DNA of 64,000 bases from a virus (lineage: Duplodnaviria; Heunggongvirae; Uroviricota; Caudoviricetes), in IMG/VR virus record IMGVR_UViG_3300032007_000002; one strand, 5' to 3'. The position numbers and the translations under genes were made by a program. The notes below the pieces were generated by a model, which did no database searches, was not told the DNA's origin, and saw only the letters and a list, made by a program, of their open reading frames with translations. Shown in pieces: positions 1 to 64,000 of this stretch (position 1 is the first letter of the stretch; each line of letters starts with the position of its first letter).

Positions 1-1809
1 GCGGGCACCCTTAAAACGCCCAAAGACGCCATCCTGGATGCTGTCGTTACCGAATATATCCAGTTGGCGGTCGAGGACAGTGCCGGAAACCCGGAAGCAA
101 GCCCATATCAGCTATTCCAAGATTATTTGAGGGACCTCGGAACCCTCGGCGAACGCAGAAAGTTAAAAGTAAAAATTTTAAAACTCGACCAAGAGATTTC
201 GCCAAACAAGGATGACACGCCGGAGGAGCCATTAGTAAAAAATGACCCACCCCCACCCAACGAACAGGCGAACCAGCAGGAAACCGCACCCGTTGAACCC
301 AAACCAGACGTGCAAGAACTCCCGGCTGAACCCGCTGACGGGGGAAAGGCCAAGAAACCCCGCAAATCCGCCCCAAAGAAGGCTGACCTAAAAGCAGCCC
401 TTGACGAGCAGGCGACAAAAATGCAAGCCGCATTCCAGCAAGAACGGGCCAAAATGCAAGCCGACTTCAACCAGCAGCTGGAAGCCGCAAAAACGGGTTT
501 TGAAGCTAAGCAAAAGGCCCTTATTGACGATTTTGATGCACAAAAGGAAAAAATCGTCGCGGACTGCGAAAACGAAATTGCAAAAATCAAGGCAGCAACC
601 AGCAGTGCAAACCAGGCCGATGCCGATGCGGCTACCCAACAGGCTCTCGAAAACGCAAAACAAGAGATAGCCGAGCTCAAAACGTCCTATGGCCAGCAGA
701 TCCGGGAATTGCAATCCACCCAGGAAGCCCAAAAGAAGGAATTGACGGAAGCCAACGAGGCAAAAATCCAGGAACTGCAGGCATCATTTGCTACGCAACT
801 CCAAGAGCTGCAAGCCCAACTCGGGACAGCTGCGTCAGAAAAGCAAACACTGGAAGAACAGCTCCGTGCTGCCCAGTCGGAAAACGAGGCGCTCAAAAAC
901 CAGGAGCACCACGAAGAAAGCGCACCAAATGGCGACGACGAGGGCGACGATGATGATATTCTGCGCCGTACAGGACATATTATCGAACCGGCCGATCCGA
1001 ACGACACGCCCCGTGAGGAAAGGGCCATTCATGAAGATGGGCCGCACGACACAGGCGATGGCGGTCCTGCACATGCAGAATACACCAAGCCGGAGCGCAT
1101 GGGCGCAGACACGACGGCAATGGACGAATGGAACCAGGCGGTAGTTACCCGTTTCGGCTTCCCGTTTATCAACTTCGCCTGCCGGGACATCACCAACCTG
1201 CTCAACGGGGACGATGTCACCAGGAAACGTGCCTACGCAAACATCAAGGACCAGCTCCGCCAGCTTGCCCACCTGCAGACCAGGGGCATCCTCGGCGGGA
1301 TGTGGGATTCCATGATGGAAAGCCCCATCATGCTGTTGAAGACGCTGAAATCCAGCTCATACAGCAAGTGCTACCTGAATACGCTCATCGCCAACGGTCG
1401 CGAAGTCCGCGATACGCCGGATGGCGCCAACCTTACCGTCAGGCCGACCATCTACGGCGACGTGAAGTTCCGTGTCCGCAAGCCGGAGGAAATCCCGATC
1501 AACTTCGTCAACAAGTTCTTTGTCGAGGTTGACCCGTATAGGCAGCTTGGCGTATATCGCAAGTGGACAGGGAACCCCAACGGGACAACGCCGGAGGCAT
1601 ACCTCGACGACAATGCAATCCCGTACACGTCAGTTCTCGCCCCGACGGCAAAGACCAGTTTCAGCCGCAGCGACCTCAGCACCGGTTCGTTCCTGTCCAG
1701 GGTGACCGGGTTCAGGAAGGCTAACTCGATGGTGACCTGTTCAATCGACGGCCACCGCGGCGGTTTCATCATCCCGGCACATATCGCGGACGTCCTGTTC
1801 GCATACTAG
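1..1809 (+). CDS. 5'-truncated hypothetical protein: acidic/Pro-rich region, long Q/E/A/K coiled coil, globular C-terminus
   Basis: Frame is open from base 1 (gcg ggc acc...), so the real start lies upstream of the window; heptad-like QEAQKKELTEANEAKIQELQ region; TAG at 1807-1809. Confidence 0.8.
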   Translation, partial: AGTLKTPKDAILDAVVTEYIQLAVEDSAGNPEASPYQLFQDYLRDLGTLGERRKLKVKILKLDQEISPNKDDTPEEPLVKNDPPPPNEQANQQETAPVEPKPDVQELPAEPADGGKAKKPRKSAPKKADLKAALDEQATKMQAAFQQERAKMQADFNQQLEAAKTGFEAKQKALIDDFDAQKEKIVADCENEIAKIKAATSSANQADADAATQQALENAKQEIAELKTSYGQQIRELQSTQEAQKKELTEANEAKIQELQASFATQLQELQAQLGTAASEKQTLEEQLRAAQSENEALKNQEHHEESAPNGDDEGDDDDILRRTGHIIEPADPNDTPREERAIHEDGPHDTGDGGPAHAEYTKPERMGADTTAMDEWNQAVVTRFGFPFINFACRDITNLLNGDDVTRKRAYANIKDQLRQLAHLQTRGILGGMWDSMMESPIMLLKTLKSSSYSKCYLNTLIANGREVRDTPDGANLTVRPTIYGDVKFRVRKPEEIPINFVNKFFVEVDPYRQLGVYRKWTGNPNGTTPEAYLDDNAIPYTSVLAPTAKTSFSRSDLSTGSFLSRVTGFRKANSMVTCSIDGHRGGFIIPAHIADVLFAY

Positions 1810-1818
1810 GAGACTGCA

Positions 1819-2835
1819 ATGCTAACTAATGTCCTCAAAACCAACCTGATAGCATTTCTCGAAGCGAACATGGCCGACATTTCCAAGGGCACCGACGCAG
1901 GACGCGCCCAGCGTTCCAAGTCGCTGCTCCACTACTACCGCGGTCTAGGAAAGGACCGCGAGGGTAATGCCGTAATCCGGTGGAAAATCCCGTCCCAGAC
2001 CAAGGAAAACGTCATGTACGACTGCTACATCGCCGTGATACCGGCGGGCAAGCAGTCCCTGTTCGCGCTCGCGAAGTCCAGGAGGGACATCCGTTCCCGC
2101 ATGGAGGCGATCAAGAACGCCGATGTCAAGTGCTTCTGCACCTGTCCCGACTTCAACTGGTCGGGCGCCAGATACAACATGAAGCACAAGATGGGCAGCC
2201 TCGAAGAAGGCTTCGAGTCCGTTCCTGGGGTGCCGGACGGCTCCGACATCAAGCCGGTCGTCAGAGATCCGCAGGGAAAGATACTCGTCTGCAAGCACCT
2301 GCTCGCCGCCTTCAAGGGCATGAAAACCAACGCAACCAGCATCATGAAGGATGCCGCAAACTCGCGCTTCACACCAAACGACGGACAGGAAAAACGGGCC
2401 GAGTCCGCCACCGGGGAATTTTTCAAGACCGAAAAGACTGTCCGCAACAAGCCCGAGAAGGAACCGGTCGAGGTGGACAAGGAACTGCTCGAAGAGGCAC
2501 CGGCAAAGGTCGATGCCGCCGAAGAAGCGCTCAACAGCCTTGCCTTCGCGACCGAAAAACTGGACGAAACTACCCCGAAGGCCCCGGAAGAAAACGTCAA
2601 GGCGGCAGTCGAGGAAGTCGAACAGCCGACGGCCGAACCTACGGAAGAAAACACGAAGGAAAGCCTTAGCGAAGTCGGCCTGGGTGAAACCGAAACACAA
2701 CAGGCCCCAGAGCCGGAACCTGCACAGGAACAGAAACCGAAACCGCCCGCTGAAACGCCAGAAGAATACGCACGGCGAAATACCGGGGATCTTAGCGATG
2801 ACGATGCCGAATACCTAATGTCGTTATTCAGCTAA
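1819..2835 (+). CDS. SWIM-type zinc-finger protein with acidic disordered C-terminus
   Basis: CxC...CxH pattern (KCFCTCPDF...VCKHLLAA); AGGAG Shine-Dalgarno at 1808-1812. Confidence 0.75.
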   Translation: MLTNVLKTNLIAFLEANMADISKGTDAGRAQRSKSLLHYYRGLGKDREGNAVIRWKIPSQTKENVMYDCYIAVIPAGKQSLFALAKSRRDIRSRMEAIKNADVKCFCTCPDFNWSGARYNMKHKMGSLEEGFESVPGVPDGSDIKPVVRDPQGKILVCKHLLAAFKGMKTNATSIMKDAANSRFTPNDGQEKRAESATGEFFKTEKTVRNKPEKEPVEVDKELLEEAPAKVDAAEEALNSLAFATEKLDETTPKAPEENVKAAVEEVEQPTAEPTEENTKESLSEVGLGETETQQAPEPEPAQEQKPKPPAETPEEYARRNTGDLSDDDAEYLMSLFS

Positions 2836-2851
2836 CCCAGTTTCCCGGAAA
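2834..2851 (+). promoter_or_regulatory. Variant of the AACCTAGTTT(T)C + hairpin element (AACCCAG TTTC-ccg-GAAA)
   Basis: One mismatch to the motif at 15718, 16501, 28216, 54820 and 61891; intergenic position. Confidence 0.4.
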
Positions 2852-2865
2852 AATACCGTAACCTT

Positions 2866-2874
2866 TCTAAACTA
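2866..2874 (+). promoter_or_regulatory. Putative late promoter variant TCTAAACTA
   Basis: One mismatch to the recurrent TATAAACTA; identical variant at 40929; 18 nt before the ORF. Confidence 0.55.
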
Positions 2875-2891
2875 ACCTCAGAATAACTCCA

Positions 2892-3320
2892 ATGGAGAAA
2901 ACCATGGCTTCTAACCAGAAACTCTACGACCGCGTGTGCAAGGCAGCTGACACGTACACAACCCCCTCCAATGCTCCCCTTATGGAAGCCGTGAAGGAAA
3001 TGGGCAAGGTGTACTTCATGGAAGCTATCCTTGACAGCAAGAAGGTATGCCCCTACTGCGACAAGGATGGCCAATCCAACTACACCTGGGACAAGAACGG
3101 CAAGTTGACCCTCCGCCTCCCGTTCAAGATGCAGTGTCTTAACTGCCAGGGAAGACACTATCTCACCGACGACAACGCGAAGGAAGACTTCCTCAACCAG
3201 GATCACGAAAACCCGGAAGATCTGGACATCTTCGACCAGATGAACGCTGCCGAGTTCGGTGGTTCTGACGAGCGCGGCTGGGCAACCACGACCGACGACC
3301 TCGACCCGGACAACCGCTAG
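2892..3320 (+). CDS. Small zinc-ribbon protein, possible internal head protein (alternative start 2904)
   Basis: CPYC...CLNC; N-terminal LMEA/FMEA motifs resemble prohead-protease sites; late-type promoter upstream. Confidence 0.7.
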   Translation: MEKTMASNQKLYDRVCKAADTYTTPSNAPLMEAVKEMGKVYFMEAILDSKKVCPYCDKDGQSNYTWDKNGKLTLRLPFKMQCLNCQGRHYLTDDNAKEDFLNQDHENPEDLDIFDQMNAAEFGGSDERGWATTTDDLDPDNR

Positions 3321-3357
3321 TCGGGTTCATTACACATCAATGCTTAAATAAAAAGAG

Positions 3358-3379
3358 AACCCCGCGCCGGCGCGGGGTT
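3358..3379. terminator. Bidirectional intrinsic terminator
   Basis: Perfect 22-nt palindrome AACCCCGCGCCGGCGCGGGGTT with A-rich left flank and T-rich right flank, between convergent genes. Confidence 0.85.
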
Positions 3380-3388
3380 TTCTGGTTT

Positions 3389-3964
3389 CTACGGCCAGGT
3401 TTTCCGCCCGGCGAAGCACCACTCGTGGGCCTCCTTCGGAGTATAGCCCCACTTGACCATCTCGTCTTCCAGTTCCTTCCGGTAGAAGTCCCTGCGGGTA
3501 AGTCGGTATTCGGACGGGATCATCGGGACGGAGACCTTCCGGCCCATTTCCAGCTTGCGCTTTGCGAGCACCGGAACAGGGTCGTCCCCGTCCTTAGTCA
3601 GGTAGTCAAAGGCGTTCCCGACCAGTTCGACGATCTGTTCGACCGTCTTCGGGAGCTTCTTGCGGACCATCTTCCGGTAGGCACGGTTCACATCGCACAG
3701 GACCTTGGACAGGATGTCGAAGTCCTCCCAGTCCACATGGGACATCGGGCCGAACTGGAACGTAGCTCCGTCGCGCCCCGCGCCGAAGCTGCCGACAAAC
3801 GGGTAATACGGGACAAGGTCCTTGTCGCTTTCGTTGCGGACCATGTCCTTCCCGACGAATATCCGTATGTTCCTGCGGTATTCCTCCGATGAAGTCCTGC
3901 CTTCCGCGTCGGCGTGCATGTAGAGAAAATCGTATAAGTCGCTCTTTCCAGAAAACCTTGACAT
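3389..3964 (-). CDS. Hypothetical protein (191 aa, MSRFSGKSDLYD...)
   Basis: ATG at 3964 directly follows the stop of the upstream - strand gene; ends at the terminator. Confidence 0.75.
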   Translation of the reverse strand: MSRFSGKSDLYDFLYMHADAEGRTSSEEYRRNIRIFVGKDMVRNESDKDLVPYYPFVGSFGAGRDGATFQFGPMSHVDWEDFDILSKVLCDVNRAYRKMVRKKLPKTVEQIVELVGNAFDYLTKDGDDPVPVLAKRKLEMGRKVSVPMIPSEYRLTRRDFYRKELEDEMVKWGYTPKEAHEWCFAGRKTWP

Positions 3965-3965
3965 G

Positions 3966-4433
3966 TCAAATCTCCCTTGCGTTGTCAACGCCGTGTTTCA
4001 TGATGCACTTCCGGCAGAACGGAAGGATGTAGCCCTGCGTAACATACTTGGCCGGGCGGCCGCACTCGCAGCAGGTATGCCCGGTATCGCTTTCCATGTC
4101 CCATATCAGGTCGTCCAGCTGTCTCACGCACTCATCGGACAACACGCCGGACCAGTATAGCCTGGCCTCCCCGTATTTTTCCTTCGCGTCGATGATGTGG
4201 AAACTGCAGAGCTCCCCGTAACGTTTCAGCAAGGACTTGATGCGGCGGAGATGACGAACAATGACGCGGCGCCACCCGTCAGGATAGCTGTCGAGCAGGG
4301 TATACGAGAAGTCGTAGTCCTCGATGCGACCACCGTCCACCGCCCTCGGTTCGAGGAACGGGAACCGCCAGACGAGCCAGCGGTTACGGAGACTGGTGAG
4401 CGCAGTCAGAAAATGTCGTTTTGGTTTGGGCAT
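3966..4433 (-). CDS. Hypothetical protein with KEKYG-xR-xY motif and C-terminal zinc ribbon
   Basis: AKEKYGEARLYW and TCCECGRP...FCRKC resemble a widespread phage/bacterial hypothetical family; start overlaps the upstream stop (TGATG). Confidence 0.75.
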   Translation of the reverse strand: MPKPKRHFLTALTSLRNRWLVWRFPFLEPRAVDGGRIEDYDFSYTLLDSYPDGWRRVIVRHLRRIKSLLKRYGELCSFHIIDAKEKYGEARLYWSGVLSDECVRQLDDLIWDMESDTGHTCCECGRPAKYVTQGYILPFCRKCIMKHGVDNAREI

Positions 4434-6106
4434 CAGGAAACCTTAGCCAAGCACGGCTGCATTACCGACTGAAAACTATGTTCTCGCGGGTCTGCGGTTT
4501 CCACGGTTCCATGCCCACGCATGGCAAGCGCGTGATAATGACGCTCGATTGCGGAGCGGATCTTCTCCGCGTCACGCTGCGCCGTAGTGGACGGGCGGAG
4601 GATTTCCATTTCCGCCACAGTCATTGTCGGGATGCCTGTCCTGATGAGCTCGGCGTCCATGATTTCCTTCACCGCGTTGACATACTCTGCCGGGACAATG
4701 AGGGAGTCATGGACGGTGCACACGGGGCACCCGATGAACAGGCGCACCAGCGGGATGACGCCCTTGAACACGAAGTCACTTTCGGTGGACTGCATCTCGT
4801 GGGAGAGCGCGGCATAGTTGTCACGCTTCATCGAGTCGATGCAGCGGAGAAGCGTCGGGAAGTCGCGCTTCCAGACCTGGCGCAGCTTCGACCTGACATA
4901 GTGCTTCGCGCGGTCGAAGATAATCGGCGCATACAGGAAAGCGAGCCATTCCTTCTTCACCGTCTTTCTGTCGTTCATGCCGATTTGCTCGGCAAAATAC
5001 TCGTAAATACGGCCTTCGCGGAGCAGTGAACTGAACCGGTCGAGCTCGTCGGAAATCAGCTTCCCGGTAGCCGCGGATTCTTCCGGTCGCCAGAACGGTG
5101 TCAGCTTTACGAACCTCGGTTCCGGGACCATCAGCGGATCGGTGGCAAGGCGCTTCCACATGCCGAACACGCTGCAGAGGAAGGCCGCCTGGGAACTCCT
5201 GATGTCAACGCTGCCGACCGGCGCACCGTCGCAGGACATGCACTGCTCGCGGATTTCCTTCTTCAAGGAGGTAACGTTCGTGTGGACACGGCCATAACGG
5301 TCCTTGACGACATAGGCCGCAATAGGGTCCTCGCCCATGCGGCCAAAGCGCTCGACCTTGTCCATTTCGCCATCCACGCGTTCCTGCGGCACGGTTCCGC
5401 TGTCGGCAAGCCCCTGCATGGTGGCCCTTGCCTTTTCCGCGTCAATCTTGAAGTGAGCCAGGTCGTCATACATGTTGGCGACGTCGTCCTGCTCAAGAAG
5501 GTATTCCTTCCTGCGGACCGCGTCGAGATACAGGCGGCGCTTGGTGAAGATGCTCTCGAACTTGTAGGATCGGAGGGAACCGACCGGGTGGTGCTCGCCG
5601 TTGCCGCACTTGGACTTCCAGCGCGTCCAGAGGTAGCGGAGGTAGTAGGTGGCATAGGCCTCGCCGAGCCAGTAGGCCTTCGAGACGCCCTTGCACTTGG
5701 TAGTGGACTTGCGGTAAGAAGCCGTGTGGCAGATGAACCCGTGGTCGGTCAGCCACTTTACGCAGGCCGGATAGCCGGTCCCTGCGCGATAGCGGAACAG
5801 CGTGCTGTAAAGGTTGCAGTACCAGGAGCTCTCGTGGGTGCGGACGCCGGCGATGTTGTCGTCCTTGAACTTCTCGGACAGGCCCTTGCAGACGTCAAAA
5901 AGGATGACGAGCATGGACTCGTAGAGGCAAAGACGCTGTCTCTTGCCTAAAGCCGAGAAGGAAAGGTCTGCATTGAAGGCAATCTCGAAGGAACGGAAGA
6001 GGAGGGAAGGAAGAAGACAGGTTGGAGAGAAGTCGGACCACGACCGATGGTCGTAGTTGATGTAGGTGTAGTCCAGGGACCCCCGCTTCATGCCACATGT
6101 GTCCAA
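4433..6106 (-). CDS. Family-A (PolA/T7-superfamily) polymerase-like protein with N-terminal winged HTH and no visible exonuclease domain
   Basis: YGRVHT; motif A VDIRSSQ; motif B RKTVKKEWLAFLY; motif C TVHDSL; wHTH-like CVKWLTDHGFI...GVSKAYWL; TTG start with GGAGG (6113-6117) just upstream. Confidence 0.7.
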   Translation of the reverse strand: MDTCGMKRGSLDYTYINYDHRSWSDFSPTCLLPSLLFRSFEIAFNADLSFSALGKRQRLCLYESMLVILFDVCKGLSEKFKDDNIAGVRTHESSWYCNLYSTLFRYRAGTGYPACVKWLTDHGFICHTASYRKSTTKCKGVSKAYWLGEAYATYYLRYLWTRWKSKCGNGEHHPVGSLRSYKFESIFTKRRLYLDAVRRKEYLLEQDDVANMYDDLAHFKIDAEKARATMQGLADSGTVPQERVDGEMDKVERFGRMGEDPIAAYVVKDRYGRVHTNVTSLKKEIREQCMSCDGAPVGSVDIRSSQAAFLCSVFGMWKRLATDPLMVPEPRFVKLTPFWRPEESAATGKLISDELDRFSSLLREGRIYEYFAEQIGMNDRKTVKKEWLAFLYAPIIFDRAKHYVRSKLRQVWKRDFPTLLRCIDSMKRDNYAALSHEMQSTESDFVFKGVIPLVRLFIGCPVCTVHDSLIVPAEYVNAVKEIMDAELIRTGIPTMTVAEMEILRPSTTAQRDAEKIRSAIERHYHALAMRGHGTVETADPREHSFQSVMQPCLAKVS

Positions 6107-6236
6107 AGTTACCCTCCGGTATGCGCCCCATTGGTCTATTCGGGAACGACGGTTAAGAATCTATAAAAAACTTTCCGTCTTCGGAAGAGGTTTATATCAA
6201 AAAACTCCAGAATTCTGCCCCCTGCGGGCTTGAAAA

Positions 6237-6245
6237 TATAAACTA
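6237..6245 (+). promoter_or_regulatory. Putative late promoter TATAAACTA
   Basis: Exact recurrent motif about 35 nt upstream of ATG 6280; resembles the T4 late promoter TATAAATA. Confidence 0.75.
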
Positions 6246-6279
6246 GGGGCGTATTTAACATATATATGGAAGGTGGACC

Positions 6280-9200
6280 ATGGCAGTCATACCCGAAGCG
6301 CTGGTCAAGAAGGAAGCCGGCATCGAAATTCTCAACGACAGGAGCCGCCCGGGGACGGAAACCCTCTGGATGCTGATTGCAGTCCTGTCCAAGTCGGCTG
6401 TGTTTACCGGGACAAAGGGTACGCTTATGGACAAGTACCTTGCATATATCGGGGACCCGGAGACGGTAAATGCGACTTGCGTCGCCCAGTATAGGGTGAC
6501 ATCGACCCAGGTTGCCCAGGCATGTGAACATAAATTTACATTCAACCCAGCAAAGTTCTCGCTTGACCTCGGGGACAACTCATACGACTTGTTTGGTGTC
6601 CCGATGGATCCGCTTTTCTATGGCGCGGTTTTTGCCAACCGAAAGATGGTTGGCGTCATCGACGATACTGACCGCCGTCGCATCAAGCAGGCGTTTGTTG
6701 AAGCGTTGCCCATTGTTGGAAAACTTGCCAAGGTCAACCCGGCAGTGCTGCAACAGATTGGCCCGGCGGGTACGGTCAAGAAGTTTGGACCGATTACACG
6801 GGCGCTCTTCGCCGAAGACGGGACGGTTGACGCCGACATGATTGGTGAACTGTTCGAACTTTGCAATACGGGCGCAAGAACTCTTACCGGAAAGGATGAG
6901 GACGTCCCGGAGTTGGATGGTGCCCATCCCGAAGTGTTGGCAATCGCCAATAAGACGAGTGCGCTCAGTAAGTTCACGGATGACGAGTTCGAGTCATCGG
7001 TGTATGCTCGTTTGGGGGATGTTGCGGCAAGGAATGCCCGCCAGAAGATGCGGTCCGAATTGCAGACGGACAACAAGAAGCCGCAGTTCTTCGTGTTCAA
7101 GCAGGACATTGCGACGGCAAAGGAATATCTGGCCGAACAGGGGAAGCCCCATACCGAATTTGATGCAATCGGCATGCTTGCCGATACCAAGCGAACCGGT
7201 GACCGCAGGTTCCCGCGTTGGGGTGTGATATACCCGGCAAAGTGCATGATTTGCGGTTCGCGAAACCTAATCCTTGGTGACGCCGCGTCGAAGGTGGGCG
7301 GAAAGTGGGAAAACCTTTATTCTGACATTGCCAATTTGAACGATACTTCGGTTTTTGCGGAAGACCCGAAGAAGGGCGATAAAATACGCGCCGAAGTTTT
7401 GCGCGAACTGGTCCATAATGGACAGAAAGGCGAATCACTGGATTTAAGCACGGGGACGGAAACCATTACCGTGCGCCCGCCGTATGCGGTAACCTTTACC
7501 GGTCCTGATGCTGAAGCCAAGATAAATGGCGTCATGAAACTTTTGTATAACGTCGCTACAGGTATCAGGACCCCGCAGAAGACGGTTGCGACTGAGGAGA
7601 TGGCTGCAACCGGCAAGGAAGGCGACAGCATGACTGACTCCGTCGAATACCAGATGTCGAAGGCCATGGAACAAGGCGCGATCGAGAAGGGTAGTGACGA
7701 ACTGCGTGAAATCATCAATGTCCCGAACGAAAATAAGGTGTTTGATGCCGCGGTTCGTATCTTCAAGGAGTTCCCGGAGCTCCAGAAGACCGACGTGTTC
7801 CAGAAAAACAAGGACCTGTTCGCCAAGTATCGTGCCGGACAGCATGAACTTCATTCTACGGGCGCGAACAAGGACCTTCCGCTTGATGAAGATGAGATTG
7901 CTACGCTTGCGGCGGAAACTATTCATGCGATGATAGATAGCCGCGGTGCGGTAGTGACACGTTTCTTCGATCCGTCCAGGTTCCGCATTGTCGAACGTCT
8001 TGGCATTCCGTATATTGCGAACTGGGGGCTTACTGACCAGGGCGAGTATTTGATGCAGCAGTATACGGAAAAAATGAATGAACGTGAGGGGCAGTATGCC
8101 GGCAGCAAGTTTGACGGCGCCACTGTCAGGAACATGTTCCCGTACATGCTGTTGAGACGTCAGTTTGACGCGATGGGCAACAAATGGGCCAGCGGCGCAA
8201 TCAGGGACCTGGTTGCGTTTGAGAGCGACTTGAAGGATTTTCTCGTAAGCCGCCCGGAGCCGGTAGCTGATGCTAATTCGAAGACACTTGGCGAGTTCAA
8301 GGCATCGGTCATGAATGGCATCCAGGGAACGCCCAATGACGCGGCGAAGGCCTTGTCTGGCGAAATTCAGAAATTGAAGGCCCAGATTAACCTGGGTAAC
8401 CTTGGTGTGACCCTTGGTGATGCGTCGGAAGAAGTTATTTCGACCGAAGGTTATGACGAGCTCATGTGCACGCTGTTTGCGCACCAGTATCAGGACCAGG
8501 AGGCCCGCATAAAGTATTACCGCGGCCATTTGAGCGGCACCGGTGAGAAGAGCGGTATTTTGGACATGATGCAATGTTCTCATCTTAGCGAATTGGGTGA
8601 GAAGCTGATGCAGCGGAACCATGACTTGTTTGATGACATTGCGGTTGTCGCGCATGACAAGTATGAGGCAATGCTTGACGACAAGGTGGATGCCGCAAAA
8701 CGTAAGCAGCTCCGCATCGAAGCCGACAATGTCATCTTTGAAATGTTTGACATGGCGGTCGTGAATGCTGCCGTGAAGGGCATTGGTGCAATCATTGCCG
8801 CAATTTCCCCGGTCTTGCTGAACGGCGGGTCTATTCCGCTGGTCGGCATTGTGTCGTCGGCGGAATTTGGCCATACTTTTGACATTGCCGTCAAGTATGT
8901 TACCAGCCCTGAGCCGGAAACATTGACGATGGGTCCGATTGGGTTACTGCTTGACAGTTTCCTCGGCAAGTATTATGATTTCGGTGACAGTGTTGTTGCC
9001 GCGATTGGTAACCCGTTGAAGGAAGGCGATTACGAAGGGCTTGGCGAAGTCCTGCGGCATATCTATTTGACTGACCGAGACGTGGGAGAAATGTCCATTA
9101 TCACTATCCCTGGCCTGCGTCCTACTCCGAAACCGATACCGACTGGTAAACTCAATACCGAGGTGCGCAACATTGACCGCGCTGGGGATCGTGCTGGCAG

Positions 9201-9561
9201 TATTCGTAATGCACATGACGACAAGTGGCTTGCCTCTGTGATGCCGAATGATGAAGATGACGGGGACCTGCTTAAGCAGATCCGTCAGATGAAGGCCGAA
9301 CGAGCACTCGCACTTCAAAAGAAGAACGGCACCCAGCCTGCTGCCGAGCAGAAACCGGCCGAAACCGAGACCAAGGCCAAGGAAGCGCCGGAACAGACGC
9401 CGGAAAACATTGACTGGTCTACCACGATGTCGGATGTTGCTGCCCATGCAAACGATCGTGCCGTCGATGATGAGCAGACGCCAGATGCTGCCGAAGGCTA
9501 CAACTATGCCGAAACGTTCGATGACGGGTATAGTGAAGACGAACCTACGCGTGATTTCTAA
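6280..9561 (+). CDS. Large hypothetical late protein (1093 aa), probably virion-associated
   Basis: Long ORF with late-type promoter, one CxxC (CMICG), mostly helical-looking, acidic tail; no family recognised. Confidence 0.8.
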   Translation: MAVIPEALVKKEAGIEILNDRSRPGTETLWMLIAVLSKSAVFTGTKGTLMDKYLAYIGDPETVNATCVAQYRVTSTQVAQACEHKFTFNPAKFSLDLGDNSYDLFGVPMDPLFYGAVFANRKMVGVIDDTDRRRIKQAFVEALPIVGKLAKVNPAVLQQIGPAGTVKKFGPITRALFAEDGTVDADMIGELFELCNTGARTLTGKDEDVPELDGAHPEVLAIANKTSALSKFTDDEFESSVYARLGDVAARNARQKMRSELQTDNKKPQFFVFKQDIATAKEYLAEQGKPHTEFDAIGMLADTKRTGDRRFPRWGVIYPAKCMICGSRNLILGDAASKVGGKWENLYSDIANLNDTSVFAEDPKKGDKIRAEVLRELVHNGQKGESLDLSTGTETITVRPPYAVTFTGPDAEAKINGVMKLLYNVATGIRTPQKTVATEEMAATGKEGDSMTDSVEYQMSKAMEQGAIEKGSDELREIINVPNENKVFDAAVRIFKEFPELQKTDVFQKNKDLFAKYRAGQHELHSTGANKDLPLDEDEIATLAAETIHAMIDSRGAVVTRFFDPSRFRIVERLGIPYIANWGLTDQGEYLMQQYTEKMNEREGQYAGSKFDGATVRNMFPYMLLRRQFDAMGNKWASGAIRDLVAFESDLKDFLVSRPEPVADANSKTLGEFKASVMNGIQGTPNDAAKALSGEIQKLKAQINLGNLGVTLGDASEEVISTEGYDELMCTLFAHQYQDQEARIKYYRGHLSGTGEKSGILDMMQCSHLSELGEKLMQRNHDLFDDIAVVAHDKYEAMLDDKVDAAKRKQLRIEADNVIFEMFDMAVVNAAVKGIGAIIAAISPVLLNGGSIPLVGIVSSAEFGHTFDIAVKYVTSPEPETLTMGPIGLLLDSFLGKYYDFGDSVVAAIGNPLKEGDYEGLGEVLRHIYLTDRDVGEMSIITIPGLRPTPKPIPTGKLNTEVRNIDRAGDRAGSIRNAHDDKWLASVMPNDEDDGDLLKQIRQMKAERALALQKKNGTQPAAEQKPAETETKAKEAPEQTPENIDWSTTMSDVAAHANDRAVDDEQTPDAAEGYNYAETFDDGYSEDEPTRDF

Positions 9562-9564
9562 GGA

Positions 9565-11862
9565 ATGGCTATGGCCGAATACGTTAAGCTGACAGTCAAC
9601 AATAGCGAGCACCGGGGTGACGACTACTACGTCAAGCTCACCCTGGCCAACGCCGATGCGGATGCCGAATACCGCGCCCGGACGTTCTTCTACTTCTCCG
9701 GGATGAACGGGTATTCCGGCAAGGCCGGTTACGGGCTATTTGGTAGTTTCGGTAACGGGTCCTATGTCCGCTATGACGACTGGGACAGCTCGTTCAGGCC
9801 ACCGCGTTCCGATGCGGACGCGTTCAATAACGAAGTCATCGTCGGGTTTGTCGGCGGTGTCGCCGAGCTTACCCTTTCCGGCAAGACCGAGAAGGGCGAG
9901 ACCGTGCCGCTGGACGATACGCTTTCCGGCCATTCCGTCGGGGACACTGTTACGCAGTTCCTCGTGGAGAAGCTGGACCATTCTGTCCCGATACTGTCCG
10001 TGTCTAGCGCGGGCGGCATCGTCACCGTCGTGACCGAGGGGCCCCATGCTTTCGATGACGGCGATGCGATTAGCATTTACGGCATCCCGGAAGGGGACAC
10101 TTCCGACCACCTCATGGGTGTTTCGGGAGAGCGCTACATGGGAACCTTCCGCGTGTCGGTCAACCCGGCAACGCCGAACCGGTTCACATACACGACTGGC
10201 CACTATTCCAATCCGGCAGCGCCTTATTCCGCTCTGGCCTCGGCTACGGCATCCAAGTGGACGCCGTGTACCTACGCGTTCCAGAACGCCACGATTGAGC
10301 CGGGCGACGACGACGTGTCCGTCGAGGTGTCTGGGCTGGGCAGGTCTGTCCGCGAAGGCGACTATGTCATGCTCACCGACTATAACGGCAGCCCGATACT
10401 TGACGTATGCGTTGCCGTGAAGCAGGTGGTTACCGTCGACAAGGTCGTCTTGGACTGCCCGCCGAGCATCGGTTCCGGTAGCGGCTACGGGATCCGTTTC
10501 TGTGGTTCCGCCCCGTCCCGTGCGATACCGGTGAACTGGCCCGCCTATGCGCTGGCCATACTGGAAAACTCTACCGTCTATGACCACACCGTGAACACGG
10601 TCAAGGTAGTCCCTACGAGGGACTCCGCGTTTTCCGCTACCGGCGGGACTGCGCGTGGCAAGGACACCGAGCTCGAAGTGTCTTCGAATTCCGTTGCCGT
10701 CTTCGGTTTTACGCCTCCGCTTGCGCTTGCCACTGACGATGCGGGTGCGGTTCTCAACCTGTTCGTTACCGGCATGACCAGTAGCCAGGGTACGCTCGTC
10801 ATTTACCAGATGAAGTCGTCCGGGTGGGAATACTCCATGCCGCTCGACACCGTGAAGGGCCTCATCAGCGACGTTCCCATCGCGAGCGCGGACATAAGGA
10901 ACCCAGGACTTGACGGGGGACCCGACACTTACATTTCTGTCCAGATACCCGGATCGGTTATCCGCAGGTGGATGACCGAGAGCAACCGTTACCCGATGGA
11001 TTTTGCCGTCATGTATGTGGGCACCGGGAAGGCCTATGTCCTTTCGTCGGAGTCCGAACATCCGCCATACATGGACATCAGCGGTGGTGCGAAGGCTGTC
11101 GAGGACCCGGAACTTTTCGCGATTGCCCCGCAGGTTCCGCATGCCGCGCCGGGCTCCCTTGTCCGGTTCACCGTCCAGGATGGGGCGGAGATTGACGACA
11201 GCGTGTTCTCCGATACGTTCTGGTTCGTGAGCCAGCGCGGGGAACGCCCGGAGACCGAGGCGTTCATCGTTTCCGGCTCCAACAAGTATATCGACGTGAT
11301 TGTCCCGGACGGGCTGAACGGCGACTACGTTGCCGTGCTGCGCGGGAAGCGTGCGGACGGTTCCGAGATTGACCTTACCGACGACACATGCCGTTTCTAT
11401 GTTGACGGCAACCCGCAGATGCGCGTGGTCAAGCTGGCCGACAAGATTGCCCCGGGCACGATCGGTTCCAGCAAGGTCGGCATCCGCGGCATATACACCA
11501 GGGACTTCGCGTTCGACGGGTTTGTCGACATTACCGACGGTAACTCGCTCATCCAGAACGTGTACAGCATCCTGCTCACGCGCAGGGGCGAGCGACTGTT
11601 CATGCCGTCCTTCGGGACGACCCTGGAAGACAAGATTTTCGACCTCCTCATGGACGGCGAGGAAGACGACATCCTTGCCGAGTGCATCGGGGAACTCCGC
11701 GAGCACGAACCGAGGGTCGAGGTCTCTATGCCCGACTCGTCCGTCGTCGTTGACGAGGGCGGTAACGGCATGGTCATTACGCTCGGTCTGATAATGCCCA
11801 CCGGCGTCCGGCAGGTCATCAGGCTTCCGTTCAAGCAGAGGGGAACCGGATGGCGCGGCTAG
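9565..11862 (+). CDS. gp25: Baseplate wedge gp25-like domain fused to ~630 aa of beta-rich N-terminal domains
   Basis: C-terminal SLIQNVYSILLTRRGERLFMPSFGT...EHEPRV is the gp25/GPW signature; alternative start 9571. Confidence 0.8.
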   Translation: MAMAEYVKLTVNNSEHRGDDYYVKLTLANADADAEYRARTFFYFSGMNGYSGKAGYGLFGSFGNGSYVRYDDWDSSFRPPRSDADAFNNEVIVGFVGGVAELTLSGKTEKGETVPLDDTLSGHSVGDTVTQFLVEKLDHSVPILSVSSAGGIVTVVTEGPHAFDDGDAISIYGIPEGDTSDHLMGVSGERYMGTFRVSVNPATPNRFTYTTGHYSNPAAPYSALASATASKWTPCTYAFQNATIEPGDDDVSVEVSGLGRSVREGDYVMLTDYNGSPILDVCVAVKQVVTVDKVVLDCPPSIGSGSGYGIRFCGSAPSRAIPVNWPAYALAILENSTVYDHTVNTVKVVPTRDSAFSATGGTARGKDTELEVSSNSVAVFGFTPPLALATDDAGAVLNLFVTGMTSSQGTLVIYQMKSSGWEYSMPLDTVKGLISDVPIASADIRNPGLDGGPDTYISVQIPGSVIRRWMTESNRYPMDFAVMYVGTGKAYVLSSESEHPPYMDISGGAKAVEDPELFAIAPQVPHAAPGSLVRFTVQDGAEIDDSVFSDTFWFVSQRGERPETEAFIVSGSNKYIDVIVPDGLNGDYVAVLRGKRADGSEIDLTDDTCRFYVDGNPQMRVVKLADKIAPGTIGSSKVGIRGIYTRDFAFDGFVDITDGNSLIQNVYSILLTRRGERLFMPSFGTTLEDKIFDLLMDGEEDDILAECIGELREHEPRVEVSMPDSSVVVDEGGNGMVITLGLIMPTGVRQVIRLPFKQRGTGWRG

Positions 11863-12767
11863 TACAGAGGGTCGGGTCGTTCTACATCGTCTACATGGAC
11901 GGTGCCTCGACCGGCTGGCGGAAAGTCGCCGAGGAGTTCGGCATGATCCGTGGTGGCGAGCCGCTGTCGTCTACCGTAATCCGCGAAGGGTTTTCCATGG
12001 TGAACGAGTATGGCGAGACCATGACGGGTACCCGGGTTACCGGGCGTTCCGTTGACATGGTCATTACCGAGGCGTCGGTCACCGGCGTGGTCGGCCGTAG
12101 CTCGGACCTCGTATCCATGCTGAACCATTTCCCGTCGAGTTCCTTCAAGCTGGGCGGGAAGACATTTTTCGGAAAGTACAGGACGGGCAACAGCCCGGGA
12201 CAGATGGTCTATGACCGGAACGGGACGTCGTTCCGCGTCGGCGTTGACGCATACCCGGACGTGGAGGCGATAAACGGCCTCGCATCCCGTCTTTCCGATG
12301 ATAACGGGCACATCTTCACTCCCGTTATCGCAAGGTACGTCTATACTGCCAGGGAGATGCCGAAGAACATGAAGGCTGTCGGCTATTTCGACCTGCGGAA
12401 CTATCTGCAGCTGGTACGTTCCGACATGAGCCGGCTGTTCATCGACAGGTCCGGGACTGACACCGACCTCGCTCTCGCGCTGCCGACTGGCCGCAAGCTG
12501 GGGGTCCGGGTGGTGTCCGCGGTGGGCGGGCGCATCGACATAGAGATATTTGGGCACACTGGCGTCATGGAGACCGGCGGGGCGAAGAATTACCGCCCGA
12601 TGGTAGTCCTGACGCTGGAACCGCTTCGCATCCGGGAGATGCGGTTCCCTATCCAGAAGGTGACGTTTGGCAAGACGACGGTCTTCATGACCCCGATAAT
12701 GTCGCTTTCGGGCGCCTGGGAGAGTTTGCATGGCGGAATTGACCTGTTGGCTCCTCCGGGCAAATAA
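11850..12767 (+). CDS. Hypothetical protein (305 aa)
   Basis: Overlaps the end of the gp25-fusion gene; codon usage like neighbours; no motif recognised. Confidence 0.7.
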   Translation: MARLVQRVGSFYIVYMDGASTGWRKVAEEFGMIRGGEPLSSTVIREGFSMVNEYGETMTGTRVTGRSVDMVITEASVTGVVGRSSDLVSMLNHFPSSSFKLGGKTFFGKYRTGNSPGQMVYDRNGTSFRVGVDAYPDVEAINGLASRLSDDNGHIFTPVIARYVYTAREMPKNMKAVGYFDLRNYLQLVRSDMSRLFIDRSGTDTDLALALPTGRKLGVRVVSAVGGRIDIEIFGHTGVMETGGAKNYRPMVVLTLEPLRIREMRFPIQKVTFGKTTVFMTPIMSLSGAWESLHGGIDLLAPPGK

Positions 12768-12855
12768 ATGGCAGTTCCGGCCTTGGATTCCCGAGTTCAA
12801 AATGGTATTTTTAGTAAAAACAAGTCCAAACACTGTATCACGGAGATAACAAGAT

Positions 12856-14109
12856 ATGGCAAAGAAAGCTGCTACTGTCGCAGACGATAACTTTTCGTTC
12901 TGCCGCGGAATGAAGACACACGACCGGTATGTTGACGCCAAGGTTGACCACCCGGACTTCGGTTTCCTCGACACGGGTTCCTACGCCCTCAACGCACTCA
13001 TGTGCGGTGACATTTACGGCGGTTACCCGAAAAACGCCTTCATCATGGCTGCCGGTAAGAAGGGTACCGGTAAGTCCGTTCTCGGCAAGAACACCTTCAT
13101 CCGTCCGCTGATGAAGGAAGGTTACTACGCTTTCCACTACGACACGGAAAACGAAGGCATGAACGAGCGTAAGCTCATCGAGGAGAACGGCTACATAGAA
13201 GGCCAGTTCTCGCTCATCAAGGAAGCTACTACGGTCGAACAGCTGTTCATTTCCGTTTCCGGTCTTCTTGACCAGCTCGAAAAGGACCGCGGCGATGCAG
13301 TCGAAGTGAAGCGCAAGGTCTGCATCATCATCGACTCCCAGGGTCAGCTTTCTACCAGCCAGAGCCTTGCCCACGCAAAGAAGGAAAATATTACAGCCGA
13401 CCAGACCAAGGCCAAGCGTCTCAACGAAATGTATCGCGGTATCGTGAACCGTTGCGGCAACCTCGGCATCCCGGTGTTCGTCACGAACCACGTCTATGCC
13501 CAGATTGGCCAGATGTTCGGCGACCCGACCACCATTGCCGGTGGCGAAGGCGGCCAGCACTCCCCGTCCATCATCATGCTCATGCGCAAGACTTACGAAA
13601 AGTTCGAAAACGGCGTTATCCAGGGCGTGGTGTTCATTGCGAAGATTATCAAGAGTCGTTTTGTCCGCGACAAGCTCGAAGTGCCTATCTACCTCGACTA
13701 CAAGCACGGCCTTGACCGTTACTACGGCTTGCAGCGCTTCGCCGAATCTGCCGGGCTCCTCGTCGAATACAAGAAGAAGGACTTCCCGGATCTTGAACCG
13801 GCCCGCGATGCGAACGGCCAGGTTGTTCGCAAGAAGTGCTATGTCCTGAAGGACCCGAACCGCGACCCGAAGACCTGGCTCGTCGTTCCCGAGACGAAGC
13901 TCCGTCGCAAGGAAACGATTGGCACAATCCTCGATCCTATTAACCAGTGGGTCAAGGAGAACTTCAAGTACACGGCCCCGACCCTCTGGACCGGCGAGTT
14001 CAATGCCGACGAGGACTATATCCCCACCGACGCCGACAAGATGTCCGTCGATGACGATTACGCCCCGGCAGAACCGCCCATGGAACAGTCGGGTGACTCC
14101 GAAGAATAG
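12856..14109 (+). CDS. uvsX: UvsX RecA-like recombinase
   Basis: DTGSYALNALMCG..GG, Walker A GKKGTGKS, YDTE, IIIDS, TNHVY, KSRFV. Confidence 0.92.
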   Translation: MAKKAATVADDNFSFCRGMKTHDRYVDAKVDHPDFGFLDTGSYALNALMCGDIYGGYPKNAFIMAAGKKGTGKSVLGKNTFIRPLMKEGYYAFHYDTENEGMNERKLIEENGYIEGQFSLIKEATTVEQLFISVSGLLDQLEKDRGDAVEVKRKVCIIIDSQGQLSTSQSLAHAKKENITADQTKAKRLNEMYRGIVNRCGNLGIPVFVTNHVYAQIGQMFGDPTTIAGGEGGQHSPSIIMLMRKTYEKFENGVIQGVVFIAKIIKSRFVRDKLEVPIYLDYKHGLDRYYGLQRFAESAGLLVEYKKKDFPDLEPARDANGQVVRKKCYVLKDPNRDPKTWLVVPETKLRRKETIGTILDPINQWVKENFKYTAPTLWTGEFNADEDYIPTDADKMSVDDDYAPAEPPMEQSGDSEE

Positions 14110-14110
14110 C

Positions 14111-14124
14111 TTTTTGCTATATTT
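14111..14124 (+). promoter_or_regulatory. Putative early/middle promoter TTTTTGCTATATTT (extended -10-like)
   Basis: Same motif precedes gp41, gp32, gp61, gp45 and gp46. Confidence 0.75.
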
Positions 14125-14140
14125 CTGTGGAGTTGAAATC

Positions 14141-14163
14141 GGGCGGTCCTTTCGGGGCCGTCC
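14141..14163 (+). other. 5'-UTR hairpin with UUCG loop
   Basis: GGGCGGTCCT-TTCG-GGGCCGTCC, no U-tract, lies between the promoter motif and the helicase ATG. Confidence 0.55.
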
Positions 14164-14188
14164 GGTTATACCGTAAAGAGATACAAAG

Positions 14189-15715
14189 ATGCCAGACGTT
14201 TTTCAACCGCAGGTCCTGGATTTTGGTCGCGAGGAACTCATATTGCAGACGTTCTTTGCGCGGCCTACCGTTGCCAGGGCGATGTTGCCGATTCTTGATG
14301 TGGGCTTGTTCGACAATAACGGGAACAAGTCGCTTGTCAAGCTAATCCGCACGTTTATCAAGAAGTACAATAAGCTCCCGAACTCACAGGAAATTTACAC
14401 GAGCCTGGAACCGGTCGGGATAGGGGGCGAGGTCAGGGACAGGTTGAAGTTCATCTGCGGGTCTCCCCTGCAGAAGATGGACGACAAGTATTGTTCCGAC
14501 ATGATTGAGAGTTTTTACCGGGAAAAGAAATTCCACGGGATTTTGGTCAAGCAGGCGGAGCACTGGCACAACCACGAGATGGATGCCGTCCGGGCGATGA
14601 TACCGGAAGTCCAGCGTGTCCTCGCGTTCTCGCTTTCCACCAACATCGGCCAGGAGTTCATCCAGGATGCTGTCGAGATGATGCGGCGCCTGAACAACCC
14701 GGAAGAAAGTATTCCGACCAGGATTTCCGCGCTTTCGATTTTCACAAACCAGAACCGTGACCCGGGCAAGTTCCACGGCGGGTATTACCGCGCAGCGGTT
14801 TCCCTTATTTTCGGCCAGCCCAACAAGGGTAAGACCCTTTGCATGGTGTCGGAAGGCGCCTTTGCAATCGAGAACGGCTACAACGTGGTCTATATCACCC
14901 TCGAAATGGGCGAGGAGAAAATCTGGAACCGTCTTGCCGCGAACGTTACCGGCAAGCCGCACTGGGAGTTCTTCGGCCGCAACGAGGAAGAGGTTGCACA
15001 GGAACTCAACGACTATGCGACGATGGTCAGCGCGAAGATCGGGAAGCCCTACGGGATGTTCCGCATCCTCGACTTGCCGACCACGACTACGCCGGAAGAG
15101 ATTAACACGTACCTCGACGAAATCGAGGCGGCTACCGGACGCAAGGTCGATCTGCTTATCGTTGACTACCTCGGTATCGCGAAACCGAACAAGGGTGGCG
15201 CCAACGGGAACAACATGTTCCAGGATGGCGTGGAAAAGTGCGAACAGCTCCGCGACATCGCGAAGAAACGCCGCATCGCGGTGCTTTCCGCGGTCCAGTT
15301 CAATAGGACGGGCTACCACAACATCTTCGCGGGCATGGAGAACGTGGAAGGTTCCAGCGGCTACAACAACACCGCCGACCTTATCTACTCGCTCACCAGC
15401 AACGACGCGATGAACGAGAACTGCTTCCGCATGAACATCATCCTGAAAAGCCGTTTCGGACCGGCGGGCAAGTCCTTCTCCACGAAGTGCGACTTCACCA
15501 CCATGCGGTGGCAGGCTACTACGCCGGAGGAAGAGGAGCAGTGGCAGGTACTCGTGAAGCAGGAAATGGAAGAGCAGCGTGCGCTTCGCGCCGGTGGCGG
15601 TGGGGGCAAGCGCGTCCCGGTGGATCCGTCCATCGAGCAGGTGTCCCCGGGTTCTACCGGAAACCTCCGTCCCGGAACTTCCAACAACTTGCTTACCGGC
15701 AGAAAGGCGTCGTAA
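14189..15715 (+). CDS. gp41: Replicative DNA helicase (gp41/DnaB family)
   Basis: Walker A GQPNKGKT, YITLEM, IVDYL, AVQFNR, KSRFG. Confidence 0.92.
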   Translation: MPDVFQPQVLDFGREELILQTFFARPTVARAMLPILDVGLFDNNGNKSLVKLIRTFIKKYNKLPNSQEIYTSLEPVGIGGEVRDRLKFICGSPLQKMDDKYCSDMIESFYREKKFHGILVKQAEHWHNHEMDAVRAMIPEVQRVLAFSLSTNIGQEFIQDAVEMMRRLNNPEESIPTRISALSIFTNQNRDPGKFHGGYYRAAVSLIFGQPNKGKTLCMVSEGAFAIENGYNVVYITLEMGEEKIWNRLAANVTGKPHWEFFGRNEEEVAQELNDYATMVSAKIGKPYGMFRILDLPTTTTPEEINTYLDEIEAATGRKVDLLIVDYLGIAKPNKGGANGNNMFQDGVEKCEQLRDIAKKRRIAVLSAVQFNRTGYHNIFAGMENVEGSSGYNNTADLIYSLTSNDAMNENCFRMNIILKSRFGPAGKSFSTKCDFTTMRWQATTPEEEEQWQVLVKQEMEEQRALRAGGGGGKRVPVDPSIEQVSPGSTGNLRPGTSNNLLTGRKAS

Positions 15716-15717
15716 AT

Positions 15718-15746
15718 AACCTAGTTTTCCTCGTGGAGGCTAGTTA
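15718..15746 (+). promoter_or_regulatory. AACCTAGTTTTC element with a hairpin covering the GGAGG RBS
   Basis: Recurrent motif; CCTC-gtg-GAGG stem plus possible CTAG/CTAG pairing just before ATG 15749. Confidence 0.55.
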
Positions 15747-15748
15747 TT

Positions 15749-16507
15749 ATGCGCATCGCCGGTATAGACCCTTCGATTTTTTCGACGGGCATGGTAATAA
15801 TGGACCTCGACGACAAGCTCGAGGTCTCTTCTATTAAGTTCCGCGGCTATACTACAATCGAGAAGTATGCCATCGAGGAGGACAATGTGAAGATTACCCA
15901 CATTGCCCCTGCGCTGAAATATGACAAGATGTCGATGCCGCACCGTATGTCGCTCGCCTATCCGCTCATTACGGAAGCCATGGAGGGTGTCCAGTATGCG
16001 GGCATCGAGGACTATGCGTATTCCAAGTTGAAGAAGGGTTCCGGCTCCATTGTCCAGGTCTGCGAGTTTTGCGGCGGTGTCCGCTATGCGCTGTTCCAGG
16101 CCGGGATTGGCTATCTCAATTATGGCATTCGCCAAATCAAGCGCTATGCTACCGGCAAGGGTTCTAACGAGGACGACGAGAAGATGCCGATGTGCCTGGC
16201 CTTCAAGGCGAGGTTCCCGCAATACTATCCGTCCGCGGTCTTCGACAAGCTGCGCCAGTTCGAGTCCCCGATGGCCGACTTGTGCGATGCGTTCTGGATG
16301 TGCGAAATTCTCCACCAGCACCTGCGCTACGAGCAATTTGGGGAGGAGGCCCTTTCCGAGGCCGACCTCCTGTTCCTGACCACGACGACTACTGCCGGGG
16401 CATCTTCGCTGGCGGATTCCTCGATTATAATGAAGGGCGTCGAATACGACCGCCCGAAGCGCAAGCCCAGGAAGCGCAAGAAGGCGAAAACGGGCCCGAA
16501 AACCTAG
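15749..16507 (+). CDS. RuvC-like Holliday junction resolvase
   Basis: N-terminal IAGIDPS, GIEDY, IKRYATGKG, DLCDA: RNase H-fold RuvC catalytic pattern. Confidence 0.82.
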   Translation: MRIAGIDPSIFSTGMVIMDLDDKLEVSSIKFRGYTTIEKYAIEEDNVKITHIAPALKYDKMSMPHRMSLAYPLITEAMEGVQYAGIEDYAYSKLKKGSGSIVQVCEFCGGVRYALFQAGIGYLNYGIRQIKRYATGKGSNEDDEKMPMCLAFKARFPQYYPSAVFDKLRQFESPMADLCDAFWMCEILHQHLRYEQFGEEALSEADLLFLTTTTTAGASSLADSSIIMKGVEYDRPKRKPRKRKKAKTGPKT

Positions 16508-16521
16508 TTTCCGGCAGGAAA
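16501..16521 (+). promoter_or_regulatory. AACCTAG TTTCC-ggca-GGAAA element
   Basis: Recurrent motif plus hairpin; its TAG is also the resolvase stop codon. Confidence 0.55.
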
Positions 16522-16537
16522 GTATAACGAGGCCTGT

Positions 16538-16966
16538 ATGTTCAGGACACCCGACGGGAAGAAGATTGCGGATGCGACTTCTGAACAGATTTTCAACGAG
16601 ATTAACGAATCCCTGAAAAAACCGCGGTACGAAGGCGACGCATGTATCGTCCTTACCATGCCTGCGAACCTTATCGCCAAGGCGGCCGAGAAGTTCAACG
16701 CAGCCATTTACGAGGCGTACCGCGACCTCGAAGACGAGAAGACTGGGATGACGCGCATCCTTGTCGCCATCGAACAGTATGTCGAGGTCGAGCGCTTGGC
16801 GCTCATGCTTGACAATGACATCAAGCTGATTCTCGCGAAGGAACACAATATCAAGGCAGACGAGGACGACATCGAGAACGCCAAGGCACACGCGGCGGAC
16901 GTGCTGTCCCACGAAGAGACCGAGACGGGCGAAGCCCCGGCCGGTATGGAGGATTTCAATGAGTAA
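16538..16966 (+). CDS. Small acidic protein, possibly a gp33-like late-transcription co-activator
   Basis: Helical ILVAIEQYVEVERLALMLDNDIKLILAKE recalls the gp33 core; lies upstream of gp32 as gene 33 does in T4. The ORF is solid, the function is tentative. Confidence 0.45.
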   Translation: MFRTPDGKKIADATSEQIFNEINESLKKPRYEGDACIVLTMPANLIAKAAEKFNAAIYEAYRDLEDEKTGMTRILVAIEQYVEVERLALMLDNDIKLILAKEHNIKADEDDIENAKAHAADVLSHEETETGEAPAGMEDFNE

Positions 16967-17786
16967 GTTTGTTGTACCGAATTTCAGGACGGCGGAAGCG
17001 AATTATAGGGCCGACGCGAAAGTGCGCAGCCACGCAAAGGCTGTCGAACTGCTTCCGGCTGTCGCCGCTACGCTGAACCTTCCGGTTGACCCGAAACGTC
17101 CGATGGACCCGAACGACCTCCATGCGGCAGGGACCGCAGTCGCGGTCGCCACGCCAGCATACACGAAGTGGCTCGCGTCCGTGCAGGAGCGCAACCCGCT
17201 TATCGGTCGCAAGCGCACGGACAAGGACGGTAACGTCATTGGCGACATGTTCGAGGCTGCGCCGGAATACGAGGCCGACGACGAGCAGACCAAGGCGTCG
17301 GAACCGATGCCGCAGGAAACCGTCGACCAGATTGGCCAGTTCAAGACGGACGCGGACGGCATCAACCGCTACCACATCAACGATGACTACGAGCCGTATA
17401 TGCCGAAGGAATTTGATCCGAAGCTGGACGGCGCCGCTGCCAAGCTCTCCGACCTATACGTCATCCAGAATGCTGTCGAAAAGCGCATCGGCTTCGACTT
17501 CAAGGATGTCATGGACGGCGTCATGGACGACTTGAAGGAGTTCCACATCGACGACCTCGATTTCGAGATGCCGGCCGAGGAAGACCTGAAAGCGAAGGTG
17601 CAGAAGGCAATCGGAGTGGCGGAGACCCGCCTGCGCCTGACCGACCAGTCCAAGCGGAACGCCGAACCCGAAGCCCCGGCCGAACCTGCAAAGGCGCCGG
17701 AAACGGTCGATGACATCTGCCGTCGCATTGCCGGAAAGTCTAAACAGGTGTCGGAAAAACTGGAGTCCAGTTCCGATGGAAAGTGA
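16959..17786 (+). CDS. Hypothetical acidic protein (275 aa)
   Basis: GGAGG SD; overlaps the previous stop; no motif recognised. Confidence 0.75.
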   Translation: MSKFVVPNFRTAEANYRADAKVRSHAKAVELLPAVAATLNLPVDPKRPMDPNDLHAAGTAVAVATPAYTKWLASVQERNPLIGRKRTDKDGNVIGDMFEAAPEYEADDEQTKASEPMPQETVDQIGQFKTDADGINRYHINDDYEPYMPKEFDPKLDGAAAKLSDLYVIQNAVEKRIGFDFKDVMDGVMDDLKEFHIDDLDFEMPAEEDLKAKVQKAIGVAETRLRLTDQSKRNAEPEAPAEPAKAPETVDDICRRIAGKSKQVSEKLESSSDGK

Positions 17787-18027
17787 AACCCGCCCGGCGC
17801 CGTTCGGCAGCCGGGAGCGTCTTGTCCAGGATATGCCCTGGCTTGAAAAGTGTAGTGTGACCGAGTCCAACGCGCATGCGGCGATCTGCGAAGGTTCCAG
17901 CGGCGTGTATGAGGTCAGCCGCAACGGGCGGACGGCCAACGTCATCGCCACGAAGGACTACACTTACATGTGGCCGGGGTTCTTTGGCGGCGAAGTGGCT
18001 GCCATGAGATACCTGTTCCAGAACTGA
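17776..18027 (+). CDS. Hypothetical protein (83 aa)
   Basis: ATG 17776 with GGAG upstream, overlapping the previous gene end; fills the gap before the gp32 promoters. Confidence 0.6.
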   Translation: MESETRPAPFGSRERLVQDMPWLEKCSVTESNAHAAICEGSSGVYEVSRNGRTANVIATKDYTYMWPGFFGGEVAAMRYLFQN

Positions 18028-18068
18028 TGTAAAAATCTTTTTACTCTAAAACGTTCCAGTTCCCATGA

Positions 18069-18114
18069 TTTTTGCTATATTTCACGGGAACAGGGACTTT
18101 TATATTATAAACTT
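18069..18114 (+). promoter_or_regulatory. Tandem promoters for gp32: TTTTTGCTATATTT (18069-18082) and late-type TATAAACTT (18106-18114)
   Basis: Both recurrent motifs occur in one intergenic gap. Confidence 0.7.
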
Positions 18115-18167
18115 GTAATACCTAAGTTCCAAACAACGTGGTCGATTTGACCAAAGAGGTGAAAACA

Positions 18168-19745
18168 ATGACTCAACAGTACAACGATCCCAGCGTCCAG
18201 CAGATGGACGTCCTCGCTTGCGGCGCTCCCGCTGCAGCTCCCGAAAACCTCGGTTCTGGGGAAAGAAAAGAAAACCCCAACGTGTGGAAGCCGACCGGCA
18301 TTACCGGACCTGGCATGGAATACAAGGCGCGTGTGCGTCTCCTCCCCCGCGGTCTCGAGGGCCTCAAGAAAAATCTCTATCCGTCCGTGTGTCTCAAGAC
18401 CCACTTCTTGAAGAACCCGGCAGACGGCAAGACCCTCAAGGTTGTCCTTTGCCGCGAATCCCTTCCGGGACAGACTTGCCCGATTTGTAAGGCAATCGGC
18501 AAGATTTTCAACAGCATCAAGAAGCAGCAGCAACAGCAGGGTGCCAATGAAAAGGCTGCTAAGGAAGTTGCAAAGACTTATTGCAAGAACCTCTGGGCAG
18601 ACGAATACTGGTATTCCAACGTCCTCATCCGCACCGACGCACAGCATTCCGAATTTAACAACAAGATTAAGTGGTGGAAGCACACCCCCAAGGTTGAGCA
18701 GATGCTTGACGCTCCTTGCCGTGTGAACCCGAACGCCCCGGTCCAGGCTGCCGCCCAGGTCGATCCGAATGACGAATTTGCTATCCAGAAGGCAAAGCAG
18801 GCCGAAGCAAATAAGCAGGAATTCTTCATTCCGTATGACCCGCGTCATGGGCGCGACTTCTTCGTTACCCCGTCCTGGGACAGCGAAACCAGTCGTGTCA
18901 CTTACACTACCTGTTCATGGGCAGACAAGAGCACTCCGCTCGCCAACACTGACCAGGAAATGCTTGCCATCCTCCAGGCATGCCCGGACTTGAACGAACT
19001 TTACAAGGATATGCCGGACGAAGCCAAGGCAGAAGCTGAATGGGCAGACTTCTGGCGCCTCGTCAATGAAGCCCAGAACCCGGCTGCTGCTGGTTTCCAG
19101 GGACAGCAGGCTCAGCATGGTGGCTACCAGGCCCAGAACGGTGGTGCCGCAAATGGCATCATCCCGACTACCCAGGCCCCGTTCACCATGCCCGGTACAC
19201 AGCAGCAACAGCAGACTGGTTACAACCAGGGTGCCCCGATGAACCAGGTCAGCGGTGCCGAATACTTCGGTAACGCAGCCGCTCCGGCAAATGACCCGCT
19301 CGCCATCGGTGGCGGTCAGGCTCCGGCCCAGACGGGCTTTGCGGCCCCGGCAAACGATCCGCTTGCTCTCGGCGGTGGACAGCAGAACTTCGGTGCTCCG
19401 GCAAACGATCCGCTCGCGGTCGGTGGCGGTGTGCAGCAGAACTATGCCGCCCCGGCCCAGCAGCAGGCACAGCCGGCATATACCGCTCCCGCAGCCAACC
19501 CGGCCGAACCGGTGAACGACATGCTTTCGTTCGGTGGCCAGCCGCAGTATGGCAATCCTCAGTACCAGGCTGCAGGAAATCCGGGCTTTGTTGCCCAGAC
19601 TCCGGCCCAGCAGCAGCAACCGCAGGGCAATTTCGCGCCCACGATGAAGCCGCAGGCCCAGCCCGGTTATTCTCAGGCCCAGACCCAGCCGCTCATGAAC
19701 GAGTTGCCGGGCGGTGCCGATGAAGACATCGACCTCCCGTTCTAA
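18168..19745 (+). CDS. gp32: gp32-type single-stranded DNA-binding protein with long low-complexity tail
   Basis: WKPT, ARVRLLP, Zn site H...C...CPIC, YWYSNVLI, YDPRHGRDF; GAGGTG SD before ATG 18168; ends DEDIDLPF. Confidence 0.88.
   Translation: MTQQYNDPSVQQMDVLACGAPAAAPENLGSGERKENPNVWKPTGITGPGMEYKARVRLLPRGLEGLKKNLYPSVCLKTHFLKNPADGKTLKVVLCRESLPGQTCPICKAIGKIFNSIKKQQQQQGANEKAAKEVAKTYCKNLWADEYWYSNVLIRTDAQHSEFNNKIKWWKHTPKVEQMLDAPCRVNPNAPVQAAAQVDPNDEFAIQKAKQAEANKQEFFIPYDPRHGRDFFVTPSWDSETSRVTYTTCSWADKSTPLANTDQEMLAILQACPDLNELYKDMPDEAKAEAEWADFWRLVNEAQNPAAAGFQGQQAQHGGYQAQNGGAANGIIPTTQAPFTMPGTQQQQQTGYNQGAPMNQVSGAEYFGNAAAPANDPLAIGGGQAPAQTGFAAPANDPLALGGGQQNFGAPANDPLAVGGGVQQNYAAPAQQQAQPAYTAPAANPAEPVNDMLSFGGQPQYGNPQYQAAGNPGFVAQTPAQQQQPQGNFAPTMKPQAQPGYSQAQTQPLMNELPGGADEDIDLPF
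19281..19430 (+). repeat. Three coding repeats of APANDPLA[ILV]GGG in the gp32 tail
   Basis: Copies start near 19281, 19344 and 19395, with synonymous differences between them. Confidence 0.85.
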
Positions 19746-19763
19746 TACGGTTTGATTTGAACG

Positions 19764-19809
19764 GAGCCGCCCCTGTGCCATACACGGGGGCGGTTCTTGT
19801 ATTGTTTTT
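19764..19809 (+). terminator. Intrinsic terminator after gp32
   Basis: GAGCCGCCCCTGTG-ccata-CACGGGGGCGGTTC followed by a T-rich tract. Confidence 0.75.
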
Positions 19810-19818
19810 GCTATATTT
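19805..19818 (+). promoter_or_regulatory. Putative early/middle promoter TTTTTGCTATATTT
   Basis: Recurrent motif ending 8 nt before the primase ATG, implying a nearly leaderless mRNA. Confidence 0.75.
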
Positions 19819-19826
19819 CATGCAAC

Positions 19827-21008
19827 ATGGGTTTACGTTTTGATAACATACCGCTATCCGCCTATGACGGGATCATTCGCAAGTTGTTCGGGCACCTGAA
19901 TTTGCAGGACAAGATGAACCACTACGAATGCGTATGTCCATTCTGTGGGGACATGAAGCAGGCGCACAAGCGAAAGTTATGGATTTACAAGGACACCTGG
20001 AAGACAACGTGCTTCAAGGGGTGTTTCGACGGGTCCCTGCTGAAGTTCTTGCAGGAAAATTACCCGGATGAATACCATGAACTTATCACCTATGCCATAA
20101 CCGATGACGACAACCGGGCAGGCGACAAGAAGCCTGCCGAAAAGCCGCTGGTTCAGCGTGTCGTCCCGACCCTTCCGTTTATGCCCGGAGAGCTCGTGTC
20201 TCTTTCAGACCCGACCGACCCGCTGGCGAAGAAGGCCAGGGACATCTGCGCCGGCCGAAGGATCCGCAAGGACGTGTATGAGACATGGTTTGCCTGCCGG
20301 ACTGGCGAGCAGTTTTATCACCGCAACCCGGACGGCTCCATCCAGTATTATCCGGGCACGACACGGCCGATAGGCAACGAATATCGTCACCGCATCATCA
20401 TGCCATACTACAAGTTCGGCGGGTTGTGGGGACAGTTCGATGCCCGAGACATGGATCCGAAAAGCGAACAGCGGTACCTGAACTTCAAGGGAGTTCGGCG
20501 CGAGGCATACAACATCGACTTTGTCGATTTTACCAAGCGTTTCTACATCCTCGAAGGATTGCTGGACTCGACGTTTATCCGCAATTCAATCGCCATTGGC
20601 GGCATTTCCCATCTTGCCGAGACGATGGCCGATAACCCGAAAATCAGGAAGTATATCAATAACGCGGTAGTTATATGGGATAACCCGTATAACGATGTCG
20701 CCGGTCGCCAGGCTTCCGTTTCCGCGATTTCCAAGCAGTTCAGGTGGTTCGACTGGGAAGGAATAGCATCGAAGGATATCAACGCCGCTGTCCTTGCCGG
20801 GGAGATGCCTTTGGACAGTTCCGGCTACGTGGACCCGGCGTTCCTCGAAAGGCGCATCCGCGAAAAGGATATGGCAGACATCGTCATGACGATGCGCTTT
20901 GGCAATATTCAGAAGGATATGTTCAAGGCGAAGATGGAAGCGCGGCGGAACGCCATGAAGAACAACACGCATATCCAGAACAACAAACATTCAATTTCCT
21001 TTATCTAG
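19827..21008 (+). CDS. gp61: DNA primase (gp61-like)
   Basis: Zn finger CPFCGD...CFKGC; RIIMPYY, FDAR; TOPRIM ILEGLLDS, IWDN, KDIN. Confidence 0.9.
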   Translation: MGLRFDNIPLSAYDGIIRKLFGHLNLQDKMNHYECVCPFCGDMKQAHKRKLWIYKDTWKTTCFKGCFDGSLLKFLQENYPDEYHELITYAITDDDNRAGDKKPAEKPLVQRVVPTLPFMPGELVSLSDPTDPLAKKARDICAGRRIRKDVYETWFACRTGEQFYHRNPDGSIQYYPGTTRPIGNEYRHRIIMPYYKFGGLWGQFDARDMDPKSEQRYLNFKGVRREAYNIDFVDFTKRFYILEGLLDSTFIRNSIAIGGISHLAETMADNPKIRKYINNAVVIWDNPYNDVAGRQASVSAISKQFRWFDWEGIASKDINAAVLAGEMPLDSSGYVDPAFLERRIREKDMADIVMTMRFGNIQKDMFKAKMEARRNAMKNNTHIQNNKHSISFI

Positions 21009-21014
21009 TCCATT

Positions 21015-23192
21015 ATGCCGGCAAAGACTACTATCGCAAACATGAAGTTGGGAGTCCGCAAGCGCCTCGTGAAGTTCGAGGTGCAGTATGGCTCGTTCAC
21101 CAATTTCGAGAACGTCTCTCGCGTCGGCGACGACGAGTATCTCACCGCTCGCCGTATCGCGAAGGTGTTCGGCATAAGCCAGGAATTTCTGTCCGAGCTC
21201 GGGTTGCTTTCCAGGGTGGATTATATCGTCTGCCAGAACCGGACGAAGGCATACCTGTGGAAGCAGGTCGTCGCCGAGATGTATCGCCGGGGGTTTACCG
21301 TGAAGGTCCCGGACCACCCGATGGCCGAGGTGAACGTGGACACGCTCGTTGCCGATACCGGCGTGGACGTGAAGAACTTCTACAAGCAGATCAAGCTCGG
21401 GCGCATCACGCCTCACCGCAGGCCGGGCGAACGATACCTGTATGTGTACATGGGCGAGTATGACAAGTTCCTCCGCAGTTACTTCCTCCCGGATAGCCTC
21501 CGGTGGATAGGGAGCCAGCCGCTGGGTTCCGGCGAGGCCGCGATTTTCTGCGGCTACAAGGACACTGCAGCATTTACTGCCGCGATTGCCCGCGGGGTGA
21601 TGCCGGTCCATCGCATCCAGGGTGTCAAGGGAGCCCGCCGCAAGATTACCAAGTCGGACCTCGCGTCGTGGCTGGAAAACTGTCGGAAGACCTTCCGCAG
21701 GAACCCACTTCCCGATGCGCTTCCGGTAAAGCTCGCGGCTATGTACATGCGCCGGAGCGTGTGGCAGTTCAAGAAGATTACGAAACACCTCGAAGTCGTC
21801 CCGGGCCGCCCGGGCTACTACACCAGGGAGAGCATGGACCGGTGGTACATGCGCGAGTGGTGCATGAAGGCATACGGGGAACATTCCTGCTATTACACCC
21901 CTGCCCAGATATGTGCGAAGTTCAACCGCACCGTCGGGTGGGTGAACGAGTTCATCGTCGGCAAGTGCGACGTCTACACGACCCGCCGGTATGTGATGAC
22001 GCAGGAAGAATTTCGTAAGAACTATGTAGGAAAGCCGGACCAGTATCCTTTCATCTACGGGTATCACAAGCCTGCCGTGGAAGCCATCGTGAAGGCCTCG
22101 CCCGAGATGCACACCATCCCGGAAATCGACGATGCCCGCGAGGGTGTCCACCGTCACCCGCATGGTGTCCGGCAGCTTACCCAGTCCAAGGAAGAGAGCA
22201 TCAGGATGAAGATTGCGGCCGGCATGCGCAAGACGATGAAGCGCAAGGCGAAGGACGCGAAGGAACATGCGCCGGAGGCGCCACTTCCGATCAGGAAGAA
22301 CTCGATTGAGCTCGGCATCAAGGCATCCCTGCAAAGGAACGCGCTGGAACGCGACGCCAAGTACAGGGAGGAACGCAAGAGGGCGCATGCCGCGGAGAAG
22401 GAGCAGAACGAACTGCGCCAGATACTGGGCATCACGCCGAAACGCGAGCGGGTAACCCCGAAGATGCTGCTGCAGACGTCGAAGGTCCCGTTGAATGTCT
22501 ATGTCGTCCACACGCTTGGCTACTCGTCGGGCATGTTTACCGACCGCATGCCCGAGAAGGACGCCTACGTGGTCAGGTCGCCCGAGCTGTATCTTCCGGT
22601 AAAGTCGAACAAGGAGCAGTCCAACTCGTTCAGCCTCGTGTCCAATGCCTATGACAAGGTGATCTCGTTCAAGCCGGCGGTGCCTCCCGCGTGGTATGTG
22701 CTCGTGGGCGGCAACACCGTCATCAACGACATGGGGTTCCCGGAAAAACTGGATGCCGTCCCGCCGGAAGTCGCTGCGGTCGGCGCCTTCGGCTACGAGA
22801 ATTTCCTGCATAACGGATCGTGGATAGACGGCCCGTCATACGGCATCTATTCGACGTTCCCGACGGACTTGAAGTCGAGCGAGTGGGTAATGGGCAAGCG
22901 TTCGGTGAACAGTTCGCATCAGGTGGTTGTCCTCGACGGCCCGTTCATCGCCGTCCGCGGTATTTACGGCGATGTCCTCGGAGACTTGCGCCAGTTCTCG
23001 CCGCTGGTTGAGGGCGATGTCGGCCAGCGTATGGTGGCCGCGGTCGTTTCGATAGTCCTCACCCGAATGGGTCTGAAGCTGATGCAGATTCCGGTTGAGT
23101 GCTCCATGTGCTCCGACCAGCCGATAAAGCCCGGGACACTGGAATGGAACCGTATCGAGGATCTCCTAATCAAGTTTTATCGGCACACTTGA
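21015..23192 (+). CDS. Protein with ~5 tandem excisionase/MerR-like HTH modules and a degenerate glycosyltransferase-like C-terminal domain
   Basis: YLTARRIAKVFGIS, VDTLVADTGVDVKNFYKQIKLG, GSGEAAIFCG...KITKSDLASWL, PVKLAAMYM...YTRESMDRW, YTPAQICAKFNRT; C-terminal AAVGAFG and VVVLDGPFIAVR resemble Glyco_tranf_2_5. Confidence 0.6.
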   Translation: MPAKTTIANMKLGVRKRLVKFEVQYGSFTNFENVSRVGDDEYLTARRIAKVFGISQEFLSELGLLSRVDYIVCQNRTKAYLWKQVVAEMYRRGFTVKVPDHPMAEVNVDTLVADTGVDVKNFYKQIKLGRITPHRRPGERYLYVYMGEYDKFLRSYFLPDSLRWIGSQPLGSGEAAIFCGYKDTAAFTAAIARGVMPVHRIQGVKGARRKITKSDLASWLENCRKTFRRNPLPDALPVKLAAMYMRRSVWQFKKITKHLEVVPGRPGYYTRESMDRWYMREWCMKAYGEHSCYYTPAQICAKFNRTVGWVNEFIVGKCDVYTTRRYVMTQEEFRKNYVGKPDQYPFIYGYHKPAVEAIVKASPEMHTIPEIDDAREGVHRHPHGVRQLTQSKEESIRMKIAAGMRKTMKRKAKDAKEHAPEAPLPIRKNSIELGIKASLQRNALERDAKYREERKRAHAAEKEQNELRQILGITPKRERVTPKMLLQTSKVPLNVYVVHTLGYSSGMFTDRMPEKDAYVVRSPELYLPVKSNKEQSNSFSLVSNAYDKVISFKPAVPPAWYVLVGGNTVINDMGFPEKLDAVPPEVAAVGAFGYENFLHNGSWIDGPSYGIYSTFPTDLKSSEWVMGKRSVNSSHQVVVLDGPFIAVRGIYGDVLGDLRQFSPLVEGDVGQRMVAAVVSIVLTRMGLKLMQIPVECSMCSDQPIKPGTLEWNRIEDLLIKFYRHT

Positions 23193-23207
23193 TGACCGTA
23201 ACTGTAT

Positions 23208-23221
23208 TTTTTGCTATATTT
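23208..23221 (+). promoter_or_regulatory. Putative early/middle promoter TTTTTGCTATATTT
   Basis: Recurrent motif 25 nt before ATG 23247. Confidence 0.75.
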
Positions 23222-23246
23222 CATAAAAATTGAAACGAGACGAACC

Positions 23247-24092
23247 ATGGCATCATTGACATTTTCGGAACAATTTTATGCGGTCTTGCAGAAGGTAGTC
23301 AAGGCATTGCCGCAGACACCGGTCCTTCTGTTCAAGGAAGACGGGTTTTCCCGCCTGTCTTATTCCAAGAACGGCCTGCTTTTCCACATCGCGGCATCGC
23401 CGGATGACTTCAACTATGAAGGTGAGATGATTGGCCTTTCCTCGCTGCGCGAGTTCAACGACTATGTCACCGCAATCGGCTACCCGAAGGGTGGCGAAAT
23501 CAGCCTAGTGCGCGAAATTTCCATGTCCGGCCACGCATACGACTTCGTGAAGTTCATCGGCAACAAGAAGACGCTCCGCTGCCGCATGGTGGACCTGGCC
23601 TTCTTTACCGAAGACAGTAAGGACATCCCGGCGATGCCGGACGAAAACCCGCTCGCGCTCGCAGGCAAGCTGTGCCTTACCCAGGAAGCAATCAAGGATT
23701 TGTTCAGGAGCCGTAAGCTGGCCCCGGGTTGCGACAACGTGACCATTACCTGCTACGAGAACAAGATTACCGTGACCCTCCGAGGCACGGTCGGCCAGCA
23801 GGTTGACCTCGACTACACGTACCCGAACATTACCGTCGATACAGAAATCATTAAGCAGGCCTACGCCAACTCGGTCCTCCGCATGTTCCCGATCGAGATG
23901 TTCAAGATTATGGACTCGATGGGCATGGACTATACGGTAGAGCTTCGCTACGCGCCGGGCGCGAACGGTGGTCAGATGGCCCTGTGTTCCTATGCGTCAA
24001 TCCCGGGCGCAAACGGCCAGACGATTACGGTGTACATCGGAACGGTCGAGTCCGAAGCGGCTACGATTGCAAATATTGACATGGTTCGCTAG
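23247..24092 (+). CDS. gp45: Probable sliding clamp (gp45-like)
   Basis: 281 aa with alternating beta/alpha pattern; IGLSSLREFNDYVTAI recalls gp45 IYDLxxFL; replication-cluster context. Confidence 0.6.
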   Translation: MASLTFSEQFYAVLQKVVKALPQTPVLLFKEDGFSRLSYSKNGLLFHIAASPDDFNYEGEMIGLSSLREFNDYVTAIGYPKGGEISLVREISMSGHAYDFVKFIGNKKTLRCRMVDLAFFTEDSKDIPAMPDENPLALAGKLCLTQEAIKDLFRSRKLAPGCDNVTITCYENKITVTLRGTVGQQVDLDYTYPNITVDTEIIKQAYANSVLRMFPIEMFKIMDSMGMDYTVELRYAPGANGGQMALCSYASIPGANGQTITVYIGTVESEAATIANIDMVR

Positions 24093-24100
24093 GAGGCCGC

Positions 24101-24577
24101 ATGAACAGGTCTTCTCATTTCATCGAGGTGTATGGAGTCCGCAATGCCAGGAAGGGCATCTCGAAGCCCGATGCCGTTGTGTCGGTCACTCCGCGTCCGT
24201 ATATCGCCAACGGCAGGCCGCAGTATGAAATCACGATTGAGGCCGAGCTCGCCGGTGGCGAAGGCGAGACGCTTCCGCCGGAAGTTCTGACGACTTTAAT
24301 CCAGGAGGCCGGGAAATCCTGCGTGAACCGATGCGTGGCCGACCTCATGCTTCTCTATGCGAAGCAGTCCAAGACGGCCATGCCGCTGAACATCTACAAC
24401 GACACCGATAACAAGCTGGTTGTCGGCCACCGCTACAAGGCGGTCCTCGTCGGGTTAAATACCGATGCCGGCAAGATGTTCTATCTCGTGCGCAAGTCCG
24501 TGTTCGATGCCGGAAACGACGAGACGGTCGAAAAGATGATCCGTGAACTCTGTTCCGATATGGGGGTCCTTGAATGA
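24101..24577 (+). CDS. Hypothetical protein (158 aa)
   Basis: AGGAGG SD; ATGA overlap with uvsW. Confidence 0.75.
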   Translation: MNRSSHFIEVYGVRNARKGISKPDAVVSVTPRPYIANGRPQYEITIEAELAGGEGETLPPEVLTTLIQEAGKSCVNRCVADLMLLYAKQSKTAMPLNIYNDTDNKLVVGHRYKAVLVGLNTDAGKMFYLVRKSVFDAGNDETVEKMIRELCSDMGVLE

Positions 24578-26397
24578 GCCTGACGTCCAGGGTGACAGTC
24601 ATGTTTGTTCCAGGAGACGCGTTCAACTGCCGCGTCGACTATTACGGCAGTTCTGTTCAGGACCTGAACAGGGTGAACAACTACGTCTATACCTCGATGC
24701 AGTTCTATGACGAGGGCAAGGGCTTCATGGCGAAGTCCCTCGGGATGAACAAGCACGAGTGCGTGGTCGAATTTTTCGACCGCAAGACGCGCATGCTTCC
24801 GGTCGGCCTTATCCCGCGCGTAGCCAAGCTGTTGCGCACCGAGTTCGGTGTCGGCGTGAAGATTGGCCTCGCCAAGGAAATCGACGACATGTTCAGGCCT
24901 CCGCATGGACCGGTGACGGAGCAGGCCATCCGTTCCTATGCGAGCACTCTGAACATACACAACGCGAAGACCGGCAAGCCGCTCGTCCCGTATGACCACC
25001 AGATTAGGCTCGCGACCCGTGCACTCAACGGAAGGCGCATTTCCCTGCTGGCGTGCACCAGCGCGGGCAAGTCGCTTTCGATGATGATTATTGCCAGGTA
25101 TCTGCTCGAACGCGAGCACCGTCGCCGTGTCCTCATCATCGTCCCGTCTACTAACCTCGTGGAACAGCTTTTCAGCGACTTCCATGACGACTACGGATGG
25201 GACCACGCCGGCCTGTATTGCACTCTGCTGCACTCGACCTCGACGGACAAGCTGACGAAGTCCGAGAAGGCCCGCCTGGAAGCGCTCAACCTCGGCGAAG
25301 AGGCCAAGCTGAAACCGATTACGATTTCGACCTGGCAGACCCTGCAGAACAAGCGGGCGTCCTTCTTCGAGGTGTTCGATGCGGTGATCGTGGACGAGGC
25401 GCACTCCACCCGCGGTCAGAAGCTGCGCGAAATCCTGTCCTTGTGCGAGAACGCCAATAACTTCAAGGTTGGCGTTTCGGGAACCCTACCGGATGATGGC
25501 CTTGACGCCGGGTATATCGAGAGCGGTCTCGGACGCAAGGAGGAGATTGTCCACCTCCATGAACTGGTGGAGAAGGGCATCCTTACGCCGGTGCAGGTGG
25601 AGGCGGTGTTCATCCCGTACCCGCCCAAGCTCCGCCCGAAGATTAAGAGCATGCACTACGACACCGAGTTCGACATGGCCACGGAGAACAGCTCCCGCAA
25701 GGACATCATCGACATGCTCATTCGTGCCGGCAAGATTACGACTGCGGAAAACACGGTTATCCTGTTCCGCTACATCGACAACCTGGAAATGGTGATGAAC
25801 TTCCTGAAGGAGCGCCACCCGGAGTTCAAGTATTTCGTAATCAAGGGTGACGTCCCGACCGACGAGCGAGAAGAAATCCGCAAGTCCATCGAGGCGAGCA
25901 CGGGAAACATCATCATCGCGACCTACGGCTGCATGCAGCAGGGCGTGAACATCAAGCTGCTGCATAACCTCATCATGGCGGATCCGGCGAAGAGCCCCTA
26001 CATGGTGGTGCAGTCAATCGGCCGTATTGTCCGTAAGCATCCGGCCAAGCCGCTTGCAAGGGTGTTCGACCTGGTTGACGATGCGTCTTACATGGGCCGT
26101 CCGTGTCGCGGGAAGCCGGCGCAGCTCCAGATGAACGGGCTTCTGCGCCAGTTCGCCAAGTTCAGGAAGTCCTACTACGATGCCGACAAGATTCCGGTGA
26201 ACCGCATCGACCTCGAAGGTATTTACTGCGTGAGTATCACCGAGGAGGATATCATGGAGCGCATCTTGAAGGCTATCGAGGCGGCAAAGGCCGCCAAGGC
26301 GAAGAAGGACGCGGCAAAGGGCAACCAGCAGGCATCCGGCAGCGTGTACAAGAAGAAATTTTTCTTAAATCCATTCCAACAGCAAGGAGTAGTCTAA
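24574..26397 (+). CDS. uvsW: UvsW-like SF2 DNA helicase
   Basis: [46 protein letters not shown]. Confidence 0.92.
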
Positions 26398-26834
26398 TGA
26401 TGACTAAGCAGATTAAAATTCAGTATCTCAATGACAGTATCAAGCGCCTCGAATATGTCGATGGCAAATCCGACTGGATCGACCTCGCCGCGGCCGAAAC
26501 CGTTACGCTTAAAGCCGGCGAACTCGCGAAGATTCCGCTTGGTGTCGCAATGAAGCTCCCGGAAGGCTTCGAAGCTCATGTCATTCCGCGCAGCTCCACT
26601 TTCAAGAACTACGGCGTGCTCCAGGCTAACTCCATGGGCCTCATCGACTGCAGCTACTGCGGTCCGAACGACTGGTGGATTTTCCCGGCCTACGCAACCC
26701 GCGACGTGACCATCGAAAAGGGTGCCCGCATCGCCCAGTTCCGTATCATGGAAAACCAGCCGAAGCTCGTCTTTGAAGAATGCCGCCTCGAAGGCGCTGA
26801 CCGCGGCGGTTTTGGCAGCACGGGGATCAAGTAA
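26397..26834 (+). CDS. dut: Trimeric dUTPase
   Basis: [29 protein letters not shown]; TAATG overlap with uvsW. Confidence 0.93.
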
Positions 26835-28210
26835 TGCAGCCCGGGTATTTGACAGAGCCGAGGGTGACGTCGTACCCGTATGTGGGGAACCGCCTGGTCG
26901 TTATCGACTGGGCTTCCCTTTCGTACCACCTGATGTTCTCCATGAAGACACCCGCTGCCAAGAAGACCCTCGGACTTATGGGTGCGGACGACGAACTTCT
27001 CAGGTGGCGTAACATGATGTTCCAGCGTGTCCTTGACTACATCGCGCTGTTCAACCCGCGCCAGCTCATCTTCGCCCTTGAAGGCAAGCACGCGTGGCGC
27101 AAACAGTTCGTCAAGGACTATTACGCCGAACATGCCGACGTCTATGTGGACAAGAAATATTACTACGTGTGCTCGGACAACTACGCATACGCGGTAAGGC
27201 TCCTGTCCACTGACGAGGACGGTGGCCGGAATTTCGAGGTGACGCCCATCAAGGCGAAAGAACGCGATTTCTTGCAGGATCCGACGAAGATTACCGCGCA
27301 CCGCAAGCTCGGCAAGCTCCCGAAGGAGAAGCAGGAGATGCTGTGGGACATCACCACGGATTCCGGCAAGCCGATTCTACCGGCATACAAGGGACAGCGA
27401 AAGAGCAAGGACTGGCCGTTCTTCGTGGAGAAGTCCTACTGGATGTCCTACAAGGACGAGTTCGCGAAGGAAATCGCCCCGGTGTTCCGTGCGCGGGCAA
27501 TCGGCGTGGATTGCGCGGAAGGTGACGACATCGTCTATGCCTCCGCCATGAAGTATGCGCCGCATTGCGATGACGTAATCATCATCACCCGCGACTCCGA
27601 CTTGAGCCAGATTGACCTCCCGAACCTCAAAATCTTCAACCATGTGTCGGAAACGTTTACCGTATGCAAGTACCCGAAGGCATACCTCGACGCGAAGGTG
27701 CTCTCGGGCGATACGTCCGATAACATTTCCGGCATGGCGTTCGTTGACGAGAAGACCGGCAAGTTCAAGCCCGGCAAGGCGAACCAGCTGGGCGAGCCGA
27801 CCGCGATCAAGCTGCTCGAAAACTGCTCTGCGGTTTACGACGTGGCCAAGGAGAACGGTTGGGCGGACCAGTATATGCGCAACAGGACCCTGATTGACCT
27901 CAGCATGGTCCCGCAGGACGTCAAGGATGTCATCACCGAGGCGATTTCCGCACCGGAACCGGAAGTTCCCGACGACCGTCCCATGGAGATGACCGGGATT
28001 TCCTCCGCCAGGGCGTCCACGGTGAAGCAGTTGCGCTCCTTCGGGTTCTACCTGCTGAACAACAAGGCCGACGTTGACCGCGATCCGTCCATCTTCAAGG
28101 CCGATGTCTACCGCAAGGAGGCGCCGACCCTGGGCGATAAGGTCAGTGAACAGGAGCTCGTGGACTTCGACAACATCGACATGTTCTCGGGTCCGGGCGT
28201 GTCCTTCTAG
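26834..28210 (+). CDS. rnh: T4 RNase H-like 5'-3' exonuclease / flap endonuclease
   Basis: VIDW, YKGQR, EGDD, DSDL, GDTSDNI. Confidence 0.88.
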   Translation: MQPGYLTEPRVTSYPYVGNRLVVIDWASLSYHLMFSMKTPAAKKTLGLMGADDELLRWRNMMFQRVLDYIALFNPRQLIFALEGKHAWRKQFVKDYYAEHADVYVDKKYYYVCSDNYAYAVRLLSTDEDGGRNFEVTPIKAKERDFLQDPTKITAHRKLGKLPKEKQEMLWDITTDSGKPILPAYKGQRKSKDWPFFVEKSYWMSYKDEFAKEIAPVFRARAIGVDCAEGDDIVYASAMKYAPHCDDVIIITRDSDLSQIDLPNLKIFNHVSETFTVCKYPKAYLDAKVLSGDTSDNISGMAFVDEKTGKFKPGKANQLGEPTAIKLLENCSAVYDVAKENGWADQYMRNRTLIDLSMVPQDVKDVITEAISAPEPEVPDDRPMEMTGISSARASTVKQLRSFGFYLLNNKADVDRDPSIFKADVYRKEAPTLGDKVSEQELVDFDNIDMFSGPGVSF

Positions 28211-28215
28211 TCAAA

Positions 28216-28235
28216 AACCTAGTTTTCGTGGAAAA
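28216..28235 (+). promoter_or_regulatory. AACCTAG TTTTC-gtg-GAAAA element
   Basis: Recurrent motif plus hairpin, fully intergenic here, so not explained by a stop codon. Confidence 0.6.
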
Positions 28236-28250
28236 GAAAAGGTTGACGAT

Positions 28251-29873
28251 ATGTACCTTAACTGTCTTCTCCACGTATCGGGCGAACGCCCGTTAGAACT
28301 TACCGAGTGGCTGGATTTCCACCTTGCCCTCGGTTTTGACTGTGTCTATGTCTACGATTCGGGGAACCGCCCCTGGATTGACGGCATTTGCGAACGTTAT
28401 GGCGAAAAGGTGCGCCTCATGCCCCGTATCGAGGGCGGGTGGACCAAGCGCCGTGACATCGTGGCCGACCACCTTTCCAAGCGCAAGAGCCCGGAATGGT
28501 GTATCTGCCTCATGGACAACGAATACGTGTGGATTGACTTCCGCCAGGTGCGCTCGCTCAAGGACTATATCCAGATAGCCGGTATGAGAACCCGCAGCAG
28601 GGCAATCACCGGCTATTTCGTCTATATGGGCGCCAAGAACCCGATGCCGAACCGCGTAGGTTCCGTCATCGACTGCTTCACCCACACTCGCCCGAACCCG
28701 CAGGGCAAGGTCGCGCCGAACGGCAAGACGCTTTTCGGTGGCGAAACCTTCTTCCTTTATGATCGCATGGGCATGCAGCCTCTCGCCGGTCCTATCCAGC
28801 CTACCTGCGCTGAATGGGTTGACGGCAACGGGGCCCGTCTGACGAAGCAGGCGCTCGATGCGGCAAACGCAAACGGCTTCAACTCCCTCAACTACGCGAT
28901 GCGTATTTACAAGTACGCGGTGCTTTCCGACAAGGAAATGAACTATGCCGTGGGTGAGGAACGCCCGGTCGGCTATACCCAGCTCGACCTCTCCATGCAG
29001 AACCTCCGCAAGTTCCTTCTCGGCGCACCGGTGGTGGAAGAGTCAGAAACGCTTTTCACCAAGCCGGCTGACTTCGACGAGGCTGCGGACGCAGTGAAGA
29101 ACGGTCCGGCCCGCACCGACACCCTGTTCGACGTGAACCTCCCGGGTCTCCCGATTACCCGCGCAAAGCTCGACCAGCTCATCCTCGAAGGCAACTACTA
29201 CGAGGACGTGGTCGAATACCTGAACGCCCGCGGCATCGAGTTCAACCAGGACATCCTTCTCAACGCGTTCGACAAGGAACGCCAGACCATTATTGACAGC
29301 TCCCCGGTATATCGCCAGGTGCAGGAACTGATCGACGACGGTCGCTCCGTCAAGGAAATCTCCAAGATTACCGGTATCGCCGAAGTGACCCTTGACCGCA
29401 TGTCCGCTGCGTTGAAGGTCCTTGATATCAGGACCGGCGTCATCACGGAAGATGTCATCGCCAAGGCAGTCGGCGCATTCGAGGAAGCCGAGGAAAAGGC
29501 CATGTCCGCAAAGGAAATCGAGCAGAACGATGCCCGGTTTGCCGAAGTCAACGCGAAGCGTGCAGCCGCGCAGAAGAAGTCCCGCGAGAACCGCGCCTTG
29601 AAGAAGGCGGGCAAGCAGGTTCAGAAGAAGACCGCCGAAGACGACCTCCCCATGGACATCCTCTCCAGCGGCGAGCAGGGAGCCCTCGACAAGGCCCTTG
29701 ACGCGCTCGGAACGGACGACGACATGCCGAGTGCGGAAGCCATCGCGGCAATCGAGGAAACCCACGAGGAAAAGGCACCGGTGACGGTAGTCATCGACCC
29801 GGTGGTTCCCGAGACGCCCGCCCCGGTCGTCGAAGCCCCGGCTGCCCCTGCCCCGAAGAAGGGTAAGAAATAG
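28251..29873 (+). CDS. GT92/GT2-like glycosyltransferase-fold domain fused to a C-terminal HTH and charged tail
   Basis: LTEWLDFHLALGFDCVYVYDS and WCICLMDNEY (DxD altered); HTH VQELIDDGRSVKEISKITGIAEVTLDRM. Confidence 0.72.
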   Translation: MYLNCLLHVSGERPLELTEWLDFHLALGFDCVYVYDSGNRPWIDGICERYGEKVRLMPRIEGGWTKRRDIVADHLSKRKSPEWCICLMDNEYVWIDFRQVRSLKDYIQIAGMRTRSRAITGYFVYMGAKNPMPNRVGSVIDCFTHTRPNPQGKVAPNGKTLFGGETFFLYDRMGMQPLAGPIQPTCAEWVDGNGARLTKQALDAANANGFNSLNYAMRIYKYAVLSDKEMNYAVGEERPVGYTQLDLSMQNLRKFLLGAPVVEESETLFTKPADFDEAADAVKNGPARTDTLFDVNLPGLPITRAKLDQLILEGNYYEDVVEYLNARGIEFNQDILLNAFDKERQTIIDSSPVYRQVQELIDDGRSVKEISKITGIAEVTLDRMSAALKVLDIRTGVITEDVIAKAVGAFEEAEEKAMSAKEIEQNDARFAEVNAKRAAAQKKSRENRALKKAGKQVQKKTAEDDLPMDILSSGEQGALDKALDALGTDDDMPSAEAIAAIEETHEEKAPVTVVIDPVVPETPAPVVEAPAAPAPKKGKK

Positions 29874-29887
29874 CATCCTCCGGGAAA

Positions 29888-29899
29888 TTTGCTATATTT
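29888..29899 (+). promoter_or_regulatory. Putative early/middle promoter TTTGCTATATTT
   Basis: Recurrent motif upstream of gp46. Confidence 0.72.
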
Positions 29900-29943
29900 T
29901 AGTGCGTAGCAATGTGCTGCGCACTTTTTATATAAGGTTAAAT

Positions 29944-32418
29944 ATGTCCCAAATCAAATTCAAGAAGCTCACATTCAGAAATTTCATGTCCTACGGGAAC
30001 ACCACGAACACGTTCGAGTTCAAGGACGGCCTGATTATGTGCTACGGCTCCAACGGTTTCGGCAAGTCCACGATCGTCGAGGCGCTCAACTTCGCGCTCT
30101 ACGGCAACTCCTACCGTGGCGGCAACAAGCCGGACCTCATCAACACGATGAACCCGGGTGCCGAACTCAGCGTGGAACTTGAATTTGCCATTTGCAAGCC
30201 TGGTACCGAGGAATGGCAGGACTGCCGCGTTATCAGGACGATGAAGGCCGGCGAAAAGAACGCCAAGGGCGAAAAGACGGTCAAGAGCAAGTTTGACCTC
30301 TTCCTCCTCGAAGACGATAGGTGGATCGTACAGAACAAGCGTGCCGGTTTCTCCCAGGACGACTTCGAGGAGAACTACCTCGGGTTCAACGAGACGCTCT
30401 TCAAGAGCAGCATCGCCTTCAATACGCAGGAAGCACAGCCGTTCATGTCGCTTCCGGCCCAGAAACGCCGTGACATCACCGAAAGCCTCATCATGATGCA
30501 GCTCGGTCCGTGGAAGAAGGCCAACAACAAGCGCCTCAACGAGGCCACCATCGCGTTCGACGTTGCTTCCAACGAATACAAGCGTCTTAACGAGACCATT
30601 GCCAACCTGGACCAGATACTTGTCCAGATGAAGGAAGAAAAGAAGGGCAACATTGCCGACATGAAGGCCGAAATCGAGCGAAACAACGCCCAGATTGAAG
30701 CCAACAAGGTCGAAGCGGCTTCAACTTTGACGCCGATTGCCGGTCATGAGCAGAAGATTGCCCTCATTCAGCAGCAGATTGACCAAAAGAACGCCGAAAA
30801 TGCCACAAAGCAGTCTGAAATTGACGGCATTGATGCAAAAAACAAGGAACTGAACACAAAGATCGTGTCGGAAACCGAGTTGAACAACCGAATTCGGGTT
30901 CTCGAAAACGGAAAGAACGCCGTTGCGATGAAGTCCAACTTCGAAACTGCATTAAATTGCGCAAAGTCTCGTCTGGCATCGGTCGAAAGCGAATATGCTG
31001 CACTCGGCAAGGACGCAATCGTCGCCGAGAAGACTGAACTGGAAAAGCAGAAGCAGGCGGCCGGCAACCGCCGCAACGAAATCGGCAACCGTGCCACCAA
31101 GCTGACGACCGAAATCTCCTTCATCGACAGTAACATCAAAGAGCTTACTCGCCAGGCAAACGAATTGAAGGCCAAGGCCGAAGCAGTGAAACCGGGTGTC
31201 CCGTGTCCGCTCTGCGGAAAACCGTCCACGGAGGATGATGTCGAGCACACCAAGGCCGAGCTCAACAAGCAGCTTGACGGGCTTCGCGAGAAGTGCCGCG
31301 GCCTGGTTATCGACAAGAAGTCCAAGCAGTCCGAAATTACTAGCGGTGCCACCGAAATTGCCAACATTGACGCCAATGTTGCCCAGATTGACCAGCGCCT
31401 TACCGAAATCGGGTTCAAGATTTCCGAAATCGGCGTGTTCGAAAACAGTTCGCTCTATCCGGCAAGGGCTGCCGTGAAGAACGCCCAGGACAGCTATGAC
31501 GGCTGCCTTGAAACGATTGCAAAAATGGGCATCGAGGTCAGCGCCATCGAGAGCGAGCTCGCCTCGATTTCCGCCTCGTTCGCAAACAACAATGCGATCC
31601 GTGAAGAAATCCACATGAACAACGATGCCATATCGCAGATCCGCACGGCAATCGCATCCAACGGCATAACAATTTCCGACCTCAAGGGAGAAATCAACGA
31701 AATCCGTTCAACGATTTCTTCTATCCGCTCCCAGCACGACAGCATCCTTTCCCGCAACACGCAGATTGAGGATCGCAACTCCGACATTGCGAAGAAGATT
31801 GCCGAAATGGAAAGCGCCGACGCAAGCGACGCTGTCGGGACGACGGAACGTAGCCTTGCTAATGCGAAGCGTGACCGCGATGCCGCCCGTGACCGCATGA
31901 ACGAAACGAGCGACACGAAGGCAATCTGCAATGCGATTACTGAACTCTGCGCCGATGACGGCATGAAGAAGATGGTGTTTGACGTGTTCATCCCGAGCTT
32001 CAACAAGGCGGTTGCCCACAACCTCCTCCGCACCAACCTTCCGGTCACGATTAAGTTTGACGGCAAGATGGACTATACATACGAAGGCGGTCCTGGCATC
32101 GCCCCGACCTACAAGCAGTTGTCCCAGGGCCAGCAGCGCAAGGTCGGTTTCGCAATCGCCATGGCGTTCCGTGACTTCGCTGCCATGCTCGGTAACTTCA
32201 AGCTGAACTTCATCAGTTTCGACGAAGTCATCGACCAGTCCACTGACGACAACGCAATGCGCGAAATGCTTGAAATGATCCGCGGCATGGTGCCCGACAT
32301 CGGCTGCGCCTTTGTTATCACCCACCGTGGCGGCGTTGTTCGCGACCTTTTCGACTACAAGCTCGAAGTCAAGAACAATGGCGCATACTCTCGCCTTGGC
32401 GAGCTCGAAGCAATTTAA
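29944..32418 (+). CDS. gp46: gp46 / Rad50-SbcC-like ATPase
   Basis: FRNFMSYGN, Walker A GSNGFGKST, zinc hook CPLC, signature LSQGQ, Walker B FDE, ITH. Confidence 0.92.
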   Translation: MSQIKFKKLTFRNFMSYGNTTNTFEFKDGLIMCYGSNGFGKSTIVEALNFALYGNSYRGGNKPDLINTMNPGAELSVELEFAICKPGTEEWQDCRVIRTMKAGEKNAKGEKTVKSKFDLFLLEDDRWIVQNKRAGFSQDDFEENYLGFNETLFKSSIAFNTQEAQPFMSLPAQKRRDITESLIMMQLGPWKKANNKRLNEATIAFDVASNEYKRLNETIANLDQILVQMKEEKKGNIADMKAEIERNNAQIEANKVEAASTLTPIAGHEQKIALIQQQIDQKNAENATKQSEIDGIDAKNKELNTKIVSETELNNRIRVLENGKNAVAMKSNFETALNCAKSRLASVESEYAALGKDAIVAEKTELEKQKQAAGNRRNEIGNRATKLTTEISFIDSNIKELTRQANELKAKAEAVKPGVPCPLCGKPSTEDDVEHTKAELNKQLDGLREKCRGLVIDKKSKQSEITSGATEIANIDANVAQIDQRLTEIGFKISEIGVFENSSLYPARAAVKNAQDSYDGCLETIAKMGIEVSAIESELASISASFANNNAIREEIHMNNDAISQIRTAIASNGITISDLKGEINEIRSTISSIRSQHDSILSRNTQIEDRNSDIAKKIAEMESADASDAVGTTERSLANAKRDRDAARDRMNETSDTKAICNAITELCADDGMKKMVFDVFIPSFNKAVAHNLLRTNLPVTIKFDGKMDYTYEGGPGIAPTYKQLSQGQQRKVGFAIAMAFRDFAAMLGNFKLNFISFDEVIDQSTDDNAMREMLEMIRGMVPDIGCAFVITHRGGVVRDLFDYKLEVKNNGAYSRLGELEAI

Positions 32419-32429
32419 GGAGGCCAGAC

Positions 32430-33170
32430 ATGGCAACACGTTCCAAGAAGGTTCTGACGGAAATCACCAAGGCGCTTGACACGCCGAAGAAACCGTCTGT
32501 CAAGAAAAAGACTGACGTCAAACGCGTCAAACCTGCCGGCGCAGCTACGGTGGGCCAGGAACCCCCGGTTGGCACTGCCCAGGAACGGCTTGACCGCAAG
32601 CTGTCCGCGAAGTATGCCCCGCCGGTCCAGCAAATTTTCGACAAGGGCGCCGACCGCATGCGTTCCGAGTTCGAAAAGGCTACCAAGAACGGCGAAAACA
32701 TTCAGCCCGGATTCCAGACGGTTTTCCAGGACACTTGCCAATTCCAGACGGCGGTGGCGACTGACCTAAATGGGAACCCCATCCAGGTCACCCCCGAGAA
32801 CATGCTTCCCAATGGCGACAAGTTCCGGGTTGCGGGCCAGGTTCCTGACCAGGCAGCAGCCGACGTGCGTCCGAATACGGCCCTGCCTGCACGGATTTTT
32901 GCCCTCGCGCTGAGCGGACTGTCCGGGATGGGCGAGTTTACGATTACACAGAATGACGACCGGACGGTCTTGCGGCTGATAATCGGGGAGCATTTGACGA
33001 TTGAGTATGCAATGCCTGACGACATCCTCTCGATTAAGGCCGATTTCGTGTCTGCCGGACATAACTGCAAGTTCACGGGTACCTATACCGGCAAGTCGGG
33101 TGGCGCTGTCAAGTGTATACGCGACAGCATGACGGAGCAGATGCACAGGGTCTATTCGGCTCACGAATAG
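32430..33170 (+). CDS. Hypothetical protein with basic N-terminus (246 aa)
   Basis: AAGGAGG SD; followed by a terminator. Confidence 0.75.
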   Translation: MATRSKKVLTEITKALDTPKKPSVKKKTDVKRVKPAGAATVGQEPPVGTAQERLDRKLSAKYAPPVQQIFDKGADRMRSEFEKATKNGENIQPGFQTVFQDTCQFQTAVATDLNGNPIQVTPENMLPNGDKFRVAGQVPDQAAADVRPNTALPARIFALALSGLSGMGEFTITQNDDRTVLRLIIGEHLTIEYAMPDDILSIKADFVSAGHNCKFTGTYTGKSGGAVKCIRDSMTEQMHRVYSAHE

Positions 33171-33191
33171 CAAGAACTTGGTGTGGAGTGG

Positions 33192-33219
33192 GGTGTCCCG
33201 GAGTTCCGGGGCACCTTTT
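33192..33219 (+). terminator. Intrinsic terminator ending the replication block
   Basis: GGTGTCCCGG-agtt-CCGGGGCACC-TTTT. Confidence 0.78.
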
Positions 33220-33223
33220 CCGT

Positions 33224-33232
33224 TATAAACTA
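33224..33232 (+). promoter_or_regulatory. Putative late promoter TATAAACTA
   Basis: Exact motif right after the terminator; supports a true start at 33272 rather than 33113. Confidence 0.78.
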
Positions 33233-33271
33233 GGGGTATCTTCGATTTTAGCACCCGAACCCCGGTTTCCG

Positions 33272-36200
33272 ATGTCCCAACTCTACGATTACGAGAAGTA
33301 TTACAAGCCGATGAAGGCCACCGCGAAGGTCAAGCTGGACCTTAGTGGCCTCCCGCTGAAAACGCTCGCGTCTATACAGGACGAGGAGGGCGAGACCACC
33401 CTCAATGAAAGGGTGACGAACAACGTGATGGAGTATGTCCAGAAAATCACGGCAGCCGCCTCTACCGGGTCCGAGGTGATGCTTCTCGGGAATGTCGCAA
33501 GCGCCACGAACCGGGTGATACACCTTCACTGGACAACTACGACTGCGGGCAGCACGCCGGAGAATACGGACGTGTTCGTTGCCGCGGGTTTCGTCGCCGA
33601 TGACCTCGTGAAGAGTGGCATCGTCAGGGCGAACACCACCCCTTACCGCAGGAAGCCGGACACGCTTGTAAACGGGCAGGCCATCAGGCTCCCCGATGAC
33701 GGCCCGTCCGATACCCATAGCCCGCTGGCGATCACGCTGGAAACCTATACCGCCGACAGCCCGTTCCCGGTAGTCACCGCCGTGTCTTCCGTGACGTTTG
33801 AGTATATCCCCCGCTATCTCCTGATGGTGGACAAGGACACCCTGCAGCAGTCACAGAATTTCAGCTGGATCAACAATGTCCACGTATATCGCGCCGCGCT
33901 CGGGTGTCTCGGGTTTGACCGTGTCCGCGAGCATGGCCGGAAATGGTTTACCAAGACTGCCCCGAAGGACAGGAAGGCGATTACCGGGTATGACGCGTTG
34001 CAGAAGACGCTGAAATACATGTCCCCGTTCTACAACGATGGCGGCATGGGCCTGGAAGTTGTTTACTACGACGACAAGTTCAAGCAGCCCGTCACCGTGG
34101 ACGCGCCTACCCGCGAGGAATGGCAGCTGGACCGTAATGCCGCGAGGGCCAAGCTGAAAGCTCACATGCGCGATGCGGCATCGAAGGATCTTGGCTACAC
34201 GCTTACCTCGATGAAGGGCGGCACGAAGTTCTCCGCCCTCGGCAGTATGCTGGGAACGGATTCTAGCGGCTGGATTAACGAGAAGAACAGGATTTACGCC
34301 GAGGTTGCCGATTCCGACGTTGTTGCACAGGGTGGCGAGGTTGATTACAGCAAGAAGCTCGTGAGTTCCCTTGCCGGGACCGAGGAGACCGGTGGTACCG
34401 GCACCGCGCTCATCCCGAACGTGTGCGACGCGTTCAAGGCGTTCTACTACAGTAAGGAAGAACTGCGTTCCATGCTTGCCGATGCACTCACCGAGACCGC
34501 GGACGAGTTCAAGAACGCCCATGGGACACCCGGCTCGGCCAGGGCCGCACTGCGTTCTTTCTTTGGCGCGGTGGCGGAGAGCGCGTTCCTGCTCAACACG
34601 GACGGTGTCGGCAAGTATGCGCTCGACCTCGGGGAAATCCGCAGGTCGCTCTATACGGTCGGCCGCAGCAAGCAGGACTATGCCGGGATTGGCTACTACG
34701 TGGATGACGATACGGCCGAAATCAGCCTTCGCCTGCGTGCGCTCAGCATCCGCGGGGCGAACGAGTATGCGACCGACTATACTGGGTATGACACGAAGGA
34801 CGGCTATGGCCGTAACGTCCCGGTGATTGCCGGGCCGGCGTGCCTTTATGCCAACAAGGGCGGGCGCAATGTCGTATGGGCCGGATCCGTAAGCGAAACC
34901 GATTTCTGGAAGTATCACCCGACGATGTATTACGATGGCATCAATACCTACGAGGATTACATCCGCGAGAAGGTAAGCTCCAAGGTGGACGCGTCGTATA
35001 TCAAGGCGATACTGTTGGCATGGTATGTCGAGTGGGTGTCGAACGTAAGCACAAAGAACAGCAGCAGCATTTCGATAGACCAGGCATATAGCCGTATATG
35101 GGAAAGCGTCGAGGACTTTGACCGCGATTCCAGCTTTGTCAGGAACCATGCTGCGGTCAAGGCGACCATGGCGAAGTACCCGTATGCGGGTGGCATGATT
35201 TCCGTGGTGCGGGCGAAGGTTTCGTCTATTTCCTATGATTACGTGACCTGGTATGTTGGCGGCGGGTATATTACTGCCCGGTGCGACATCACTGCGCCCG
35301 ACGGATCGCTATATACGGTGGGTGCGGGCAACGACACTGCGCACTGCCGGATGAACAGCATCAACTATGCGACGTTCTATTCACCATACGGGTTCAGTGT
35401 CTATACGCTTGCCCAGTTCGCGACCGAGGCTGCTATCCTCATCAGGGGCATGCGCGACGCGAGCGCTTCCGGGGCCGTTGCCAATGTCCATTCCTGGTAC
35501 CCGGTGAACGACAACTGGAAACTTACCGGGGAGTTTACCGTGCTCGGCGTGGACGAGACGGAATTTCCGCTGGGCGAAGCCCTGTTCAATACTGACGGGA
35601 AGCGGTATGTGACTGGCCTGGACTATTATGCGTCGGCGCATAACCAGTATGACGACGATATTGACTTGAACGATGTTGACGTGTCCATGCCGTATTTTGT
35701 CGATACGGTCATGTGGGCATACAAGAAGATGCTCGCCGGATGGCGCGACTGGCTCGACGACTTGAAGGTGAAACTGTTTGCCGGTTCCCTTATCGGGGGT
35801 GCCGCGGCTGCAGCTGCATCCGTCCTCGAATTTACTACGCGCAAGGAAGAATACGAGGACGCGAAGGATGCGTTCGGGCGGTTGAAGACTGCCATCGAGC
35901 GTATTCGCTACTACGAGTATATCACCCATGAAAGCGTGTTTAACAACAAGTCGAGCATGTATGGCGGTTTCGCCGGGCTCAACTTCAAGATGGTTCCGGC
36001 CAGGTTCATGGTCGCCGTGTCGATGTACAAGAAGGTGCGCAAGCGCTACCGTCGGTTCGGGTTTACCCGTCACCGCATGGTGAAACAGTTCATCGGCATC
36101 CGCTGGGCGGAAGTCCGCATGATAGACACGAACATCTATGCGGAATATCCGCAGCTTGTGGACGATACCTATACTGTCTATCCGGTCGGCCAGACTGCCA

Positions 36201-38440
36201 CCATTACGGGAAATTCTACCGACGGCTATGTCGTTACCGTACCGTCCGCAATCGAGGGCGAGGGCGATGCCAAGCCGGGCGACATTTCCGGGCAGGGTGA
36301 GGTAGTTCTTGACCTGATGGCGTCTGACGGGTACGTCTATTCCTATGGCGCTACGCCGGACGGGGACTTGATCTACTACATCACGGACGATGACTTCGTC
36401 GCATCCGATTTCGCATCGGGTGCCATGTTGCTCAATGTGAAGGTCCCGCTCCCCGCGAGCAAGGACGACGACAGCCGCACTACGGTAGAGCTGCGTTACG
36501 ACATGCCGTCCCTCCCGAGGGCGTCGGAAATCCGCCATCGCGCATTTGTGGACTATGGCCCGTTCGACCAGTCCAGATATGCAATCGTTGACCGTGCGGG
36601 TGACGTTTACAAGGGCCACATGGACGGCAACGGGAAATTTATCTATGACACCGACATGGACGGCAACCTGATACCTGTCGTTGACAGGGTGGACGGCTGG
36701 CGCATATTCCACGAGAGCAGCATGAACATTGCCGACATGCGCAAGGGAATGGGAGTGTTCGACGCTGCCGCGAGCCTGCTCGGTATTCTCCGCGCGGAGT
36801 TCGGCGACAAGCGCGTCGAACTGTGCGAGACGATGCGTTCTGCAGAGGACGAGGCGCAGATTTGCTCCGGCGGGCCGGAGTCTGCGTTCCTGTCATGGCA
36901 TAACTATGGTCTCGGCATAAAGATTTTGATCTATCAGGACGACCTGCGGACGCCTATTGCGGAAGACAGCGACGATTTCAGGAAGCTGATTGACATTGCG
37001 GAAGCGTTCACGGAAGACGCCCGCGAGGCGAAGGTCTGCCCGAAACCGCTCAATGTCGTGTGGTGTGGCCGTCTTGTCATGGGCGCCAATATCTTCTGCT
37101 GGGAGTTTCTCCCGATTGGCGTGGAGCACAGGGATGCCCCGAAGTTCCGCGAGGCGCTGCTTGAACGGATGGATCCGGTCGAACGGTGTTCGTTCGTGAA
37201 CGTCGATGCCAAGGGCTATGTGACGGCGGACCCACCGAAGGACCGCGTCCCGTATATCCTGTCCGGCTCGGAAACCTACCGGGATGCGGAACAGGTGAAT
37301 GGCCAGCACTACGTCGATCCGGTGAAGGTGGTGAACTATGTCCAGACACAGGTCCATCACGACCTTCCGCTGATTAACGTCATCGAGTTCATCAAGATGA
37401 TGCAGTTGAAGATGGCTGCGAACGGCAGCACCCTGACCGACCGCGCGAACATCTATGAATGGAAGTCGGTGAATGAGACCGCGTTCCGCCAGCTGGTCAT
37501 GTATTTCGGCATGGTCGGGAACCTCAGCGGTGCGCAGTCGCTCATATCCGGTGACTTCGTGGAGAGCTACCAGACAATCGTCGATATGTATTACACGACC
37601 GACATCGTGGAGTTCGTCAAGGCGATGCTGGGCAACCTCTACTCTTCGGCGAAGGTGTTCCTTACCGATGTCGGCGACGGTGGCGCGTACATCTCGCTTG
37701 CTGATGGCCGCATCCATGTGTTCGGCGAGAGCACCCGTTCCGCCTATGACCAGAACTACGGCGGCAACGTGTTCGGCGAACGCCAGGTCACCCCGACCAA
37801 GCTCGTCCGAGGTATCGAGCGCGATGGCGTGTTCTACACGGTTGAGGAAGCGAAGGCTCTCGGCATGAATGTGGAATATGTCAGCGACGGTCCGGTGCTC
37901 AGCGGCTACACGATTAACGCCGACGGCTCGGTGACCATTGACGGTGGCGATGCCCAGCTTCTCCATGCCCTTGCCGCAAGCCAGATCAAGGAACAGTACG
38001 AGAAGCTGAAATCCAGGTTCGAGGATTATGGCGGCGCGGTGATGTATGACCATTTTGCCGACGGTCCGAACGCCAACAATGCCGACATGCTGGAAAACGA
38101 GTTCGGCATTATTGCCGGGCAGACGCTGATGAGTTTCGATGCCCTCCGTGCGATGGTTGACAAGTCGGACATCAACGGTTCCGGGAACACTTTGGGAACA
38201 GGCGCGGGCAAGTTGAGCGACGACAGCTACGGCGACCTCGACGGCAACGGCAACCCGCTCGAAAGCGTGTTCGAAAAGGTCGTGTCCAATGCACAGCTTT
38301 CCGGTGTCCGGCTGGCGAGCCTGACCAGGGAACATGTTACCGAGGTCCCGAGATCCAATGGCCTGAGTGTCGAGCGCATCTATGCCATTCTCACCAACGG
38401 AAAGAAGGTGATGGGCAACGATTTGATGCGAAGGAAATAA
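33272..38440 (+). CDS. Very large late protein (1722 aa) with a degenerate M15 peptidase-like domain; probable baseplate/tail component
   Basis: Late promoter; ETMRS...SWHNYGLGIKI...VWCGR near 36820-37110. Confidence 0.7.
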   Translation: MSQLYDYEKYYKPMKATAKVKLDLSGLPLKTLASIQDEEGETTLNERVTNNVMEYVQKITAAASTGSEVMLLGNVASATNRVIHLHWTTTTAGSTPENTDVFVAAGFVADDLVKSGIVRANTTPYRRKPDTLVNGQAIRLPDDGPSDTHSPLAITLETYTADSPFPVVTAVSSVTFEYIPRYLLMVDKDTLQQSQNFSWINNVHVYRAALGCLGFDRVREHGRKWFTKTAPKDRKAITGYDALQKTLKYMSPFYNDGGMGLEVVYYDDKFKQPVTVDAPTREEWQLDRNAARAKLKAHMRDAASKDLGYTLTSMKGGTKFSALGSMLGTDSSGWINEKNRIYAEVADSDVVAQGGEVDYSKKLVSSLAGTEETGGTGTALIPNVCDAFKAFYYSKEELRSMLADALTETADEFKNAHGTPGSARAALRSFFGAVAESAFLLNTDGVGKYALDLGEIRRSLYTVGRSKQDYAGIGYYVDDDTAEISLRLRALSIRGANEYATDYTGYDTKDGYGRNVPVIAGPACLYANKGGRNVVWAGSVSETDFWKYHPTMYYDGINTYEDYIREKVSSKVDASYIKAILLAWYVEWVSNVSTKNSSSISIDQAYSRIWESVEDFDRDSSFVRNHAAVKATMAKYPYAGGMISVVRAKVSSISYDYVTWYVGGGYITARCDITAPDGSLYTVGAGNDTAHCRMNSINYATFYSPYGFSVYTLAQFATEAAILIRGMRDASASGAVANVHSWYPVNDNWKLTGEFTVLGVDETEFPLGEALFNTDGKRYVTGLDYYASAHNQYDDDIDLNDVDVSMPYFVDTVMWAYKKMLAGWRDWLDDLKVKLFAGSLIGGAAAAAASVLEFTTRKEEYEDAKDAFGRLKTAIERIRYYEYITHESVFNNKSSMYGGFAGLNFKMVPARFMVAVSMYKKVRKRYRRFGFTRHRMVKQFIGIRWAEVRMIDTNIYAEYPQLVDDTYTVYPVGQTATITGNSTDGYVVTVPSAIEGEGDAKPGDISGQGEVVLDLMASDGYVYSYGATPDGDLIYYITDDDFVASDFASGAMLLNVKVPLPASKDDDSRTTVELRYDMPSLPRASEIRHRAFVDYGPFDQSRYAIVDRAGDVYKGHMDGNGKFIYDTDMDGNLIPVVDRVDGWRIFHESSMNIADMRKGMGVFDAAASLLGILRAEFGDKRVELCETMRSAEDEAQICSGGPESAFLSWHNYGLGIKILIYQDDLRTPIAEDSDDFRKLIDIAEAFTEDAREAKVCPKPLNVVWCGRLVMGANIFCWEFLPIGVEHRDAPKFREALLERMDPVERCSFVNVDAKGYVTADPPKDRVPYILSGSETYRDAEQVNGQHYVDPVKVVNYVQTQVHHDLPLINVIEFIKMMQLKMAANGSTLTDRANIYEWKSVNETAFRQLVMYFGMVGNLSGAQSLISGDFVESYQTIVDMYYTTDIVEFVKAMLGNLYSSAKVFLTDVGDGGAYISLADGRIHVFGESTRSAYDQNYGGNVFGERQVTPTKLVRGIERDGVFYTVEEAKALGMNVEYVSDGPVLSGYTINADGSVTIDGGDAQLLHALAASQIKEQYEKLKSRFEDYGGAVMYDHFADGPNANNADMLENEFGIIAGQTLMSFDALRAMVDKSDINGSGNTLGTGAGKLSDDSYGDLDGNGNPLESVFEKVVSNAQLSGVRLASLTREHVTEVPRSNGLSVERIYAILTNGKKVMGNDLMRRK

Positions 38441-38456
38441 TTTGTAGATTTGGAAT

Positions 38457-39362
38457 ATGAAAGCGTTTATTCTATCCGACATACATGTTGACACATGGTT
38501 TGAAAATGTCGTTGACCGGAAACGGTGGAAAGTCCCCACCCCGGACAAGGACGTTGTCCCGGAAACGATGGATTGGCTGTGGAAATTCCGTGAATATCCT
38601 GTTACTGACGCGTTGATAGTTGCCGGCGACATAGCCAACGACTACCAGTCGTATGTCCAGACGGTGGAATGGCTCTCCAAGAAATACAAGAAGGTCTATA
38701 TCTGCGTAGGCAACCACGATATTCTTGTGCGCCACGCTACCCCGTATGCGTCGAACGCGAAGTTTGCGCTTTCCGAGGACAAGCTGGATGCTATTCTCAT
38801 GCAGGACTTGAAGTATGACAATGTCCATATAATCGAGGGCCGGCAGGTTGACGGTATCGCCGGGTGTATGGGCATGTGCGATCTGAAATGCGATGCCATG
38901 CCGGGGTTCGATTACCGGACCGCGTGGCGCAGGTCGTGGTTCGATGGCCGCAACTGGCGCTACATGAACCAGGAACCGGGCAAGATTTGGAACTACTATG
39001 ATGCGATGCTTACCGGGCTTTGCAAGGCTGCGCCGAAGATTGTGATGACGCACTTTGCCCCGTTCCAGGTCGGCGTGAACTGGAAATACCGCAACAATCG
39101 TGGAAATGTCTTCTTCTACTACCAGGGAGAGAAGTATCTCGACTTGCTGCCTGACGGGACGACCTGGATATGCGGCCACATTCATGACCAGAAGATTTGT
39201 GAGTGGGTGAACTCGTCCGGTGCGCACATCCGCATACTCTGTAACCCGTCCGGTTACCCGGGCGAGGGACGGTCCGAGGCCGACACGGTGAAGGTGGTCA
39301 ACGGGAAAATCGAACGGGACATCGTAACGACGACCCATGAGGACTTCATCATAGACATTTAG
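38457..39362 (+). CDS. Calcineurin-like metallophosphoesterase
   Basis: SDIHVD, AGDIA, GNHD, THFAP, CGHIH, NPSGY. Confidence 0.9.
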   Translation: MKAFILSDIHVDTWFENVVDRKRWKVPTPDKDVVPETMDWLWKFREYPVTDALIVAGDIANDYQSYVQTVEWLSKKYKKVYICVGNHDILVRHATPYASNAKFALSEDKLDAILMQDLKYDNVHIIEGRQVDGIAGCMGMCDLKCDAMPGFDYRTAWRRSWFDGRNWRYMNQEPGKIWNYYDAMLTGLCKAAPKIVMTHFAPFQVGVNWKYRNNRGNVFFYYQGEKYLDLLPDGTTWICGHIHDQKICEWVNSSGAHIRILCNPSGYPGEGRSEADTVKVVNGKIERDIVTTTHEDFIIDI

Positions 39363-39375
39363 AGCCCCTCCCGCT

Positions 39376-39384
39376 TATAAACTG
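39376..39384 (+). promoter_or_regulatory. Putative late promoter TATAAACTG
   Basis: Recurrent motif 21 nt before ATG 39406. Confidence 0.72.
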
Positions 39385-39405
39385 GAGAAAAACGACGGTT
39401 TATTG

Positions 39406-40920
39406 ATGGCAGCGGGTGTAATCATACGCAAATACACGGGAAAGGACGGGAGTTTCGGAACCCTCGTTTCTTCCCTCGGCATCAAGAGGGTGGACACTTG
39501 TGTGCCCGCTGTTTATTCGTCCGAACGTCTCGGCGGAAGGGTCATCCCGGCGGATGACGCGTCCGAGGCGGCATACTACTGTATCTATGCCGAGGAGGAC
39601 AGGAAGTGCACCGCATACTCGATGGAGTGCGTGTTCAAGATCCACCTCGAAAAGGCGCCCGATGTCCAGCTCTCCAACATAAGGATTTACCCGGAAGGCG
39701 AACCCCCGATGGACGGGAAGGTTCACCCCATCCTCCGTATCGGCAACTCCGTGGGCTATTCCAAGCCGACCAACACGAAGTCGCAGAAGGCCATCCACAA
39801 CATCTGGGATTTCAGCAAGGAACACCCGTTCTACCTCACGGTCGCGGGCCTCTATGGCCAGGTTCCCGATCCGTCGCTCGGTGTGTCCGAGTACACGGTG
39901 GAATACAAGGACTACGGGTTCGGCAATGTGATTGCGCTCAATGGCGAGCGTCAGGTCGCGGTGCCGGTCGCTACCAAGACTGACAGTGAGAAGGACATCG
40001 TCGTTACCTTCCTCAACCGCAGTTTCAACCGTAGCGAGGATTACACCCAGGAACCGGCCAACTTCATCGAGTTCCTCGGCCTCAAGGAAGACGGGACGCA
40101 GGAACTGCTCGGCGCCCCCTACGTGTCCGTCAAGAAGACCGTCGATGGCGAACTTCTCACGCTTACAGTGAAGAAGGGAGATGACAACCTCATGGCCAAA
40201 TACCCGGCGGGCCTCATCTACCGCATCCCGAGCTTCGACGGCAAGGAACACCCGAACAGCGGGTACATGGTATTCTGGGTTCCCCTCTACAACAGCGCCA
40301 CGGGTTTCGGCAAGCCGGCTTACGTTCCGCACCGCTGGTTCATCCAGAACCGGGATAACCTGACCTACAAGGTCACCGAGGAACCGACCACCCAGCCGGG
40401 CGAAAAGCCGGTAATCTCGTTCGATGTCGAGGCCCGCGACGAGGGCTGCGGCCATTTTGTCTATTACCTGAACGGGGTAAGGGCTCCCCAGCTGATTTTT
40501 GATCCGGGCTGCATTTACCACTTCGTGAACCACACCGGGAGCGCTTTCCCGATGCGCCTGGTGGGGAACTTCAACTCCCCGATGGCTTCCGACATCAACG
40601 ATGTCGTGACTGACGGCGTCATTGTCCTCAATGGCGGGACCGACGAGGAAGAGATTACGATCGATGTCGAGGCCGCCCTGAAGGCGAGCCGGATGGTCGG
40701 CGGCTACCAGTGCGTCTGCGCCCCGTACATGGGCAACGTGGTATATAACCACCCGCTCTTCATGTGCGGCCAGTATAACATGTGCCGCGTGGGTGGTGGC
40801 GTGTATAACCCGCTGCTTGCGGGCGAGACCGACTACGTCTATTTGCAGCTGGAAGTGCCCGGTGATGCCGAACCCGGCTATGCCGTCCCTCAGCTCCATA
40901 TAGAGTATGATGAAAACTAG
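39406..40920 (+). CDS. Putative virion structural protein
   Basis: Late promoter; beta-rich; YYLNGVRAPQLIFDPGCIYHF resembles a module seen in T4-like structural proteins. Confidence 0.65.
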   Translation: MAAGVIIRKYTGKDGSFGTLVSSLGIKRVDTCVPAVYSSERLGGRVIPADDASEAAYYCIYAEEDRKCTAYSMECVFKIHLEKAPDVQLSNIRIYPEGEPPMDGKVHPILRIGNSVGYSKPTNTKSQKAIHNIWDFSKEHPFYLTVAGLYGQVPDPSLGVSEYTVEYKDYGFGNVIALNGERQVAVPVATKTDSEKDIVVTFLNRSFNRSEDYTQEPANFIEFLGLKEDGTQELLGAPYVSVKKTVDGELLTLTVKKGDDNLMAKYPAGLIYRIPSFDGKEHPNSGYMVFWVPLYNSATGFGKPAYVPHRWFIQNRDNLTYKVTEEPTTQPGEKPVISFDVEARDEGCGHFVYYLNGVRAPQLIFDPGCIYHFVNHTGSAFPMRLVGNFNSPMASDINDVVTDGVIVLNGGTDEEEITIDVEAALKASRMVGGYQCVCAPYMGNVVYNHPLFMCGQYNMCRVGGGVYNPLLAGETDYVYLQLEVPGDAEPGYAVPQLHIEYDEN

Positions 40921-40928
40921 CGACATCT

Positions 40929-40937
40929 TCTAAACTA
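40929..40937 (+). promoter_or_regulatory. Putative late promoter variant TCTAAACTA
   Basis: Same variant as at 2866. Confidence 0.6.
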
Positions 40938-40984
40938 ACTTACAAAACACGATACCGGCAGTGTCCGGTGAAAGGACAATAGCT

Positions 40985-42622
40985 ATGACCAATCAGGAAC
41001 AAGTCAATTCTATCCTCGCAATGGATGATGACCTTGCCAAGGTTGAATCCATCACTGATGGAATGCCGGTTGATGATTATTCGCCGGAAGACAACAAGGA
41101 ACTCACGCTTGACGACATTTTTGGCGTGACCGCCAACGACCAGCCCCAGACATTCGGGGACTCGTTCGCTCCGCTTGGTGACGACACCAAGACCGAGGAA
41201 GGTCGCGAGATGATTACGCAGGCGTTCGTTTCCGAGCTCAACAAGCTCCCGGACCAGAAGATTGAAATTGCCGACATCCCGGCAATCGCGGCCACGGTTC
41301 AGATGCGCACCGGCGCAAAGGGCGACGTCGAATCCTTCCTTGCCAATACGGTGATGCAGACCGTCAATACCCTCGCCGAACAGAACAAGACCGAGCTCAA
41401 CCCGGATGGTGCTGTCAGCGAAATGGCGAAGGAAACCCAGGAACGCGTTCAGGGCGAAGGCCCGGCTGTCGACCAGTTCGGCAACCCGACGGGTGATGCC
41501 GCGACCGGACCGCTCCCCGAGGTCCCCCCTCTTGCCCCGACCCCGGAGCCGAGTCTCCCGACTGAACAGAGCGCCCCGGCTGACGACCTCAATGGCCTTC
41601 TCCCGCCGGATGATGTCCCGCCTGCAGACCCGAACGCTGCCGGCCCGGAAGGTGACGGAACCCTCGGCCTTGCTGACATCGGCGTGAGCGACGACGATCT
41701 CGCTGCTGCAAACAGCGCCCTTGACAACATTGATGCCGCTCCTGCTCCGGCTGCTGATGCCGGTGTGCCGGAAGCAACCGACACCGCCGGTCTTGACGAC
41801 GCGCTTGCCGGTCTCGACAAACTTGACGACAACATGTTCTCCGGCGATGGTGCTGGTGCGGCTGCGGGCACTGACGCATCGCCTGCCCCCGAAACTCCGG
41901 CGCCGGAAGGTGGCGAACCCGCCGCTACGGAACCTGCTGCCGACGACACGAAGCCGGAAGACGATAAGGACAAGGACGGCGCAAAGGTAGAATCTGCCAA
42001 CGATGACAGCCTTCCACCGATGCTCGAATCCGCCCTCGACACCATCCACTCCGAATACGTTGCCAAGACCCATGCCAGCGAAGACGCTGCCGCTGCGCAG
42101 AACTTCGTTCGTAGCGTTGCCGCTATGATGGAAGCCAAGGACAAGAAGGCTGCTGCCATGGCCGAAGCCGCTGCCGACCGTCGTGCAAAGGCTGATGCAA
42201 TCATGGAAAGCGTAATCAATGCCAATGACCGCAAGGCCATGCTTGAAAACGCTGCCAAGAGCCTCATCGCCGACCGCAAGTCCAACGACCGCGCCTATGC
42301 CATGACCGAAGGCATCATTGCCAAGGCAGGTGCCGGCATGAAGGCCCTCGCCCAGCAACAGGCCATGGTCGAATCTGCCACTGCCGCTCATGCCAAGGCT
42401 GCTGAGACCGCTGCCACCAAGTTGCAGAGTGAGCTCAACAACCTTCTCGAAAGCGCCGACGCTCCGAAGGCTGCCGAACAGGCTCCGATGGTCGAAAGCG
42501 CCGCACAGCCGGCCCCGAAGGCTGACCCGGTTGCAAAGCGCACTGCTCTCATCGAAAGCATCGTTGACCAGTCCGCCCAGGCCCGCCTCGGTGCAATTCG
42601 CGACCGCGTTCAGCAGATCTAA
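40985..42622 (+). CDS. Putative prohead core/scaffolding protein
   Basis: Very acidic, Ala/Pro-rich, helical C-terminus with about 10 hydrophobic-x-E-[SAGN] motifs; AAAGGA SD; strongly biased codon usage. Confidence 0.62.
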   Translation: MTNQEQVNSILAMDDDLAKVESITDGMPVDDYSPEDNKELTLDDIFGVTANDQPQTFGDSFAPLGDDTKTEEGREMITQAFVSELNKLPDQKIEIADIPAIAATVQMRTGAKGDVESFLANTVMQTVNTLAEQNKTELNPDGAVSEMAKETQERVQGEGPAVDQFGNPTGDAATGPLPEVPPLAPTPEPSLPTEQSAPADDLNGLLPPDDVPPADPNAAGPEGDGTLGLADIGVSDDDLAAANSALDNIDAAPAPAADAGVPEATDTAGLDDALAGLDKLDDNMFSGDGAGAAAGTDASPAPETPAPEGGEPAATEPAADDTKPEDDKDKDGAKVESANDDSLPPMLESALDTIHSEYVAKTHASEDAAAAQNFVRSVAAMMEAKDKKAAAMAEAAADRRAKADAIMESVINANDRKAMLENAAKSLIADRKSNDRAYAMTEGIIAKAGAGMKALAQQQAMVESATAAHAKAAETAATKLQSELNNLLESADAPKAAEQAPMVESAAQPAPKADPVAKRTALIESIVDQSAQARLGAIRDRVQQI

Positions 42623-42652
42623 TTGAACTTATTCTCTAACCTCCTTTGAAAT

Positions 42653-42685
42653 AGACCCGCCAATCGGCGGGTCTTCTACGTTTTT
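42653..42685 (+). terminator. Intrinsic terminator
   Basis: AGACCCGCC-aatc-GGCGGGTCT then TCTACGTTTTT. Confidence 0.75.
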
Positions 42686-42708
42686 GTAGCCACTGTCCCT
42701 AAAACGAC

Positions 42709-42717
42709 TATAAACTA
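42709..42717 (+). promoter_or_regulatory. Putative late promoter TATAAACTA
   Basis: Exact motif 22 nt before ATG 42740. Confidence 0.78.
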
Positions 42718-42739
42718 CAGTCCAGAAAAGGAACAGTAG

Positions 42740-44917
42740 ATGCCGGGACATTTTAGTGGACGTTTGACATCGGCTATTGAGAGGGCCAACAAGGCGACAC
42801 GCGGACGCGATGGCGCCTTTTATAGCATCCTCAACGAGCGCGGTTTCTATGACATTGATGACGAGAACAATGGCCTGACGCCGGAACAGCGTGCAGGTGT
42901 TCCCGCATACAATCAGCGCCGCATGTCCGCGTTGTGCGACTCCATTTCCGACATGATTGCCGATTTCCTGATGAACGAGGATTATGGCGTAATGACTACG
43001 ACCCTCGAACAGATTGTCGACAAGCTGGACCAGCGTTCTACAATGAACAAGGCGTCGATGGACACCGTTACTGGCATCCTGGCTGCGATACCGGGCGGCC
43101 AGGCTGTCAAGGGCGCCACCATGTCGATGGAGCAGGTGATTGCTGCGATTATGGGCGGCAATCCGTTCGACCCGGATCTCATCCCGCCGCTCGCTCTCGG
43201 GTTTCCGGGTCTGCCCGTGGACATCGCGTCCTGCTTCAAGCCCGGTTATTTCAATGCTGACTGGACATTTCTTTACGACCACGAGATTTTCAAGAGCAAG
43301 AAGGTCTATATCGGCCCTGATGGCAGTCCGTCCATCGGCGCTGGCATCCCGCTTACTTTGGGCGGGAAGGCGAATGTCCTTGTTTTGAAGATGATTTTTA
43401 GTGTCCCGACGACGAACGGTGACGGCATGCCGGAAGGCGACGTGGCCAACGGCATTACCGCCGAGCAGTTCGACATCCTGATGAAGGCATCCAAGATGAC
43501 TTCGGAGGCGGAAATCGAGAAGGACGAGGCTGTGTCCGGCATCGAGCTCACTGATGGACAGATGCGGGCATCCTATTTCAAGTATATCCAGATGACGCTG
43601 TGGGGCGTAATCAGTAACCGCAACAACTGGGCATATCTCCATTGGGGATGCCTCACGAACAACTCCTGCCCGGAACCGGTGAAGACTGCCGTCTGCAGCT
43701 ACATCAAGACGAACGGGCTTGCGCTGAACCCGGACACTTCGCCGGAAAGCTGCCTGATTTCGTATCTGGTGAATACCGGCATGAACTATTATACCGGTGC
43801 CACCCGCAGCCTTGCCTTGATCGAGATTGACGGGACGGAATACATGGACGGCAAGACCAAGCAGAAGGTCAAGAAGGGTTCCTACGAATGGCGCGAGTGC
43901 CCCGATGGCGTCCCGAAGAATACCAATCTGGCGAACCGGTATTTCGCCATGCTCGCCGACGTGATTTCCCGCATGACCTATGGCAGCAACCCGCACGCGG
44001 ACGAGCTGCGCAAGCGCCGTGTGGACGAGGCGAACCGTATCTATGACTACCTCGGCATGGGGACGATTACTTACGGCAAGGTCCTTACGAACAAGGACAT
44101 CGTGAAGGAGGCCGTGGAAAGCCGTGGCTTCTTCAAGCTGGTTAAGGCCCCATTTAAGGTTTACGGGAACGACTCCATCAAGATACCGAACGACCCGGGT
44201 GACATCGACATCCATGTCGCATGCCAGACGGAGGTCCCGCTTACCGACATCTCGATGGCCACGTTGCGCTATATCTGCCGCGAGGCCGGCATCCAGGGTC
44301 TCGTGGTTACGTCGATTTACCGTTCTCCCGAGAAGCAGGCACAGACCATGCTCGGCAACCGTCTTAACGCGAATGGCGGGCGCCCGGTCACATACGCCCC
44401 GCCGGGAAAGTCGGTTGACGACAAGTATGACGAAGTTTCCAAGAAGCACCATCATGGCGCCGTTGTGAAGTTGCAGGGCTCCGAGGTGGAGGAAGCCCGC
44501 TGTGCGATGACCGAACAGGTCAAGAAGTGCATGAACGAGGGCAAGTTCGTTTCCCGTCACGTAAGCGACGGTACCATCATGCAGGCAATCGACATCGGCC
44601 CGAACTCCACCAAGTCGAGGTTCCGCTATTCGTCCGAACAGCTCATGCGCCTGCACGGCGCCTGCATGGCGGCGAAGAAGGCCGGGTATCTCCGGTCGTT
44701 CCTTGCGCCGAAGGCCGAATACGGCGGACCGGGCGACGATCCGGCGTTCCATATCGAGGTGTGGTGCGATTTTGGGCATCCGCACGTTCCCGAGGATGCA
44801 GGCGGTGCGATGCCGTTGCCGACGGTGGATGTGAAGGTTGCCAATGCGAACCTTTTGAACAAGGACATGTTTGACGCGTGCTTCACCAATGACCAGGTAG
44901 CCGCATCGAGAGGATAA
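42740..44917 (+). CDS. Putative two-domain peptidoglycan hydrolase: GH24-like lysozyme plus M15-type zinc peptidase
   Basis: DHEIF...VYIGPDGSPSIGAG and LRKRRVDEA (GH24-like); VTSIYRS...SRH...AIDI...FHIE (M15). Confidence 0.68.
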   Translation: MPGHFSGRLTSAIERANKATRGRDGAFYSILNERGFYDIDDENNGLTPEQRAGVPAYNQRRMSALCDSISDMIADFLMNEDYGVMTTTLEQIVDKLDQRSTMNKASMDTVTGILAAIPGGQAVKGATMSMEQVIAAIMGGNPFDPDLIPPLALGFPGLPVDIASCFKPGYFNADWTFLYDHEIFKSKKVYIGPDGSPSIGAGIPLTLGGKANVLVLKMIFSVPTTNGDGMPEGDVANGITAEQFDILMKASKMTSEAEIEKDEAVSGIELTDGQMRASYFKYIQMTLWGVISNRNNWAYLHWGCLTNNSCPEPVKTAVCSYIKTNGLALNPDTSPESCLISYLVNTGMNYYTGATRSLALIEIDGTEYMDGKTKQKVKKGSYEWRECPDGVPKNTNLANRYFAMLADVISRMTYGSNPHADELRKRRVDEANRIYDYLGMGTITYGKVLTNKDIVKEAVESRGFFKLVKAPFKVYGNDSIKIPNDPGDIDIHVACQTEVPLTDISMATLRYICREAGIQGLVVTSIYRSPEKQAQTMLGNRLNANGGRPVTYAPPGKSVDDKYDEVSKKHHHGAVVKLQGSEVEEARCAMTEQVKKCMNEGKFVSRHVSDGTIMQAIDIGPNSTKSRFRYSSEQLMRLHGACMAAKKAGYLRSFLAPKAEYGGPGDDPAFHIEVWCDFGHPHVPEDAGGAMPLPTVDVKVANANLLNKDMFDACFTNDQVAASRG

Positions 44918-44920
44918 AGT

Positions 44921-45664
44921 ATGGCGAAGAGATACCAGAACAGGAAGCTAGAATTTGACCGCATGGTGTATGCGTATCTAGTGAAGCGCTTGCGCGAGCC
45001 GATAAACGTCACTGACTCCTACCAGGTGGGTGCCGTTGACAGTTTCGGTGCGGCCAAGGCTGACAACATCAAGGCGTTCTGGGCATACACGCCCCTGGAC
45101 CGGCTGATTTTCAACCTCCGTGCTGTCCTCGGTGACCAGGTGAAGGCGTTGCCGGCCGATTTTGACGATGCGGAGACGCTAATGCTCATGACTTCCGCGT
45201 CGGATCCGTCCAAAATCCATTCGAAGTATGACGGCATCGTGTCCATCGTCGAGGAATTGACCTATCTCCCGCCCGAACAGCGCTGGACCGGGGAGCCGTA
45301 TCTCGACAAGGATTCCGAGCTTACCTACCCGGAGCGCGTCTCTCGCGCACTGACCGTCGCCACCGCCATGCTTTACTGCATGAAGGTCGACGGGACGCCG
45401 GCCGCCCCGATTTTCGGCAAGATTAAGGATGCGGTGGAGTCCACGTTCTCCATCCGTTCTATCGGTTCCGCCGACGAGATACTCGGCCTGATGAAGTCGT
45501 CGGGTGTCGCCGATTACCGTGACCTTACCAACGAGGGCTACCTGACGCTGGTCAGGATGGCCAAGTGGATAGTCGGCCACGGCCTTCTTGCGGGCGACGG
45601 GACACAGGACGACCTGTCCGGGAATTGGAAACAGTTATCCACTGTGGGGAAAGATGGCGTATAA
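44921..45664 (+). CDS. Hypothetical protein resembling a conserved T4-like phage family
   Basis: VYAYLVKRLREP..TDSYQVGAVD...AYTPLDRLIFNLR recalls a recurring T4-like hypothetical; function unknown. Confidence 0.7.
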   Translation: MAKRYQNRKLEFDRMVYAYLVKRLREPINVTDSYQVGAVDSFGAAKADNIKAFWAYTPLDRLIFNLRAVLGDQVKALPADFDDAETLMLMTSASDPSKIHSKYDGIVSIVEELTYLPPEQRWTGEPYLDKDSELTYPERVSRALTVATAMLYCMKVDGTPAAPIFGKIKDAVESTFSIRSIGSADEILGLMKSSGVADYRDLTNEGYLTLVRMAKWIVGHGLLAGDGTQDDLSGNWKQLSTVGKDGV

Positions 45665-45857
45665 CGGCTTGCCGATATTCGATGTCGAGGAATGTGATCT
45701 CCTCCTCGTGGCGGGTTGCAAGCACTCGCCTTCGGCGCGTTTGCTCGCGAAGCAAATCGTGGACAAGAAATTGCGCGAATTTTACGAAAAACAGCGAAAA
45801 CCGCAATTTGTGGTCCGCTGCAACGACATCATGGTCACATACGGTGTCAAAACATAG
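45654..45857 (+). CDS. Small hypothetical protein (67 aa)
   Basis: ATG overlaps the end of the previous gene; fills the gap before the portal gene. Confidence 0.6.
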   Translation: MAYNGLPIFDVEECDLLLVAGCKHSPSARLLAKQIVDKKLREFYEKQRKPQFVVRCNDIMVTYGVKT

Positions 45858-45882
45858 TTTTAAGGAAAGGATTGGATAATAC

Positions 45883-47568
45883 ATGCTGACACATCCAGAA
45901 GAACCGAGAGAGACTTGGAGTACCAAGGTCCTGAAGCATGCCAGGGACTTTGGTATCGGCAACCCGAGGGGTGCCGACTTTGAACGTCTTTTCAACAGGG
46001 AAGACAGACTGCGTGAGGTGACTGCCGCCGAGAATACTGTCGGCGAGGGCATCACCCAGATGACATACCCGAACGGCAGCGCGACCGACGGGTTCAGCAC
46101 ATACACGCCAGCCTACAACTTCTCCGACGAGAGGTTCGACCCGCAGCAGTTTCAGAACGCGGTCGCCGAGAACCAGGTCAACCTGTTCTGGCGCAAGAAC
46201 GTGGAACGTGCGCTTAAATACGATACGGTCGCGAAGCGTGCCGAGGTGAACGAATCGCTCATCCAGATTTGCAACGAGGCGGTCTATGAGGACGACATTG
46301 GCGACATCTGCTCGCTTGAAATCGACCAGGACCTCGTCTTGGGCGATCCGGTCAAGAAGGAGCTCTGCCGTATCTTCCGACAGGAAGTCCTCCGCCGCAT
46401 CATGAATTTCCGCCGTGTCGGCGCGGAACAGATGCGCTACTTGCTTACCCGCGGGCGCCTGTTCTACGAAATCATCTACGACCCGAAGTCCAGGAAGATA
46501 GTCGGCCTGAACATGCTCCCCGAGGAGAACATGGTCATTATCTACCAGAACAACCTCATCATCGGCTTCCGCCAGATGTTGAGCGGAGCGGCCTTCTCGC
46601 AGACGGGCGGCAAGAACTACATTGATTATTCGCCGAACCAGATCCTTTATGCCTCCCTCGGTATGTATGGCCCGGGCGGCATCAACGACACCCGTTCCAT
46701 CCTGGAACCGGCCATGAAGCCGTACAACCAGTTGAATACGATTGAAGATTCCGTCGTGATGTACCGTGTCCTCTGGGGTAGCGAAAAGCTGATGATGAAG
46801 ATCGATACGTCGGGTATGAACCGCATGCAGGCCGAAAAGTTCATGAAGGACCAGGCCAAGCAGTTCTCCCGCCACCTCGACTACAACCCGATGACCGGCG
46901 AGATTACGAACTTCGGCAAGGTCGTGGGCCTTACGGAACACTATCTCGTGTCCCTCGCGAAGGGCCGTACCGGTTCGACCATCGAACGCATGCAAGGTGG
47001 CGAACAGCTCGGCAACATCGACGACCTGAAATTCTTCAAGCGCAACCTCGTCAACTCGATGATGGTGCCCCCTGGCCGTATCACCGCGCTTGCCGGGGAC
47101 AGCAACAACTACTCCAACGGAAAGATTGGTGAAGTCACACAGGCCGAAGTCTCGTTCGCCAAGCTGGTGCAGAAGTATCAGGCGCCGGTCGAGGACATCA
47201 TGATCCGCCTGTTCGTGATGGTGCTCGAAACCCACAAGGAATATAACGACGACATCAAGGTCCGCGAGAATTTCAGCGTGAAGTTCAGGCGTTCCAACGG
47301 CTTCCAGAACTTCATCGACGCCGATGTGTGGGGCTCCCGCCTCGAAACGTTCTCGAAGATGATGGACAACACCATCTCCAAGGAAAAGCCGGATGCGCCG
47401 CTTTCCAAGAAGTTCGCCTTGAAGTACGGTCTCCGTCTCAACGACGACGAATACACGAAGAACGCCGAATGGCTGGCCCGCGAGAAGGCCGAGGCTGCGG
47501 GCGAGGCCCCTGCCGGAGGCGAGGGCGAAGCCGGTGGCGAAGATGCCGGTGGGCCGCCGATAGGGTAG
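45883..47568 (+). CDS. gp20: Portal protein
   Basis: EICNEAV-like QICNEAV, SILEPAMKPYNQLNTIEDSVVMYRV, GGEQLGNIDDLKFF, EVSFAKLV: T4 gp20 family motifs. Confidence 0.93.
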   Translation: MLTHPEEPRETWSTKVLKHARDFGIGNPRGADFERLFNREDRLREVTAAENTVGEGITQMTYPNGSATDGFSTYTPAYNFSDERFDPQQFQNAVAENQVNLFWRKNVERALKYDTVAKRAEVNESLIQICNEAVYEDDIGDICSLEIDQDLVLGDPVKKELCRIFRQEVLRRIMNFRRVGAEQMRYLLTRGRLFYEIIYDPKSRKIVGLNMLPEENMVIIYQNNLIIGFRQMLSGAAFSQTGGKNYIDYSPNQILYASLGMYGPGGINDTRSILEPAMKPYNQLNTIEDSVVMYRVLWGSEKLMMKIDTSGMNRMQAEKFMKDQAKQFSRHLDYNPMTGEITNFGKVVGLTEHYLVSLAKGRTGSTIERMQGGEQLGNIDDLKFFKRNLVNSMMVPPGRITALAGDSNNYSNGKIGEVTQAEVSFAKLVQKYQAPVEDIMIRLFVMVLETHKEYNDDIKVRENFSVKFRRSNGFQNFIDADVWGSRLETFSKMMDNTISKEKPDAPLSKKFALKYGLRLNDDEYTKNAEWLAREKAEAAGEAPAGGEGEAGGEDAGGPPIG

Positions 47569-47582
47569 CGCATGACCTCCTA

Positions 47583-47617
47583 AAGGCACCTGGAACAACC
47601 GTTCCGGGTGCTTTTTT
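47583..47617 (+). terminator. Intrinsic terminator after the portal gene
   Basis: GGCACCTGGAAC-aacc-GTTCCGGGTGCT-TTTTT. Confidence 0.85.
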
Positions 47618-47707
47618 CATTTCAATGTATGATTTTCGACCGTTTTCGGGCGGCTGCCGGGGAAATACTAAACATGAGGTGAATTTTCGGTAGAAGGTCG
47701 CGGATGC

Positions 47708-47732
47708 GGGTTTCTGCCAGGTTCAGAAACCC
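47708..47732 (+). other. Hairpin in the capsid-gene leader
   Basis: GGGTTTCTG-ccaggtt-CAGAAACCC (9-bp perfect stem) just upstream of the AAAGGA SD. Confidence 0.55.
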
Positions 47733-47753
47733 TAACCAAAAGGAATTGCAAAT

Positions 47754-49250
47754 ATGCAGAATCCAGTGAAGAACAGCCTTACCCATAAGTGGCGTGCTTT
47801 CCTCGAAAGCAACATGGGTCCGGCTCCGAAGACCCGCACTGAAGCCAGCATTCTTGCTGTGATGTGCGAAAACCAGAACAAGTGCAACAAGGGTGTGCTT
47901 ACCGAAGGTGCCAACGTCTCGTCTGACGTTGCCCAGTACCAGCAGTATGCCCTCCCGATGATCCGTCGTAAGTTCCAGGAACTCCTGGCCATGAACACGG
48001 TCAGCGTGATCCCGACTACGACCCCGAACGGCATCTATTTCGCCCTTCGTTACCTGTATGACAACGAACCGCTCAAGTCCGTTGCCTTCCGTCAGGGCCA
48101 GAAGCAGGAAATTGGTTACGACCTCGTCGGTGACCACACTTCCTTCGCAGGCTTCCTGAACCCGTGGTCTACCGGCGCAGGTGAAATGCTTTCCAACTAC
48201 TCGGAAGGCACTGACATCTACGGTCGCGCCCGCGGTGCCAACGGCTTCGCTGCTACGCAGGAACCTGGTGGCCAGCTCTTCAACAACTTCGGTCGCTTTG
48301 CCGGCCAGCAGATGGATGGGGATGACTCCTTCGGTGGTTACTCCTACAACATCAAGAAGGCCTCCGTCAAGGTGATTTCCGGTGCCTACCGCGTAGGTAC
48401 CCGCGCAATCAAGAGCCACTACACTCTTGAACTCCAACAGGACATGGCTGCCGGCCACGGCCAGGACGTGGAAGCTCTCCTCCTCGAAGCTCTCCAGTTC
48501 GAAGTGCAACAGGAACAGGACCGTGAAATCCTCATGGCCATGTGCATCGTTGCCCAGAACCCGGCCCTTGGTGGTGAAAAGCCGATCGTGGTTGACCTCG
48601 CCATCGTGAACAACGGTCCTGCCCAGGGTCGTTGGCCGGCCGAACGCATCGCGTCCGGCATCATCTCCACCCTCATCGCTGTGAGCCGCAAGATCTCCCT
48701 CACGACCCGTATGGGTTGCGGTAACTTTGCCATCGTGTCTCCGGACGTCGGTGCTGCAATCTCTACCGTTCAGGGTGCAATCTACTTCAACGGCAACATG
48801 CAGGATATGACCAACCAGCCGGCCGGTGGTGTTGCAAACATCGGTAAGCTCCCGGTCGGTATCCAGATGTACCAGGACATCTACTCTAGCGTTTCCTACG
48901 CCCTCGTGGGATTCAAGGGTCAGAACCAGGGTGAATCTGGTATCATCATGATGCCGTACATCCCGTACATCTTCGTGAAGACGGCCGGTCAGGAAGACGG
49001 TTCTCCGCGCTTGATCGTTAAGTCTCGTTACGCCGTGATCGCCAACCTCCTCGGCGCCGGCCAGTTCTACCGCATGGTTCAGTTCCTCAACATGAACTCT
49101 GTGATCGCTGGCTTCGACGTGACTGCCAACCCGTGGGAAAGCAACGCATCTCTCGGTGCAAGCCTCGAACCGGGTCTCTCTTACGAGCTCCAGTCCAATG
49201 CGCTCGTGAACGCTCCGGCGGGCCTCTCTCAGGAAAGCGGCAACTGGTAA
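47754..49250 (+). CDS. gp23: Major capsid protein
   Basis: LPMIRR, GIYFALRYLY, TRAIKSHYTLELQQDM, GNFAIVSP, MPYIP, KSRYA. Confidence 0.95.
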   Translation: MQNPVKNSLTHKWRAFLESNMGPAPKTRTEASILAVMCENQNKCNKGVLTEGANVSSDVAQYQQYALPMIRRKFQELLAMNTVSVIPTTTPNGIYFALRYLYDNEPLKSVAFRQGQKQEIGYDLVGDHTSFAGFLNPWSTGAGEMLSNYSEGTDIYGRARGANGFAATQEPGGQLFNNFGRFAGQQMDGDDSFGGYSYNIKKASVKVISGAYRVGTRAIKSHYTLELQQDMAAGHGQDVEALLLEALQFEVQQEQDREILMAMCIVAQNPALGGEKPIVVDLAIVNNGPAQGRWPAERIASGIISTLIAVSRKISLTTRMGCGNFAIVSPDVGAAISTVQGAIYFNGNMQDMTNQPAGGVANIGKLPVGIQMYQDIYSSVSYALVGFKGQNQGESGIIMMPYIPYIFVKTAGQEDGSPRLIVKSRYAVIANLLGAGQFYRMVQFLNMNSVIAGFDVTANPWESNASLGASLEPGLSYELQSNALVNAPAGLSQESGNW

Positions 49251-49282
49251 CCAGCCCAGCCCGTTTACTGACGGACAATATT

Positions 49283-49315
49283 AAGGTGGCAGGGTTTCGG
49301 CCCTGCCACCTTTTT
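49283..49315 (+). terminator. Intrinsic terminator after gp23
   Basis: GGTGGCAGGGT-ttcg-GCCCTGCCACC-TTTTT. Confidence 0.9.
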
Positions 49316-49323
49316 GTATATTT
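49312..49323 (+). promoter_or_regulatory. Early-type promoter variant TTTTGTATATTT
   Basis: One base shorter than TTTGCTATATTT; ends 5 nt before ATG 49329; similar TTTGTAGATTT ends 5 nt before ATG 38457. Confidence 0.5.
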
Positions 49324-49328
49324 AGAGT

Positions 49329-49517
49329 ATGAGCAAGTTACCAGATGAAGGGGTCGTAATGGGCGGTCGCGACCCGAACGGGGAAAAGACCGTCATCAAG
49401 ATAGATACCAGGCCGCTGTCGCATGCCAAGGCGAAGCGGTTGATTGAGCAGATGGCGAAGAAGTTCAGGAAGTGCCTGAAATTCGACGCCAAGACCGGCC
49501 AGGTATTGCCTGCATAG
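49329..49517 (+). CDS. 62-aa stand-alone homolog of the portal clip segment
   Basis: Ungapped alignment to portal aa 291-341 with 16/51 identities; bounded by a terminator on each side. Confidence 0.72.
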   Translation: MSKLPDEGVVMGGRDPNGEKTVIKIDTRPLSHAKAKRLIEQMAKKFRKCLKFDAKTGQVLPA

Positions 49518-49518
49518 C

Positions 49519-49549
49519 AAAAACGGGCCCGCGATTGCGGACCCGTTTT
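49519..49549. terminator. Bidirectional intrinsic terminator
   Basis: AAAACGGG-C-CCGC-gatt-GCGG-A-CCCGTTTT between convergent genes. Confidence 0.8.
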
Positions 49550-49563
49550 GAAATTGGGGAGGT

Positions 49564-50067
49564 TTATTCGCAGGGGAGGGGATCCCATTCCGCGGCAAAC
49601 TGTGCCTGCGGGGTTCCCATGATGTCCTCGACGACCTTGGCCTCGGACGGCTGGGGTTCGCTGGACTTGTAGAGCATCTGCGTGAGGTTGGCTTCGAGGT
49701 CCAGCCCCTTGTACACCGGCTCCGGGCCGCTGTAGTCCCACTTGTCGAGCTCGTAGTTGCCTTTCGGGAGGGTGCTGACGTCGAACCCTTCCGGGAGATT
49801 GTAGAGGTCGCCGATTGCATAGCAGTCGTACCCGGCCTCGTAGTCTTCGTCGCTGATGTTTTCCCCGTTGTTCGACCACTGGATTGCGAGGAGCTTCCGC
49901 TTGTCCTTGCTGATGTAGCGTTTGTCGTCCGGGAGGGACCACTTGGGTGCACCGCCGACCGCTTCCAGGATGGCGTTGAAAGCCGTTTGTTCGCTGGGGA
50001 AGTGCGACGCGAGCTTGTTTATGGAGTTCTTGAAGTCCGAGATTGCGACGGAAAGTTGTGACTGCAT
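49564..50067 (-). CDS. Acidic late hypothetical protein, possible internal head protein
   Basis: Own late promoter (50093-50101, - strand) and AAGGA SD-like sequence; ILEA motif ending an N-terminal helix. Confidence 0.75.
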   Translation of the reverse strand: MQSQLSVAISDFKNSINKLASHFPSEQTAFNAILEAVGGAPKWSLPDDKRYISKDKRKLLAIQWSNNGENISDEDYEAGYDCYAIGDLYNLPEGFDVSTLPKGNYELDKWDYSGPEPVYKGLDLEANLTQMLYKSSEPQPSEAKVVEDIMGTPQAQFAAEWDPLPCE

Positions 50068-50092
50068 GCTGAAACTCTGGGTATTTCCTTGA

Positions 50093-50140
50093 TAGTTTAT
50101 AGAACGGGGTTGCCTTTGTCGGGCGCCGACTTATAAACTA
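50093..50140. promoter_or_regulatory. Back-to-back divergent late promoters: TATAAACTA on - (50093-50101) and + (50132-50140)
   Basis: Exact motif on each strand, each pointing into a gene. Confidence 0.8.
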
Positions 50141-50166
50141 TGGACGAGTTTAATTGGGCAGCCCAG

Positions 50167-51984
50167 ATGGCTAGTACCGTAATCACAGCAGCAGGCTTGG
50201 AACTGCTTAATCAAGTGCCGCAGGCCGGCGGTGATACCTATTGGATTGGATATTACGGTCTCGCCTTTGTCCCGGCAGAAAAACGCATTGAGGGCGAGGA
50301 CGATGAGCTGAAAGCTGGCATGACTTCGCTCACGAAGACAGGCGACCACATCTACAACCTGTGGCAGGGTTCGATGGTTGCGGGCGGCTATGCGCAGGGC
50401 ACGTCCGCCGCGGAGCTTGGCGGCGTGGCGATGTACACGTCCAACCTGATGTCCCGCTTCCGCTATGTTCTCGACAAGAACGGGAACAACAACCTCGTCA
50501 TGTTCCGCGGGACTACTGACAGTTCCGCCTCCGATGTCTCCGGCGCGTGTGTTTTCCGTGGGGTAAGACACCAAGACCAGGAACATCCTGAACCGGCACC
50601 GTCAAAAGGCGTTCTTGACGGGATTCCGCTTCCCGCTCCGCTGTTTTTTCATGAATGTGAGGAAAAATATGATAATCCTCCGGCAGACGAAGCAACGTTT
50701 ACACGGGAAGTGCCATCCGATCCAGCAACATTTAAATTTTATGATTATCCTACAATAGGAAGTGGTGACAAGGTTCTTCCTGCCGTGACTACGGACACCC
50801 GTGCCTATATCGGCAAGACTGCTACTGTCCCGGAAGGCGGCGATCCGTTTAACGCTGCCGTGAACGGCGTGGACACCCGCCAGTGGCTGTCCGCCAGCAA
50901 GACCTACACTCAGGATGGGCTGAACGGCGATCCGGCCCAGCCGTTGGAGCCGGACTATAACTGCCTGTGCGAACAATACTGGAAGTTCAAGTCGATTTCC
51001 AACTACAACCGTTATCATGCCCCGGCAAGTTCCGAAGGGTTCCTGGTCGATTACGAGCCGGCCTGTCGCAACATGGCGAAGGTGACGAGGCTCTTCCCGA
51101 TTAGTCATTACAAGGTGGTGAACGCGAAGGAAGGTGCATCTTCCATCCTTCCGGGTAAGAAGATTGCCAGCACGCTCCGTTTCAGCATTAACATGTCGCT
51201 TGACGACATTTACAATACTGTCGCTACCCGTGCGATTACCCAGTCCGGGGAAAGCGGAATTGAGAGTATCGGCGGTGCCGATCTGTTCCAGACCAAGGAA
51301 AGCAGCATCAAGTTCAACCGTATCGGCATCTATGCCGCGAAGATGACTGTCCACCGGTTCTACAAGTCCGAAAATAATGCGTCCAATCGTAGCGGTTGCG
51401 AGGATTTCCGTGTGCAGTTCGAAATCGACGGCAATGCCGAACCGATTCTTTTTGCCGTGGTTGACCTCGACACGACGGTGTATCTCCGCGAAGGTTCTGG
51501 CGAGACCAGCACCTACAAGGTCAACGTGGACCTCAACTTGGGCGACAAGGACACCGGGTCCGTTATCCGCGACGCTTCCGTCTTCTACAACATGTATGAG
51601 GACAATGCGATAACCTGGTACGAGAACCAGCTCATCGCTACGGCAAGCCAGGCGGAGGCCATCACTGATGTGGGCCTTGACATGGCCATCATGAAGCAGC
51701 GCATGGACCGCATGACCGCGAGTGTAAACGGGTGTCAGAACGATGACTCCGGTGACGAGTATGCGCCGAAGAACCACACCCACAACTTCATGAAAAATTT
51801 GGTCGATGGCACGGTGAACCCGGGTGCTGTCCGCGGAGTTGACTGCGCGGTAGAGAGCCTTCCCGTGGACTTTAGCATATTCGATACGTTCAACCAGTCA
51901 TTGTACACGGCGACGCAGGTTTCCGAGCGTTCCGCACAAAACAAAATCCAGTTCTTCACGGTGCATGGCACCCCCAGGAGTTAA
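50167..51984 (+). CDS. Tail fibre / baseplate attachment protein
   Basis: N-terminal TVITAAGLELL and FNRIGIYA...ILFAVV resemble tail-collar fibre N-termini; APKNHTH HxH motif; ATG 50140 overlaps the promoter, so 50167 is preferred. Confidence 0.65.
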   Translation: MASTVITAAGLELLNQVPQAGGDTYWIGYYGLAFVPAEKRIEGEDDELKAGMTSLTKTGDHIYNLWQGSMVAGGYAQGTSAAELGGVAMYTSNLMSRFRYVLDKNGNNNLVMFRGTTDSSASDVSGACVFRGVRHQDQEHPEPAPSKGVLDGIPLPAPLFFHECEEKYDNPPADEATFTREVPSDPATFKFYDYPTIGSGDKVLPAVTTDTRAYIGKTATVPEGGDPFNAAVNGVDTRQWLSASKTYTQDGLNGDPAQPLEPDYNCLCEQYWKFKSISNYNRYHAPASSEGFLVDYEPACRNMAKVTRLFPISHYKVVNAKEGASSILPGKKIASTLRFSINMSLDDIYNTVATRAITQSGESGIESIGGADLFQTKESSIKFNRIGIYAAKMTVHRFYKSENNASNRSGCEDFRVQFEIDGNAEPILFAVVDLDTTVYLREGSGETSTYKVNVDLNLGDKDTGSVIRDASVFYNMYEDNAITWYENQLIATASQAEAITDVGLDMAIMKQRMDRMTASVNGCQNDDSGDEYAPKNHTHNFMKNLVDGTVNPGAVRGVDCAVESLPVDFSIFDTFNQSLYTATQVSERSAQNKIQFFTVHGTPRS

Positions 51985-51987
51985 GCA

Positions 51988-54807
51988 ATGTATAAAGACG
52001 TCACCGAAACACTGATGACTACCGCCGAGTTCAAGGAACTTGTCGGGAAGAGCAACACGGGAAAACTTAGCGGTAAGATACTTCCTGATGTCTCTTACAT
52101 GGGTGTCAAGTACAAGGTCGGGAGCGAGACGAAGGTTTATGATGGCGACCATGTTGCCGGCAACTACTACTTCAAGACTTCCGATGGCTTGGTGAAGGTG
52201 AACATCTACGGCTCCGCGTCGGATGTCGTGGAGAGCACCTTGATCGGCCAAATCCAGGCGTTGCCGGGGAATACCGGCGCAAGCGATTTCGAGTATCTTG
52301 AATGCACGAAGAGTGCCGTATTTGACCCGCTTTATGGCTACCATTCCGACAGCCCGGGTGTCGGTGTCGATACGCTGGGCATGGGTGCCGGATCGATGTG
52401 CGAGGCCGACTATTCGTATTCGAACGGCCCGAGCATGTATATCGACTCGGATTCCAGTTATGTGAATGTGCTCGGCAATGACTCCGTTCTCCAGAACTCG
52501 CACTATGTCATGGGCTCTGTGTCGGATTCATTCATCAAGGATGCGTTCGGCCTGGTTGGCGCTATCTTCAATTCCCGACTTACCTCGGTGACCGATACGT
52601 CGGTGCTCGGGGGCATTGTCTTGAACGATTACAGTGCGCTCGAACAGAAGTGGAGTAGCGCGATGGGCGTTCCTCGCTGGCCGGGGTATTTGCTTAATTC
52701 CGACATCAAGGGCACCGGCAACGAAATGTGGGGGTCCGTTGATGGCCTGAAAATCAGGGGTTTCAACAACCACATTGGCTGGTTCAATGAATATACTGTC
52801 AAGCTGCCGGGGGATTCCACTGGTCGCTTCACGATGGGCGACATTGAAGTCAACGGTACCGGAAACTGGGTCGGGTTCAACTCGAGCCAGGTCAAGGTAA
52901 CCGGTTCAACTAACTATATCGCGGTTGGCAGTAAGAATGTCAACGTTATTGGCGACCATTTTAACGAGTATTACAATTATCCTGCCGTAACGGGAAGCCA
53001 GAAGAATCACGCAGTTGGCAGGTATAATGATTATGAGCTGTTGAGCGATACGGAGGCGCAGGCCCGCATTGATGCGGATATGGCAAGCACCGGCACCGAT
53101 GTTGGTCTGAGGGCTATTGTCGTTGGCGATAATGATTTGACATATACCCGTGACGGTGTATCGTATTCAATCGTGGCGAACGAAAGTGCAAACTGTATGT
53201 ATATCGGCTGGGGAGGACCTAAAACTTCTGAAGTTGCCAACTCGAACCGTAAAACCGTGAAGGGCGGTGAAGTTCTTTGGTATACCGAGGAATGGACGTG
53301 GTATCAGATTTTCCCGGCAAATCAGAAGAACGTGCTGTCCGTTGGTGATTATAATACGCTTCCCGATGACGCGGAAAACGTTGTTCTGTGGGGCAATGAG
53401 CTGATATTTGAAACTGCCAACATTTCTGACAGCGTGTTTGCCGCCAACCATATACGTATCGGTGGCCCGAAGAAGATGAAGGTTGGCGATGAGGTGATTG
53501 ACAAGAATATCATTCACGGGGTGTGGTGGATTGACACCAACCATGAACGGGGTGGTGGTAGTAGTGAAAACGGATGCCTGTCTGACATGAATGCCAACGA
53601 GGCTACGCCGAGTTTCACTGATGCGTTCGTGTTCACCAATTCCGGCTTCATGTATAACGGCAGGTTCTATGGCACGATGACCAAGTACGAAGCGCTTTCG
53701 CTTGGTTTCGGCGAAAGCCAGATAACCGGTAGTTCTGCATATATCCTTGATGGCGTGAGCGGCTACATTACCGAGGCTGCATGGTATAACTGCAAGAAGC
53801 CTGATACTCCGATGATTTATACCGGCGGTCTTGCCCTGTATGGTGGCGCAAATGCCTCCACCAGGAACCAGTCTGCATACGGCGTATTGAAGCTCGGTAA
53901 CATGTATTACCATGACAATACCCCGGATGACCAGATCCCGAGCGGCTATGTCGCTGCGGATTATCGCCGCTTGAAGACTGAGGAATACATCAAGAGTATC
54001 CTTGACGGCAAGGTGAGCACGGGCAACGTGTTCAAGGGTGCTGTCGTGATGACCCCGGGTACTGATAAGTGTCCGTATGCCGGCATGTCGCTCATCGTTC
54101 AGGACCGCCAGGAACTCGATGGCTCGTTCCACATCGGTGTTGGCTATCCGAAGTTGGATGTGAACATTGTCGAGAACACCTTGTTGTATGACCATGTCAG
54201 GAAACTTACCTGTTCCTACGTCGGGACACTGACTATTGGGTATCAGGAATACTATGACGGGTCGCAGATCCAGCAGTTGAGCCCGAAGGTGACATACCCG
54301 GATGAAAGCGCGACTACGGGTTCCGCTACGGCGACTTCTACGGCTGATAACGCGATAGTTACCAGTGTTACGACTGTGGCAACCAAGACCCCGTCCGGCG
54401 ATTCTTACACCGAGTCTATGGCGCCGTCCTTCCAGATTACGCCGAAAGCGAACGAAATGATTGTCATTGATCCGGGCATCTTGCACATTTCATACACCAA
54501 CCACACACTGAATGTGTCGCTGGTTGACCCGAGTGAAGCGGACGTGGGCAAGGTATTCTACCTGTACATGTATCTGAGTTCGATTACGGAATATACTCCG
54601 TATGTGACTGCCAAGTGCTTGACCATGACCGGTACATCGGTTGCCAGCGAAGGCACATCGCCTTCCATGGGCACCCGGGGCATCAACCTGCAAACGTGGG
54701 GTGATTCTACTTATGCGTCGTCCAAGAACGTATTCCTGAAAGTATCGGTCAAGAAGGCAAATAACGAGGTTGGCTACTTCTTTGAGCGTATTCCGCTTCC
54801 GAGTTAG
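51988..54807 (+). CDS. Putative tail fibre/spike protein (beta-rich, G/N/S repeats)
   Basis: AGGAG SD; repeats such as VNGTGNWVG, VTGSTNYIA, SVGDYNTL; visibly lower GC than core genes. Confidence 0.62.
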   Translation: MYKDVTETLMTTAEFKELVGKSNTGKLSGKILPDVSYMGVKYKVGSETKVYDGDHVAGNYYFKTSDGLVKVNIYGSASDVVESTLIGQIQALPGNTGASDFEYLECTKSAVFDPLYGYHSDSPGVGVDTLGMGAGSMCEADYSYSNGPSMYIDSDSSYVNVLGNDSVLQNSHYVMGSVSDSFIKDAFGLVGAIFNSRLTSVTDTSVLGGIVLNDYSALEQKWSSAMGVPRWPGYLLNSDIKGTGNEMWGSVDGLKIRGFNNHIGWFNEYTVKLPGDSTGRFTMGDIEVNGTGNWVGFNSSQVKVTGSTNYIAVGSKNVNVIGDHFNEYYNYPAVTGSQKNHAVGRYNDYELLSDTEAQARIDADMASTGTDVGLRAIVVGDNDLTYTRDGVSYSIVANESANCMYIGWGGPKTSEVANSNRKTVKGGEVLWYTEEWTWYQIFPANQKNVLSVGDYNTLPDDAENVVLWGNELIFETANISDSVFAANHIRIGGPKKMKVGDEVIDKNIIHGVWWIDTNHERGGGSSENGCLSDMNANEATPSFTDAFVFTNSGFMYNGRFYGTMTKYEALSLGFGESQITGSSAYILDGVSGYITEAAWYNCKKPDTPMIYTGGLALYGGANASTRNQSAYGVLKLGNMYYHDNTPDDQIPSGYVAADYRRLKTEEYIKSILDGKVSTGNVFKGAVVMTPGTDKCPYAGMSLIVQDRQELDGSFHIGVGYPKLDVNIVENTLLYDHVRKLTCSYVGTLTIGYQEYYDGSQIQQLSPKVTYPDESATTGSATATSTADNAIVTSVTTVATKTPSGDSYTESMAPSFQITPKANEMIVIDPGILHISYTNHTLNVSLVDPSEADVGKVFYLYMYLSSITEYTPYVTAKCLTMTGTSVASEGTSPSMGTRGINLQTWGDSTYASSKNVFLKVSVKKANNEVGYFFERIPLPS

Positions 54808-54819
54808 TCCGTGCAGGAA

Positions 54820-54841
54820 AACCTAGTTTTCCCGCATGAAA
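54820..54841 (+). promoter_or_regulatory. AACCTAG TTTTC-ccgcat-GAAA element
   Basis: Recurrent motif, intergenic if the true start is 54862. Confidence 0.6.
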
Positions 54842-54861
54842 CGTTTCAAACGAGGAAACCG

Positions 54862-55398
54862 ATGAAAAAGGTAAAACGCGCATACGCAATCAACCTCAAC
54901 CTCATGCTCGAACACGCTGACCAGGTATTCAAGGCCCCGGTCAGCGCATGGTTCCGCTATTTCGTGACCCACAACTTGAAGGTCACTGGCGAAGAACGCA
55001 AGAACACGGTAGAAGCCTTCCCGCCTGACCAGGCTTTCCTTGAAGCCGAACAGCGCCGCTTCGCTATCCAGAAGGAGCTTGGGTTCAATACCCAGGCAGA
55101 TTTTCAGACTGCGTCGCCGGAAGCCCGCGAGGAACTCGAACGCAAGATCCTTGATCTCCGCGAAGAGTGCAAGGAGGCTTACGAGAACGAGGCCATCATC
55201 GACAAGAACCGCAACGAGTTCTGCGACGAGGAAATCGAACTTGACCTCCGCACCATCGAGCTCGAACGTGTGCCGGATTTTGCTGGGACCAACGAACAGC
55301 AGAACTGGTATTACTGGAACCTCCTCAAGCCTCTCATCAAGGATCCTCCGCAGGAAGCCGAACCGGCTGCACCCGCCAAGGAAGAAAAGAAGGGGTAA
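54862..55398 (+). CDS. Hypothetical helical acidic protein, possibly a tail-associated chaperone
   Basis: GAGG SD before ATG 54862; follows the fibre genes. Confidence 0.7.
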   Translation: MKKVKRAYAINLNLMLEHADQVFKAPVSAWFRYFVTHNLKVTGEERKNTVEAFPPDQAFLEAEQRRFAIQKELGFNTQADFQTASPEAREELERKILDLREECKEAYENEAIIDKNRNEFCDEEIELDLRTIELERVPDFAGTNEQQNWYYWNLLKPLIKDPPQEAEPAAPAKEEKKG

Positions 55399-55401
55399 CC
55401 C

Positions 55402-56496
55402 ATGGCTACGCTGGCTGTCTGTCTGGTCGTGAAGAACGGCCGGAGGACGGTCCTGTCGTGTCTGGACAGTGTCCTGCTGGTGGCCGACCAGGTCGTCGTC
55501 GTGGACACGGGTTCTACTGACGGGACTGTCGAACTGGTTCGCGGTTGGGCTGCTCGCAACAAGAAGGATACGGTTGTCGATGCTGTCGGCAGCCGTTTTC
55601 ATGATGGTATGGGCAACTTTGACTTCGGCGCCGCGAAGAACCATGCGATTAACCGTGCTACGACGGACTACGTGATGTGGATTGATGCGAACGAGACGGT
55701 CGAACAACCGGCCCGTCTCCGCAAGGCGTTTACCGTAATCACGGGAAGGACGCCCGATGCGAGCATATTCATATACACCCGCACGAGCCCGAAGTATTTC
55801 TTCCCGCGCCTGCGTATATGCAAGCGCTGTAACGCGCGTTTCGAGGGCCGCATCCACGAGCTTCTCAAGAACTGCGCCCCGAACCCTCCCACGGTCGATA
55901 CCGGCCTGTTCATCAGGAACTTCAAGCCCACGCGCGACGTGGCCCGCAACTTGAAGACGCTGCTTGCGGACTGGAATATCGGGAGGACGCCGAGGACCGC
56001 GTTCTACATCGCGAATTCCTATCGCGACATGAAGAATGTTCCCGCCGCGCTGGAATGGTATAACGTCGCGGTGGACGAGTTCCCCGACAACTTTACCGAG
56101 GAACGCGTCAAGTCCCTGGAAATGATATGCCAGATTTCGGAAACGAACCGCGACCTGGAAACGATTGGCAGGCGCTCCCTCCAGCTTATCCAGGAAAGTC
56201 CGACACGCCCGGAAGGCTACTACTGGCGCGGAAAGTATCAGTACCACAAGGAAAATTACAGCATGGCCGAGAAGTGCATGCGCCAGTGTCTCAAGCTGAA
56301 CGCACGCCCCGATTCGGTGACCTGGATTAACCCGGACATCTACGACCGGCGCAAGATTGTGCAGATGCTCCACGAGGCGCGTGACAAGAGCACTTTCCTC
56401 GGGCAGAAGCCGATGAAGCCGGACCGTATCGAGGAATGGTATGGTAACGGCGCCGGGGCCCGTTCCAGGGTGGAATACCAGGGTTACGGGTACTGA
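55402..56496 (+). CDS. GT2 glycosyltransferase-fold protein with C-terminal TPR repeats
   Basis: VVVDTGSTDGT, DFGAAKNHA, WIDANE (usually DADE), FEGRIHE; TPR-like AFYIANSYRDM and PEGYYWRG. Confidence 0.85.
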   Translation: MATLAVCLVVKNGRRTVLSCLDSVLLVADQVVVVDTGSTDGTVELVRGWAARNKKDTVVDAVGSRFHDGMGNFDFGAAKNHAINRATTDYVMWIDANETVEQPARLRKAFTVITGRTPDASIFIYTRTSPKYFFPRLRICKRCNARFEGRIHELLKNCAPNPPTVDTGLFIRNFKPTRDVARNLKTLLADWNIGRTPRTAFYIANSYRDMKNVPAALEWYNVAVDEFPDNFTEERVKSLEMICQISETNRDLETIGRRSLQLIQESPTRPEGYYWRGKYQYHKENYSMAEKCMRQCLKLNARPDSVTWINPDIYDRRKIVQMLHEARDKSTFLGQKPMKPDRIEEWYGNGAGARSRVEYQGYGY

Positions 56497-56512
56497 TTTC
56501 CGCCCCCGCGGA

Positions 56513-56521
56513 TATAAACTA
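56513..56521 (+). promoter_or_regulatory. Putative late promoter TATAAACTA
   Basis: Exact motif 35 nt before ATG 56557. Confidence 0.78.
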
Positions 56522-56556
56522 TTGGCGTTACACGAATTTACGAACGGAACCCGCAG

Positions 56557-59500
56557 ATGCAGAATGAAGACAAGCTGATTAAGCAGATTGACGCGATGAC
56601 CTACAACGCGCGGCAGGCTATCAACGCTCTCAACCGCTCGGTGATGAAGGCCGGGTCGTATAACGGGTTTACCGTCGAACGCGCTGGCGAGACGGTAACG
56701 CTCGACCGTGCGGACATCTACAAGCTGTATAAGTTCTACGAGGAATGGGAATACCGTTCCGGGGAGACCCCGTTCGCACAGGACATGTTCGAGACGGCGA
56801 TGGAACAGGCCGACATCCAGGTTGGTGGTCCGTCCGCGTCAGAAGTCCTCGTCAAGCACGCCAAGATACTCTATAAGAGCGCCACGAACGCGGAGCATAC
56901 CGATGACCAGTTCTGGCTCGACAAGATCAAGAATGCGACCAACCCGAAGCTGGTCTCCAACTCGGCGCCGATTCCGCTGAACTTCCGCGCCCCGATTTAC
57001 GACGAGAACCTTTCGACGAAGCATTACAGCCAGTATGAGACCTACCTGTTCCCTGCCGGCTACAACTCGATTGACCTTCTCGGTTTCCAGGGTGACGGGA
57101 CCGACCACCTCGCGGGTGGCCTGAACTGGCGCTTCGAGATTGACGACACGTTCACCGTGAACGCCAACAAGTTCCTGTTTGGTACGCACCGGTTTGACGA
57201 AGTGAAGGCGATGCCGTACACCGACTACAACGAGCGCTTCGCGTTCATGACCGGTGTCGATTGTTATGGCTACGGGCCGAATACCTTTGCTGGTGGCCAT
57301 AGCTGCGTTTCGTATCTCGGTGAGTCGTTCTCATACGGCTATGGCGGTGTCGCCTATGGCGAGGAGTCCGCGACGATTGCGAGCCTGTTTGGGTATTCCC
57401 TCGGGACAGCGTCGTTTACGGAAGGCGGGTATATCCATGCCACGGCCGATTTCGGCGCCGCGTTCAACTACATGACGCAGGCCGGCGGCTATCGCTACAA
57501 GTTCACTACGTTCGCGGACGACGATGACGATACTGCGGACAGCGGAACCGAATGCCAGAGCCGTATCGTGGTTGACGGATGTACTTATACCCGTGCCACG
57601 GGTGCCACCGTGTCCAAGGCGGGGCTTGCCCCGAACCAGATCCGTATCGCGAAGGATGAGTGGGATAACGGCATGCACAGGTTCTACCTCTCTGTCGGCG
57701 ATTCCGTGTATCTCTACAACTGGGAAACGGTCGGCTCTGATGGCAAGGCCCAAAAGCACAATTCTTCCGAAAGCTGCGTCCTGAAGCCTTTCGTCTGCAA
57801 GATTACTGAAATTTCATCCAACGGCAACCTCGACAAGATTATTTCTCTCGACAAGAATGTTACCAACCGCGAAGGGTTTGCTATCGCTGGCGGTAGCATC
57901 TGCGCATACCAGGTTGAAGTTACGGGCATGAACCCGTATAATGCTGCCAACTGGACAACGCCGGGTGCGAACTCCGCGATTACCTATACGGTCGAGTGCG
58001 GCCGTTATAGCGCCGCGCTGAACTACCAGACTACCGCGATGGGCATGGCCCAGACCGTGGTCGGTGCCAACAACGTCCCGATGCTTGAACCGAGGTTCAT
58101 TGTCGGCTGTGGCTATATCGACCGCATGACCCCGGGAGCGGGTTCCGATTTTAGCGGTCTTGCTGGCCGCATGGAAAATGCGTTTGTTGCCGGCCCGAGA
58201 TATTCGTTCATGAAGCTGGCCAATTCCAAGGTGATTGTCGGTGTGTCCGACCATCGCAACACTGCCGATATGCCGGCATGCGGCTACAATACGGCCGTCG
58301 TCGCGGACGAGGCATCCAAGTATGGTATCTACCAGCTGACGGGCGCATACGCGATTACCTGGGACCCGACCGAGAAGATTAAGGGTATCAGCCACGTTTG
58401 CTATGACCGTGGCGAGTTCTCCGTCAATGGTGATGGTCTTCTCGTTCGCCCGATCCCGACCGGCGACCGTTCCGGCGCTGCCGAGTTCGGTTTCCGTGAC
58501 ATTTCTACAAGGCTTGGCGGTGCCCATGGTTCCACGGTAATCTGGTCAGGCAAGGACCCGGACAAGGACCAGATGATGTGGGAACGCTACCAGTACATCC
58601 AGGCTCGGAACGCTGGTACGGAACCGATTAACCGTGTTCACATCTATGGTGAGGACGGCATCACTGTGGAGACCCCGCAGACAATCAAGATGATTGCCCG
58701 CAGGACGGACGGTAACGAGACTTCCTACATCGACATGGATTTCGAGCGTCTCATCCTGAGTGGCCAGACATACGGCGCCCTTGCTGCAGACTGCACGTCC
58801 CGTTCTTACAGCCTCCGCGGCGATACGCTGTTCGTGAACCCGGAATACATGGCCCACAACAGGGAAAGCCACAGCGGCTTCCACTTCGACTGGGCGGACG
58901 GCTATCTTCCGAACGAAGGCCTCCCGGCCGCGTTCCAGAAGTCTTCCTACTGCGACGCATACCACTCTATCGTCAGCTCCTATGTCTATTCCACGACATC
59001 CACCCACTTCAAGGAAAACCACGACGACACCCAGTCGAACAGCGCCTATGACGTGGCTGGCTTCATTCTCCCGGGTGCACTCACCGACTCCATCATGCGC
59101 AACATGTATGTCATGCCGCGTGTCCAGGTCTTCTCCAACACCATCTTCGGTGACGGCAACGGAGGCAAGAACCCGGAAGGCGCATCCCTCTATGAGGAAC
59201 TCGCCTACATGCGCGATGTTGACATGGCCATTGATACGGCACCGAAGGAAAGGGTCGGCACCGGCACCTACTGCCGCGTGGAAAATGGCGTCGTAAAGAC
59301 GAATGACACGACCGCGTCCCAAACAATTCCGGCTTACGTCTATGACAACAAGACCGGCATCATCAAGAAGACCGTTGAGGGCGTGTTTACTACGCCGTGG
59401 TTGAGCGGTGGGCTGGATGGGACCGCCCAGCAACAGGTCCACCAGATGATGGGCGATTATGGCATTATGTGGAACGCCAATTCGTTCGGCTACTGCCTGT

Positions 59501-60030
59501 CCTATGGCAAGTGGGGCATGCCGCTTCTCGACAAACTCTGCATTACCTTGACTGGCCACATCATCACGGTCTCGTTCAACCTTAACCTTACCCTCCTGCA
59601 GCACTACTGCGGAACATCGTATTATCCGGCTGAACTCGACAAGACGAACCGCCTGTGCGGCCTGCGCTTGCCGATCTATCCGTCGATTGGCGACATCAGG
59701 TACCTGGACAGCAAATACCAGGTCCCGATGCTTACCGGCGGTGGGCCATACGGCTATCGCTCCGGCATGACGGTTGCGGCATATTTCCCGACCAGTACGA
59801 GCGCGATGGTATTGGATATCCAGTGGACGGCCCTTATCAACGGGGGCAATATCGTGGAAGCGCCGAATGTGCCTATTGTCTTGCAGGGACCTTGCGCATT
59901 TGCGGCAAAGTCGTCTGCCGAGGACTTCCTGAGTTCCCATCACTCGTCTGCCCTGTCATACTGGGACGGGAAGGCTGCGGTCACCGATGCGCAGATCAGG
60001 AACGCGTTCAGGCAAATCAACTTCTCGTAG
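56557..60030 (+). CDS. Tail fibre/adhesin-like protein with YadA-head-like repeats
   Basis: ~14-aa repeats (GPNTFAGGHSCVSY, GESFSYGYGGVAY, GTASFTEGG, YSAALNYQTTAMG) followed by QTVVGANN...RFIVGCG...NAF; late promoter. Confidence 0.68.
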   Translation: MQNEDKLIKQIDAMTYNARQAINALNRSVMKAGSYNGFTVERAGETVTLDRADIYKLYKFYEEWEYRSGETPFAQDMFETAMEQADIQVGGPSASEVLVKHAKILYKSATNAEHTDDQFWLDKIKNATNPKLVSNSAPIPLNFRAPIYDENLSTKHYSQYETYLFPAGYNSIDLLGFQGDGTDHLAGGLNWRFEIDDTFTVNANKFLFGTHRFDEVKAMPYTDYNERFAFMTGVDCYGYGPNTFAGGHSCVSYLGESFSYGYGGVAYGEESATIASLFGYSLGTASFTEGGYIHATADFGAAFNYMTQAGGYRYKFTTFADDDDDTADSGTECQSRIVVDGCTYTRATGATVSKAGLAPNQIRIAKDEWDNGMHRFYLSVGDSVYLYNWETVGSDGKAQKHNSSESCVLKPFVCKITEISSNGNLDKIISLDKNVTNREGFAIAGGSICAYQVEVTGMNPYNAANWTTPGANSAITYTVECGRYSAALNYQTTAMGMAQTVVGANNVPMLEPRFIVGCGYIDRMTPGAGSDFSGLAGRMENAFVAGPRYSFMKLANSKVIVGVSDHRNTADMPACGYNTAVVADEASKYGIYQLTGAYAITWDPTEKIKGISHVCYDRGEFSVNGDGLLVRPIPTGDRSGAAEFGFRDISTRLGGAHGSTVIWSGKDPDKDQMMWERYQYIQARNAGTEPINRVHIYGEDGITVETPQTIKMIARRTDGNETSYIDMDFERLILSGQTYGALAADCTSRSYSLRGDTLFVNPEYMAHNRESHSGFHFDWADGYLPNEGLPAAFQKSSYCDAYHSIVSSYVYSTTSTHFKENHDDTQSNSAYDVAGFILPGALTDSIMRNMYVMPRVQVFSNTIFGDGNGGKNPEGASLYEELAYMRDVDMAIDTAPKERVGTGTYCRVENGVVKTNDTTASQTIPAYVYDNKTGIIKKTVEGVFTTPWLSGGLDGTAQQQVHQMMGDYGIMWNANSFGYCLSYGKWGMPLLDKLCITLTGHIITVSFNLNLTLLQHYCGTSYYPAELDKTNRLCGLRLPIYPSIGDIRYLDSKYQVPMLTGGGPYGYRSGMTVAAYFPTSTSAMVLDIQWTALINGGNIVEAPNVPIVLQGPCAFAAKSSAEDFLSSHHSSALSYWDGKAAVTDAQIRNAFRQINFS

Positions 60031-60040
60031 GAGCCTTTAG

Positions 60041-61897
60041 ATGTCAACCAAGATTTCGACACTTGAAGCGAACCCGCTGGGTCATATCACGGGTAGTCTT
60101 GCCGTTTCCCAGGCCAATTACGAGGCCATCCTCAATGCCTTGGTCGAGTGGGAGCACAGCAAGATGGACAAGGTCACTGTCCGTCTCAGCACGAACACGC
60201 CCCCGTATTTTGTCGATTATGTCCTTTCGACGAAGCACGCTGCCGACAAGGGCGGTGGCGACAATGCGGTGGCGCCGTTTCTCGGCGCGGGCAAGTATGC
60301 CTACAAGGAAATGCACCGCGTTTCCGCGACCTACGATCCGGCAAACCCGGACACCGTCGTTGCCCGCATTACTACCGGTTCCGACTTTGGCAGGAAGGCT
60401 AAGGTGTATGCCGTCCCGGCAATCTATGACGAGTGTTCAAGGTGGAACCCGGACACAAATTCCACGGAATATTACGTGGCCGACAAGTTCACCAAGGATT
60501 ACCCCGCCGGGACGTATTTCGCCCGCTGCATAGGCAGTCTCGATGACCAGGATGTACCGGCATCAATCGCCCTCTATGTGACGACGGCCGATGTCGTTGC
60601 GGAAGACGCCATTGTGTCTGGAACTGGAACCGGAAGCAACTGCAGGCCAGCGGTGATTGACTATGTGTCCAATCTGCCGTTGCCGACGGAGGATACGCTG
60701 GTGAAGTATCGCGGGGTCGTCTATGAGCTCGCTTCCGACCGGAACATGTCGTATCTGCCGGACAACCCGAAGTCCGGTTTCAGGAAGTTCTGTGATAGCT
60801 ATTCCGAGGAGGCAGTCTATTCCTACGGAACGCTGGTCGAGAAGGACGGGATGTTCTATGTCTATCAGTTCGACGCGGATTCGTCGGTGGCCCCGGCTGA
60901 GCTGGTTGAGGATGCGGGAGGTGACAGCGCCCTCGTGGAGAATACGGACTACTGGGTCCGCATGTTCCCGCTCGATGCGCACTACTCCGTCGGCAATGGC
61001 GGGACGCTCCGGTACAAGCTGGTTACGGACATCTCCGGCTTTATCGTCAAGAACAATTCGTCCGAGCCGTTCATGTCGGATGCGGAAATCCGCATGCACA
61101 GCTCCCTCCGCATCCCGGCAGGCCGCACGGTGCAGCCGAAGGGCGTGGAGATTATCCCGAGCTGCAACTACATCCAATACCCGGATTCCCGGAATGCGAA
61201 GTGGGTTTCGGGGAAGACCTACGGCCCTACTGATACGTCTATCGGCGTTTACGGGTTGCAGGACTATTCTTCCGTGATGGTGTTCAGCCATGCGTCCAAG
61301 GATGTTTCCCGGCTCAACATCATCAACTATGACGGACCGGACCTTGATCAGGGCCTCGCAATCTTCCTTCCCGTAAATGTGGTGGGCAAGAATGATGAGG
61401 TGGTGTCGCCGAAGGATGGCGCCATGTTCGAGTTCATGTTCCGCATCTGGCCGACACCGGAGCTCAATGGCGGAAAGGTGAACGACCTCATCGTGAACAA
61501 GGCGCACATCTACGTGTATAACGTGATGGACTATGCCGACCTCGACCTCGCCTCCCGCCAGTTCTCCAAGAACAACGCGTGGCCGATTGCGAAGTTCAGC
61601 ATGGCCAGGATGACCAACTTCTATGTGTTCGGCGAGAACGTCGCAATTCCTGACCGTCCGGTAATCTACAAGGCCCGGTTCATCTACAACGCCACGGACA
61701 ACGCCTGGCAGACATTTGACTATTACCAGCTCCCGGACCATATCTTCATGTCCCCGAACGGGTTTACCGATTCTGCGGAAACTGCGGGCTTCCCGATGTT
61801 CCAGGATCCGTTCTCCCGCAGTGACCTGAGCCCGATTAGGGTAGGCGCCGAATACTATGGACGGATGAAGGGCGTCTGGAACCAGCCGGAAACCTAG
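60041..61897 (+). CDS. Putative structural protein with CBM5/12-like aromatic repeats
   Basis: AGGAG SD; TLVKYRGVVYE and YSYGTLVEKDGMFY; co-transcribed with the fibre gene. Confidence 0.6.
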   Translation: MSTKISTLEANPLGHITGSLAVSQANYEAILNALVEWEHSKMDKVTVRLSTNTPPYFVDYVLSTKHAADKGGGDNAVAPFLGAGKYAYKEMHRVSATYDPANPDTVVARITTGSDFGRKAKVYAVPAIYDECSRWNPDTNSTEYYVADKFTKDYPAGTYFARCIGSLDDQDVPASIALYVTTADVVAEDAIVSGTGTGSNCRPAVIDYVSNLPLPTEDTLVKYRGVVYELASDRNMSYLPDNPKSGFRKFCDSYSEEAVYSYGTLVEKDGMFYVYQFDADSSVAPAELVEDAGGDSALVENTDYWVRMFPLDAHYSVGNGGTLRYKLVTDISGFIVKNNSSEPFMSDAEIRMHSSLRIPAGRTVQPKGVEIIPSCNYIQYPDSRNAKWVSGKTYGPTDTSIGVYGLQDYSSVMVFSHASKDVSRLNIINYDGPDLDQGLAIFLPVNVVGKNDEVVSPKDGAMFEFMFRIWPTPELNGGKVNDLIVNKAHIYVYNVMDYADLDLASRQFSKNNAWPIAKFSMARMTNFYVFGENVAIPDRPVIYKARFIYNATDNAWQTFDYYQLPDHIFMSPNGFTDSAETAGFPMFQDPFSRSDLSPIRVGAEYYGRMKGVWNQPET

Positions 61898-61902
61898 TTT
61901 TC
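61891..61902 (+). promoter_or_regulatory. AACCTAGTTTTC element
   Basis: Exact motif; its TAG is the upstream stop; ends 4 nt before ATG 61907; no hairpin here. Confidence 0.5.
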
Positions 61903-61906
61903 GGCC

Positions 61907-62482
61907 ATGCCGGCCAAGAAGTATAAGTGTGTTTTCCCAGGATGCAATTACGAGACCGATGAGCGCAGGCTCATCGAGTTTCATCATGTGAACCCGAAAG
62001 AACTTGGGGTGAAGCTCAACAAGGATGTGACCATCCAGCTATGCCCCGTCCACCACAAGATGATTTACCACCCGCTCGCGAAGAGCGGGCAGCACGCAAT
62101 CAAGGACGAGCACTCCCTGTCCGTCGTGCAGGTGGCGAATACGACTACCGGGAAGGCCGTCATATTCCGTGACATGGCCGGCCATGAGATAACGGTCGAG
62201 GTGGATAGCCGCCCGCCGAAGCCTAGCGCAATCTATGCGTTGTCGTGGTCCCTCGTTGGCGGCATCTCCGAACAGGAGGTGAACGACTGCGATTCCTACG
62301 TGGAACAGCAGGTCGATATGCGCGGGTTCCATCAGGTAGGAAACACTATCTACTACAATTCTGCACACTGTACGGTGGCCCATGAGCTGCTGAAAGCCTA
62401 CATCACCCAATACATGGTTACCGCCAAGGCGGAGTTCTTTGCCGCGCTTGCCAAGGCCCGGGCGGACTACCGCCGGTTATAA
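61907..62482 (+). CDS. HNH-family nuclease-like protein
   Basis: CVFPGC...EFHHVNP...LCPVHHKMIYH. Confidence 0.75.
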   Translation: MPAKKYKCVFPGCNYETDERRLIEFHHVNPKELGVKLNKDVTIQLCPVHHKMIYHPLAKSGQHAIKDEHSLSVVQVANTTTGKAVIFRDMAGHEITVEVDSRPPKPSAIYALSWSLVGGISEQEVNDCDSYVEQQVDMRGFHQVGNTIYYNSAHCTVAHELLKAYITQYMVTAKAEFFAALAKARADYRRL

Positions 62483-62486
62483 ACTA
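62478..62486 (+). promoter_or_regulatory. Putative late promoter TATAAACTA
   Basis: Exact motif overlapping the HNH stop, 26 nt before ATG 62513. Confidence 0.75.
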
Positions 62487-62512
62487 GGGTAGAAGAATGT
62501 GTAGGTTTAGCG

Positions 62513-64000
62513 ATGGCGGATGGGAATATAAAGCATTTGATACCGTCGGTCTTGTTCAATACGGAACAGGAATATGCCGGGTATTATGATGACAGCAAGA
62601 AAAGCCGCGCCCGCACGAACATTGGCGTAGAAAGCCTGTCGGGTTCCCGGCTTGGCGATCATTATTTCATGACGCATATTGCGACCGAAAACGGGAACCT
62701 TGTCCCCAAGGCTGTTATACCGGGCATTTCCGACATTGCCAATTTGACCGAAAGCCTTTCCGGCAAGAAAGATACCCAGAACCCTGTGGAGGGCGGCGCA
62801 TCCGGCACGGCTGCGGCAACTTCCGATTTCACGTTCATTTCCAATGTGACGCAGGACCGGCAGGGTGTAATCACCCGTGAATGGAAGAAGGTTCCTGATG
62901 CGAGCACATCGGCAAAGGGAGTCGTTCAGCTATCGGATGCGACCAATTCGAGCAGCCATTCTTTGGCAGCTACCGCCTATGCCGTGAAGCAGGCGTATGA
63001 TGAAGGTCATGGCGCAGTCCATTCTGTTGTCGCATCGAGCACTAACGGAAATGTCACTGTTGATGGGACTGACGTTCAGGTTTATCGGCATCCGAGCCAT
63101 ACCGCCTATACTGGAAAGCCGACCGCAAATGCGACGCCTGGTTTTGGTGATTCGGTCACAATTTCCCAGATTGCGAGCGATGCGCTTGGGCACGTGACCG
63201 GGATGACTGACCGGACGATAACGATTCCGGCAACGAAGGCAAGCAGTTCTAAGTTGGGACTGATCCGTTTGAACTATTCTCCGGCTTCCGGCGCCAAGGA
63301 ATATGCTGTCAAGGTAAATTCCAGCGGCGATGCCTATGTTGCGGTTCCGTGGACGGATAGCGATACGAAGAACACGGTCGGGGTTGGGACCAAGAGCGGG
63401 GTGTCCGATACGATGTCGTTCTATTTCCCGTTCACGTCGTCCGTAAGCGGGAGCAGCCAGCAGTCATATACGAAGACTAACGCAAATACCGGCGATGCGT
63501 TGCTTGAAGCGACGTATGATGCGGCCACGAGCGAATGGTTCTTGGATTTTGCCGGGTTCCGTGTTCCGGTGTTTGCACAGTCGGTGGTAGGGGTCAACGA
63601 CGCCTTTGTTGCAACCGATTATGAGGGCCGGCTGACAGTTAAGAAGGGGCCGGTTCGCTATGAAAACGCTGTGACGGGACTCGCGCCCATTCTCCAGACC
63701 GATGATTACACAATGACCATTATTCAAAAGACTGGCATCATTTATGACGGGTCGCAAGTTACGTTGGGACCAGACAAGACGCCTATTGGTTTTTTACTTC
63801 CGCACGTTACTCCGAATCTTATTCCTATTATGGATCTTGACCAGGATGGCCGGACGTATGCGGATGAGATGGATCGTGTGGTTGCAATGGTCGAATACAA
63901 TGGCAGTAGGCCTCCGCTGCTTGCTGTGCAGTGGCGTAACATTCCTGGACAGGTTCATGAGGTGAGTGTGGAGAATTTTGATTCGCACCATCATGAAGTT
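62513..64000 (+). CDS. Tail fibre protein, 3'-truncated and absent from the supplied ORF track
   Basis: Manual translation: MADGNIKH...KSRARTNIG...VPDASTSAKGVVQLSDATNSSSHSLAATAYAVKQAYD (phage tail fibre repeat)...SDALGHVTG; same frame still open at the window end. Confidence 0.85.
   Translation, partial: MADGNIKHLIPSVLFNTEQEYAGYYDDSKKSRARTNIGVESLSGSRLGDHYFMTHIATENGNLVPKAVIPGISDIANLTESLSGKKDTQNPVEGGASGTAAATSDFTFISNVTQDRQGVITREWKKVPDASTSAKGVVQLSDATNSSSHSLAATAYAVKQAYDEGHGAVHSVVASSTNGNVTVDGTDVQVYRHPSHTAYTGKPTANATPGFGDSVTISQIASDALGHVTGMTDRTITIPATKASSSKLGLIRLNYSPASGAKEYAVKVNSSGDAYVAVPWTDSDTKNTVGVGTKSGVSDTMSFYFPFTSSVSGSSQQSYTKTNANTGDALLEATYDAATSEWFLDFAGFRVPVFAQSVVGVNDAFVATDYEGRLTVKKGPVRYENAVTGLAPILQTDDYTMTIIQKTGIIYDGSQVTLGPDKTPIGFLLPHVTPNLIPIMDLDQDGRTYADEMDRVVAMVEYNGSRPPLLAVQWRNIPGQVHEVSVENFDSHHHEV

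Follow-up and report, generated by a model that had tools for sequence, protein, structure and literature searches.

The clip of the phage portal is a docking hub for the packaging motor, for neck proteins, and for host immune sensors of two or more kinds. In the genome of an uncultured jumbo phage of ~436 kb from the rumen, a short gene behind the capsid gene encodes a protein of 62 amino acids that resembles this part of the phage's own portal, which raises the question of why the clip would be made as a free protein and which of its partners it would engage. We addressed this question within the whole stretch of 64,000 nucleotides of phage DNA under analysis (here called the window), in which the locus comprises the following features:

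45883-47568, + strand: portal gene, 561 aa (Portal_T4, E = 2.8e-64, profile positions 3-431)
46747-46914, + strand: paralogous clip segment of the portal gene, aa 289-344 (BLASTP, Pfam, hhalign)
47754-49250: gp23-type capsid gene, 498 aa, ending 78 nt 5' of the mini-gene
49283-49312, + strand: intrinsic-terminator hairpin with a 13-bp stem and T run (-27 kcal/mol, z = -7.1), closing the capsid gene and opening the mini-gene unit
49312-49323, + strand: promoter-like motif TTTTGTATATTT, invariant in relatives
49329-49517, stop codon included, + strand: mini-gene, a stand-alone portal clip homolog (ATG-initiated open reading frame [ORF], 62 aa)
49359, + strand: alternative start M11, with AAGGGG 5' of it, giving the 52-aa form called in many relatives
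49389-49514, + strand: conserved core T21-A62, equivalent to T4 gp20 283-321 plus 3 residues
49520-49549, both strands: bidirectional terminator hairpin (A run before, T run after), common to the mini-gene and the convergent gene
49564-50067, - strand: convergent gene, 167 aa, sharing the 49520-49549 terminator

The mini-protein is a homolog of the portal clip

The gapless match that the original prediction had drawn between the 62-aa ORF and portal aa 291-341 (nt 46753-46905), with 16 identities in 51 positions, was reproduced. BLASTP aligned mini-protein aa 19-59 with residues 301-341 of the same portal (E = 1e-7), and a profile of the mini-protein family matched it in hhalign over 55 columns (7-61 versus 289-344; 95.5%, E = 1.3e-8). 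The Pfam match of the 62-aa form to Portal_T4 (PF07230) is marginal (E = 5.5e-5; 22.5 bits against a curated cut-off of 22.9 bits); the 52-aa form exceeds the cut-off with 23.3 bits, and a homolog of the P0026 type reaches 31.3 bits. With this match at threshold and a second one to PHROG 213 (portal), the profile search that had been proposed against the gp20 family gave a significant result. When 50,697 phage records were searched by tblastn, most of the matches listed lay in annotated portals, and nearly all covered query positions 19-59. One of them, H3 in LR745208, was rejected, being antisense to a 404-aa gene; a third match in G001 (57384-57530), from the clade of the window, was likewise discarded, as it runs antisense to real genes.

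The T4 gp20 clip domain comprises residues 279-358, protrudes from the capsid, and serves as the attachment site for gp17 and the neck (PMC4493910). The mini-protein family profile aligns to gp20 282-321 (HMM alignment to 3JA7/6UZC), which places the ORF within the clip and at the gp17 docking site, as had been claimed, and mini-protein residues 26-49 align exactly with gp20 288-311. For the portal of the phage itself, the alignment to gp20 covers portal aa 113-543. Coverage of Portal_T4 by the mini-protein is restricted to positions 205-245, i.e., ~41 of 433, and of the portal architecture (wing, stem, clip, and crown) it has the clip part only. Without wing, stem, and crown it would be unable to form a portal; judged from its sequence, the product is a homolog of the Portal_T4 domain and not a portal.

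Strand, tip, helix, and hairpin of the T4-type clip (PF07230; 3JA7, 6UZC) all have homologous counterparts in the mini-protein, and the two have in common a D-T motif, a hydrophobic tip residue (the equivalent of M292), and the helix core (A, K, F, L). In contrast to a T4-type portal, the mini-protein is the product of a separate gene with its own promoter-like motif and terminators, lacks the channel loops as well as the other portal domains, and is far more basic than a portal clip. The tip differs too, reading RPLSHAKAK where the phage's own portal has SGMNRMQAE, so that binding to the phage's own terminase is not implied. A recent capture from the portal of a sister phage was considered and rejected: the mini-gene profile reaches 28-43 bits with sister portals and 33 bits with the phage's own, which singles out no clear donor. 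Literature searches returned no description of stand-alone clip genes.

Predicted structure of the conserved core

In the core, the strand (TVIKIDT) is followed by the tip (RPLSHAKAK), by an amphipathic helix (residues 32-46), and by a beta-hairpin (50-61); its net charge is ~+8 as counted from the sequence. Residues T21, V22, I23, D26, T27, R28, H32, A33, A35, K36, and L38 are invariant, and constraint is tightest in TVIKIDTRP-SHA-AK, which comprises strand and tip, and in the hairpin; variation among relatives falls on exposed positions of the helix and on residues 18-20. An AlphaFold2 monomer model (mean pLDDT of 71.5; 83-91 over residues 21-40) has a disordered N terminus, residues 21-27 extended and unpaired, a helix at 32-46, and a hairpin at 50-61. 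The modeled elements correspond to those that build the inter-subunit sheet of the T4 clip. Fold searches with this small and open model returned little: Foldseek against the PDB gave nothing at E <= 0.001, with T4 portal chains at low probability from rank 8 down, VIA-align gave no Z >= 2, and no look-alikes were found in the ESM Atlas.

The mini-gene has the layout of its own transcription unit

The mini-gene had been described as a unit between two terminators, and strong hairpins do fold on both sides of it. The downstream hairpin has a folding energy of -19 kcal/mol (z = -4.0) on the + strand and of -23 kcal/mol (z = -5.5) on the - strand, and both flanking hairpins are nearly invariant in relatives. 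The promoter-like motif contains a -10-like TATATT at 49317-49322, 6 nt 5' of the ATG, with no Shine-Dalgarno sequence, which amounts to a leaderless layout.

The element TTTTTGTATATTT upstream of the mini-gene equals TTTGCTATATTT minus one base. Five exact copies of TTTGCTATATTT occur in the window (at 14113, 18071, 19807, 23210, and 29888), and the genes 3' of them encode a DnaB-like helicase, a gp32-like SSB, two unknown proteins, and a gp46/Rad50-like ATPase. This motif, which resembles an extended -10 promoter (TGn-TATATT), probably represents an early or middle promoter class of the phage. The TTTGTAnATT-N6-ATG layout of the mini-gene was found once more as TTTGTAGATT-N6-ATG:

38440-38459 (gene at 38457), no Shine-Dalgarno sequence: start of the gene for a calcineurin-like phosphoesterase, 301 aa, possibly gp47/Mre11-like, with a Pfam match from residue 1

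Structural genes of the phage carry AGGA, and the start of the phosphoesterase gene suggests that, beside them, the phage has a group of mRNAs that are leaderless. A late-like motif, TATAAACTA, was counted 7 times in the window against 0.05 expected occurrences, each site being oriented toward a nearby gene start:

6237, 33224, 42709, 50132, 56513, and 62478: TATAAACTA
50093, - strand: TATAAACTA

The motif looks like a T4-late-type promoter. It is absent from the mini-gene unit and precedes the neighbors of the mini-gene as a divergent pair at 50093 (-) and 50132 (+). Since the mini-gene carries a variant of the replication-gene motif and has the layout of the phosphoesterase gene, and structural genes carry AGGA, its signal belongs to a nonstructural, probably early or middle, leaderless class. 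The suggestion of an early-type motif stands insofar as the signal is a variant of the replication-gene motif and not the late TATAAACTA; the variant is one base shorter than TTTGCTATATTT, and early timing is a prediction only. The late-like motif, as TATAAACT, also precedes the prohead-protease module in a distant relative (L014).

The capsid gene is represented by RNA contigs in four metatranscriptome runs; for one of these, X15, coverage includes the 167-aa gene as well. No contig was found over 49320-49560 in the four runs, from which a short, possibly early, low-abundance transcript could escape. Capsid-gene RNA contigs from two independent studies end at 49274-49276, which weakly hints at a capsid mRNA that stops short of the mini-gene. 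In sheep and cattle rumen metatranscriptomes of several studies, contigs span the whole capsid gene (47700-49276) with up to ~540x word depth, and the phage group is therefore actively transcribed in vivo.

The mini-gene is maintained and evolves fast

Homologs of the mini-gene with 67 to 94% identity form ~17 protein clusters (clustered at 90% identity) from rumen and gut metagenomes, on contigs of up to 438.8 kb. In every locus that reaches that far, the order of portal, major capsid protein (MCP), mini-gene, and convergent 167-aa gene is constant. Codons were compared among eight distinct mini-gene sequences with up to 16% nucleotide divergence. Start and stop codons of the ORF are identical in all of them, and + frame 0 is open in 8/8 and has the lowest pN/pS of the six frames. 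The ratio is 0.52 for the mini-gene (codon bootstrap, 0.32-0.92), compared to 0.08 for the capsid gene and 0.22 for the 167-aa gene; its dN is 4 to 10 times that of its neighbors, and its dS is ~1.7 times higher. On these counts, the mini-gene is under purifying selection yet fast-evolving. Together with the number of clusters, the constant gene order, and the remote stand-alone homologs described below, this supports the view of a maintained paralog, not debris, that the prediction had advanced.

Constraint is uneven along the ORF. Codons 50-62 have a low pN/pS, and changes in codons 1-10 are nearly all synonymous (pN/pS of 0.08 over the eight sequences), which favors M1 as the start over M11, frequently picked by gene callers in relatives instead. 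A perfect 10-bp palindrome, GGTCGCGACC, lies at 49365-49374 within codons 13-16. Over codons 11-17, synonymous change is nearly nil (pS of 0.006 over codons 11-20), with flanking codons varying, and palindrome and synonymous quiet may point to an RNA or DNA element inside the coding frame. In one variant (L011, 2985-3174 of 436,174 bp; also L012), a 1-nt insertion is found at codon 20; an upstream out-of-frame ATG yields a 57-aa product with a new N terminus and an intact clip core. This variant is present on three contigs from at least two samples.

Distribution of the mini-gene in related and distant phages

A blastn search with the region against the 50,697 phage records gave no match, and the phage's own portal is only 24 to 28% identical to any deposited phage portal. 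By these comparisons, the phage is far from any deposited phage. Among 38 sister viral contigs with 63 to 72% identical capsids, the mini-gene was absent within 5 kb of the portal-MCP pair in 38/38; the pair and the terminator are present in these loci, with other genes downstream. The mini-gene family profile was also run on five large sister genomes, of which three are at least 91% complete, and matched the portal only. The mini-gene is an accessory gene, and sister phages lacking it were recovered from the same samples as carriers (3300028887 and 3300028914).

In sister clades (L025-L062), a terminator, a 59- to 82-aa protein, a prohead protease, and a scaffold protein follow ~100 to 2500 nt past the capsid gene, and sometimes an inserted gene for a 528- to 535-aa protein stands ahead of the module of small protein, prohead protease, and scaffold. 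In the clade of the window, this module is located ~93 kb away (in G001). The mini-gene thus lies at a breakpoint where the head module has been rearranged.

When 1.8 billion representative proteins were searched exhaustively with the profile, the search returned no portals above E 0.001 and two further stand-alone lineages, with 35 to 43% identity and a different gene context in each. In the first (P0019/P0026, 76 to 77 aa; L063), the gene belongs to an array of small ORFs on one strand, among them ORFs for NADAR and DUF488-N3a proteins. In the second (P0022, 46 aa; L014), it is coupled in translation to the gene of a 122-aa protein bearing DnaJ-like CxxCxGxG motifs and is positioned directly upstream of a terminator, the TATAAACT motif, and the prohead-protease module. 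The proposed search for stand-alone homologs of less than 100 aa has therefore yielded intact genes in relatives and remote ones of 46 to 77 aa. In L014 (9636-10141 and 19064-20141), the mini-clip gene overlaps (ATGA) the stop codon of the 122-aa protein, which has two CxxCxGxG zinc-finger motifs, and a TnpB/Cas12f-like gene is found on the same contig. No homolog of the zinc-finger partner (P0024) was found in the window.

In all three lineages, the protein starts just ahead of the strand. All mini-clips have TVI and A-K, features absent in portals, which have L-V/M-M/L and A-E at these places. The common start and the derived residues argue for one family and against repeated debris. Patchy, fast-evolving, and found in three different contexts, the gene has a counter-defense-like profile.

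A candidate mimic of the clip that may target the packaging motor

Because the gene is conserved, fast-evolving, and patchy, its product is probably a soluble mimic by which a partner of the clip is sequestered. The clip core, comprising strand, exposed tip, helix, and beta-hairpin, would be made as a free soluble protein and would occupy the site with which the partner normally docks on the assembled portal clip. As this partner, we tentatively propose the large terminase (TerL), for which the mini-protein may act as a competitive clip mimic; TerL appears the most likely target. We rank it first because for no other interaction is there an experimental precedent with exactly this segment and because the conserved part of the mini-protein is the tip with which the T4 clip touches the motor. 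In gp20, the clip tip residues N291, M292, R295, and K296 contact gp17, and their mutation abolishes packaging (PMC4493910). A 24-residue peptide, gp20 288-311, binds gp17 and inhibits packaging, as the same paper recounts from earlier work (PMC4493910, citing its ref. 34). The equivalent of this peptide, tip positions included, is present in the mini-protein (residues 26-49), where the homologous inhibitory segment would stand within a folded context. The T4 peptide is a laboratory reagent, whereas the mini-gene segment is natural, conserved, and diverged from the phage's own portal, and its TerL binding is putative. The gp20-gp17 interface is mainly electrostatic, against acidic gp17 residues (PMC4493910), so that the strongly basic core of the mini-protein also favors TerL as the target.

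The use of such a protein could lie in blocking packaging by co-infecting related phages or satellites. Since sister phages do without the mini-gene, interference with rivals appears likelier than a housekeeping brake on the phage's own motor, and the occurrence of gene-lacking sisters in the same samples as carriers favors interference as well. Small satellite proteins that block a rival's packaging are represented by Ppi of SaPIs and Rpp of PICIs, which act via the small terminase. The likeness lies in a small protein of a mobile element that is directed against a rival's packaging through the terminase; Ppi and Rpp differ in targeting the small terminase, in having no homology to portals, and in being encoded by satellites and not by phages.

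Several points speak against a TerL mimic. As a monomer, the mini-protein would be a poor competitor of a 12-fold ring, and the P0019/P0026 lineage is not basic; the NADAR and DUF488-N3a neighbors of this lineage are more suggestive of a counter-defense island. The early-type promoter is unexpected where the target is a late enzyme, unless pre-loading is meant. Co-folding of TerL from the clade (568 aa; alignment of 42 rows) with the mini-protein (alignment of 12 rows) gave a score of 0.00, which speaks neither for nor against binding. If the mini-protein does bind TerL, it would be a natural packaging inhibitor and would point to warfare among related jumbo phages or satellites.

Immune sensors as possible alternative partners

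An immune sensor is the next candidate partner, only slightly less likely than TerL. A free clip made ahead of the portal would bind clip sensors, such as SpbK-like TIR proteins or STAND receptors of the Avs4/Avs11 type, without activating them. As a monomeric fragment, it would offer neither the dodecameric platform nor the full interface required for activation. We consider it unlikely that the mini-protein is the first "trigger-mimic" decoy, in which a free epitope fragment saturates host receptors without activating oligomerization.

The statement that portals trigger Avs4-type receptors agrees with the literature on Avs4, Avs11, and SpbK. The N-terminal domain of SpbK binds the clip helix of the SPbeta portal, the clip ring being the oligomerization platform (PMC12847820), Avs4 and Avs11 sense portals (PMC13581612), and on monomeric portals EcAvs4 makes contact with stem, clip, and wing (PMC12847820). 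An upstream motif of the replication-gene type and not the late TATAAACTA fits a sensor decoy. So do the fast evolution, the patchy distribution, and the other location in each lineage, which are typical of counter-defense genes, and the array of L063 with its NADAR and DUF488-N3a proteins. Against these stand the points that a STAND-binding fragment might activate the sensor instead, that only ~40 residues of the large Avs4 interface are covered, and that the exposed helix and tip are unlike the phage's own portal (~30% identity).

Known counter-defense offers a partial likeness. The counter-defense protein of SPbeta, Nip, acts on the enzyme domain of the sensor and is not known to be a trigger mimic. 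SpbK/EcAvs4 and the SPbeta counter-defense share with our case that the clip is a documented immune epitope and that phages encode small early counter-proteins (PMC12847820); the SPbeta counter-defense is represented there by a reference title only (PMC12847820, ref. 43). A survey of 268 known anti-defense proteins gave no text match for a protein that imitates a structural trigger or serves as its decoy and no description of a decoy built from a trigger fragment, so the idea is novel, yet without a supporting example. If the mini-protein does bind a sensor, this would be a new counter-defense principle, with a decoy derived from the trigger itself.

Relic and assembly-factor explanations

It is improbable that the ORF is a decaying portal fragment that is open by chance, or a basic peptide with an unrelated job, e.g., nucleic-acid binding. 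The moderate constraint (pN/pS upper bound of 0.92), the frameshifted variant, and the high core charge would fit such an origin. On the other side, the frame is open with the same start and stop in all eight relatives, pN/pS is low at both ends (codons 1-10 and 50-62), the flanking signals are nearly invariant, and the frameshift variant retains the core via another ATG. The remote stand-alone homologs in two other lineages share the derived TVI and A-K, and the persistence of the family across three lineages weakens this explanation.

Quite improbable is a role in which the free strand and the hairpin of the mini-clip pair with the portal clip, by the inter-subunit beta-sheet that the ring uses, or with neck proteins to chaperone, cap, or poison ring assembly or head completion: the T4 clip sheet is three-stranded, with one subunit giving a single strand and its neighbor two, as the only main-chain inter-subunit contact (PMC4493910), the monomer model has the hairpin formed and strand 21-27 unpaired, and two of the three contexts are beside head genes (after portal-MCP in the window, upstream of the prohead-protease module in L014), but a core factor would be expected in sister phages with such similar capsids, which lack the gene, the mini-gene evolves much faster than the adjacent head genes, and its promoter is not of the late type.

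Free-standing clips as probes of clip interactions

A natural free-standing clip would be a ready probe for clip interactions, and the case illustrates how parts of structural genes can come to serve as small proteins in regulation or conflict. Phage microproteins of this kind are usually missed by annotation pipelines or tagged "hypothetical." Concerning the motor itself, TerL in the clade of the window is free of inteins, and intein invasion of TerL is common in the jumbo-phage group: many TerL homologs (P0030, P0032, P0052, P0086, P0089, P0114, and others) are 946 to 994 aa long and carry intein/LAGLIDADG domains (PF14528, PF14890).
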